A stretch of DNA of 56,275 bases, the filler included, from Catajapyx aquilonaris (Eukaryota), in NCBI GenBank assembly GCA_000934665.2. It is 3 parts of 3 records of this genome, joined end to end, with 100 filler letters (N's around TTAATTAATTAA, not from the genome) between each part and the next. Parts side by side here need not be neighbours in the genome. Positions count along the whole stretch, not along the records: positions 18,786 to 37,453 come from KZ539570.1; 2 more parts are not named here. One strand, given 5' to 3'. The position numbers and the translations under genes are program-made. Shown in pieces: positions 1 through 56,275 of this stretch. The notes beneath the pieces are model-generated. The model worked only from the letters and a program-made list of their open reading frames with translations. It ran no database searches and had not been told where the DNA came from. The stretch's first letter is position 1. Every line of letters starts with the position of its first letter.

Positions 1-246
1 GTTCGAGGGCCGCTCACGGGCCTTACCAAGGCCTATCAGTACAGATACCATATCCACTCCACCACTACTGCTTCGGTCATTTTCATTATTACACGGGTTC
101 TTTCTATCTGCTGAGTCAAATTCCACACCATGCGAACAGTAGGCCTAAATGTAAAAGTGTGTTAAAGGAAACAGATGCAAATATATATTATATTCAAAAA
201 TGGAAAAGAAAGAAGAGGAACGACACTGTCTTATTCGAAGTGAAAT

Positions 247-527
247 ACCGAAGCAGGTTGGCATAGTGGATAAGGCGTCCGACTGCTAATTGGGAGGTCC
301 TGGGTTCGAATCCCGGGGCCGGCAACTCTGACCGTGGTTTTCTGTGGTTTCCCACGGTCCTTCCAGGAAAATTCCGGAGTTGCTTCCGTAATTAATAAGC
401 CACAGCCACTTCCTTCCGTCCCTATCCTATCCCAAAAGCGCAGTAAAATGAAAGCAAAGAGTTCCAGGCAAAACAAAAACTTTCCCCCTAAAGAGCCGAT
501 AGGCTGATAACGGGGTATGAATTATTA
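247..527 (+). mobile_element. tRNA-derived SINE, family A, copy 1, (ATT)n tail
   Basis: Pol III A box (TGGCATAGTGG) and B box (GGTTCGAATCC). Core GTGGTTTTCTGTGGTTTCCC...GCCACAGCCACTTCCTTCC. 16-bp TSD TTATTC(G/A)AAGTGAAAT at 231-246 and 528-543. Confidence 0.9.
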
Positions 528-1344
528 TTATTCAAAGTGAAATTGTGGTAAGCCTACATAATATATTCATCAGTGGCATACATCACAGGCGTTCCCTCAG
601 TGAAAATCTGTTACAATCGTCAATTGTGACCAATCAACATTAAACTTCCAACTTTGAAATGTGTTGGATGTCGCTTGCGAGCAGGTTCAAAATTCAAAGA
701 GGCCTTGAAACCTGGCCATAGTGAGGACTAATCAGACACACTTCATATGTGGTCGGATGCAAGCCTTCCAGGATATGCTACAGTACATATTTAAATCCCT
801 TAATCTCGGTAGTGACATGACTGACACCTTTGCATAAAGTAGCTTCTCATCCACAGGAGTTGTCTGTATACAGTTGTCTGTACAGTATTATGTTACAATA
901 TCGTGCGTGAATATAATTATATATCCACGCTGTATCCACGGCTATTCTGCCCGCATTGGTATTTCTTTCTTATGAATTCCCATGACAAACGGTCGCTCAA
1001 AATCTCTCTCAAATACGCAGATACTATAATTTTTATCTATTCCCATGTGAATTTGTGTCTGCCTGGTGTACAGATGTCGGCTAAGGAGGAAGGAGGAGAA
1101 ACTGATCAACCAAGTGAAGGTGAGAGGTCAGACCGATGGACCTTCTACTTCATGACTAGGGGCTGAGGATCACAAACCGCCAACTGACATTTAAAAAAAA
1201 ATGAGATAGGCGTGGCATATGGTTCTTAACACTTAGTCTAACTACCGACGTGAACCTGCCATACATTGGCTACGACGTGGGGTATTTTTTTCTACCCCAC
1301 GCGGTTTTCATTTTTTAACAAAATTGCCTTAATAGCACTAAAGC

Positions 1345-1600
1345 ACCGGGCGACACGGTGGCCGAGTGGTTAGCGCCGCAGCCTTCCACCTCTAAGGTCC
1401 CGAGTTCGATCCCCGGGTCGGACGGAGGATACTTATGTGGATAGAGTTTCGATGGGTTCTCTCCGTGTTCGCGTGGGTTTTCTCGGGGTTCTCCCGTTTC
1501 CTCCCACCATCAAAATCCATCACATTTCAGGCAAATGATTAAAGTCGGTAATTCAAAAGATGATCCCCTAAGAGGCCCAATGGGGCTATCACGGGGTATC

Positions 1601-1679
<79 letters not shown>
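1345..1679 (+). mobile_element. tRNA-derived SINE, family B, with V-SINE-like central domain and (ATT)~26 tail
   Basis: A box TGGCCGAGTGG and B box GAGTTCGATCC. Core GTTCTCTCCGTGTTCGCGTGGGTTTTCTCGGGGTTCTCCCGTTTCCTCCCAC. TSD ATAGCACTAAAGC at 1332-1344 and 1680-1692. Confidence 0.88.

Positions 1680-1680
<1 letters not shown>
1602..1680 (+). repeat. (ATT)n microsatellite forming the SINE tail
   Basis: Perfect ATT run of about 26 units. Confidence 0.97.
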
Positions 1681-1682
<2 letters not shown>

Positions 1683-2277
1683 GCACTAAAGCCATTCTTC
1701 CGCGCTAAATTCGGCCTATAACCTCCTGAAGCCCAGATTCTTTTTTTTAAATTTAAAACCAAATGGCTAGAGGGCTGTACGCTGGGCGTCAGGAGGGTAT
1801 TCTCATCTGTATGTGTAAATAAATTTGATCTCCTGTGACCATTAGTTGAGTCATAAGGGACTTGAAACTCCGTTATCGCACCTTCGTAGCCTGGCCAGCT
1901 CGATGCCGTAAGTAATGACTTATAACGTAAACATTCACAGCTGCAGGGTCTGCCATGTCTACGTCAAAAACCGCCATATGCGTGCGAAATCAGCGAAGAA
2001 ATAATGCAATAATTTCATCCACCATAGGCCTTTCGCATCAAAAAGCGCCAAATAAGCATGTATAGGAACCAAAACCCGCCAACTGCAACAAACAATGTTT
2101 AATTGTCGATGAGCGAATGCAAATTGATTTCAGATATAATAGCCTCTGCGCCTACCATACCGCTTACCAGAGTTGACCTCTGTAACTGTTATAATGAAAT
2201 GACAGGGTTTTCTCAAATATTTCAGTTTTACTCTACACTATTGTAGTGGGATGGTTTTTCATTGATTCTCAGCCTCT

Positions 2278-2550
2278 ACCGAAGCAAGTTGGTGTGATTG
2301 TTAAGGAGCCCGACTGCTAATCGGGAGGTCCTGGGTTCGAATCCCTGGGCCGGCAACCCTGACCGTGGATTTCTGTGGTTTTCCACGGTTCCCCCAGGAT
2401 AATTCCGGGGTTGTTTCCGTATAATAGGTCACAGCCGTCTCCTTCCTCCCATATCCTTGGCCCCATCTAATGGTGGTACTCCACCCCCCTCCCCCCCTAA
2501 TGGAGCGCTGTTTCTCCCAATGGGGTATAAATAAATAATAAATAAAAAAA
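2278..2550 (+). mobile_element. tRNA-derived SINE, family A, copy 2, (TAAA)n tail
   Basis: Same ACCGAAGCA head, A/B boxes and core as 247-527. TSD TGATTCTCAGCC(T/C)CT at 2263-2277 and 2551-2565. Confidence 0.9.
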
Positions 2551-4366
2551 TGATTCTCAGCCCCTCACTTACAACACGAAAAACTGGTTTCAGTATGGTT
2601 CTACATCCATCTCTCACTATCTCTCTATCTGATTGCTCAGTCCTTGCAGAGTAGCTCGGCATTCCCATCATACGACTAGCTATGAAATTTAATATTGTCA
2701 ATTATTTATTTATGTTGTTATTTTCCGAAAGAAACTTGAAAAGCAACTGTCTAATAATATAGGCTAAGTACTGTCTTTGCGATGTACAAAATGGTTCACT
2801 GTTCAGGTTTTGATTCCAAAACTAGACGCACGATTCATTCCAACCCCAGAAGCGATGCAGCGAGTATACGCTTGGCAGGTGGTACCCCTGTCACAATGTG
2901 GCACGTCAGTGCACCAGGTATTTTCAATATCGCACCGGTGCAAAGATCGACTGGTAAGTTTAGAAGAGTTGTCGATGTGAAGATAAACTCGTTCAGGGAT
3001 AAGATGCTCAGAATCCCTGCCTCGGCATATAATACATAAGATGCATTAACACCATCATGAGAAACGCGTTTGAAGTACATTTGAAATGCAATTGAGAGAC
3101 GAGACCACCCGTTGACACTAGGGTCTCACTCCAGGCGAACTACACCAAACGCGTTTCAAATTGGCGCACTCCGACTGCGCATCGAACCCTCAAACGTGCC
3201 TTCGAACTGTTGTGGAAAAGATGGCGTGCATGCCCAGCCGGTTGGCACCCATTTCATAATCCCACAGATCAGTAATGAAACGGACATATCGACAAACAAG
3301 GAGTCGTACCAGTTCGAGCACAAAGTAGTGCTTCTCAAAAATATTTACAAGTCGTGGTCCATGTAGGTCCTCCCTGTGTCCTCCTATCGTAAAGGCAACT
3401 TGTACCTTATAAATTTATACCATTTATAAAAGATGATTAATGAAGGGTAACATCAAAAATGTTATTCTGTGATCTAAACAAAATTATTATTAATGCTCAG
3501 TAATGCATATCCGACTGATCCATCCATGTGCGATTAAATTATTTTGATTTATGTTAGCGGCTACGCTTCGCTACGTGCTAGAGGAATCTTAATTATTGTG
3601 TAATGGGCATGTAGTGATAATTCCCGGCAATGGCAGGTCTGGAAAGCCGTACAGGTTCACGTTTGTATCTCAAGTCAGGCACAGCCAGGCTGGAGAGTAA
3701 TTAGACCCGAATGAAAACGGTACAATCTCCTCCCATAACTGTAATAAGTGCTAGAAACACTGTGCCGTATAATATCATAGGCAGTTATGGACGCTAATGA
3801 AATGCGCAAAGGCACGTAACAGCGTTATTGGGAGGCATAATACCAGTTATGGCTAAGAGAAAAGCCTCTCAACTACCTGCTGTAAGTCAGTCAACAGTGC
3901 AACAACAGTGCAACAGGGGGGTAGAACAGTGCATTAAAATCCTTGTAATCGTAAAGCGACATATCGTAGGCCATCTGGCGGGTGTTGTAGGAACTGAGCA
4001 GGGGTATTCGCATCTGCTCCTTCTCCTCTCTTCTCCTTCTCCTCCTCCTTTTTGCGTTGGCTGTCGCCATGATTGCGGGGGAAACAAAACCACTCGATAA
4101 ATCTGGCGGCAGTTGAGCTCTGGGGCCTTTGAGCGAGCAGGAAATTAAACGTGAGAGCCTGAGCCGAATTCCAGGAGTAGCGCCGAATGTCGGCAACGCG
4201 CAAGGAAATGCCTCCGGGAAAAGCAACCAAGAGAGAGCCCAGTCACAAGACCCCTCCATCAAAATGCCTTTGTGCTATATGCTCCTATCCCTCCCCTCCA
4301 CTTGCCAGAGCACATTTTTTTGCTGCCAACCAGACAGGTCACTCACAGCTAAGATGTGCCTGCATT

Positions 4367-4671
4367 CCTATCCCGCTACAGCTGATCAAATTATATCTTT
4401 TTATAGTACCAGTCCGGCTGGAAGGCAAGTGCCTACGACAGCATCTCAAAGTCACTGCAGAGTCATGTTACNAATCTGTGAATCACCATCTGAATCAATG
4501 AATCAGTGTTGAATCAGGCGATTCATTGAATCTCGTACAAAAAATCTTCGAATGGCGGACCCCTCGCCTATCCCGCTACAGCTGATCAAATTATATCTTT
4601 TTATAGTACCAGTCCGGCTGGAAGGCAAGTGCCTACGACAGCATCTCAAAGTCACTGCAGAGTCATGTTAC
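4367..4671. repeat. Exact 105-bp direct duplication (4367-4471 = 4567-4671) flanking a single N; probable assembly or haplotype overlap
   Basis: The two copies are identical and the N at 4472 directly follows the first copy. Confidence 0.85.
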
Positions 4672-7600
4672 TCGTACCCACATAAATGACATATACTATT
4701 TCAGTACATCCTAGGTAACGTACTACACTCCAACATTATTGGGTCTAATGCAAACTTCTCTAATAAATGTGATTCGATCTTCTTTGAAATACCACCATGT
4801 GCGAGAACAGTATGGTCGAAAAATTGTGACAATGACGTGTCCAGTATTCTGTCGTCATTGTTTTCTTGTGGAATGACCACAATAAAAAAGTAACCCAGCA
4901 TCATCACATGTAGTTTTCAGGCATTCGAAAACACTGATTATACCTAAGCAGTAAGATTTAGAGGAACAATATTGGAAGCTACTTTCTCGGTGTAATGGAT
5001 TCGATATCGCCAACATCCGCCCGGGATTTCCCTTTCGGCTGCGTCGGGAAGGTCTCTGACCCCCGCCTTGGAGGCGTCTGGCAACATACCTCCAGGGAGA
5101 CTGCACATGACCCAACGTTGAGACATTGCACGTGCACCCTTGTCTCCTCCCCCCCCCCAAAAAAAAAGAGCTGAGTTCTCTCTAACGGGGTAAAGAAGTT
5201 AAAAAATAACAAATATATAATAATCGCCAACATCAATAGTGAGTGATTTTGTGTTGTAATATCTCAAGGAACCTAAACCCGAGAGGAAGTGTCTCATCAC
5301 GGAACCTGATTCAAATTGAAATCTTATACTGCCGAGTCATAAAAATAATGGTAAGATATAATGCACCATTTCGCGATTAATCAAGTGCTGTAGAATGAAT
5401 TCATAATTATCATTGTCAGATACATTGGCATATAGGAAGTCGAGCAAGGCTCAGACTTCCAATAAAAATTCCTGCGAATGTACTTCTGCAGTATAGCAAT
5501 TCTGTATTTACTTATTCACCATATACTACTGTAATTATTCCAGGCCTTTCAAAACATTACCGTTTAATAATTTCTTACCCAGTGGACGGCTATACTTAAA
5601 GTACTGTAATAATTGAAAATCATTTCCCGTATTTGTGGTATAAAACGACAGTGCCCTTGCGGTATTTAAAAATCTGTCTCTGCTGTGCAAAATACGGAAA
5701 AGCCTTAATTAACTATATCCCTCCGAGCGATCTGGTCGTATTCTCATATACTGTATACTGAATCGTAGTTACATGTACAAAGCATAATACGAATTACTGT
5801 GATATTTTTTATTTGGATCCGGTTAAGTTTGTAGAGATTTATTCTGTAAAAAAGTAGTCAATTTTTTTGAAAATGCCCCCATCTGGTAGCACATAAGTTA
5901 CAAATGTTTATTGCGGCGAAGATAAGCTTCACTTGCATTTGAACGGGTAAAGTCAGATTGGAAGCATCATCTTTCTTCCCTTTTTTGGCAGAATGGTAGG
6001 GTGGAGGTGAGTGAGAGGTGTGGGTGGGGTTAGAAAAAGGAAGAAAGACGGAGCTAGGAAGGGATAGGGGGGAAGCGGTGCGTCGCAAATTACAGTCCAC
6101 TTTAGGGAGGCTTCCGGGAGAGGACTGCAAGCACTGATTTTCTGGAATTGAGAAAGTGTAATCGCGGTCCGACAGAGCCCAAGAGCTTCCCTTTCCCTTC
6201 AATTTAATAGCGCATAAAGACAGATTTATCCCGCAGATTGCGCGCGATGGGAACCTAACTCTTTCCTCATTTTTCTTCCTCTTCCTCACCAGAAATCTTT
6301 CCTCAAGATGTGATTTGCTATTGCGGCACAATTTTATTACAGAACCTGCCTGATTACTATCTCCATCTCTAACATCCTGCTTTGGGGACACTTTCACCTC
6401 CAGCACGTGATGAGAACCACCAAAGAAGAAGAAAAGTGTGGCTAGGGCCAAACTTTCATAATTGAAGCGGCAATTCAATTAGGATCTTGGAGATATGCTT
6501 CAGAGCACTTTTACAGGTGAACATTTTCAGGATGTAAACGGTGCTCTGCCACAATATTATTTAGAAATGCTTCCGGGGAAACACGAAGTTTCGCTCCGTA
6601 CTCGTGTAGAGTTTTCATCTCACATACAGTATAATTGATTTATGTGAGAGTGAAGTTTTTCCACGACCGTTTTAAAAGTAACTGGACGGTATCACTATTA
6701 TTTACCGGTTTATATGTATTACTCCAATACCTTTGTGACAAATCAGTTTTTCGAATCTCGCGCCACTATTATTTTAACTTTTTTTGACTGAAACTGGCCC
6801 CCAGTAGATGGCTGCGGATGTGGTGCCTCCTAATGGCTGGCTGGGAAAGCTCCTACACATCACGCATTGTTGGCAGTCATATTCCAAGTTTGCACAGTGC
6901 GAGGATTGTTGGCTCTACGTTCGACTACTTTCCATAATAGCAACCGGCACAAGTCCGAAGAGGGTAAAATGTTTAGATATTTTTTGAATATACAGCAGTG
7001 ATATTGACTAACACTTGATAAAAGCTGGTGCAAGATTGAACTTGTTTAGTAGGAGATACGAGGGTGTTACCGGGTCGATGAATTTCGTACTGTTGCGGGG
7101 GTGACTTTTTAACTTGTCACAAAGTCAGAAAAAGGATATTTCAAGTTTCGACCAATTAATTTGTCGGTTCTTTTAGGGTACGGTACCACTCGAAATTATA
7201 GGGACCCCATAGATAATCCACGAAAATCAGCCAATGAGAACTTACGTGAATTAACCCATTTGTTCCTAGCGAGGATAACGAGAGGAATGTGTTTATGGAA
7301 TTAGTTTCCCCGTAAGGTGTAACCAGAAAAATGTGCGTGGCATTCCATCGCTCACTGCTCGGTCACATGTCCAAGAATTGTGAATTTTTCTGATTACATT
7401 TTAGAGGATAACTAATTCCATAGACGCATTCCCCTAGTAATCCTCTTTCATTTGATGCATATTTTTATTGGGGTTTCACCACTTCCACTAACCGAAAAAA
7501 TTATCTATAAAGGCCTCATTTTCAGTATTTTCCGGAATTTCGCGATATTTTCCGTCCCAACGGTAGGCCTATTGCGTAATTTGGCTGGAACTTGACATGA

Positions 7601-8417
7601 CGTGTTACGGCATAGTCATGTACAGCGGTGATATTTTTCAGCAAATTTCGAGATGGACTAGCAACATTTCGGCTATTCGGCATACTTGATTCGGAATGGC
7701 CCAAATACAGTATTTTGAGGAATTTGGTTTTTTGACTGCAACTGCCCCGAGGTCAACAACAAATCCCAGACAAAAGAAATGCTCAATAATGAGTTACCAG
7801 TGACCTGAGGAACATGGAAATAGCGATAAATTTCCATTGACAAAAATCGTGTTGCATAATGTAATATGTGCTGTTCTCGAAAAACTTGCAAAACTTGGAG
7901 GCTCTTTCGACAAATGAAGATGAAGTACGAAAATGATAAAAAATTCACCAGCGTTACACTAGTCCATACACAACTTTTGACACCCCGTGCTATTTAATTG
8001 GACAACTTTCATGTTTTTCGCTTCACCCTAGTGTACATCCCGAGCAATTCCGAGGTTGTCAAATCTCTTTCTCACGCCCTTCGTAGGCGCAGCCCCAACA
8101 CGCCCCCTCTCCTAACCGGGGCGTTCACGGCTGCTTACAAAAGGTGAATAGCAAGACGACGAAAATAATTATTCCATATTTTTAGTAAGCTATTAGCAGC
8201 TGCTAAGTATCAGTAGGCTACTGCTTTGTCACTACTAATGAAAAAGTCGAAAATTCCACCGAAAGACAATGATGCACTATTATCATACGGCTGTTATTCA
8301 CTATTTTACAAGTTCCAACTATCTGAAGCTCATCATTCTGTAATAATAATCAGTCACACTTCATTCTCTAAACGTATCCTCACTGAAAATATTTCACAAC
8401 ACTGAGGAAGATATACT

Positions 8418-8645
8418 TTATAATTGATATTAAGGAGGTTGGCCCAGCATTGCCTTTCAACCTCCAAGGATAGGGAAGGAAGGAAGCGGCTGTGGCCTAT
8501 TATACGGAAGCGACCCCGGAATTATCCTGGGGGGAACGTGGGAAACCACAGAAAACTACGTCAGGGTGGCCGGCCCCGGAATTCGAACCCAGGACCTCCC
8601 GATTAGCAGTCGGACGCCCTATCCACTATGCCAACCTGCTTCGGT
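8418..8645 (-). mobile_element. tRNA-derived SINE, family A, copy 3, hairpin tail
   Basis: Reverse complement of the family A head and core. TSD GAGGAAGATATACT at 8404-8417 and 8646-8659. Confidence 0.9.
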
Positions 8646-9121
8646 GAGGAAGATATACTGTATGTGTCTCTCTACTCCCCTCCCAAGTCTGCGTTTGCCA
8701 TGAGCTCTGGTGTCTGTGTTTTCGTTGGAATTAGCGTACCTCAAGAAAGAAACACTTCATTACATGAGTAGAAGGCTATGAATAAACTGAACTCATTTTG
8801 TATGGAAAATTAATATGAACAATATGCCTACAATATTATTCTAATTATGCGTGGTTCCAGCATCCAGTGGTGAGGATTCAGACAGTTGCGAGTGAGGCGA
8901 ACTTCACAAAATCATAAGAGTGTCCGAAGCCTCTCCCTTTTGCGCATAATTACAATGACTGCTACCAGGTTAAAACCAAGTCACGTATAGTGTTGCATGC
9001 ACTTCAAAATTTAGTTATGTTAATTACGTACTTCCTCTCCGTAACATCGTGGGAGTAGACGGAATTGAGGGAACTATTAATTTATTACGGAATCACATCA
9101 GATAATAGACTGACTTCTGTA

Positions 9122-9332
9122 CAGGGTGTTTCAACTTTTCTGTCAGAAGAGTTATCGGAAATATTGCACTAAGCTGCTTTGTAAGCAGTGTATGCCACTT
9201 CAACTTAAGATTCGCAGGGAATGTTCCCAATTCCTCCGACAAAGCGGTTGCAAGTAGGCTACTGCTTACAAAGTAGCAGCTTATAGTGCAATATTTCCGA
9301 TAACTGTTCGGACAAAAAGTTGAAACACCCTG
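9122..9332. mobile_element. Tc1/mariner-type MITE
   Basis: TA|CAGGGTGTTTCAACTTTT...AAAAGTTGAAACACCCTG|TA with about 70-bp imperfect TIRs. Confidence 0.85.
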
Positions 9333-9767
9333 TACATCGGAAATGATTTTTCTTCCATATTGCATGTTTTGACGTCGTGATAGACTCGTCAAAAGTGTAG
9401 CCTATACTGCTTCTGAGAGAGGGTGGAAAATCGCTTCCAACTAGCAGAAATAACGAGGCTATCTGGATCCTTCCTTTCTTCGAACCATTCCTGATCCTCC
9501 CCATTAGTAGATACAACTATACATTTCCGTTATGCAGTATTAGGCAGCATACTCGAGGCTGGGTTCTGCCAGTTACTTTGGCTTAGTTTACACGCAAGTA
9601 TGTGGTATGTCTTATCTTTGAAGCCATTAATAAACTGTTATATTCTTAATAATTATACTGTAATTCTTACCATCAGTTATCTTCTTTCTATAATGACCAG
9701 ATTTTTTTAAACCTGTAGTGAAGAATGATATTCGAGTCATAAAATACAGTGCACTATTTACTTATAA

Positions 9768-10994
9768 TCTCTATAATATTAAAATCCTTCGTTGTATGGT
9801 ATGCCTTCCGATTGGCCCGGGCTGTTTATTGTTACCACGCCTCTTCCGGTTGGCCCTCGTTCTGCGCCTGCGCAATGGGTGGAGGAACTCCTCAGTCGTT
9901 TGCTGGAAGTCGACGAGTACACATCCGGCCAGCGATTTTGATGAGAACAGCTATCTCATTGTTGCTTTTAACAATTCAGTAATTGTTTATATGGCAGTTT
10001 CAAACATTTTCCTATCGAGAATAATGTAAATCATCATTTAGCCACGTGACAATTCATTTGGACATCCATACACGACAATCAAAATTCTGAAACTTGCTCT
10101 TTCCTCAAAGCATTTAAAAATGGAAGCCTCTTTCAACTTAATGTGGTTTATCTATTTTAATTGGTCATTGACATCGGTATATATTATTGCCTAGGTAGAG
10201 TCCTTGACTACGTCTTTCTCATAACATGTGATATGAATGTTCAAAGCAACAATATCGGTGAAATTTTGTTGCCGATTCAGGTGACTGCATTTTCGGAACT
10301 CGTTTGGCTCACAAAATGTATTTATATTTGGCTAATACCCAAAATCGTCCATCCAGATTTAGAGTAAATCTTAAGAAAACATTTCAGGCTTCATTTTAAG
10401 TGCAATGCAAAATTATTTTGAAATGTCCAGAATTGAGAAAAATACAAATCAAATTTTGGGCGTCATCTTTAATTCGAAATTTTGACTTTTTTACATACAT
10501 GATTCCCACCACCAGAAAGGGTGTTAAAATATCTTACCAACCCAATAATCACATCTGCATGAGGGTGCCCCGAAGTGCAACAAAAGAGAACGAGCCAGCA
10601 AAGATGGCGAACGTGGCCGGATGGAATAAAATATCTCCTCAAATATTACATATTTTCTGGTTTTATTTTTGTAAACTATACCTCTGATATAGCCTACACC
10701 TCGGGACATGTTTTTAATTTACTGAATATGTTTGAGTTATGAGCACTTTTATGGCAAAATCCTCGCTACCGGCCGTGTCCGAATACATAAATTCCTGGTA
10801 ACGACATAATATATTATTTCCCAACCAATGCAAAGGTAGGGTTTCAGATGGGTAGAAGACTAGAAGTGTATGGAATCACGGATACGTGAATGCACCTTAA
10901 AACGGAGGAACAGGTGGGGGTATCGTAGGATTGGGGGATGGCCATCATCACTGCATATACATCCGAAGCGATTAAAATGTGAGGGTTTTTCTAG
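9768..10994 (+). mobile_element. Non-autonomous Helitron, copy 1
   Basis: 5' A|TCTCTATAATATTAAAATCC and 3' GTGAGGGTTTTTCTAG|T, no TSD. Subterminal blocks (CTTAAAACGGAGG, ATGGCCATCATCACTG) are shared with 11514-12035. Confidence 0.7.
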
Positions 10995-11513
10995 TGTGCT
11001 GTATAATAGATCATTTTTCCCGCATCTTTCAGATGGTGTTCTGAAGAGTGTAAAAACCAAATGTTAACCTGTTTTATCTCAAGACATCTCAAGCACATCG
11101 CAAGCCACTTGAAAGGGCCACCTTCCAACGTATTTTTCAACTGCTATCTATCTTTGGTGCACTTTTTACGCGTCATAATCAGGAACTAGTTGATCCATCA
11201 TATTTTTCCTCTCACATTCACACCCCTCTGAATACTGCAATCACAAATCTTTCGTTTTTACTTCTAATTTTTCGGATCCATTTTTATCAAGTCGCCGGCT
11301 GTAAAAGTCCCTTATTCCCGTAGTCAATAATTGCCTCGTCTCTATCGAATAGTCATTCATCTCCGACGATCCTTTTTGTACACATCATTCAGCCACCTTC
11401 ATATCATTTAGAATTCACATTCAACCTAGATGTTTTTCGACTAATACACTAGGGCAACTTCTTCGGTTGCATGCTTCTCATTGAAATGGCCATTCGTCGG
11501 GGCCATTTTATTA

Positions 11514-12035
11514 TCTATAATATTAAAATCGTAGTGGGCATATGTCTTGGCCCCCTCTATTACCCCTACAAGTTTGTAGACTGAATTTAGAAACTCCCCA
11601 CAGCATCAGAACTCTTTGGTTGCCACAGTTTACTCACATTATTGTTGAGGTCATTTCTATGGAAACTAGAAAAGGGGGAGGTTCCAGAAGTGCATTCTAT
11701 GATGTCCTTTGACTATAGATGGGGGAAGGCGTTATGGCAACGGGACAGGGCAACAACATACTGCCTTCTGTTGTTGTAGGCTACAGCATTTGGTAGACTC
11801 ACTGTCAGTTAGCCAGCTGGCTGCGGAGCCACCTTGCTCTACACTACAGTATTTTTACAACTGTGCGCCCTTAAAACGGAGGGCAGGCGGGAGGAAGGGT
11901 GGTGGAGGGTAGTTTGCAGGTGGTTTTTGGATCCATGGCCATCATCACTGGCTAAGTCCAAAGCGATTAACAGTATGGCCTCCAACACCATAGGTCGCAG
12001 GCCTAGAAAAAAGTGAGCGAAGCGAGTTTTTGTAG
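11514..12035 (+). mobile_element. Non-autonomous Helitron, copy 2
   Basis: 5' A|TCTATAATATTAAAATC and 3' TAGGTCGCAGGCCTAG...GCGAAGCGAGTTTTTGTAG|T. Ends are shared with the other two copies. Confidence 0.7.
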
Positions 12036-13894
12036 TTATGTAATAAAATTCTCCAAGGGCGTTACATCAACAGTAAGGTTTATAATGCACGTATTTTTAT
12101 GTCATATTATAAGGGCTTAATTTATACCGTAGTAGACAACAATATAATAATCATGCTAAACTACGACAATGGTGCATGTGAGATAAGTAGTTATGGGATT
12201 ACAGGCTACATGTTACAGGTTCGTAGTGCCCATTACTGAAAGTAATTAGCGAGATTTAATGGCAGCTTTATAAACATAGTAGGCTATTGAAAAGCAGTTT
12301 TAACGAGTAGAAATTATTTTTTTCCGACTTTTGGATAATGAAGGCAGATAGCCTAAAATTTGGCTGAAACTACTGTAAATAATTTCGTATCTGGAGTAAT
12401 ATTATTAAATTGTTGAATTCCGTAAATTTCTGAGATTATCGCAGCAATATTTAGTATGAATTTGGAGGGATTTGTAGAATAACCCTGTGATGCCTAATAA
12501 ATGGCAGCGATTTCCATCCCCTTCTCCCACATAGAATATAAAATCACTTTGGATGGCAGTGTCACGCGTCCACAGAAGCCTGATCCCAAATCGTTACCCT
12601 CCAGTATTTGAGTTGACGTCAGGCATTTCCAGTGCACAGCAGGACTCCAGCACAGGAGAAGTGAAGCGTGAAAGACATGTTCACCCTGGTGAAAATGAGC
12701 AGAATCTGAGGAAAACAGGTGTCGCTCCCGAGAAGCCATTTGATCCCTGCTTTTGTATACGAGGACACTAGGCTCTTAGTTCCTTCCTCCCCTCCCCACT
12801 CCTTCAGCTTCCTAAGATTGGATTTTCCCGCTCCAAAGTGCAGGCTAATCCCATTGGCATTCATTCGCCAGTAGTGAGACGAGCGCAATCCTGGCGTGGC
12901 CTCCGCCATCTTAAAAAGTCGTCGTCACCGCAGCTGCAATGGAGCCTGAGGCAATTCCATGGGGAGACCGGGCATTGTCCGGGCACAGACTTCTGCTGCT
13001 GCTTGCAGAACAAAAGACGCTACATCCCACTCCCACCGAAGCCTCACACTCACACTCTATACCCACACCACCACCCCCTGGCCCACCCCCAGAAGCTGAG
13101 GGTGGCCATTGCGCTCCAATTATGTTAATGGAAACTCCCCGAGCGGCTGCCATGGAAACCGTCTCGCGCGGTTACATTTCCCAACCGGTTTCCGATGTCT
13201 CGGATGGAGAATCCGACAGACTCCGGTACGGAGACTACCGCTCTGCACCTCTCCCTCACCCCTGTACCCTCTCACCCTCCTTCCACATGTCTCGCGATTC
13301 GATTATAAACAAATGAGGGGAGGTCTGCACAGAAGTCGATATCCTGCCATGCACTTTCATGCGAGGGCTTCATTGCCGGGAACCAACATTGTTCGAGGAA
13401 GGAGCCATCCAAAGCCTCCAATGCGGTCATACAGTTGCTTACACTATCATTCAAAGCAAGTTTCTACCTATTTCAACTGGATGTTCTTCCACTTGCCTTG
13501 AGTTCGTGAACAGATTGTGACAACAATGCTTGATCAAAAAAAGTTTCCGTATTTAACATTGTAACATCTAAAATATTCTAAATGTACCTCACTGGCTCAG
13601 CAACGCGAGGTCTTGAGATAAGAGCAGGAATGAAATAATATAACATTCACAACAACCTAAGCTGCTGAAGGATTATAACGTAGCGAAAGTATTCCACATG
13701 CATCTTGTATTATTTTTGTGTGTGAAATATTTCTGCTCTGAAAGCTTCGAAGTATAACGTGACCGTAACACAGAGTCTATATTCAGCCGTGTATGTCATT
13801 AACTTATGTACACGTGACTTACTATGGGAATGGAGGTATATATAGCATACTTTTTGATCATCATCAAACATGCTTTACTGTGACTTTTAATATA

Positions 13895-14088
13895 CAGGGT
13901 GATCCAACTCTATGGCACCAACAGTTATTGGAAAAATCGCACAAGCTGCTTGTTTATAAGCAGGTCGTTGCTAAGAGGTGCTATTCGTGATACTCTAGAA
14001 AGCATCTCTTAGCAACGACCTGCTTATAAACAAGCAGCTTGCGCGATTTCTCCAATAACTGTTGGTGCCATAGAGTTGGATCACCCTG
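13895..14088. mobile_element. Tc1/mariner-type foldback MITE
   Basis: TA|CAGGGTGATCCAACTCTATGGCACC...GGTGCCATAGAGTTGGATCACCCTG|TA with about 88-bp near-perfect arms. Confidence 0.92.
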
Positions 14089-14399
14089 TATATATATGAT
14101 GTTATTTATTGTAATACGAACTATTTTATAAGAATGTATGTGTGTGGATGGGAGTTATTGTGTGTGATGGCAGGTAATTGGGAAACCTTCATAAATAAAG
14201 TTTTCCCCATTTTCATCTACAGTAGTAATACATTTCGTTTTCCATTGCCATAAAGGGTACTTCAGGTGTATGAATCAGTGTTGGTGGGGACATATTATAT
14301 CATTGGGACTTTAAAAAGTTGGATCATTCATGGAAGGGAAGGGTGGGACTGCAAGACAAACAAAATTGTGGCTCCAAATGCTAAAATTAGAAGTAACTG

Positions 14400-15130
14400 T
14401 TTCAAAATAATCCGCTTAGTGGCAATAAAATAATCTCTAACCACTGCGGACATTTCAAATGGAACAAACAACTTACAGTATATTTCTACGAGGTTAAACC
14501 AATTAATGGTTCCATATTCCCTTGCATTTAGGCCTGAAGCCATGATTAGATTGAAGTCAATTACCGAAATATTTCCCTCAGTCTGCCATAGGCCTCTTAT
14601 CTGGACTGTTATAGACAGCTAGACCACGTCATAAGGGCGATCAGTGACCTTCTCACCGCTATATACCATGTGTTTCTCTGCCCAAATTGGCAATCCGAGA
14701 AGGAGGGCGGGAAGAGTAGATGAATAATTTATTATTAATCACTCCTGGGCCACATTCGAACTTCAATCCCGACTCATCTTATAGTTTGGGTTTGTTTTTA
14801 CACAACGCCGACTTTGTTTTAATCGTCATGGGTGAAAGATCAATCAACTCTTTCCAGTCCCCCATAGTCGGACTGTCAACATGGGTAGAGAAACCAAGCT
14901 CTTGGAGAAACACAGTGTTGCCAGACGTTTATACAGCAGTAGGCCTTCTTTGTGATCTGACTTTATTTAGGGCAAGTATCTTAGTTGCTATTGTTGCGCG
15001 ATGCTCAAGGGAGAACATATTATACCGTAACCGCCATGAGGTACACACCTGGCCAAAATATAGTCGAAAATCTGCCACGAGATCCCCTGCACGTAGTATT
15101 AGGAGAATTCCCTCAGGAATAACGTAAGTC
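14400..15130 (-). pseudogene. Degenerate LINE ORF2 remnant (AP endonuclease and RT motifs)
   Basis: Minus-strand peptides LILRAGDLVADF (APE GDFNA-like), SPT...LIDLS, and LNAREYGTINWFNL...VP...VVRDYF (RT D-x-x-x-AFD-x-V-x-W-like), interrupted by stops and frameshifts. Confidence 0.45.
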
Positions 15131-16605
15131 ATATTAGTGCAATCGGATTTAATTATTATTAGTTACATTTTCGTATTTAAATGTGAATAGTATAAGTACA
15201 GTAGGATTGAAATATTACTTTCCAAGAGGCGCGGCTTGGTATTCCCCAGTGGTCTTCTGTCGACCGTGCAGCTTGTCCGCATAGACACAAGGGACTAGAC
15301 TATCCTTTCAAGTGCTCCCTGTAGCGTAAGCCACTTGGTACAGTACTTTAGGAGCTGGCGTTATGAAAAATAGAGGAAGATGAGAGGTGCTGTCGACGAG
15401 AGCTCTCCCGGACAGAATGCAGAGGCACAAAAATATAAGTGGGCTCCTCTGAAACCCAAAATGAATGGTCCTTAGTCATACAAAAGTGTATGTGCATTTG
15501 ACTCTCCGATTCAGCTGCAGTACACTTTTTAAACAAGTTTTAGGTCGGAGTGATCTCATATTACTTCTACTGTCAAAATAAACTACCTTGTATGCCTATA
15601 TAAGTTTTTTGGGGGTTTTGTTTTTGGCACTATAAATTACTATGAGCCAGCTGTTCTGGAATTGCTGTGAAAGTTAGGCATTACCATGGTAACGTCCAAA
15701 CCTCAGCTGCACTCTTGATGTAGACAACCTACTGTATAACTTAGCAAAATGTTATTTTGTCATGACCTGTCTGCAAAATAGTACGTATTCATGAGTTATA
15801 TCTACAACATGGAACTTTTTATCTTACTGGAAGCCTTTTTCTCAGTCTGCAATATATTGCCATTGGAGTGACGATTATAGGCATAATAAACATACGGTAA
15901 CCTTTCCATTAGCGAGAAGGAAGCTTAACGATGAACCACTCGAACTCTTGGCGAAGAACTCACGGTGATATTTGAATCCCATATACAGTAATTATAATGT
16001 TAATAAGGGCGCCGGATACCTCTGCGATTTTTCATAATGGCGGGCCAAGTTTGGCCGAGTCACGGGTGCAGCGTTCTCTTTGCACCGCCGATGCGGACGT
16101 CTCGCTAGAGGTACACACTTAAAGTTTTCACAGCATGACGAGGAAGATCCAATTAAGCCCCGTATCGGTGACGTCAGTGGTGGATGATTAGTAACCAGAT
16201 GAGCCCTGACTCCAACCAATATTCGCGTAAAAAACGTGCTGTGTTCGCATCGGAGAGTGGCGGTCGTGGGGGCAGCCTGGTGCAGCTGAACGGGCCTCGC
16301 ACAGTTACGAAGACTGCTCGGGGCCGGACCATTCGTGCCGAAGGCGCGCCAATTGGGGCGAAGCCCCAAAGGGCCCCCTCCTCCCGCCTCGCAAAGAAAG
16401 TAGCCCTATATTATTGCATGCATGATTCTTCTTGCCATTTCTCTGTACTTCATGTAAAACACGGTGATGATTCTTTTGATCCGTTGAAATGAATTCACTA
16501 TACTTGTAGCGAGTTCGTCCATGCATGATTCCACGGTACATCAGTTGGTGTCACGGTTTGTCGTTCTTGTGACTTACGATGTTGCTCTACTTGCTCTTTT
16601 TCCAG

Positions 16606-16733
16606 TTTGCAACCAGTTTTCACGAGGCGTGTTCTCCATGCTGGGAGCAGTGAGTCCGGATTCCTTCGACACACTGCACTCCTACAGTAACACTTTCCAG
16701 ATGCCCTTCGTCACGCCCTGGTTCCCCGAAAAG
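16606..16733 (+). CDS. GluRIA: AMPA-type ionotropic glutamate receptor, internal exon of the N-terminal (LIVBP-like) domain
   Basis: ttttccag|TTTGC...GAAAAG|gtacta. Encodes CNQFSRGVFSMLGAVSPDSFDTLHSYSNTFQMPFVTPWFPEK, nearly identical to Drosophila GluRIA/IB as I recall it. Phase 1 to phase 0. Confidence 0.93.
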
Positions 16734-17189
16734 GTACTACAGAACCAAACCCAATCTCTGCCAATTCTCGCCATTTCCAGACACTCGCTCCGCCCCCCCC
16801 CCCCCATTTCCCCTCCAAAAAGAGAGGGGGAGGGGTGGCAGAGAGGAAGGGGGGGAAATCACTCAGTCGCGAGGGAAGAAAATATTGGCAAGAATGGATT
16901 GAGTTCCCGTCAAGTAGATCGCTTCAGAGTTACAATAATGCTTCTTTTTTTCGTAAGGAATATACTCGTATATACGAAACGAAAAGTCGATTTGCACTTA
17001 AAGCTATGACAAAAAGTATGAAGAAAATTTGCATATTTTCTAATATTACATTGTTTTTACTCTTTGCCAATTGCATGCATGATGTAGTGGAGACGTAGTT
17101 TTTCCTGGTCTAGGAACGATTTCTGTGCAAAAGCATGAATATTTTCCTAAGTTGCCGAGAGGGCTAATTTGGTGGTAATTTCCGGCCAG

Positions 17190-17319
17190 GTTCTAACTCC
17201 ATCTTCGGGTCTCCTCGACTACGCAATGAGCATGCGTCCGGATTATCACCATGCAATCATCGACGTTATCAACTACTACGGCTGGAAGAAGATCATTTAC
17301 CTCTACGACTCTCACGACG
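17190..17319 (+). CDS. GluRIA: AMPA-type ionotropic glutamate receptor, next internal exon
   Basis: ggccag|GTTCTA...GACG|gtaaag. Encodes VLTPSSGLLDYAMSMRPDYHHAIIDVINYYGWKKIIYLYDSHDG, in frame with the previous exon. Confidence 0.93.
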
Positions 17320-17999
17320 GTAAAGTCCTCCTTTTATAAGTACTATCACATTTTGGGTAGACTAATGTTAAGGGCTGCGGAAACGTGGCGGCGACTCTTT
17401 GCCGTGGCAACGATAGGATGGTGCATCCGATGTAATCCGGGCCGAGGGCAGGACAGAAACATTACGAAGCCTAATTTTGCAGACCTGATGGATGCAGATC
17501 GCTTCAAAAATGATCAGATTTGTGCATATTAAAACAACAACAACGGTTGAGGCCTTTTAAAATATTTTTCATATTTTTACAGGAGAATTATGCACATGAT
17601 TGTCATTATCCATTATGTTGTGCACATAAGTTGCTACGAAACCCAGGGACGAACAAGGAATTAAAACCAGTTGACCATTGAAAGGATTCACTAATTCCTA
17701 ACTATGAAAAAATTGACATCGGCACTACTCTGTTTTACAACTTAATAATAATTATGCATTGTAATCCAATGTTTCCGACTGTCTTTACTGCACTTTAATA
17801 CTCGTAACTCATCATTATAAAGCACTGCAATTGATTTTCTTTCCATCTCGCGGTCATTTCACATGTTTTTTCTTCTTCTTTTGCTCTTATTGACACGTGT
17901 TTGGCCTTTCTCTTCGACTCAGTTGTCAGTGAAACGGAGGTCTCACAATGGGATATTAAGAGGTTTTCATGGGGGTCTGACTGAGCAGAAGATCGAGGG

Positions 18000-18450
18000 T
18001 GCAACGGAAGGGAAGTTCCAACGTCTTCTTGGTGGTATGATGAAGGACCTTAGAAGGTTGTTTTATAGCTGACTATATGGGAGGGAAATACTGGAATTGG
18101 TTTAGGTCACCGACAGAGAGTGACGGGGCTGAAGTCGAAGAGTACAAGACTCATTTTACAAATCCGGAACAGACTTTCTCGGAGAAGCTTGAAAGCTTTG
18201 AGAACCAGTGCAGGAAAAATATCTTTGGTATTCTCAGAATTGAACCAAATTTTGCCAGGTAACTGACTATCAACAGTTTGTGGAAGGCGAAATCCCAACC
18301 GGATACCAAGTGTCGGTTGAAGGGATCATCGCGAGGGGAAGCCATCCGTGTCCGGCCTGTCATTTCGAGTTTTAGCCTATACACAAGGATGATGAGGCTA
18401 CTTACAAGGGAACGGTACTTGCTGTAAGTTGAGTAGCCCTTTGACACTTG
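18000..18450 (+). pseudogene. Possible degenerate LINE fragment (region downstream of RT)
   Basis: KLESFENQCRKNIFGILRIEPN resembles the LINE KLE-x-FQ-x-x-x-LR-x-I-x-G motif. Frames are broken and boundaries approximate. Confidence 0.3.
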
Positions 18451-18685
18451 GCATAGGGCAAGAATCGATATGGTTGATGTGAAAAGTGAGGTCTGTTGCG
18501 GCTGACATACATGAGTTTACGAGATAATGGCTTCTCAAGATTCCTATAGCAGCTGATGTGATGGTTGTATTTCCCAGGATAACTAGGTAAGGTATAGAAA
18601 ATAGCATATCTATCATCTATTTATTTACAGTGTTTACAACCTTTATGATAAGCAATACACAGAAATGTTCAACCAAATCAAGTAT

Positions 18686-18785
18686 NNNNNNNNNNNNNNN
18701 NNNNNNNNNNNNNNNNNNNNNNNNNNNNNTTAATTAATTAANNNNNNNNNNNNNNNNNNNNNNNNNNNNNNNNNNNNNNNNNNNN
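18686..18785. other. Artificial assembly spacer N44-TTAATTAATTAA-N44
   Basis: Exactly 100 nt. The central 12-mer gives stop codons in all six frames. An identical construct lies at 37454-37553. Confidence 0.95.
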
Positions 18786-19629
18786 CCAACTCGCAAAGAT
18801 ATGTTGAAAAATTAGGAATAACTATCAAGGAACTAAATAGGTAAAAACCTACAAATCCGGGGCCTAATTATTATATAGTGTTTGAGAAGCAGGAGCAGGA
18901 TGAGATGCTGCTACCAGGCACAACAATAATGTGTAATCTTGGTGTGCAAAGGACTTTTGATTTGGGATGACAGATTTGAAACACAGGGTAGTACACTACT
19001 AAAGTTGACTCCTCCTATAATGGAGAGGGGTGAAACTTGCTGGGTTGCTTCATCCAGAGAGTGGTTCAGCAGTAATTCCCTCGCTCACAGATAGAAAGGA
19101 CCTGGCTTGGATGCTACACCTGGGTTTCAGGATCTCATACAAGATTTAGGGTCTGTGTATCAGGTGGTATTTCCTCCAGATTAACCGCCAGGTAGAACCA
19201 CTGAAATGACCTTGCACCTGCATCACCATTAACCATGGTATAACAGCATGTGAAGAAAGTGCTGTCCTCACCAACTCTGAAGTGCTCACTAGATAATAGC
19301 TGTTCCGATGCACTGGCCTGGATGCAATTACAGGCAAACCCCCAACTTATTACATTGACCTGGACATTAGTGACTCACTTCTGGAATTGAACTGAGACCT
19401 TTCCATCTGTGGGCATGTACTTTACTGCAGTGCTACTCCGGCTTCCACAGCAACCAATGTGATATATGCAGATTTTCAGTAATACATGCAAGTGGTTTTG
19501 CTAGATATTAAGATAGATTGCATTTAGGGTTGCAATCACAAAAATTTGTGAGAAAATATTTCTGACAGGTGTGTAATGCTGTGGGAATGGATTGATAATT
19601 TCTAAAATATTTTGTAATTTTCACACTAG

Positions 19630-19770
19630 TAGGAAGCGATCTCGCTCCTTGTCATCATCCAGCACTAGCTCTGAAGGTTCTGAAGATCGTCGTGTCACCA
19701 GCCGCATTCGGCGTTCCCATGACCGCAAGATGGATGAAGTTGACCGGCTGGCAGAGCTTGAGAGACAAAG
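19630..19770 (+). CDS. ARGLU1: Arginine and glutamate-rich protein 1, internal exon
   Basis: Tandem TAGTAG acceptor (exon start 19630 or 19633). Encodes RKRSRSLSSSS...MDEVDRLAELERQR. Donor AG|gtaagt. Confidence 0.88.
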
Positions 19771-19910
19771 GTAAGTAAAACTCAGCACTTTCTCTCATAC
19801 TGCATATGATTGGAGGGTTGTGGGACACTTGCAAGCCCACACTAGTAGCTAGTCCACCGATAACAGGTGTTTGACAGCCTTGAATATATTGAACTAAGGT
19901 CCCTCCCCAG

Positions 19911-20136
19911 ACGTCAGAGGGAGCTGGAGCAGAAGATGATCGAGGAGGAGACAGCCAAAAGGATAGAGGAGCTGGTAGCAAAGAGGGTGGAGGAAGAATT
20001 GGAGAGGAGAAAGGAGGAGATTGAAGCGGAGGTGCTGAGGAGGGTGGAGGAAGCAAAGAAGATCATGGAGCAGCAGATGATGGAGGAGTTGGAGAGGAGA
20101 CGGCAACAACAGCTGGAGGAGGAGAAGAAACGGGAG
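19911..20136 (+). CDS. ARGLU1: ARGLU1 exon (226 nt)
   Basis: ccccag|ACGTCAG...CGGGAG|gtaagg. Encodes [50 protein letters not shown]. Confidence 0.95.
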
Positions 20137-21475
20137 GTAAGGACTTCCACGACTATGATCCTCCAAGAGGAGGATTTGCAGCTCACAGGGTTGGGGGAAT
20201 CTGAAGACAGAAGCACCAAGGGTGGGTTTATGACCAGAAATAGGGCCGACTGAAGGAGCACTTTTCATTTCAATGGAGATTAGAAATATTTCTGGGTCCT
20301 TTGGCCACAGAGGCTATGTATTCAGATAGTCATTATCTCACTGTACAAACAATGTGCGTCTGATATGAGTGCAGTTCGCACTTTGCCTGTGTGTTTCCAC
20401 ATGTGATTATAAGAATATCATGCCATATTTGGAGACTAGGGTGTACGTACATATTTTGGAGAGTAACTGGCACCCACTATCAGATACTATTCCTTCCGTC
20501 GACACTTAAGAAATTTGTGGCTAGTATGGTCAGGGTGGGATATAGTCTTGATGAACTTTTGTCCACTGACTCTTGAGTATTTTGTGACCAAAAAATGTGC
20601 TGTAACAGTGGGAGGAAGGGGAAAAGGACTGATATATGGACTGTTGCATTTTTCCCCACCCATCCCTCATCAAAACATTGTGGTTTCAGTGAAACCAATA
20701 AATCTCTCTTAGAAAAGAGCAAGATAACAGGAGTTGTCCAGTTATCAACTATGATTTATCATTTTCTGCCCTCTAGCTTTGTGGTAGGAATCAAGATTGG
20801 ATAAATTTTGTATGGATTCAGTGTTCTCTTCAATTTGTCACTTCCGTCTCTCTATACGTCTTTCTTCAATGTGTGATGACAGTATTCTGCACATATTTGT
20901 TTAATTTTTTTTATTTAGGGAGCTGAAAATCTGAACTCTTCCTCCCTCCCTCCCCCGACACATGCTGGGCTTACGAGATTGTGCAGAATAGTGGCAGGTA
21001 TCTTGGCCCTGGGTCCTGAAGCCTTGGGACCCAGGGTTTTGCTTTCAGTAGTTGAAACACAGTCAAAAGACCAGCATGTGATATGTATAATCAGTGCTCG
21101 TGCTGCCTTATGAACCTCATTTCAACCCTAAGTGACTTCCCCCTTTTACCAACATTTTGTTCCTGCCAAGAGACTTGAAGAGACAAAACTGCTTCAAATT
21201 GCATAATGGGTGTCGGGCGGTTTTGACCCACTCAGAATTGAATAAACAGAGAGACAAAGTCTTGTGTGTTAGCAAATGAAAGAAACGTTTCCTCATCACC
21301 ATTGCGAGAAGACTGCAGCGCTCTCATTTATACTAAGAATGCATTTGAGGCTGTGAGTTTACAGAATAAGCAGCATCGGAAGGAAGGTGTGAGATGGACG
21401 CAGCCACTAAGGTATTACCCATCCTTTTTTATATTTTTCATGTCACTCTCTTCTTTGTTTTATTTTTTTTGCAAG

Positions 21476-21550
21476 GTACTGTTTGCAGGGTTGCCACTTT
21501 TGAATTTGCCACCTCGCGTATCAAATAGCTTTTGATACCCCAAGACCAGG
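21476..21550 (+). promoter_or_regulatory. Candidate ARGLU1 poison (premature-stop) cassette exon
   Basis: Long polypyrimidine tract 21423-21470. Acceptors AAG (21475) and CAG (21488). Donor AGG|GTAAGT at 21550. Either acceptor gives an in-frame TGA. Confidence 0.6.
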
Positions 21551-22125
21551 GTAAGTATAGGCTGGAAGGATAAGTAGACAGTTAAAACCCTGGCAGTCAA
21601 TTTTGAATAGCAGGAAGGAATGAAGTTCACACTTGATTTCATTTGCTGTGTTGGTTGGCCAGGAAGTGGCAACCTGGCAAGGTCAATGTTCCTTGTGTAA
21701 ATAGTATGTTCTGCCAGTGGTTACATATAATTTTGCTTTGATAACAGGAAAAATGATCATTTTAAAGAAAAATAAAAAATTTGGGCAGTTTATGAAAAGG
21801 CTGCAGAGCCCTGAGAGAGTCATTTCCTTGCATCCTCTACATCATGTGGTACACTTTTAGTCATTGTTTTTTTACCACTTAATGGGATGGGTTGACTGAA
21901 GCATGAGATTAGAAATGGAGGCCTCGAAGGAAGTCCCTCTCTCCCCCGTCTCAATAAAATTGTTTTCCACAGGCTACTGCTCATTAAATGACATAATAAA
22001 AAAGCATCCATGCAAAAGAGTGTTGTTAAGTTTTCCCAATTGTTTGATACCTAGTCAGCAGTAGTTTGTAACAAAAAGGGACTGTGGATGTGACTTTGGT
22101 TAACATGCATTCCTTGCCTTTATAG

Positions 22126-22209
22126 GAGGAAGAAAAGAAGAAGAGAGAGGAGCTGGAGAGGATCATGGAGGAGAATAATCGTAAAATTGAGGAGGCCCAG
22201 CGGAAGCTG
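22126..22209 (+). CDS. ARGLU1: ARGLU1 exon (84 nt)
   Basis: ttatag|GAGGAA...AAGCTG|gtgagt. Encodes EEEKKKREELERIMEENNRKIEEAQRKL. Confidence 0.95.
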
Positions 22210-22281
22210 GTGAGTTGGTCTGCGGAATTTTAATACCTTGCAACAGGGCTTGATTTTCGGGAATTTGTGGGGATCCTGCAG

Positions 22282-22446
22282 GCAGAAGAAAGGCTAGCAA
22301 TGGTAGAAGAGCAACGGAGAATAGACGAGGAGAGGAGACGACTCACAAAAGACCATGAGAAGAGGATGAAGGAGGAGCAGAAGAAAATCTTGGGGAAGAA
22401 CAACTCCAGGCCCAAACTTTCTTTCAGCCTGAAACCTACAGCATGA
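22282..22446 (+). CDS. ARGLU1: ARGLU1 terminal coding exon
   Basis: ctgcag|GCAGAA...GCA TGA. Encodes [19 protein letters not shown]...[20 protein letters not shown]. Confidence 0.95.
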
Positions 22447-24855
22447 AGAATGTGCATCTCCATGTTAAAATATTGGCTGCAGTGCTCTCCCTGCTGGGAA
22501 GAAAACATTAGTAATGTGCTTGTGACACCTGTGCTTTTCCAAGTGCTTGTACATATTGAATTAACTGTGGTGAAAATGGTGACATACTGCAAATGTTGGA
22601 AGTGATGCTAGGTACTGGATTATCCTCCTTCCCACTTTTTTCTGTAAATGAAGAATGTTAGTTTGATTTATTTGATGCTTGTCCAAGGAGGACTAAGTTA
22701 TGGAATGGGTGACATTTCCTTATTTAGAATTAATAGAATAATTTGTGAAATTGTACCATTTACATTTTTTCGTCACCTTAACACTTTCCTTTCAGAAGTT
22801 ATCCAGCCATATTACATGTAAATGTACATTTCAAGACAAATTCATCTTCAAATATTTCGCATGAAATTTTCTGTGATCTAGGAAACAGTTTTCCTGAAAA
22901 TAGGAGCTACAAGCAAAGGAGTGCAAACTGGCTATGGCAATCTCAAGCCGGACACGATATGACCTTTCCAAATGGTAGAATGACTGGTAGCCACCTTCTA
23001 CAGATGGCCTGTGAGTGGCAGCCAGACTGTGTGTGGCACTTGCATTGAGAGGTTTTAGTAGGAGAGAGTAGTAAGCTGCGCGTGTAAGACAAAAAAATAC
23101 ATATACATATATAGTTGGGCTTGGTGGGAGGAGTGAAATTGGTTGACATGGGCCAATTGAAAGCTCATAGGGAAAATGGCAACTGTTGAATCACATATGC
23201 AAGGGTCCAGGCCCCAATTGGCATTGCAGAATACTGCAAGAAACTGCCCAGTCTTGTCCGGTGTGAATTGAGCACACTCCTGACTAACCTTTTAATTTTT
23301 AAGTTAACTTTACACCTATTTGCTGAGTCACTGGAAGTTTTCGTGTCTTCATGTAGTGAGGCATGGACTCTTTAGGCCAACATGTGTCCCAACTTCTGCT
23401 GTGGCTAGACTTGCCTGACGCCAGTGTGCATTCATGGGTTTGCACCCTTTGTGGATACTTGATACTCAGTAGCTCAATCACATCCCCTGTGTACTGGTTT
23501 TGTAGTGTTGTTTTGGATGATTATTTGTAGACAGTAATAAATTGGGCATATGTTGAATCTGAACCTGAAAACTTGTCATTATACCGTGAGGTAATACATC
23601 CTATTTCCTCCCAGCAGTTTAGGAAAACAAGAAAGGGACCTTCTGTAACCATAATTTTATTCATAATTATTTCTAATCCGTCTAATACCATTTTGACAAT
23701 ATATTGATATTCTGAACATACAAGTAGATAAAGTATAACATGTCAAAGTAACAAACTCCAAGTTACTTAATTTGATGGATTTTCATTTAAGGGCAAGATG
23801 GTGTAAACTATAGCTAGATAACCTTAGTTACTGAAGCTGCTTTTGGTTTAAAAGAAACCTTTTGTCATGCTGTAGCAGTACAGGTAGTCCTTGTTTTATG
23901 ACAGGTATGTTCCAACAAAATGGGGTCGTAAAGTGAAAAGTCATACGAGAGACCAATAGTAATTCGTATATCTGTCTGCAGTCTCGGCCACAATGTACCA
24001 AGCAAACAAAAACTAAAACTAAACAGCTATTGCATGTTTGGATTCACAGACACTGCTGTGTTACATGATTTTTAAATTCCGATTTGCTTCAGTTTCTTTC
24101 ACTTGTTACATTTTTAAAGGTACAATACGTTTGAAGAGGTCAATAATGGGAAACAAAATGGACCATCGTAAAATGAAACTACCTGTATATATAGCAGTAG
24201 TTTTATGCTTGTCCAGAGCATGTGCACCAGATGTCAACTCACATCTGCATTGCGTAAATACCACATAACAATCATAAGTCACATTGACCTCCTTGATTGG
24301 AAGACAGGAAGTGTGTGTGACAGAGTATATTTTTGATTCCCCTGCCTGCCACATATTTGGGAGGGTAGATTTGAGTATAGAAGTACAGTACTGTCCCACC
24401 ATGAAGCGGAAGAGTCTGACATTTGACAGTAATGAGAGTATAAATACAGTGTATTTGCAATGTAATATATTCCAGTCAGCTTTTGTTTCAATTTTTAAAA
24501 GAACTTGGAAATAGTGCACTTTAATAATTGTTTTAATGTACAGGATTATTTGTATAAAATGAACCAAAATATCTGGCTCTATATCACAACCATTTGAACA
24601 CTATATCAATATCTGACCAGAAATATCAGGTGTGACAAAACTGTTTTTTGCTGCACACGAAAAAGTGAAAAAAGCGACAAAACAAAACCAAACGAGAACC
24701 ATCATCACATATTTTCTTGATAAAATAGGTAGTCAGCAATGTAGAAGACCCAAGTTAAATAATTAATACTTATATGATTAATGACGACACAGAAATATAC
24801 AACATTCTATGACAAAATACTGACCATTAATAAATGCTTGGTTTTGCCAACATGC

Positions 24856-25130
24856 AGGGCCAGATTTAGACCTTGGGGGGCCTGAGGCGATCTTGGTTCC
24901 CCCCCCCCCCCCCCCCCCAACCTCGTCTCCAAAAGAAATTTTCTGCCTACGCTACTGATTGTACGCCTCTTCATCCCGTCCGACCTTGTGGANNNNNNNN
25001 NNNNNNNNNNNCCCCCAAAAAAAAAAAAAAACGCCTGCGGTGGGCTTGCTCTCCGCCCTTTACGCCTTGTTCACCTTGTGCTTATGAAATGGACCCCCCT
25101 CCGAAATTTTTTCTGCCTATATGCGCCTGT
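24856..25130. mobile_element. hAT-like MITE fragments around a small gap
   Basis: Starts CAGGGCCAGATTTAG. Segment 25032-25132 recurs nearly verbatim at about 42449-42545. Confidence 0.5.
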
Positions 25131-26562
25131 ACAGGACATCATAAAATGTCTGAATAATTTTGTCCTGTCTTGATAGCCCCTTCTATCTTTGCTGAACATG
25201 TTTCTATTTTCAAAAATTTCCATTAGTAAAAGGGCATATTGTCAAGTCTACACTAATTGTGATTGACGGAAATAAATGACAAAGGAATGTATTACAAATG
25301 AAATTCTGATTTTGGCTGTAATTGATAATGATTTACATTGGCAGTAGACTTTTGCAGAATCATGTAGCTATGTCATGTAACAGCTAGTTGTTAATGCACT
25401 AACATTCTTAAGCATTCCAAGGACTTAACATAAATGTATACTACGATTTTTAAAAGTTAAGACTGACATTGTTGTCATTAATAAGGACATGACTTTAAAA
25501 TTACAACAGAGCAGAGGGGTGATATTAATCCTAACGTTAAACAATCTCAAACAATGTTGGCAGTTTTAAACCATTTTCAAGCTACAAATATAAAGTGTAT
25601 TGTTTCACAACAATTACCACTAGAAAATTATTAGCTGCCTACCAGGATTTCCAGACACGATGAATTAAGCAATATTTTGATTAAAGATAATTATAGATCA
25701 GGAAGTTCAGAGCCATTGAGCCACAAGGAGTTAATGGTTGTGGCCCATGAGGCTATTCAAAACCATTTGCAGTTCACCATGGCAGAAGCCAATCCAGTTA
25801 AACTTGTCCGTAGCAGTACTTCCATTCCGAATGGAAAAAAAAATGACATGACATGTCTTGTACAAAGAAAATATATCTAGGCCAAAAAATTTATTGTAAT
25901 GGGGAAGTTTCCCCTGCATACAGGGTTCCAGAGTGGTTTCACTATAAATGCAAACTGTTATTAACTCCTGTATGGAGCTCAAAAAGGGCAAATATTGTCA
26001 ACCGAAAATTTCATGCGCAAAACAATTTTGGTGTTGAAAGGTGTGCAAATGTCAAAATTCGATGCGGAAAAATTTCCGTGGGAACACTACAATAATACAT
26101 AATTATGTTACGTGGCATTGACTAGCCTCTTAAAGAGGAGGATGATCTAATTATTAGCACCAGAGAGCTTTGGTTGTAACTAACATTAGCAGCATTTCGG
26201 ACAGGAAGACAACTGCTTTGTTGGGTTCAGGTTTAGTCACACTGCCTCTGGGAAACATTTCCAGCTGGGACAAAAAGCCAGAAATGTTTGTTATTCACTG
26301 TTGATGACAATCAATAAAAACTTCGGACTCTTTTCCAACCGGCAACGTATGTTTCCTGGAAGAAGTGCAATCAGACCTAACAAATGCTATGAAAGCAAAA
26401 CGAAGGTTTGAATGCTCGCATGACACAAGGCAACTGATCTGAAATTGCTTATTGTGCCCTAATTATGATTATGCAAACATTGGACCAACCTTGTTGCAAA
26501 GAGTAAATGTGTAAATATCACAGGCCGAGTACAAGGCTGCTTTAGAGAATAAAAGACACATG

Positions 26563-26785
26563 TATAGGCGCCCCGCCCTTACGTTGCACTTATGCAATCA
26601 TTTTGTTTACTGACTCCTACTCGTGCTCCTAGTCAATAGAAATCTGCCGAACGTCAACGTACACTAGGAATCAAAGCATCGCCATGGAAACTTGAAAAGT
26701 GGGAGATTCCTGGGGTACGTTTGGCAGATTTCTGGTTGACTAGGAGTCCGTATACAAAATGATTACATAAGGGCGAATCACCTAT
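26563..26785. mobile_element. Degenerate foldback/MITE
   Basis: Imperfect inverted arms TATAGG..CGCCCTTA..AATCATTTTGT..CTCCTAGTCAA..AGAAATCTGCC and their reverse complement. Confidence 0.6.
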
Positions 26786-28183
26786 AACATACTGCTCCTT
26801 ATTTATACAATATACACTCTGAAGTACAACAATAATGATACAAGGTACCCTTATCTACTACATTTCTGATGGCAGTTTAAGTGGTTACTAGCATTACACC
26901 TTTGGTCATAACTAGCAGTGATCTGCTGGTGTGCTCTCACAACACTATCACAGATTATTTTCAAAATATGTATAACTGCATTGAAATGTTTTCAGAGACT
27001 ATCAAGCATATTTATATGCATGATTGTGACAGTTGCAATTTAATGTTAATGTTTCACTACTTATTGTATTTCTACTAATTTGTTCTTGAATTCATATTTG
27101 TAATGCAGGCAAGCAGGAGAAATATTTTGCACTAGGATAAATGAACAAGTAAAGAAATTTTTATAGGGGAACATGAGGTATAGAAAATATCAGAGTAGGA
27201 ATGAAAAACTATTTCTCAAGCTATGATGATGGTCAAAAAATCTGTAGGTAGGCACTAAAGTGACCACTGTTGACATTTATTATGGTGCCAAGGCACTTTG
27301 CAACAATAACGTAACACTCAGGCATTGCAATTTTTAATGAGGGTATTGAGGATGAGGGGTAGCTATAGTTTTACGACCTCCTAGCTGTGCAGCATCGGCA
27401 CTATGCTTAGGAAACTTCCATGCAGGAGAGGGAGTGTTGCAATACATTGTCTGACAGTGGGTCAAGTGCCTAAATGTCGTCATCAGCTATTACGCTGAAA
27501 AATAGGTAACTTTGTATTTTTAAAAGCTAGTCACTAGTAATTTTTGTTCTGAGGTTTTTAACTTTTAAAATGATCGATTGCCTCCTTGATAATTTTAATC
27601 CTGAATATCTGTTGGACTACTTTTATGTGAATGACAATATTAAATTACTGCAGGCCTACTTATTGATTTTCAATCACTGTTACATTGCAACCAAAATTGC
27701 TAAGGTGGATAGTGAGATTCTAACATTTTAAGCAAGCACTGAATTTGTACAGTTTTACACATCCACTTTCATTTTGGTATTGCACCCGCACGACATTATA
27801 ATTATGAATAATTTCATGATTCATTGGTATGGGGGCTAGGAGAAATTAAATTAGGTACCTATACTGATGTTAGGAAACATCATACCTTGAATAATAGCAG
27901 GTTATAATATTATCCTTCTTCCTCCACATCAGAATTATCAGAACATAATTGACTTCCCTCACTTCAGGAAGCACTCACATTTTAGAAGCCCCAGTGGTCC
28001 GTTCCCTGGTCCGTAACGAAGGGAGGACCACCACAAGAAAATTGATTATCACAAGTTTGGTTTCATATATTTAGTGACATGTCACAGTAAATTTTATGCA
28101 TTACTACGACAGTAGTACATTATTGTAGACTGGCCCAACAGCATTGCAATGTAGCTGCCTCACCCTTCAATTACATTGGGTCA

Positions 28184-29487
28184 TTAGTAATACTGAAAAG
28201 GTGTTGAAGAGCAACCAGTCTCGCTGATGTTATCTGACAAATATAATCGCCTTTTGGATCCACTCTTATAACTTCCTCCTGTGATGTCCTTCCCAATCAA
28301 TCCCTTCTCACTCTGTGTTGATGTCATATATGGCAATGAATTTTGTCCTGAAGTGTACGGTCGGCACCAGCCGGTCCAGCATTTCTGCAAGTCATTGTGG
28401 ACCTGCTCTGTTCCATCTGTCCTTTTGTTCCGCAACTTTTTGAGGCTAGCCAGGGACTTCACCTCAAGTTCCATAGTACTATCCTTACGTTGCCCACCCA
28501 TCGTATTTTTCAGCCCCCGCTTGAGTCGCTCTGCATTGCATATGGCCATGCGCTGTGTGATGGGCCCCACTGTTTCATGTAGTGACTGCTCTGGGAGTGA
28601 CTCGATTAGTTTGGTTTTTATAGCATACTCTATGCGTTGAGGGCGTCCTGTGCAGACATTCACCTTTGGGAGACTTTTGCTTGACATGTGTTTTGGCTTC
28701 TCATTGCATGCATCTAATCCATTGCATGCATCTTCTGAAGCTAATCCTGTTGTTTTTTGGCTACTGATTATTTTCCTGTGGTGTTCCGCAAGGGTCTGGG
28801 AACATTCTGCGATTGATTTTTCACATTGCTCTTCAAGCTGGTCCAGTAACATCTTTTCTTTCTGGGCATCCTTCTTGCTAAGTATATCCCATGGACGTTC
28901 ACATTTTAGTGTACTCCTGGGCAGGAATTTGGCAGGCTTCTCAGACACAGTTGGAACCATCTTTGGTTTCACTCTCTTTGGCTTCTCATCCTTGCCGATA
29001 ACCCATTCAATTGTTACCTCTTCATCCTTCTTCCCTTTCTCACTCTTCCCACTTTTGTCGCACTTGCAACCCTTTCTTTCATGCTTCCCGGCCCTATCAC
29101 CCTTCTCACTAGTCTCTCCAGCAGCATCCTTTTTGGTCTTTATTTTTGGGGGCTTGATACATGCGTTAGACCCATGTATTTGCAAGGAACGGCTAGATTT
29201 TAGAGGTCGATGCACCTTCTCTACCTTCCCAGCAATTTCCATGGCCTTTGCTTCCTTGCCTGCTACTTTTTCCAGAGCAGCAACATTGATAGGCATATCA
29301 GGTAATGGCAGAAGCCCAGGGATCTCAGGGATGTGACTGACCATGGAGAAATATCTCTTGTTGATGCCATTGCCAATCACTTGGAGGTCGATGCCAGTGT
29401 AAGGCTGCAGAGGGGCCTGGTGTTGCTTGTAGACCATTTCAAACATTCCAGTATTGCACACCTTGTCTTCCTTGCGATCGATGACCA
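28184..29487 (-). CDS. TTLL3: Tubulin glycylase 3-like, exon 9 (end of TTL domain plus long basic low-complexity tail)
   Basis: ttccag|TG GTC ATC GAT CGC (VVIDR...TGMFEMVYKQ); 434-codon ORF ending TAA. Confidence 0.92.
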
Positions 29488-29993
29488 CTGGAAGTGATGT
29501 TATTTTGGAACTTCATCATGATCAATACATGATATCAGTGAGGATATGTTAAGTCAACACTTAATAACAATGAAATACTGGATCAGTTCTAGTGAGGGAC
29601 TGAACATTCAAACAAAAATGTATGAGATTTACTATAACTCACCCATGATTCCCTATGATTTGCATGGCCTATTCACCCTCTAAAAGTCTAAAGTCTAATG
29701 GTACTGTACAAGATTCACCCAAGAGTCACCTACAGTCCGTAAAACGAACAATCTGATGTCACATTCAGCCTGCCTCCACCCAGATCTTCCATCCTATCAC
29801 ATGCCCGAATCACTCCGCTGCTCATGCTCAGAAAATACAGGTGCTGTGACGTCAGATCGTTCTCTCGTTTAAAGGACTGTAATTGTCCAACTACCCTTAT
29901 ATTCTAGAATGGGGCTAACCATGAGAATGACCCTGATGTGAAAACCCAAGAAAACTGCCATACTCCTCATATCAAGCTCATATTATACTATAC

Positions 29994-30247
29994 CTTTGAT
30001 AATGTCCTCAAGGCAGTTGGCACACATCCTGGCTGTGACACTCGTGCTGGGCGACATGCACGGGCAAGAGTTGATCTCGATGAGCCAGGGTTTAAAATCC
30101 TCCGTAAGCATGAAGTCTGCTCCAAAGAGCTCAAAGGAGTTCTTGCGGTTGTTTACACCATCCTGTGATGCGAGAAGTGTTCCGACAATCCCTTCACGCA
30201 TGCCAGGGTATATTGTGTCGTACCACACATTTCTGTAGCCAGCTCCC
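29994..30247 (-). CDS. TTLL3: Tubulin glycylase 3-like, exon 8
   Basis: Encodes VWYDTIYPGM...RKNSFELFGADFML...PWLIEINSCPCM...EDIIK; cag and gtatag splice sites. Confidence 0.95.
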
Positions 30248-30496
30248 CTGTGAGAGATTCACAACCACATATTAACCCTTTATGTATTGCAGATCATTCA
30301 GTTGCCACTGCAGGGTTTTTGAAAGTAAAATTTTGTCGAATTCTAGTGTTGAGAAAATTAACTCTCCAAAACTCTGAACAACCAGGATCTAGTTGTAATA
30401 CTAGCCTGTTATCACCAGACATGTACTATGCACGTAGCACCAAAAATCTTTTGAAACTTAAAATTATTAATATTTCGGAACATTGTTTTTAATTAC

Positions 30497-30664
30497 TTCA
30501 GATAGGCCTGGAATGTGTAGCAGTCCCACATGTTCTCTTCAGGGAGCAAGTTGTTCCTCTCTCCATTTATGTAATGCTTCTGGACAGCATTGTTGCAGAG
30601 ATGAATGGACTCGTGCATGTCTACGAGTGAGAATGTCTTGGAGCAGAATCGGAGGTAACTCTCC
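30497..30664 (-). CDS. TTLL3: Tubulin glycylase 3-like, exon 7
   Basis: Encodes ESYLRFCS...SIHLCNNAVQKHY...NMWDCYTFQAYL; cag and gtaatt splice sites. Confidence 0.95.
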
Positions 30665-30725
30665 CTGTGGTAGATCTCATTATTAATTTGGATGATTAAC
30701 AAGAATGTGAACATAATATAATATA

Positions 30726-31152
30726 CTAGGAAAACCCTCACTCCGCTTGCATTGTCCTAGGGCGCAGGCCTAAAAAACCACTCGCTTCGCTTGCTCTTTT
30801 CTAGGCCTGCGGCCTAGGGTACCTATTCGGCGCACCATATCGCCGGGGGAGGGTGTAACGTTAGCCCTCCAGCAGTCTTCGAACGGCCCTATTAGTGAGA
30901 AGTGAGAACATGTCTGTCCTGTGTCTGTCGTTCCATAAAGGGAACTGACTCTGTAAACAACTTGACAGTAGTGCCAACTGGGCAACAATACAGAGAGCGA
31001 ATGGACAGTTTCCCTGGCAACCCAACAGTGGAGTTGTTTACACCGCATTGCGCATAAGTAGAACGCGGGCCAATGGGAAGGTGGCTGTAACAATATGCAG
31101 CGGACCAATCAGAGGGCTTGGCCAACTCCCGCAAGGATTTTAATATTGTAGA
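30726..31152 (-). mobile_element. Non-autonomous Helitron, copy 3, inside TTLL3 intron 6
   Basis: Minus strand A|TCTACAATATTAAAATCC ... hairpin CTAGGCCGCAGGCCTAG ... GTGAGGGTTTTCCTAG|T. Inserted between A and T with no TSD. Confidence 0.8.
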
Positions 31153-31170
31153 TGGTGTGAACATTTATAC

Positions 31171-31261
31171 CTGTACATCCATATTGTGAGAGGATTCCAA
31201 TCAGTGACAAGGAACCATTGTCGAATGTCAAATTTTGTATTGAAGATGAGTAGAGGGCGCT
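31171..31261 (-). CDS. TTLL3: Tubulin glycylase 3-like, exon 6
   Basis: Encodes [30 protein letters not shown]; ttccag and gtataa splice sites. Confidence 0.95.
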
Positions 31262-31331
31262 CTGGAACAAGGAGGGAGGAAACAATGCAAAATTACCTGG
31301 AGTTTCAGAAGAACCCTGCTACTGTTCATAC

Positions 31332-31545
31332 CTATGTATTTTTGAACCACATATCGGTTGTCATGGCCAGGAGCTGCACGAGCAAACTGGAGGATCCTGT
31401 CCAGCTTGTTGGTGATTATGATTCCTCTGCCTCTAGACTTTGCACCTGGTTTGATTATCCAGACATTGTCCATGCCATCCATTTCCAGAGTAGACCAGAA
31501 CTTACTCGCATTAGCCAGCACTTCAGCAGCTTTCACGATCAATTG
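31332..31545 (-). CDS. TTLL3: Tubulin glycylase 3-like, exon 5
   Basis: Encodes QLIVKA...MDGMDNVWIIKPGAKSRGRGI...YVVQKYI; caccag and gtatga splice sites. Confidence 0.93.
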
Positions 31546-32111
31546 CTGGTGGTAACAGAGGCGTTCATAGGGACAGTGTTCCAGTTCATTAGGGTTACGA
31601 AGAGACTTGTCAAGGATAAACCCCACACACCGTATTGCAATAATGATTTGTTCAAATAAATTTCTTTCGTACAATTTTTGAACTTAAGCAATTTAGCAAT
31701 TGGCATTTTACTAATTAAATTTACCAAGGGGCCCTCACTTTCAAGACTTGGAAATATGTATTCCAGGAATTTGTTTGCTATGAACTGCCACAATTTTTAC
31801 TGGGAGTATATGCATTAACATTGTACATACATTAATTTCTACTACATTATTTAAATATCACTTTCAGTAAGTGATGCAGGACTAGAAAAATGGTCACAAT
31901 CTAAAATTACTAGAAACAAAATAGAAAAATTCTCTCAGGTTCATACCACCAGCTGTGGCATATTTAAATGTAACATGGCAATGTGCATTGAAGATGCCTG
32001 TTTCTCTTAGAAGCACAGTCATGTGATTAACCACCCTGTGACACTGATGCATTGCTTTCCTCACTGAGTAAAATAGTATTTGCTTAAAATAGTGAATGAC
32101 GGAAAACTCAC

Positions 32112-32618
32112 CCTAAGAGCTGCATTTGGTATATATCTTATGTTTTTGTTCTCGTGCACAATGTGGTAGTACCACTCTGTGAACTCAGCCCATTCTCTCT
32201 CCACTTCTTGTGGTTCTTTGGTGTCCCATGTGTCAATGTCTTCATGCAAGCAAAAGGTGACATAATCCTTGCAGTGCTGTATTGCAAACTCAAAGGCCGA
32301 AGCAGGAGCTCCTAGAGTAGTCAGGGATTCTTGACTGGGAGGTGTTGCAGGTTCTTCTTTCTTTTTTTGGGAAAGAAGTTCTTCCACAGTCGAGGGCATG
32401 GTCTCGAAATCAGGACCTGTGAAATTCCGGCTGAGGTCACATTTTGACTTGGATACAAGCCACTGAAGGAGGCTGAAGCAGGCAGTAGTACGAAAGTCTT
32501 CTATAAAGGCAGAACGGTCCTCTTCATGGCAGAGAATGTAGCATCGTGGGAATAATGTCCTGGCCACTTCAGCCTCTTGGAACCACTGGTTCGTCTGCAA
32601 GCTCTGGCACAGACCGAT
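32112..32618 (-). CDS. TTLL3: Tubulin glycylase 3-like, exon 4
   Basis: Encodes IGLCQSLQTNQWF...FPRCY...FIEDFRTTAC...; aag acceptor and gtgagt donor. Confidence 0.92.
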
Positions 32619-33520
32619 CTTGTGGGTAGAAAGAACTGCTATTAATATTATTTTTATACTATACTTAGGGGCCGTCCATAAATCACGTGATGCTGCTTGG
32701 GGGGGGNCATGTTGAAAATGGAGCCGGGGCGCAATTCCTTTTGGATCTAGTTGCTTTAATATGTGAGACATTTTTAAAGACAATTTCACTCTAGTGAATT
32801 TTTTTCGCTTTCGGCTACAAGACGGATATAATCGAATTTAATTATTAAAATTCAATGCCAGCACTGCCTCTGGGGTCTTAGTGTTCCTCTCTTAAGTTTA
32901 AATATACCACTGTTTATATGTCTTGCAATATATAGCATTGTCAAGTACGCATGCAGTCTCAATAGGAACAAAAAATATCACATGACAAAGGGGCGGGGAG
33001 GGGGGGGGGGTTTTACCTCAAATGTCATGGTGGGTCACATGGGGGGAGTATAAGAGGCGCTTACAACAAAAGTGGCCCAAGTCCAAAAATGCAATTTTCG
33101 AGATAGGACTGCCATCACATTCAGAGAACTACTCCAAGTTGGTAAATAAAATGGTATAAATCCTAAGTTGGATATTTGGGCAGTAAATGACATAATGTCA
33201 TTTATGCTCCAAGGATAGTTGCCTACCCCTTGGAGCAATCCTGGTGTAAGTCCCATACCAGCTGTTAAAGATGGCTGCTGACGAAGATCCAAGCGATATT
33301 TCTGGGGGCACCTCTATGGACAAAATAATATTGTGTATGACAAATAATAAGTGTGTGGCTGTCAGTTTTGGAATGTTTAAAAGTATGTTGTGAATTTGCG
33401 AATTTTAAATATTTGCTGAAAATTGCCTTTTCTTAAATTTTTTATTGAAATTAATTTTTACTAAAATCATTTTTGTTAAAGTTGAGGAATGATCAAAGGA
33501 AATTTTATAAATGCAGTTGA

Positions 33521-33679
33521 GATGAGCTATAACAGCCTTGGCTATAATGGACTCGAAAGGAAGGTCCCGGCATATTTCCATAATCATGGCTTGTAAATTC
33601 GGCTATAACTACAGACCTTGGCTATAACAAGACTGATTTCCGCGGTCCCTTGAAGTCTATTATATCCGGATTCAATTGT
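33521..33679. mobile_element. Deleted copy of the pogo/Tigger-like MITE family seen at 52874-53303
   Basis: Shares the GGCTATAAC repeats and the TTATATCCGGATTCAA(C/T)TGTA end. Confidence 0.55.
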
Positions 33680-33971
33680 ATTACACCCAGTCAACAATGG
33701 TGTAAGTTTATGATTCTGTAGGATCAATATGGTGTAAGTCATATACGATTTTTTATCAATAAATCAGTTTTTTTTGTTTCAGTAGCAATACATCTCAAAA
33801 TGACTGCCCTGTAATGATTGCCAATCTGACACAATATGGATCCAGTCATATGATTTTCCTTTTTTCTATGACCTTTCAAACTTGCAGGCGAATTATCCCA
33901 AATTGAGCTTTTTGGACTTTGGGCCACTTTTGTTCTAAGCGCCTCAATTATGTACAAGTCTGCTGTCATAC

Positions 33972-34231
33972 CTTTGTGGTAAAAGTAGCGTTGGGGAAGC
34001 GGTTGACAAGTACATCACGAGCTATCATCCTCCAATTGATACTGTCCCTTCTCACTGTCCAGTAGAAATCAGCAGGGGCATCTACACAGCGCAGGAGTCT
34101 TGATATGAGGCTAGCATCACTCTCTAGCTCAGTCAGACCCCCAGTATAATCTTTCAGGTTGTCCAACCACTCGGTTGTGGGGGTTCTCACATCCTCCTTA
34201 CTGCAGGGTGTGGATGGAACTGTCACCACAT
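33972..34231 (-). CDS. TTLL3: Tubulin glycylase 3-like, exon 3
   Basis: Encodes LISRLLR...PADFYWT...VNRFPNATFTTK; tgcag and gtatga splice sites. Confidence 0.92.
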
Positions 34232-34606
34232 CTGCAATTAGAGATGGATATCAGACATTAGAAATGATTATGGAGGAGTAGGTCATATCAAGGTGGTTAT
34301 GTAATCATGCTTATTATTGGCATGACAAATGTCAACAAAGTTTAAACATAGACTTGCAATTTAGATGGGTGGGAGGAAACCACCAGACACAACTTTGCAT
34401 GCTTCATGGATATAGATGCAGTGACCCAGTTTGATGGATCAATGGTGGTGCCTATAGCAGAGTGAACTTTTCCCCCTCCCCCTCCACACTTTTTTCTATA
34501 TTGGCATGCTTGCTGTAAATTATAACTAAAAATAGCTACCTTTCGAAATGCTTAGGTGGCATGGAGTCTTTTTTTGTGAGCAATAATTGGGACAGGAGTA
34601 GCTCAC

Positions 34607-34778
34607 CTGAAATGCTCTCTTCGTCTGGTGATGATGGTCTGCTCGTCTTACTGCTGGGGGCCTTACTGCGGCCTGGCTTAGTGTTCAGGAGGATATTAAC
34701 CCTCTCCACCCAGCCTCTCTTCTTCATTGCATGGCGAACTGAGTTGTAGTTACCGTTGATGGAGAAAACCTTATGGTT
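34607..34778 (-). CDS. TTLL3: Tubulin glycylase 3-like, exon 2
   Basis: Encodes NHKVFSINGNYNSVRHAMKKRGWVER (TTLL3/8 RGWVE motif). Phase-1 donor CAG|GTGAGC. Confidence 0.9.
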
Positions 34779-34840
34779 CTGAAAATGGCCAAATAATTCA
34801 TTTACAGTGGCATACTTTACGACTTGTTCAACTGTCTCAC

Positions 34841-35392
34841 CTTGATGGCCATTTCAACGATGTCCCTTAGAAATTTCATTCTCTCAGCATTGCTATTGGG
34901 TACCGGCACCTTAAGGGAGCTGCACTTATCCTGGAGAAGTTTGCTGAATGGCAGCAATGAATTAGTGTCTCCATTGCCTTCACCGCCATCTCCATTGATC
35001 TCCACTGGGGTACCGGGTACTTTCTGGGCAGACAGCTTAATCAACTCCTTTCCATTTTCATCCTGGTTCTGGTTGTTGTTGCTATCGAATACATTAGGTT
35101 CACGATTGGCCAAAAGGGGCTCCATGGGTGGTCCCTGGTGCTTTTGAGTTTCAAACGAGCTTGCTGTGGATTTGGTTGGATGGGTGGGAGAAGGAGGGAT
35201 GTCAGAGTGGGTGGCCCACTGGTATTTGGAAGTATGAGGTTGAGGCACCACTGTTTCCCTGGAGACTTGTTGGTCAGCAGATCCAGCAGTGCCATTATTG
35301 TCATTGTTGTCGCCTCCATTGTTGCTGGCAGCAGCTTGAATGGAGGTGGAGGCGACACTTGCATCTTCACCCCAGGCACACTTCTTGTGCAT
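34841..35392 (-). CDS. TTLL3: Tubulin glycylase 3-like, first coding exon (low-complexity N-terminus; start codon uncertain)
   Basis: ATG at 35392 preceded by an in-frame TAA. Donor AAG|GTGAGA is in frame with exon 2. Acceptor at 35472-35473 and an upstream donor GAG|GTGAGT at 35663 imply a non-coding 5' exon. Confidence 0.75.
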
Positions 35393-35866
35393 TTAGTTTT
35401 CCATTTAGTCATGGGCCCTTGCATTGATGTGGATTGCACATTCAACAGGTCTTGACATTATTGTCATTGCACTGTAGGAGAAAAAGATACATGCCATGTA
35501 ATAAATAAATAAAAGGAAAACAGACTGCCCAATTAGATAACCATGGCAGAATAGCAGAGATCACCATAACCAAGAGCTAATAACTTGCCATAACTGATTC
35601 GTGATAATACCTTGCATGATATTTTACCATAAACGTTGGCATTAGTTGCATGCCACACTCACCTCAAAGAGAGCTGTGAAAGTGACAATATGTCTTCATT
35701 ATCAACAGCACGCCATGTAACAATTCACAGAAACCTAAAGATCCACCCTAATAATATTTTTAGACACTGGCATAACTTACGTATAGTTAAGCCACTATTA
35801 TAAAATTGGTTTGTAACACAATAAATTTGATATGGTTTATATTAGAGCGGTATTTGTATCTGGACA

Positions 35867-36010
35867 CATAGGTAATAATATATTGTTGGTTGACAATTGT
35901 CACGTGGTACGGCAGCGACACCTAGTGCCGCAGATGTTATTGGCACTTTAGGTGTTTCTGCCGTACCACACGACAAAATTGGTATCCTGGCAACCAACAA
36001 TATTACTGTG
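35867..36010. mobile_element. Small foldback/MITE upstream of TTLL3 containing an X-box-like motif
   Basis: Arms ATATTGTTGGTTG..GTGGTACGGCAG..ACACCTA..GTGCC and their reverse complement. GTATCCTGGCAAC at 35982-35994. Confidence 0.55.
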
Positions 36011-37453
36011 TGTATAACTATGGTGTTTGGGGCATGACTTTTTGCACCGTAACAGTTTTTAATAATATGTTTTTTAAATGTTAAAAGTTGACTACAATTT
36101 ATTTTTGGTCATATTTGTTTAGAATCCAGATGTTGAAAAATTCTACCTCCATGCTAAGCTCTTAGCAGCCATCAACGATTTAAAAAAATTACTATGGCAT
36201 GAGCAAACTGCATTTAAATACCTCCCAACTGTTTGACAGGACATGATGAGCGACTTGGCCCAGCAAAGAGCCAGTGGGATGACACACGTAAATACCATCC
36301 CCAGTGGGAGAAGGATGCCGCGAGTGGGGGCGACTATAAATAGCCACGCACAGATAGCTCCTCTGATACACCACAAAACCACCTCAACTTTGCGTCTACG
36401 ATACGATACTTACAAGTGGGTTGTCCCCCAGCTGGAAGTAGAGGGGAGGGGTCAGCAGCACCTAGTGTCGAAATGCAGGTGTTGCTGTGGGACATGGTCC
36501 GGGGACACCCTATATTACCCAGCAGGGGAAAATGCAAACTGTTGCGCCGGCGCCTCTACACGACTTCCACGCCCAAAGTCTAGAGCTGGCTGCAATATCA
36601 CCCAGTGCATATATACGCAGTGCCATTTTTAGACCACTCTTTGCCCGACACTCATTCCGGGAATTGGACGATTCGTTCCCACAATGCTATTGAACCACAT
36701 GCACGGCCATATGCTGTTTGAATCTGGCGCCCTCTGTTATGTAACATGTAATGGCATCATTAAATCGTGTCTTTCTATATATGTAGGGCAGGCTCAATCT
36801 TTTCCCCCGCTTGCTCATCCCGGACGTCCTTATTATGGTGCCAATGCCAAATCAACAAATGAAGGTCCACGTGCTTTGTTGCCACTGCTGCTGTGGGTAG
36901 TGTGGCATAATGCGGTTGAGAGGAGACAAGGATAAGGTCACGGGAATAGCCTCGTGGTCCAGCTCACACCTGAACCCTCCTGAGGCGGGCCCCAGCTATC
37001 GACAAAACACGGCGGAAAAGAGTCAAGGTCTGCGTTTGAAGGTTGCCCGGTCGTTCGTATAACCCGCGCACGGACATATTTGTGCTCCTGGCCAATCAGC
37101 GGTCGGAGAGCTCCAATATGGCGGCACATTAGCGCCATATTTGCACACATGACCAATCAGAGCCGTGGGAGCTCCAACATGGCGCGTAAACTACGCCTGT
37201 CATTCATGCCCGGTTTATCTGTTTGGACTATCCGGAGCATACGCATGCGCCAGTTCCGGATATGTCCTCCTATTGGCCATCCGGCTCCCAGCTGCTAAGC
37301 ACAACCCGCCCTTCAGGGATCGTTGCACCGTGGCGTCTCCCCCGACCAATCACGCACAACCTGCCGCAATCCGGCAACACCGCCAGACCTTGGTCAGGAA
37401 GTCATCCTACTCGCCCTCCCTCCCCATATTGGCATTTTTTGGATCCCCCCCCC

Positions 37454-37553
37454 NNNNNNNNNNNNNNNNNNNNNNNNNNNNNNNNNNNNNNNNNNNNTTA
37501 ATTAATTAANNNNNNNNNNNNNNNNNNNNNNNNNNNNNNNNNNNNNNNNNNNN
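37454..37553. other. Artificial assembly spacer N44-TTAATTAATTAA-N44
   Basis: Exactly 100 nt, same construct as 18686-18785. Confidence 0.95.
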
Positions 37554-37958
37554 GAGGAAACTCGGCGGTGTCTCTCTCTGATCGTGCCGAGAGAGAGTGT
37601 GTCTCTCTCCGTCCTGTTGCAGCAGAGGGACGAAGGAGTACCATGCCCGTTTTGTAAGCGCACTGGGATTGCGGCCAAGACCTGCATTTTAAGTAACGTA
37701 CAAGGTTGCCTCATCCTGCACCTTGAACGTCACGATGAAAGTGGAGGGGAAAGGTCGGACGCCAGCATAACAGATTTCGACCTAAGTGACCATATATCAA
37801 TTGGGTTCAAGCAATTCAAAAGCAGTGCAATCCTATTACACCATGGAGTCTCAATGAATTACAACCACTACACTGCTTTAGTGAAGGGTGAAGGTAGTTG
37901 GCTACACTTTAACGACTACCAGCAGATAACCACTACACTTCGGATCCGAGGAGAATGA
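37554..37958 (+). CDS. Ubiquitin-specific protease (peptidase C19/UCH) C-terminal half, intronless, truncated 5' by the gap
   Basis: Open from the gap edge: EETRRCLSLIVP..SLSVLL..CPFC..AAKT..LILHLER..AILLHHG..NHYTALVK..WLHFND, matching USP box order with the His box and FND. May be non-functional. Confidence 0.7.
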   Translation, partial: EETRRCLSLIVPRESVSLSVLLQQRDEGVPCPFCKRTGIAAKTCILSNVQGCLILHLERHDESGGERSDASITDFDLSDHISIGFKQFKSSAILLHHGVSMNYNHYTALVKGEGSWLHFNDYQQITTTLRIRGE

Positions 37959-38669
37959 TTAGGGACGCAGTCTGCATATTTCTCCTACCTCTCTGAAGGC
38001 TGATACAACCCATCCTTCTTAGTTTCCAAATAAAATATGTGTGATACGTAAGCAAATTATTTATTCCCATTTTCAAAACATTATAAAAATTTTTAAATCA
38101 TACACAACGAATGAAATTTGCATCTCTTCTAAACATGAATACATTAATGAGTATAACTACTTGTTCATATTGCTTTGTCAAAAAAAACTGCAATTATCAC
38201 AAAACCAATCCCTATGGAATTGTAAAAAAAGGAAAGTAAGATCTAAGTGACGGATAGAAATTACTGAAACAAGACTGGGCTGCGTAAGATCTTCACCATA
38301 TGGGTAAATGTAACCCAGAGATCTTACTTGCGGATTTAACGTTTTACAAGATGTCAGGTTAGAAATTGTCTAAAAGATCCAGAGTCTAATAAACCATTCT
38401 GTTAACCAATTAACATCCTAGCCCCCCAACTAATCGATTAACCAATAAATAAATCAACCAACCAGCACCTCATTTAATCAATGGAACAACAGAGAAAAAA
38501 TCAACCCTCCGAACAACCAATCTTCAACCAACCAGACAATAAGTAATCACTTACTGTTAGCAAGTCATAAGTATTTAACCAATCATCATTCAAAATACCA
38601 GCCTATAAACCCTTGGGAATACTATTCTCAGCCCTACAATCACTAATACCTGCTAATACCAAGAGCTAA

Positions 38670-39307
38670 CGGGGAGATGAAGTGGCGTCGCGGTAACGCG
38701 TGCGCCCACGGATATGAAGGTCCCGAGTTCAATCCCCACCCGGGGTTCCCACCTTTATCCGTGCAGAGTTGGGCCATCTCTGGCTTCATTTCGGGTGGCA
38801 ATTTCCGACAGACTAAGCCACCCGGGGGAGTTCACAAAATGACCAATTAGAGACATTGCTCATGCACTTTGCACATCCCCTCCCACACCCTTGGAGTAAA
38901 CCAGCCCATGGACACTACCCCCTATCTTCTGGGCTTATCACCTGCCGAGGGATTACGCACCGGGTGGCCACTTGAGATCGCTACGAGACATTTCCCAAGG
39001 CTATCATGTGGCGACCCTACCTGACTAAAGCTGAACTTTATAGATACAAAAGGGGGGGCCCAACATGGCCGCCGGCGGCCATGTTGGGCCCCCCCTTTTT
39101 GTACCTATAAAGTTCAGCCTTAGTCCGGTAGGGTCGCCACATGATAGCCTTGGGAAATGTCTCGTAGCGATCTCAAGTGGCCACCCGGTGCGTAATCCNN
39201 NNNNNNNNNNNNNNNNNNNNNNNNNNNNNNNNNNNNNNNNNNNNNNNNNNNNNNNNNNNNNNNNNNNNNNNNNNNNNNNNNNNNNNNNNNNATGTAAAAA
39301 AAAAAAA
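38670..39307 (+). mobile_element. tRNA-derived SINE, family C, with poly(A) tail and an internal palindrome
   Basis: A box TGGCGTCGCGG and B box GAGTTCAATCC. Poly(A) about 39296-39309. TSD AATACCAAGAGCTAA at 38655-38669 and 39308-39322. Confidence 0.75.
38950..39198. repeat. Spacer-less palindrome with ~124-bp arms
   Basis: Centre GCC|GGC at 39073/39074; 3 substitutions and 1 indel between arms. Abuts an N gap. Confidence 0.9.
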
Positions 39308-40589
39308 AATACCAAGAGCTAATACTAACACCCAGCACAAATATGACTTGATCAACACCATCTTGTAAAACATTAAATGCGGAAGTAAGATCTCTGGGTT
39401 ACATTTACCCATATGGTGAAGATCTTACGCAGCCCAGTCTTGTTTCAGTAATTTCTATCCGTCACTTAGATCTTACTTTCCTTTTTTTTACAATTCCATA
39501 GGGATTGGTTTTGTGATAATAAGAATATAAGTAAAGCAAGACAATACTGCAGTAGCTGAATTCCATGGAAAGAAAGTCATGAATCTTCTGTTCAGTTCAA
39601 GGTAAAAGAGAAAGCTGAAGATTGAGGAAGAAAAATAATTTTCTACTTTTTAGTGCACTTGGAAAAAATATAAAGCGTGTTCTTAAAAAGGTTTTATATA
39701 TATATTTTTTTTATCTTTGAGGCAAGGAGATAAGCCGTGGTGTGTGTGCCCCCCAACCCCACCGCTTAGCCTGCCACCCTACCTCACCTCACCTAGCCTC
39801 TACTACCAAGGTCTGCTGTGTCTAGCCTCTAGCGTAGCGGGCAGCCCACACGTAAGGATGAAAGGAACCCGTTCCGTTCATCCTGGGGTGTGAGCTACCC
39901 GCTCGACGGGACAGATCTTTTTGCCATGTTGATACAAGTATATGGACCGTTCTGTGACTCGTCTCCCCGCTTCTCTCCGTAATATTTGCCGGATCTCACT
40001 CTCGATATGACGGGAAGTGGCAAGGAATAATGAGTCGTTGGTATGTGCCTTTGGCCTAAAAAAATATTCTCCAGGCCGCCGACATGTTTAAAGCCTCTTG
40101 TTAAAATCACCGACACAGACGGACGCACAGTGGGTTAAAAGGCAATTCTACCAACTAAAACGTCGCTGTCGATTTCATTATTGCTTTTAATTGAATATTT
40201 GGAGTTATGCTGGTGCGAAACACTTGTTGATGAATAGAAGACTGGAAAACTCGATAAAAGAAATAATTCCGATGCAAAGAAAACCCGATTTCATTCAAGT
40301 CACTCACAATGTCACTTATACATACGAAAATGGTATTACAGGGCTTAAAATTATTTTATTTCTCTACAATTATAATAACTCACAATATGACACTACAATA
40401 TATTGAATGATACATTAACAATAAAATATAAAAGTACCTCAATTACATCACCATCACCACTATAGCTGTCACTATATCCATCCGTATCTGATTCTGCGTT
40501 GCCAGAATAGTGCTCTTCTGTTAATACTGGATCAGATAATAACATGCAGACCTCCTCAGTGAATGGTTGGCTGTCTTTAGGATGGATTC

Positions 40590-40879
40590 AAGTTGCTCTG
40601 GAGATTGATGAAATCATGGGACTTTTTGATAGGTGGTTCAACTTGTTAAACTCACGTGTCAGATATGCTAGCCGGATGAAACACCGAAATGCTTTTGCCC
40701 AAAAAGATTACCAGCTTGAGGTTTTAAATGACATTATTTCATTAGTCAGTAGCATGCGAGTAAACGGTAAGATATACCCCTTCCAGAATGGAATATTAAT
40801 GACGTGCAAGTCTCTGAAGGAGCTACATGCTATGTTAAACCGCGATTTTGGATTTGAGTTCATTGCCACCCCGCTCTGA
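40590..40879 (+). pseudogene. P-element/THAP9-type transposase fragment
   Basis: LFDRWFNLLNSR...QLEVL...MRV...PFQNGILMTCKSLKEL...FEFIAT matches the P-transposase segment just before the LNQD-x-LE motif, and is truncated there. Confidence 0.7.
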
Positions 40880-42272
40880 TTGCTGCGTGTACGAGGGGAA
40901 CATATTTCTCACTATTATCGAGCTTTAATAATGTATTGGCAAATAATGGCAATTTATTTTATGCGTAATAAAAACTTTACGAGTTATACTTGTTACCCGC
41001 GTTAAAAATTTGCCGCCAATTTGCGAATTTAGTAGTTAAAAGTCAGTGTATAATTCACAAATGTAGCAAATACTTCTTACGACGACCGCTGCTGTTCTTA
41101 ATTTTTTGGCGCAGAATAAATTCACATTTAAAAGACAAATATATGGCAAAAATTAAGTACATATGTTGAAGTATAACTTACACTAAATAAAATTTTAATA
41201 AACAGTTCTGCTTTTGGAAGGTGGTTGTTGCAGTCTGACGTTGGAATTCGGTCTGAATGATTAGAAAACTGATCCTACAAAAATAACCACGTTTGACGTC
41301 TCAATACTAATTACCACGTTCACAAAACACTTTGTTGGGCATGGTAAGAAAACTCTGGTTATCTAGCTACTGTGACGTAACCCACGGCCAACGCCACATT
41401 TATGTGACGTAGCACGTATATGACCAATGCTGATCAAGTCGTATGGTAACGCAACGACGAGAAAACACCAGGACGATAGTCATGATGGGTGACAAAGGGT
41501 ATACACACATAATAGAGTTTGGGTTCTGCTTTCAGCCTCTTTAATGCGGTTGTTCACAATGAGAGTATGGGTATACAGGATGATGGAGGGTAGGAATGGA
41601 GGTGACCAGTGGCCCCATAGTGGAGGACCAACTGGCCTCGAGTTACAATTGTGTCTGCCTTTTATAGTGGAGAGAAGCCCCACTGCATGCTGGGAAATTC
41701 ATGACATTGCAATACAGTATCGATTTTGTTGTACTATGATGAAGTCAAAGTTGGCAAGGTCACACTACTATTTGGTACCAGAATTTTCAAAATCCGTGAT
41801 GGTCAGTTTTTGGACTTTTTAGTTGCTAGAATTGCCTTTTAACCCACTGTGGGACGGGGCGATTCCCCAGCCATTGCTATCCTGTACCCTCTTCCCACAT
41901 CCTGCATTTGTTTCGCGTTTTGGCCGCTGTAATAGCAGCATCAGGCAATTTCGGAGGTGTTACCTCTTCCCTGGTGCTACCCCGCAAACTCCAGGGGAAG
42001 GCGACTGGCAAAGCTGAGCGTAGATGGCAGCACTGAGCCATGAGACGTACTCGCCGTGATTTGCTCAACAACCATTCTGTTCTCTGTTGATCTGCCGTTG
42101 GCAGCCAGGACTCCACTCCGGGCAGACCGGCCCCTTCATTATTCTGGGGGCGAAGAGAGCCCTATTCTTCCATTCTTCGCAGGTTTGGAGTGGATCGGTC
42201 CGGGGACAGCCGCCCGCCGAATTTGTTTGTGGCGGCAAAGCTCGCTGTTTGTCAGCGCCTAAAGCCTTAAAC

Positions 42273-42628
42273 CAGGGATATTCAACTGGCGGACCGCGAC
42301 GATATACCGGACAGTTTGAAATAGCATTTGAAATTACTCATTCGTGATTTTTTGGAAAAAGTGCTACCAATTTTATGAAATACACACCCATTCAAATCTC
42401 CCACTTTCACCTAAGCTCGTGTGACCTTCAACCCCTCCCCCCCATTTTCGCATGCGGCGGGCTTCCTCCCCGCCCTTTACGGCTGGTTCACCTTGTGCTA
42501 ATGAAATGAGCCCCCTCCGAAATTGTTCTGCCTACGCGCCTGTACCAGGGGGGGGGGGGGGTCCGGACCTTCAATGGCCCAGGAAAGGTAAATACTGGAC
42601 CTTGTCATAAACTAGTTGAATACCCCTG
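42273..42628. mobile_element. hAT (Charlie-like) MITE
   Basis: TIR CAGGG(A/G)TATTCAACT...AGTTGAATACCCCTG; 8-bp TSD CC(T/C)TAAAC at 42265-42272 and 42629-42636. Confidence 0.85.
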
Positions 42629-42736
42629 CCCTAAACTGTCTCAGGCAGTAATGGATGTGCGTCAGAATATGTCCGTGAAGGAGTTAAAAATAGAACTCGG
42701 GACTATCAGGAGGCGCAATTTGGGAATTGGTGACCC

Positions 42737-42778
42737 CCCTAAATGACTACAGCCGTACGCCACACACACGCCCGGCAT
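42737..42778 (-). pseudogene. THAP zinc-finger N-terminal remnant
   Basis: MPGVCVAYGCSH fits the THAP start M-P-x-x-C-x-x-x-x-C; the rest of the domain is absent. Confidence 0.4.
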
Positions 42779-44113
42779 TGTGCAGCGGTGCAAGAGCAAC
42801 AGAACAACGTGAGCCCATGTCTCATAGATCGGTGGCGCTCCTAGCGGCGAAAAGTTGCAGTCGCATTCCCCAATGGGACAGATGTAGGGGGCGGTTGTAG
42901 GAACGCAAATTAAAGAGAAAGTCTTGGAATATGGCAGATTGATATGCATTGGGAATACCTACACATAATAATCCAAGATTTTACATTCAGATGCTCTCAT
43001 GCAACCAACCACTCAACCAGCCTGAGCAAAATAATTATGTAGGCCTATATGACAGAATGTCTTCCAAGAATTGTGCAGTTGTTGGTGACCAAAATGTGGG
43101 TTTGCTCATGATGCCTGTAGTAGATGTCGTTGCCTTCTTGCTTGAGTATGGAAAGGATGCTTTGGGATCCGTTGGAGGAAGGCTTTTGACCGTGTGGAGG
43201 AGGTGGTGGGAGGGAGGGAATTGTGCTCCCCCCCCCCCCGCCCCCCGGTCTCTCCAGGCAGGCAGGCAGGCAGGCAGAGCCTGAATTCCTAACCTGGCAT
43301 TCCAAAGTTGAGAAGGGGAAGGGAAGGGGGGGGGGAGGAGAAAGGACAAGCGGTTCAGACGAAGGCCCTGCCCGGAGGGGGGAATTTATTATAACTCAGG
43401 TTCTCTCTTCCCTTCGCCCTGACTCCCCCACCACCAGGGGCCCTGTTGACCCCCCGCTGATTCTCTTTTATTATTTCCCTTCCCCCGGCCTCCCCCTCCA
43501 GTGGCGCAGACAGAGAGCATGAAGTGTGCATGTGCGATCTAGAGGCCAATTTGGCAACCTGGCAGCACGGGATTGGTCGAGACTCACCTGACGGTTGACC
43601 CCTCCCTCCCTCCCTTCCTTCCTTCCCTCCCTCCCTCCCTCCCTCCCTCACCCACCACCCACCTTTTCTTCCCTCTCCTCCTGATCTCCTTTCTTTCTTC
43701 TCTCCAACCTACTAGTCGAGGAGTGGACTCCTAAACAGACGGAACCATTGTTGAGTGCATTGTTTTCCTGGGATTGTGACCAGTGCCCATACTTGAATGA
43801 AGAGCAACCACTACAACGAATCCAATTCTGCCAGGATAGGTGCAAGTGTTTGAGTGAGAGGTTATGCAGTGTAGGTGCGTGAGTGCTAGAGTGCGTAAGT
43901 GGATGAGTCCATCTTGAAAGAGGAGATTTGATCGCTCGAATGAAGCGGGAACACCGCTACAGGCGAATCAGCATGCAGCCAAAGGTCAAATATCTTTCTT
44001 CTTTCTTTCAGTCATTCTTGTATTATTTACAGTTTCATTAGACAGTGCAACTGCCTATAACTGAGTAGCTCCATTCCGTACTGTTTTTTAAAAGCATTGT
44101 TTTCCATTATGTA

Positions 44114-44900
44114 CTATCGGGTTCAAATACTTTTGGCCACTTTATCCTGGTCTTGAAGCAACCCTTCGCACATACCCCACGTTAAGGAGGTGTGTACAGG
44201 TCTTGAATTAGCTCAGGGGACGGAAGTTTGTGTGTTTTTTGATTTTACTATAGCTGTGGGGACATTTTCAGGTCCCCACTCATGCACACACGCGCTGTGT
44301 ACTATTACAGTGGGGACGTGAAAAAAAATAGTGGGGACATGTCCCCACTATTTTCATTCGTAGGGTTTCACAAAAGTCCATTTTTCTCAGCCTAGGTGAG
44401 TTAGGGTAGGGTAGATTAGGTAGGGTAGGGTAGGGTAGGGTAGGGTAGGGTAGGGTAGGGTAGGGTAGGGTAGGGTAGGTAAGGTTAGTTTACACTAGCT
44501 TCGAAAAGTGGAATTTTCACGTCCCCACAGCTAATTCAGAACAGAACTCTGGGTGTGTGTGTGGACGCGTCTTGCTATCCTTGTGAGGAATTTTTGACGC
44601 GTTTTTCCTATCCTTGTGAGGAATTTTGTCATTACGAGGTAGTTTTCCTGTACCTCATAGTGAAGACACGCCTCACAAGGATAGGGAAAAATCGAAAAAT
44701 ACCTCATAAAGACAGTAAAAATATATATTTCACAAATATTTCGTGTGTTTCCTTGTAGGTTAGGTTAGGTTAGTTTTAAATTTTAAATTTTGGAAAAACC
44801 TCACAAGGATAGAAATGCGCGCCTGTGTGGGTGCGTGTGTGTGTGTGAAGGGTTGCTTCAAGACCAGGATAAAGTGGCCAAAAGTATTTGAACCCGATAG
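44114..44900. mobile_element. Tc1-like MITE with ~60-bp TIRs, hosting two nested telomere-repeat-bearing elements
   Basis: TA|CTATCGGGTTCAAATACTTTTGGCCAC...GTGGCCAAAAGTATTTGAACCCGATAG|TA. Confidence 0.88.
44402..44488 (+). repeat. (TAGGG)n telomere-like pentamer array
   Basis: 11 perfect TAGGG units at 44421-44475 with degenerate flanks. Confidence 0.95.
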
Positions 44901-44909
44901 TACAGTGCC

Positions 44910-46075
44910 CGACATAATAATTTCAGTCCATAAAATAATGCAAACAACGGCGTTGGCGTTACCTGGCAACCGCGCCGTCGAGGGAGTGTTCGGACATCAG
45001 GGCGTGGAGGTCGCTTAGTGTTATTATTTCTATTGTTGCCACTGTTTACAGAGAGTGAGTGACGCGGTTGACCCAGCGACGACGGGTCTCTGCCTCCTTA
45101 CACACTAGCAGGGATACGCAGAAAAAAATGGAAAATGATGATGTTAGAAGCAAGCCACTTTGGTCAAATGTTCCCTAGCTGCTAGACTCGAAGAAAGGTT
45201 TTCGTCCGCACCACACGAAATATATTCCATTCCTGAGGAGGGGGTGTCAATAATGAAGATCAGGGATGTGCTAATTCAAAGTGCCCCAACTACTGACGGA
45301 TTCTTTCCGTTCAAGTGTCTTTTCCGCGTAATTCGACACCGCGACGAATGGCGACCATGCCTCGTATGTCGCACACGTAATTTGGCCCATATGACGTCAT
45401 ATTTCCAAATGGCCGCCCCATATAGGCTACGTGCCATTCGCGTCATATTCGTGCCAGGGCGAGGTACAGGACTAACACTTTAATATATGACGTCATAGAG
45501 GCCACATTACGTGTGCGACATACGGTGCATGCTCGCCATTAGTCTTAGCGGTGGTCGAATGACGCGGAAAAGACACTTGAACGGAAAGAATCCGTCAGTT
45601 GACGCACTTTGAATTAGCACACCCCTGATCTAATTGACACCCCCTCCTTATCGTGTGCTGTGGACGAAAACCTTTCTTCGAGTCCAGCAGTGAACATTTC
45701 CCCAAAGTTGCTAGCTTCTAACATCATCATTTTCTCGTCTTTTTCCCTGCGTATCCCTGCTCCTGTGTAATTAGGCTGGGTCAATCGCGTCCAATGAGTT
45801 CTGCTATTATATAATATAACACCTAGAGCAGGTACTCCCTATCCTTTTCCATTAGACAGGCTGAGGCAGCGACCATCTTGTTGGAGGTAATATTGTTGTT
45901 CTAACAGTTGTCTAGCAACTGGGACAACAACCAATAATGACAACTGGGCGACATATATATATATAGCAGAACTCTTTGATCGCGTCACTCACTCTCTGTA
46001 AACAGTGGCAACAATAGAAAGAACGCCATGTATAACTCCAACGCCGCTGTTTACATTTAGGGACTGCAATTATGG
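44910..46075. mobile_element. Large diverged foldback element
   Basis: About 45027-45403 is the indel-rich reverse complement of 45483-45791 plus 45987-46020; outer arms extend to about 44910 and 46075; ~80-bp spacer. Confidence 0.8.
45792..45978. mobile_element. MITE with 8-bp TSD (P- or hAT-type) inserted in the foldback arm
   Basis: TIR CAA(T/A)GAGTTCTGCTA...TAGCAGAACTCTTTG; perfect TSD ATCGCGTC at 45784-45791 and 45979-45986. Confidence 0.88.
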
Positions 46076-48347
46076 TGGAAATGAAGCGACTTGCTAATCA
46101 AATGAGATATTTGGAGGTGTGCTTAATATTTGTTATTTTTGATGGAAATCGATTTTATTCGGTCGTAATTACGAGGTCCCAATTTCTCATGGCATTTTTA
46201 AAAGTTTAGTTCCGAAAGGGGAGCCTGTAGCTCTTCATTTGTGTCTGATTTGGAACACGTTCAGTTGGTACGCGTGTGGCAGATAGAAGCGGCAACGCAG
46301 CAATGGTCCGGGCCAATTATCGCGTAGCAGTATGTGACGTCATTGCCAGGTGGATTCGAATCATTCGATTACATTATTATATTATAATATTATAACTATA
46401 TAAACTAATATAACGGTTCTGACGTCTGACAAACACCCCCGCCAAACGAAAATCCTGTGTGAGCCATTGTAAAAACCATCATACTAACTTGCACTCATAT
46501 TTCGCGGTCGTATGCAACAGTATCTCGCTACCGTAAACAACTCTGTGTTGCCACTCCCTCACTGGAGTGGAGCAATGTGACGTCACTGGATCATTTTCGG
46601 ATCGTTTTTCAGCAATACAAATTGAAAGAGCACGGTGAGGTAGGTTTTTCTTTTTGCGGTTGCGATCAGTATATAATTCCCGACATATTCCACATTAAAT
46701 GGTAAAATTCTCATTTACTTATGATTTTTTTGTGGACTATTGAAAATTCTGCCATAAGGGCCCATGTTAAATCGCGAACTTCTGAGCCCTCCAGTTAGCT
46801 AATTTGCACGGTGACGTGTATTTTTCTTTGCACCATTGATAAGAGGACACAAAACTGCGTAACATATGTTTTTTTCATCAAATTCTCATTAAGTGACTCT
46901 AGCTTCATTTCCACCTTATGTCTGGCACATGTTTCCGAGGTATTCAAGGTCCATTACTTTACACTGCGTTCATTTCACTGCCCGTCACTAATACGAATGA
47001 CATACGAGTAATTACATTAATACCCCAGTAATATTTTAGTTCGACTAGACGTTTCAATGGTTTATATTCACATCGAAACTTCTAAATTATGCAAGTATTA
47101 TGCAATTCCATTTTGCTCGTTAAATGTATTAATTATTACAGGGCCTGTCATTTCAAATACGCCCAATATCACGTTGAAGCACGATCCACGCGTGAATGTA
47201 GTAATATATAAATAGCCCTAATTATTAACTTGCAATAATATTTTGGTCAATGCTACTGTACATGGAAGATTTATCAATTCCAGCCATGACTTATGATATC
47301 AATATGTTGCAGTTAAATAAATTGCTATATTATTTACGCATGGGCAACACATATAACTTACAGTCTGACACAATGGTGTCCAGGTGCTCAGGACGGCCAA
47401 GGACATGGTTGAGGCTAATGGTGATTGCCTAAGTGCAAGGTTATTTATCCCAGATATGCCTGAAAGATTTTTGTTTAAATTTTGATTTTTGTTTGTTTTT
47501 ATTAGTTCATAAGGGTCCCCAAAACACAGCAAAAATGATAAAGAAAATTATGGAATGCTAGATTGCAAGAAAAGGGCCGTCCGTCCAGTGCATTTAGTCG
47601 ATATTCACCCACAACCTGGACATTTAGAGTTACTAAACGAAATTTGGGATATATGTTCAATTGGGCCCCCTGAACAATATCTGAAAGTTCCCAAGTGATC
47701 CCTCATGGGATTACCCTGCAATCCTGCAAAAACTGTAACATACGGTACCTGCAGTTTTCCTTGAACCCGCATAGAAAGTGAACGCATGGACTTGGACACT
47801 CATTTCTTTTTACAAATTACTTGTTTTGACGTGTGTTGTCATTTAGAAAAAAGTGCCAACGATTTTGATATAAACTTAATTATGTTAACCTGCAAAACCT
47901 ATTCATTACCTCGAATTTTCTGGAACGCACGTAGGAAGGGGGCGGGTTGTCTTATAGACCGAATTTCTTTTTCCATAGTCCTTGTTTTGATTGTATCGCT
48001 TCATTTAGAGCCAGTGGCGATGGTTTGGGTGCCTGGATAGCCTGCAGATTACCTGTAAAGTTCTTTGAACTCCACCCAAACGGACACACATTGTTGTATA
48101 AGCACGGGATGTTTTTTTTCAATTGAAGGGTCATCTGCAATACCCAGGTAAGTGGACTTGCCTGGTTTATAGGCTTTTCGCTTTAAAACGATGGAGAATA
48201 TTCTTAACTACCTACTGCAGAGATCTCTAAGGCCGATGTGGCTCGTTTATGTGGTAAAAAAGGCCAATCACACAAGCCTTGCACCTGTATCTGCATTGCC
48301 ATAGAAAGCTGAAAGCAGGTCTGTCCATCTGTCCATGTGAGATAATA

Positions 48348-48965
48348 CAGTAAAACTTCTCTAAGTCGAATCTCCATGGGACCGGAAAAAACGTCGAGTT
48401 ATAGAAGATTCCAGTTTGAGAAGTTTGGCTTTTTTGAAGCACATAAGACATAACCCTATAAGGAAAACTAACCTTTATATCCAGCGACGAAAGGTGTTCA
48501 CAACTTAAAAATAACTGTTCGCCTGTTCCTATCACACTTACAATGTTCTTCGTTGTTTTGTTGTAAAAAAATCTCCGTTATGGACATTTGCCTGCTCTTA
48601 GATTCAAGGATTCAATAAATTGTCACAATCGAGTCAAACACTTCTTTCGGTACGTCTGGTAGATGTAGATCAGGAAATTGAGCCTTCCTGTACATGTGGC
48701 CTACTCTCGACCCTTCGGCTGGGAAATGAGACAATTTTCCGTACTCGCCAACATGAACTTGGACTTAGGGAGACTGAAAATGCATTGATATCCCATCGTA
48801 AGGCCCTGCCTGCACTTCGAGTTATGGAGAACTTCGAGTTATAGAAATTCGAGTTAGGGAAGTTTATTTCCTATTCTTTTACATTGTGGCCAACCAAGCT
48901 CATCATTTTCTTCGACTTATAGAGAACTTCGACTTAGGGAAGTTCGACTTATAGAAGTTTTACTG
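48348..48965. mobile_element. pogo/Tigger-like MITE nested in the long-TIR element
   Basis: TA|CAGTAAAACTTCT(C/A)TAAGTCGAA...TTCGACTTATAGAAGTTTTACTG|CA, with internal TTCGAGTTA/TTCGACTTA repeats. Confidence 0.82.
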
Positions 48966-49576
48966 CAACCAAAAGTCAAATGTTCACCCAACATGTTTCT
49001 AGAAAACCGAAATTTGGAACATATGGTTGAATTCTGTCAAGGTCTAAGTGACACATTTTAAAACCCCGCTAGTGTCAATATAGGTCACGAGCAAGTACGA
49101 GGTCAAAAATGACGACTCTTCCATTTTGATGCTTGCAATAACCCGATTATTTCAGTAACTGTGCATGAAACAGTACATGAAAAAGGTGGCTTTCAATTCT
49201 AAACGGTATGCATAATCCGGTGATAACAGACAAAAAATATCCGATTAGAATAAATTATTACGTGCCATGGTGGCAAGTCAAAGTTCGTGACCCTTGACAC
49301 GAGCCTATAATAGACTTGAAATTTCAGAACATTTTTGAAGTAATCCCCTATTCATAACTTTTCAGTTGCGTATGTTTCATTGTTTCATTCTTTTTGCTGC
49401 GCGGGAGGCTTGAGGCTAGTCACTGGGACGAGATGACCATTTTCACTTTTCCATCCCCAATCTGTTGGGTACAAGGTTCGCTCTTCTCCATTTCTGCACG
49501 CTGCACCTGTAGACGGTATGTCCTAAAAGAATGTTGCCATGCTGCCGCGGATGTGGGAGGAAGTGTGCCAAGATCA

Positions 49577-49738
49577 AAGTTCGGACCACATTTGAGAGGA
49601 AATTCGGACATATCTTGGACAAAATTTGGACCACATTGTTAACAAAATTTGTGTCACATTTGAGAAGCAATTGGGACATATTTTGGAGAAAATTGGGACC
49701 ACATTTGAGATAATACTTGGACCACATTTTGGACGAAA
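49577..49738 (+). repeat. Degenerate ~23-bp tandem repeat
   Basis: About 7 units related to GGACCACATTTGAGA..AAATT. Confidence 0.7.
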
Positions 49739-50928
49739 GGGCCACATTGTGATTTTTGAAAGATTAAAAGGCACCTACTGCAATGCACAAATATATGTGT
49801 GGAAATTGTGTTGGACTGTAGTAGGCCATGGGTGCGGTAACCTCAACAACGCCACTGATGAGGACATGGATGACGACGACCCTGATGGTGAATTACAAGA
49901 TGTGGACTTTTTTGGAAGCAGATGCAGACCTGGCTCCACAGCCGTCTCATTTAAACGTTAAAAATTACGTAGCTTCCCTTGTAGTCCAAGATTTAAGAAA
50001 GTAAATTTTCCATGATCAATTTAAGGAATAAACAGTGTTAGTAAAATGTTCTCCGCTGTAATTTTTTACACTCATCTCTGAATAGAATGATTCATTCTCG
50101 CCGGTCTAAACAGAAACAGACGACAATATATTATTGAGAAAAAATCCCGTGCTTATACAACAATGTGTGTCCGTTTGGGTGGAGTTCAAGGAGCTTTACA
50201 GGTAATCTGCAGGCTATCCAGGCACTCAAACCATCGCCACTGACTCTAAATGAAGCGATACAATCAAAACAAGGACTATGAAAAAAGAAATTCGGTCTAT
50301 AAGAAAACCCGCCCCCTTCCTGCGTGCGTTCCAGAAAATTCGAGGTAATGAATAGGTTTTGCAGGTTAACATAATTAAGTTTATATCAAAATCGTTGGCA
50401 CTTTTTTCTAAATGACAACACACGTCAAAACAAGTAATTTGTAAAAAGAAGTGAGTGTCCAAGTCCATGCGTTCACTTTCTATGCGGGTTCAAGGAAAAC
50501 TGCAGGTACCGTATGTTACAGTTTTTGCAGGATTGCAGGGTAATCCCATGAGGGATCACTTGGGAACTCTCAGATATTGTTCAGGGGGCCCAATTGAACA
50601 TACGAGTATATCCCAAATTTCGTTTAGTAACTCTAAATGTCCAGGTAATATGCTATTTGCACTGGACGGCAAATGTAACCTCTAGTATGTCTATAATGTA
50701 CAAGGAAAACGTAAGATATAGGCTGCTGTATTGAAATAAAGATGAAAGTTAAAAAAATTCCTTGAAAAATACAGAGAAGGAATCTTATAGCTAATACCCA
50801 ATGTCCTATACAGGTGGCCTGTATATTGGACATCTTATTTGGCAATAAGTGATTGCAACAAAAATATGAAATTCTGAAAAATGGCTTCTACACCTCCACT
50901 ACAGAAGGTTATTTCAAAGTATTACTAA

Positions 50929-51076
50929 GGGCCAGTTGCACCGGCCTCAGTATAACTTAGAACCTCGGGTATAACAAGAATTGCCATAGCAATCATTGTT
51001 GGTCAACAATGATTGCTATGGCAATTCTTGTTATACCCGAGGTTCTAAGTTATACCGCGACTGGTGCAACCGGCCC
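50929..51076. mobile_element. PIF/Harbinger (Tourist-like) foldback MITE
   Basis: TAA|GGGCC(A/G)GTTGCACC...GGTGCAACCGGCCC|TAA; almost entirely palindromic. Confidence 0.9.
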
Positions 51077-51237
51077 TAAATAATTGCACATATGGCTTCT
51101 CGGGTCTCAGGAGGTGAGGAGGGTATAACGGAAACGTGTTCATTGCGGAATTTTAGAGTCACGTGCTATTCAGATATGTACACGTTTCGCTGTATATAAA
51201 TATACAGTGAATCCTATCCATAACGAATCATGTGTAT

Positions 51238-52027
51238 ATTAGATCAAAAACTTCTCCTTCAGTAAAAAAAAAAGAAGTAAGACCTCCGCGGCGGAATGAA
51301 AGTACTGAAACAAGGCAGGCGCACGTAAGACCTTCACCAATTGATTTAAGCTGTACCATAGGTCTTACTCAAGCAATTACCAATTTACTACTCATGAAAT
51401 CTCCTTTCTGAAAACAAATTTGTAGAATTTCTGTCGTACTACTAGTTACTTCTAACTTCGTAGTACCAGTGTAGTGCAATGGTACTGCTAAGTTAGCAGT
51501 AACCACAGACCTATAGTTAATAGTAATAGTAGTACGACGAAAATTCCACCCATTAATTTTCCATGAGCCACTCCATATGAGTGTTTTATGAAACTAGGAA
51601 CTTCAATATTAAGCACATTGAATTTCTTTGCAATTAGTGAGAATTATTGCCATGAAACATTCATGCAGAATCGTCACCTCTTTTAGATGCTGATTTTAAC
51701 TCTAACGTTTATTTTTTCACATATAAACATTAATTGGTGAATTTTAGAGGGTCTTTTTCGATTGGACCAAGTCTGTAGAATGGGCTTAGTTTCCCCCCCA
51801 TTTTTTTCTTTTCATAATAAAATCCTACCTGCTGCTCTGAGTAGTTTGCAGCAGTCATTTTACGAGCCGTTCCATACCGTACTTGAGAATTGCTTGAGTA
51901 AGACCTATGGTACAGCTTAAATCAATTGGTGAAGGTCTTACGTGCGCCTGCCTTGTTTCAGTACGTTTATTCCGCCGCGGAGGTCTTACTTCTTTTTTTT
52001 TACTGAAGGGGAAGTTTTTGATCTAAT
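51238..52027. mobile_element. Non-autonomous TIR element with ~140-bp TIRs, related to 38193-39520
   Basis: 51238-51378 is the reverse complement of 51888-52027. Shares GTAAGA(C/T)CT, TACTGAAACAAG and TTCACCA motifs with 38193-39520. Confidence 0.88.
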
Positions 52028-52240
52028 TTCAGTTCTTTTTTGAAAGTACACATAACTTATGCTCTACACTATACAGTCAGCACTATGAATGCATTGGAGA
52101 CGATTTTCGTCGCTTAGAAGTCCCTAAAATTATTTTCACAGAGACAGTCGTAAAAAAACCAAAGTCGAGTGCTACCAGCCAACGGTTAGTCTGCTTTAAT
52201 TATTATGAAATAGCCTATACGCTAAAATATACGGAATATA

Positions 52241-52764
52241 TACATTGAGAACTGTACCAGACGAATTTGCTGAAATCGCGGTACTTTGCAAGAATTCAAT
52301 CAATAATATAATCGGCGGCTTGCCTCCGACACATCTGAAAATTCCCAACCGTACTTAATTTTCGCGAAATGCAACGATTTCAGCAAATCAGTTCGTCTGG
52401 CACGTTACAATAAAATACGCAAGTACATGTCTGCAAAACCTGCGCTACGAACAGACAGTATGTCTGTGTTTGCATGGAAATGCCCAGGACATGTATCTTT
52501 TCCAATTCCCGGACCCGCGGAAACCAAAACTAGGCAACTGTCACCAATGTCACTTACAACATTATTCGGGGCAACCCTTCAATTATTATCTACACTGAGA
52601 ACCGTACCACTAGTACCAGCCGAATTTACTGAAATCGTGGAACTTTCTAAGAATTAAATCAATACTATATGTGTGGCTTGCCTCTGTCACATCTAAAAAC
52701 TCCCGAACTTATTTAATTTTCAACGATTGCAGCAAATATTAGTCTGGCACATTTCTCAAGGTAG
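52241..52764. mobile_element. Two adjacent diverged copies of a ~165-bp MITE (52241-52403 and 52591-52764)
   Basis: Both read TACA(C/T)TGAGAAC..CCAG(A/C)CGAATTT.CTGAAATCG ... CGATT.CAGCAAAT..GTCTGGCAC. Confidence 0.65.
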
Positions 52765-52873
52765 ATATTCCGCATACTGTAACATAATTTCATAATTATA
52801 TCAGCTTAAGATTGGCCGGTATTACCTGGCGATGGCAATATAGCAGGGAGCGAACGGGGTTAATAGTAGGCTA

Positions 52874-53303
52874 CAGTTGAACCCGGATACAACAAACTTC
52901 AAGAGACTGCGGAAAAAGTCTGTTATAGCCGAGGTCTGTTATAGCCGAATCGTCACGCAACGTAAACATAAAATTCTGCTTTCAATATGGCTGTACTATG
53001 CGCTACTAGACTACATACCGATTAATGAAATCTGTCACAAATGCAATATTGGCTCACCCGAAAATTATGCAGGACCAAAATATCCGAAATTTCCTTCTGC
53101 CGTCTCCTTTTTGCAAATTTTATACCTGGAAAACAATATTTTCCCACCGAGAGTCCACGAAATGGTCTGTTATACCGGAGGTGAGGTGAAAATGAGTCTG
53201 TTACATCAGGAGTGCAAATACACAGTGCCTAATGGAATCATGCCGGGACGGCCTTTATAACCAAGTCTGTTATAGCCGAGGCTGTTATATCCGGATTCAA
53301 CTG
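52874..53303. mobile_element. pogo/Tigger-like MITE
   Basis: TA|CAGTTGAA(C/T)CCGGATA...TATCCGGATTCAACTG|TA with internal GTTATAGCCGA repeats. Confidence 0.87.
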
Positions 53304-55072
53304 TAATAATCTGTAATAAGTGCAATGAGTTCACACCAGCGGTAGGGTAACATTTCGATAATAACAATTTGGCTAGTGGGTAAACAAGAATTGACGTTTC
53401 TAGGTGATGGCATAATGAACAAATGAATTAATGACAGAAAAAATAAGAGGTAAAAAAATCACAGCTCCAATCCTGTAGCAGTGGGAACTGTAAGATTTTG
53501 AACATAGATCCGCACCATCCCACTGCACCTTCGGCCCGTTGAAGAAGGAACCGAATTCCGAATAGTTATTGAGAAAAAAAATATAGACTTTTTATTTGGT
53601 AGTTTTAAATATTTTGCGGCGTTTTGGAGAGGAATTGAGTAAAAGTGTAAATGGTAGGAAATCAAGTCACGACGGTGGGCATCTGTGTTCAAAATTTGGA
53701 AGCTCTACCTACAGTAGAACTTGAGTTAGGGCGAATAAAAAAAAACGTAACAAGAACAAGAAGAAGAAGAAGTAGGAAAAATTCATTGTTGAAACATTGT
53801 TGAAATCTATGCTACGGTCTTACTTAAGGGCTATCGCCCTTAAAATAATGGAATCTAGCCTAATGCGGAATTTTTCTGGTAACGGGCGTATGGAAATTAC
53901 ACAATTTCCGCTATATTCGACGCGGAAATCGTGTACTTTCCATACGCCAGTTACCATAAAAAATTCTCAATAGGCAAGTTTCCGTTATACACAGGATCAG
54001 TTGTGGACAGGTTTTATTTCCCATCTAGCTATATTCAGTGAAATCTGCGCATGGCGGAAATGCACGGGATGATAAAATTTTCCGTAATGAGGAAGTTTCC
54101 GCTATATTCGTGTACTTTCCATACGCCCGTTGCCGGAAAAATTCCTAAATATGCAAGTTTCCGCTATGTTCAGGGTCCGTTATGGACAGGATTCACTCTA
54201 GATAAATATGTAGAGAAACCTGTCCATAACGTACCCTGAGTGTTACAAAAACTACTTGTTCATTGCGGAATTTTTCCGGGAACGGGCGTATGCGTAGGAC
54301 GTAAATACCGTGTAGAATAGGCCTATAGCGGAAACGGCTGATATACCATACTTTATGTGTGTATACAGGGTGTATCGGAACTCTACCATAAGCCATGTAC
54401 TCCTCGGTCTCCGTAACTCTCCGAGGCCCGATGCACCCGTAGTGATGGGAAAAAAACGTTATTTTCGCGTAACGATTACAACGTTACCCGTTATTTTAAA
54501 ATATGCGTTATAAATATGCGTTACTGACATTAGCTATTTATAATTGTTATTTAAACGGGTTATAAATAACTAATATAAATAACTGCTATCGACATTAGCT
54601 ATTTATGTAATTACCAAGCGCTGGGCAATTTTTCATGGCTCCAGCCGGTTGTAATCGAATCTATAAAGAAAAACAGTTAATAATAATTACAATTTTGACA
54701 TGTTAATCATTATTAACATTCAAATTAACGTTCAAATCTCCAACAACCTCGTCCTATACAGTATATTACTCGACCCTTGTGGGTCACATAAAATTAAGTA
54801 TTCATAGTTGATAAGTGGAAAGTGTGGGGGGAAAATATATAACATAACTTCGCTCATCCGGAAATACCAGATGATAGCGTTCTAAAATTTACAATATGCT
54901 GTTTCGGATTTCAATAATAATAGTGCGGAAAAAAACCTGCATTGAAACATTAGTGTCATCTACAAGTATAGAAAGCAAAATAGACAATGATAGACCATTC
55001 AGACCTTCCAAAGTCATATGCGACCAAAAATTTGGGAATGTTTTATTTAAACACATTTTTTCGTTCGTCTAA

Positions 55073-55183
55073 GGCCCGGTTGTGTATGAATATGAGTTAA
55101 GGTTAACTACGGAATTAAGCACTTGTTTACATGTACGCTAACTCCATAGTTAACTCTTTAACTCCTGTTTATACAACCAGCCC
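55073..55183. mobile_element. Degenerate Harbinger-like MITE
   Basis: TAA|GGCCCGGTTGTGTA...TATACAACCAGCCC|TAT with imperfect arms. Confidence 0.55.
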
Positions 55184-55225
55184 TATGAGAAAGAAGTATT
55201 CCACAACGAATATACGAAAAAATCG

Positions 55226-55228
55226 TAT

Positions 55229-55275
<47 letters not shown>
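55226..55275 (+). repeat. (TATT)n microsatellite
   Basis: About 12 units. Confidence 0.95.
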
Positions 55276-55276
<1 letters not shown>

Positions 55277-55451
55277 TGCAAACGTTTTCCATAACGTATA
55301 TGCTATATAATAAACGGTTTCATGAAAAAAGAACCAAAAGTGCGACACAAACTCGTTGCAAAATAAGGAATAAATACAAAGAAACTGTTTCCGAAAGCAT
55401 TACTCCAATCTCCAACCCGTTACAAAAGAACGAATACCGGTATGAAAAGAA

Positions 55452-55845
55452 ACGTTTTCAAAAGCGTTACTCGAATACGTTACAAAATAACGATTACCAA
55501 AAAAAGTTTTCAAAAGCGTTACTCGAATACGTTACAAAATAACTATTACCAAAAAACCGTTTTCAAAAGCGTTACTCGAATACGTTACAAAATAACGATT
55601 ACCAAAAAACGTTTTCAAAAGCGTTACTCGAATACGTTACAAAATAACGAATACAAAATAACGTTTCTTAGTATGCGTTATTTTGTAACGTATTCGAATA
55701 ACGCATATTTTCAACAGAAATAAGTAATCGTTATTTTGTAACGTATTCGAATAACGCATATTTTAACAGAAATAAGTAATCGTTATTTTGTAACGTATTC
55801 GAATAACGCATATTTTCAGCAGAAATAAGTAATCGTTATTTTTTT
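55452..55845. repeat. Minisatellite with ~52-54-bp units: about 4 forward then 3 inverted
   Basis: Units containing TCGAATACGTTACAAAATAAC (55452-55650) are followed by units containing CGTTATTTTGTAACGTATTCGA (55676-55845). Confidence 0.85.
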
Positions 55846-55869
55846 GCATGCGTTACTTTTTGATATGCG

Positions 55870-56275
55870 TTATTTATTTATTTATTTATTTGGGATCCCC
55901 CTTGAGACCAGTTGGTCAATGCAGGGGGAGGAGATCTCCTCCATTTTTCTAACTTTACAATCTCACCGGTGCAGGGACAGGGAAGGGATAGGGAGGGAGG
56001 AACGAAGGTGCAGTGCATTGTCCTGTGGTGGGGGCCGTGTGCAGTCCCTCAGGGGGCCAAGCTGAAGACACCCCGCTAGGCCCGGCCAGAAGTCCCCCAC
56101 CGAACACCTCGCCTCCTCCAGGGCAGGGAAAGGACGGAAGCGGCTGTGGCCTATTTAACGGTACGATCCGGGGATTTCCCTGAAGCGACCTTGGAAAACC
56201 ACAGAAAACCAAGGTCAGGACCGCCGGCCTCCGGGACTCGAACCCAGGACCTCCCGATTCGCAGTCGGACACCAT
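55870..56275 (-). mobile_element. tRNA-derived SINE related to family A, copy 4, long tail plus (TAAA)n; head cut by the window edge
   Basis: Reverse complement shows GTCCGACTGCGAATCGGGAGGTCCTGGGTTCGAGTCCC and core GGTTTTCTGTGGTTTTCC...GGCCACAGCCGCTTCC; (TTTA)n at 55870-55890. Confidence 0.87.

Follow-up and report, generated by a model that had tools for sequence, protein, structure and literature searches.

A conserved candidate decoy cassette, with a predicted helix over its splice acceptor, in the retained long intron of the Catajapyx aquilonaris ARGLU1 gene

The ARGLU1 gene of Catajapyx aquilonaris contains a 1989-nt intron that is present unspliced in RNA contigs whose neighboring introns are spliced, and within it lies a conserved non-coding block whose polypyrimidine tract, acceptor and donor delimit a small frame-breaking cassette, the acceptor of which is predicted to be covered by an RNA helix. 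We consider it probable, if far from certain, that this is a conserved splicing-control element, namely, a structure-masked decoy/poison cassette favoring the retention of its host intron. The features concerned are listed below, with positions counted along the window (i.e., the whole analyzed stretch of 56,275 nucleotides) and a slash marking the cut in splice site motifs:

19630..19770, + strand: ARGLU1 coding exon corresponding to the 3' end portion of human exon 1; its spliced joint onward is found in 4/4 runs
19911..20136, + strand: ARGLU1 exon, human exon 2 equivalent, 226 nt, phase-0 donor
20137..22125, + strand: retained intron, 1989 nt, equivalent of human intron 2 as judged by position
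21183..21557, + strand: principal conserved non-coding block, which aligns in each of the three relatives
21307..21364, + strand: three conserved islands upstream of the cassette, with 11, 19 and 11 nt shared identically with a distant insect
21409..21417, + strand: conserved donor-like site AAG/GTATTA, cut after 21411
21420..21470, + strand: polypyrimidine tract, 84% pyrimidine, conserved in the distant insect
21474..21475, + strand: weak upstream AG in the context AAG, exon start 21476
21483..21499, + strand: predicted helix 5' arm, comprising the CAG acceptor (21487-88) and exon bases 1-11
21489..21550, + strand: candidate decoy/poison cassette, 62 nt (3n+2), TGA at 21501-21503
21550..21557, + strand: conserved donor G/GTAAGTA; the alignments of two relatives end at 21557
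21664..21680, + strand: predicted helix 3' arm, within a second conserved island (21663-21689)
21963..22125, + strand: conserved 3' block, found in three relatives and not in the distant insect
22126..22209, + strand: ARGLU1 exon, human exon 3 equivalent, 84 nt
22282..22446, + strand: last exon, coding part, 165 nt including the stop

The gene was identified as ARGLU1 by its PF15346 match and is present in a single copy in this genome, as is the cassette element. An initial annotation of the window had given the intron as 1989 nt long, the short introns flanking it as 140 and 72 nt and the surrounding exons as 226, 84 and 165 nt, and all of these values were confirmed, the short introns being at 19771-19910 and 22210-22281; its description of the intron as the only long one in the gene did not hold up, the upstream intron being at least 844 nt and running off the contig, which starts at 18786. 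A further 5' ARGLU1 exon is present in RNA contigs and not on the genomic contig from 18786 onward, hence the second long intron upstream; an exact-pattern search for this exon gave no match in the window or in this species' genome. As human exon 1 is split here, the match to the human “intron 2” is a positional one. Of 120 homologous proteins listed, 109, vertebrate ones included, are read-through products leaving the coding sequence at the same codon (7/120 are spliced and 4/120 continue otherwise), and the vertebrate ARGLU1 gene analyzed (L010) has the exon sizes seen here, which are also those that the initial annotation gave for the human gene; its donor motifs are those in Table 1 of PMC5389617, and its cassette is 58 nt long, as stated in PMC6097662. 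Taken together, the shared codon and the exon sizes and motifs of L010 make the long intron, by its position, the equivalent of human intron 2, as had been claimed.

Reading through the retained intron leads to a stop at 20251-20253, 38 codons in. The first 120 nt of the intron (20137-20260) align in two relatives to about this stop, and retention would add 38 residues; a coding role for this stretch is doubtful, because the changes in it look non-synonymous and one relative carries an indel. The exon at 19630..19770 has tandem acceptors (start at 19630 or 19633, with loose contig ends at 19628 and 19631), such acceptors being seen at two constitutive exons in the window (19628-19632 and 19897-19910). 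Relative X6 seems to splice its 226-nt exon at an acceptor located 12 nt further upstream, other taxa have short in-frame inserts at the 5' junction of this exon, and one further ARGLU1 locus (L042) has an extra intron within the exon-2 equivalent.

Retention was examined in one sequencing run of this species (X5) and in runs of three relatives (X6, X7 and X9), i.e., in four of nine runs, X8 and four source-like DNA runs having been left out. The four runs carry no RNA record and were read as transcriptomes because GT-AG joints across both short introns are present in all of them. Both flanking spliced joints were recovered together with contigs inside the long intron in 4/4 runs; the intron is fully covered by contigs in X5, and a single 3515-nt contig of X9 spans both spliced joints and the entire long intron, assembled contigs being graph paths and not molecules. 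Two of the four runs (X5 and X6) include the joint formed when the long intron is spliced out, and no joint into or out of the cassette is among the contig joints listed for the four; since assembly contigs drop rare forms, neither the missing cassette joints nor the missing long-intron joints in X7 and X9 are evidence of absence. Contig depth in the intron versus the junction (23.4 versus 49.5 in X5; 17.3 versus 22.3 in X6) does not represent a retention rate, and part of the upstream intron (19450-19627) had no cover in any run and was unusable as a control.

A metagenome scan gave at least 42 ARGLU1 loci, of which 20 are RNA-like and the 22 genomic-like or uninformative ones were not counted; L020, being without flank evidence, was left out of the retention tally. 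Thirteen of the 20 RNA-like loci listed, representing about five lineages, keep the long intron with at least one flank spliced (eight with both; L029, one of the thirteen, keeps the next intron too), and the other seven splice it, the neighboring intron being kept in none of these. That the flanking introns exist in three of the retaining lineages is indicated by related genomic loci or proteins (L029, L015, and P0091 versus P0090). This tally shows the presence and selectivity of retention and not its level, as long introns are caught unspliced more easily, contigs are not molecules and the count of 42 loci is a lower bound.

Between 44% and 63% of the intron aligns at 80% or more in the relatives. 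Substitutions, counted in the pieces that aligned (which favors low rates), are fewer in the block than in coding exons for X9 (22/375 versus 26/138 in one exon, p 3e-5) and X7 (28/443 versus 52/433, p 0.005), whereas the block is not significantly more conserved than the exons in X6 (58/676 versus 50/467, p 0.26). For X7 and X9, alignment breaks off with the final base of the donor octamer and starts again at 21650/21655, shortly ahead of the 3' helix arm. A distant insect (represented by L032, L033 and L035, which form one close group), whose four-fold sites match at 9/25 and are near saturation, still matches the intron at 21307-21499 (E 1.7e-16, z 36) and again at 21663-21689 (E 0.001-0.002), whereas its other three introns and its 3' UTR show no similarity. 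Identity of the block to this insect is 71%, as compared to ~6-9% substitutions plus gaps in the relatives, and what has been kept comprises the three upstream islands, AAG/GTATTA, the tract, the donor and 18 identical bases across acceptor 21489; the cross-species alignment that had been proposed as a check on the cassette thus finds acceptor, tract and donor retained in another insect. A Timema gene model (P0003) has a 33-residue insert matching the upstream block (13/14 residues shared with L035), so a third insect group has the block. The block as a coding exon was rejected in view of single-base indels and a 2-nt frame difference between the insects. Motif scans of a viral and a prokaryote collection returned 11 bare 18-20-nt matches without ARGLU1 and none, respectively.

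The initial annotation had described a ~50-nt polypyrimidine tract, two alternative acceptors and the consensus donor AGG/GTAAGT, cut after 21550, and both tract and donor are there as stated, the tract lying in a zone with no AG between 21412 and 21473. Both acceptor AGs exist as well, but they are not equal: only the one with exon start 21489 is a CAG conserved base for base, while the upstream one keeps its AG at the same place in the distant insect without keeping its context. The premature TGA claimed for either form was likewise found, at codon 5 of the 62-nt form and at 21533-35 in the 75-nt form (start 21476). That the stop falls upstream of further junctions holds in the window and is not conserved, as the 59-nt cassette of the distant insect (also 3n+2) has no stop of its own and its shifted frame ends 62 nt into the last exon. 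Inclusion of the cassette would deprive the ARGLU domain of its C-terminal half. By a rule fitted after the site had been seen (YAG with at least 80% pyrimidines and GGTAAGT 30-250 nt downstream), this tract-acceptor-donor pair is the only one on either strand of the 56-kb window, and 3/500 shuffles of the intron produce such a pair. The cassette sites are real and the region is functional-looking.

What the initial annotation did not mention are the helix over the acceptor, the larger upstream block with its donor-like site and a second masked acceptor at 21973. The island holding the 3' arm lies 164 nt downstream and is the reverse complement of the acceptor island, the predicted helix being 17 nt long; 11 perfect pairs cover the beginning of the exon, while in the acceptor AG the G forms a G-U pair and the A is mismatched. 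Its computed duplex energy is -28.4 kcal/mol, which 0/300 shuffles equaled and which is the best of the 123 AG sites in the intron; for L035 the values are -26.5, 1/300 and second of 127 AG sites (the first being the partner arm itself). Local folding gives pair probabilities of 0.89-1.0 for the 11 exon bases in the window and 0.9 over nine of the 11 in L035, whereas the four outer helix pairs are unlikely in the window's fold and, for the 411-nt region as a whole, the fold is not better than those of shuffled sequences (z -1.7). Support for the helix comes from two independent lineages. Among three sequences from these two lineages, the arms differ by a single one-sided change, U-A to U-G, and no two-sided compensatory changes were found; with one arm base differing, this is no proof by covariation. 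The vertebrate acceptor has no such partner arm (133/300 shuffles as good), and of the candidate cassettes of other lineages one in seven is suggestive of an acceptor-masking helix (L026, 5/300) and six are not. The helix, as a predicted structure, is new here, in that a downstream island shows conserved complementarity to the acceptor. A second helix, pairing 21335-21353 with the constitutive branch region, was rejected, as this was not the best partner and 113 and 82 of 150 shuffles were as good. The loci L055, L062, L063 and L064 form a dispersed repeat family of this genome, 77-98% alike over 180-600 nt, to which the 14-mer at the acceptor is internal.

Other parts of the intron bear candidate sites too. 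The conserved 3' block contains an alternative acceptor, from which an exon would start at 21973 and reach a stop at its fifth codon; a predicted hairpin, 21969-21986 with 22052-22069, would cover this acceptor, and this might be a third unproductive route. The donor-like site at 21409..21417 is a possible second cassette or decoy 5' splice site. The same AG/GTATT motif recurs in this intron in L002, L009, L025, L027, L029 and L010. An exon-like unit at 20919-20997 (79 nt, frameshifting), only partly aligned in the relatives, sits inside an inverted repeat (20877-20893 with 20980-20996).

In the mechanism that we favor, the strong tract and donor would recruit early spliceosome parts and compete with the true ends of the intron, while the helix would mask the cassette AG, so that splicing to the cassette would seldom be completed; the transcript would stall with the intron in place, making retention the main outcome (a decoy), and an open helix would allow minor inclusion of the cassette, giving a stop-containing, unproductive message. 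The level of ARGLU1 might shift this balance and act as negative feedback, a step taken by analogy with the human gene. Deletion of the sequence downstream of the human cassette raised its inclusion, which PMC5389617 ascribes to competing donors, and a helix would give the same outcome. Since 44-63% of the intron aligns and there are other candidate sites, the flagged cassette may not be the main control.

A classic poison exon, controlled chiefly through regulated inclusion and subsequent NMD, with retention as a by-product, would account for the consensus donor, the strong tract, the early stop seen here and the 3n+2 length in both insects, and in BRD2/BRD3 the inclusion of poison exons is set by comparable helices (PMC10789245). 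We nevertheless find this reading unlikely, because the stop codon itself is not conserved, the one reached in the distant insect lies where it would be a poor NMD trigger under the junction rule, and it is the retained form that was assembled in all four runs. Somewhat less probable again is a control located mainly elsewhere in the intron, with the flagged cassette secondary, be it an upstream cassette ending at AAG/GTATTA (21411) or the hairpin-masked acceptor at 21973. The longest stretch identical to the distant insect does lie upstream of the cassette (21335-21353), the Timema model splices in a 33-codon exon matching the block, and AG/GTATT-like sites are found within conserved blocks in other lineages, as well as 35 nt ahead of the cassette in the vertebrate locus (L010); the 3' block, for its part, has the fewest substitutions in two relatives (3/191 and 8/245) and its hairpin beats 150/150 shuffles (0/150 as good). 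Yet the upstream cassette is without a conserved strong acceptor, a gene model is no proof of use, and the distant insect is without the 3' block.

It is also conceivable, though we think it improbable, that the block has been conserved for a different reason (an intron-hosted ncRNA, a protein landing pad or a DNA element) and that it contains splice-like motifs merely by coincidence. Such a function would fit both the upstream islands, to which no role is assigned, and the extension of conservation over half of the intron in the relatives, but neither an Rfam match (at E up to 1) nor a tRNA was found in the block, and the conserved bases sit on tract, acceptor and donor, with conservation ending at donor position +7. 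We give very little credence to the notion that the element is what remains of a small transposon and has no function, in which case the helix would be formed by the terminal inverted repeats and the splice-like sites would be due to chance. The helix arm has what we take to be a resemblance to hAT-type transposon ends, and the acceptor 14-mer occurs 11 times in the genome, compared to once for a control; however, beyond this 14-mer the 10 other sites have nothing in common with the window, none of them has the partner arm within the 0.9-1.2 kb examined, the element is single copy with no target-site duplication visible, and it persists where neutral sites are near saturation. A transposon origin is conceivable; a lack of function, largely refuted by this conservation, is unlikely.

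Among known systems, the closest in gene identity is vertebrate ARGLU1 itself, whose intron 2 is described in PMC5389617 and PMC6097662 as containing an ultraconserved element and being a detained intron with a 58-nt NMD/decoy cassette. The gene, intron position, phase and flanking exon sizes are the same, a retained isoform exists in both (here from contigs only, in 4/4 runs), and the intron holds a frame-breaking cassette of ~60 nt in each case (62 and 59 nt versus 58 nt). Comparison with one vertebrate locus revealed no sequence similarity to the vertebrate element (z 0.2): the alignment scores (24 for the window and 26 for L035) are at those of the null (23.6 and 24.4, respectively), and sequence homology was therefore rejected, a look-alike at the acceptor not having raised the score. 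Unlike the vertebrate intron, with its weak donor and competing downstream donors, this one has a single consensus donor with a donor-like site upstream, as well as tandem acceptors; it is not ultraconserved by the 95%/200-nt rule; and it has the predicted acceptor helix, of which the main text of PMC5389617 makes no mention. Homology, ultraconservation and the donor pattern having all been tested and none of them found, the element, although it would work much as the vertebrate switch and decoy exons do, falls outside the vertebrate ultraconserved class as far as its sequence tells.

The decoy exons that PMC6097662 describes in large introns subject to retention (SF3B1 intron 4, OGT and DDX39B) are alike in that the retained intron exceeds 1 kb (1989 nt here), retention is the visible outcome, and there are conserved cryptic exon-like units with paired and alternative splice sites; they differ in being from human cells and, in the passages on them, without an RNA helix, whereas here both the decoy and its helix are predicted. 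The BRD2/BRD3 poison exons have conserved complementary regions, and a long-range helix encloses the stop-causing exon (PMC10789245). Conserved complementary regions around an exon, predicted to suppress its inclusion, are thus shared, although the gene and the phylum are different and the BRD2 arms lie in the flanking introns, whereas one arm here covers the acceptor and the exon start. A search of the open literature (subscription papers, supplements and splicing atlases lying outside it) turned up no report of invertebrate ARGLU1 intron retention or of an ARGLU1 RNA helix.

Three groups of invertebrate loci have conserved blocks of their own in this intron, and two of these groups have an acceptor at one edge of the block and a donor at the other (37 and 40 nt; 81-89 nt). 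Such bounded units have a stop in the cassette or the next exon in 8/8 cases, as random cassettes often do too, and a ninth, ungrouped candidate unit stops in the last exon. The introns examined from other lineages share nothing with the insect element beyond short low-complexity tracts. Lineage-specific conserved exon-like units were seen in the same intron at L026:1265-1301, L041:1701-1740 and in L011/L015, and at intron positions 725-945 in L005, L020, L021, L024, L025, L027 and L029, the L024 contig stopping precisely at its donor, as expected of a fork in the assembly graph. P0022 is a 302-residue protein form with a different 3' part joined at the long-intron junction, and a gar entry (P0131) seems to include the translated vertebrate cassette.

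The initial annotation had suggested that an unproductive-splicing switch might be conserved or convergent between vertebrates and this lineage; the intron is retained in all four runs, and no sequence shared with the vertebrate element was found. The cis-element thus appears to have been rebuilt, whereas the regulated intron itself may date back to a common ancestor. This points to an old self-limiting ARGLU1 switch rebuilt from a different sequence. A bolder and decidedly tentative version, which we would not expect to hold in full, is that the regulated retention of this intron is ancestral to animals and that each lineage has since acquired a cis-element of its own (vertebrates competing donors, insects a helix masking the acceptor, and further invertebrates other lineage-specific cassettes), with the opening of the insect helix controlled by the level of ARGLU1 or by the elongation rate. 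The ARGLU1 feedback switch has been described for vertebrates only, within an element said to be of vertebrate type (PMC5389617). If the same intron is regulated in invertebrates via an unrelated sequence, this would be a case of a conserved regulatory outcome with a complete turnover of the cis-code. The insect version, moreover, offers a compact handle, namely, a 17-nt helix over a splice acceptor that is open to disruptive and compensatory mutation. As NMD in Drosophila is junction-independent and insect NMD follows other rules, it also allows one to ask which of the functions is older: retention (the decoy) or NMD.

As for the surroundings of the gene, exon-like pieces at ~16488-17320 of the window, on the preceding contig, presumably resemble the N-terminus of an ionotropic glutamate receptor, the piece tested having no Pfam match. 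The N-runs at 18686-18785 and 37454-37553 are artificial contig joins, and genes across them are not true neighbors. The gene that does adjoin ARGLU1, tail to tail and on the minus strand at ~28100-35500, is a TTLL3-like tubulin glycylase; it puts the organism among the insects, the highest identities (76-79%) being to thrips, Orthoptera and planthoppers.
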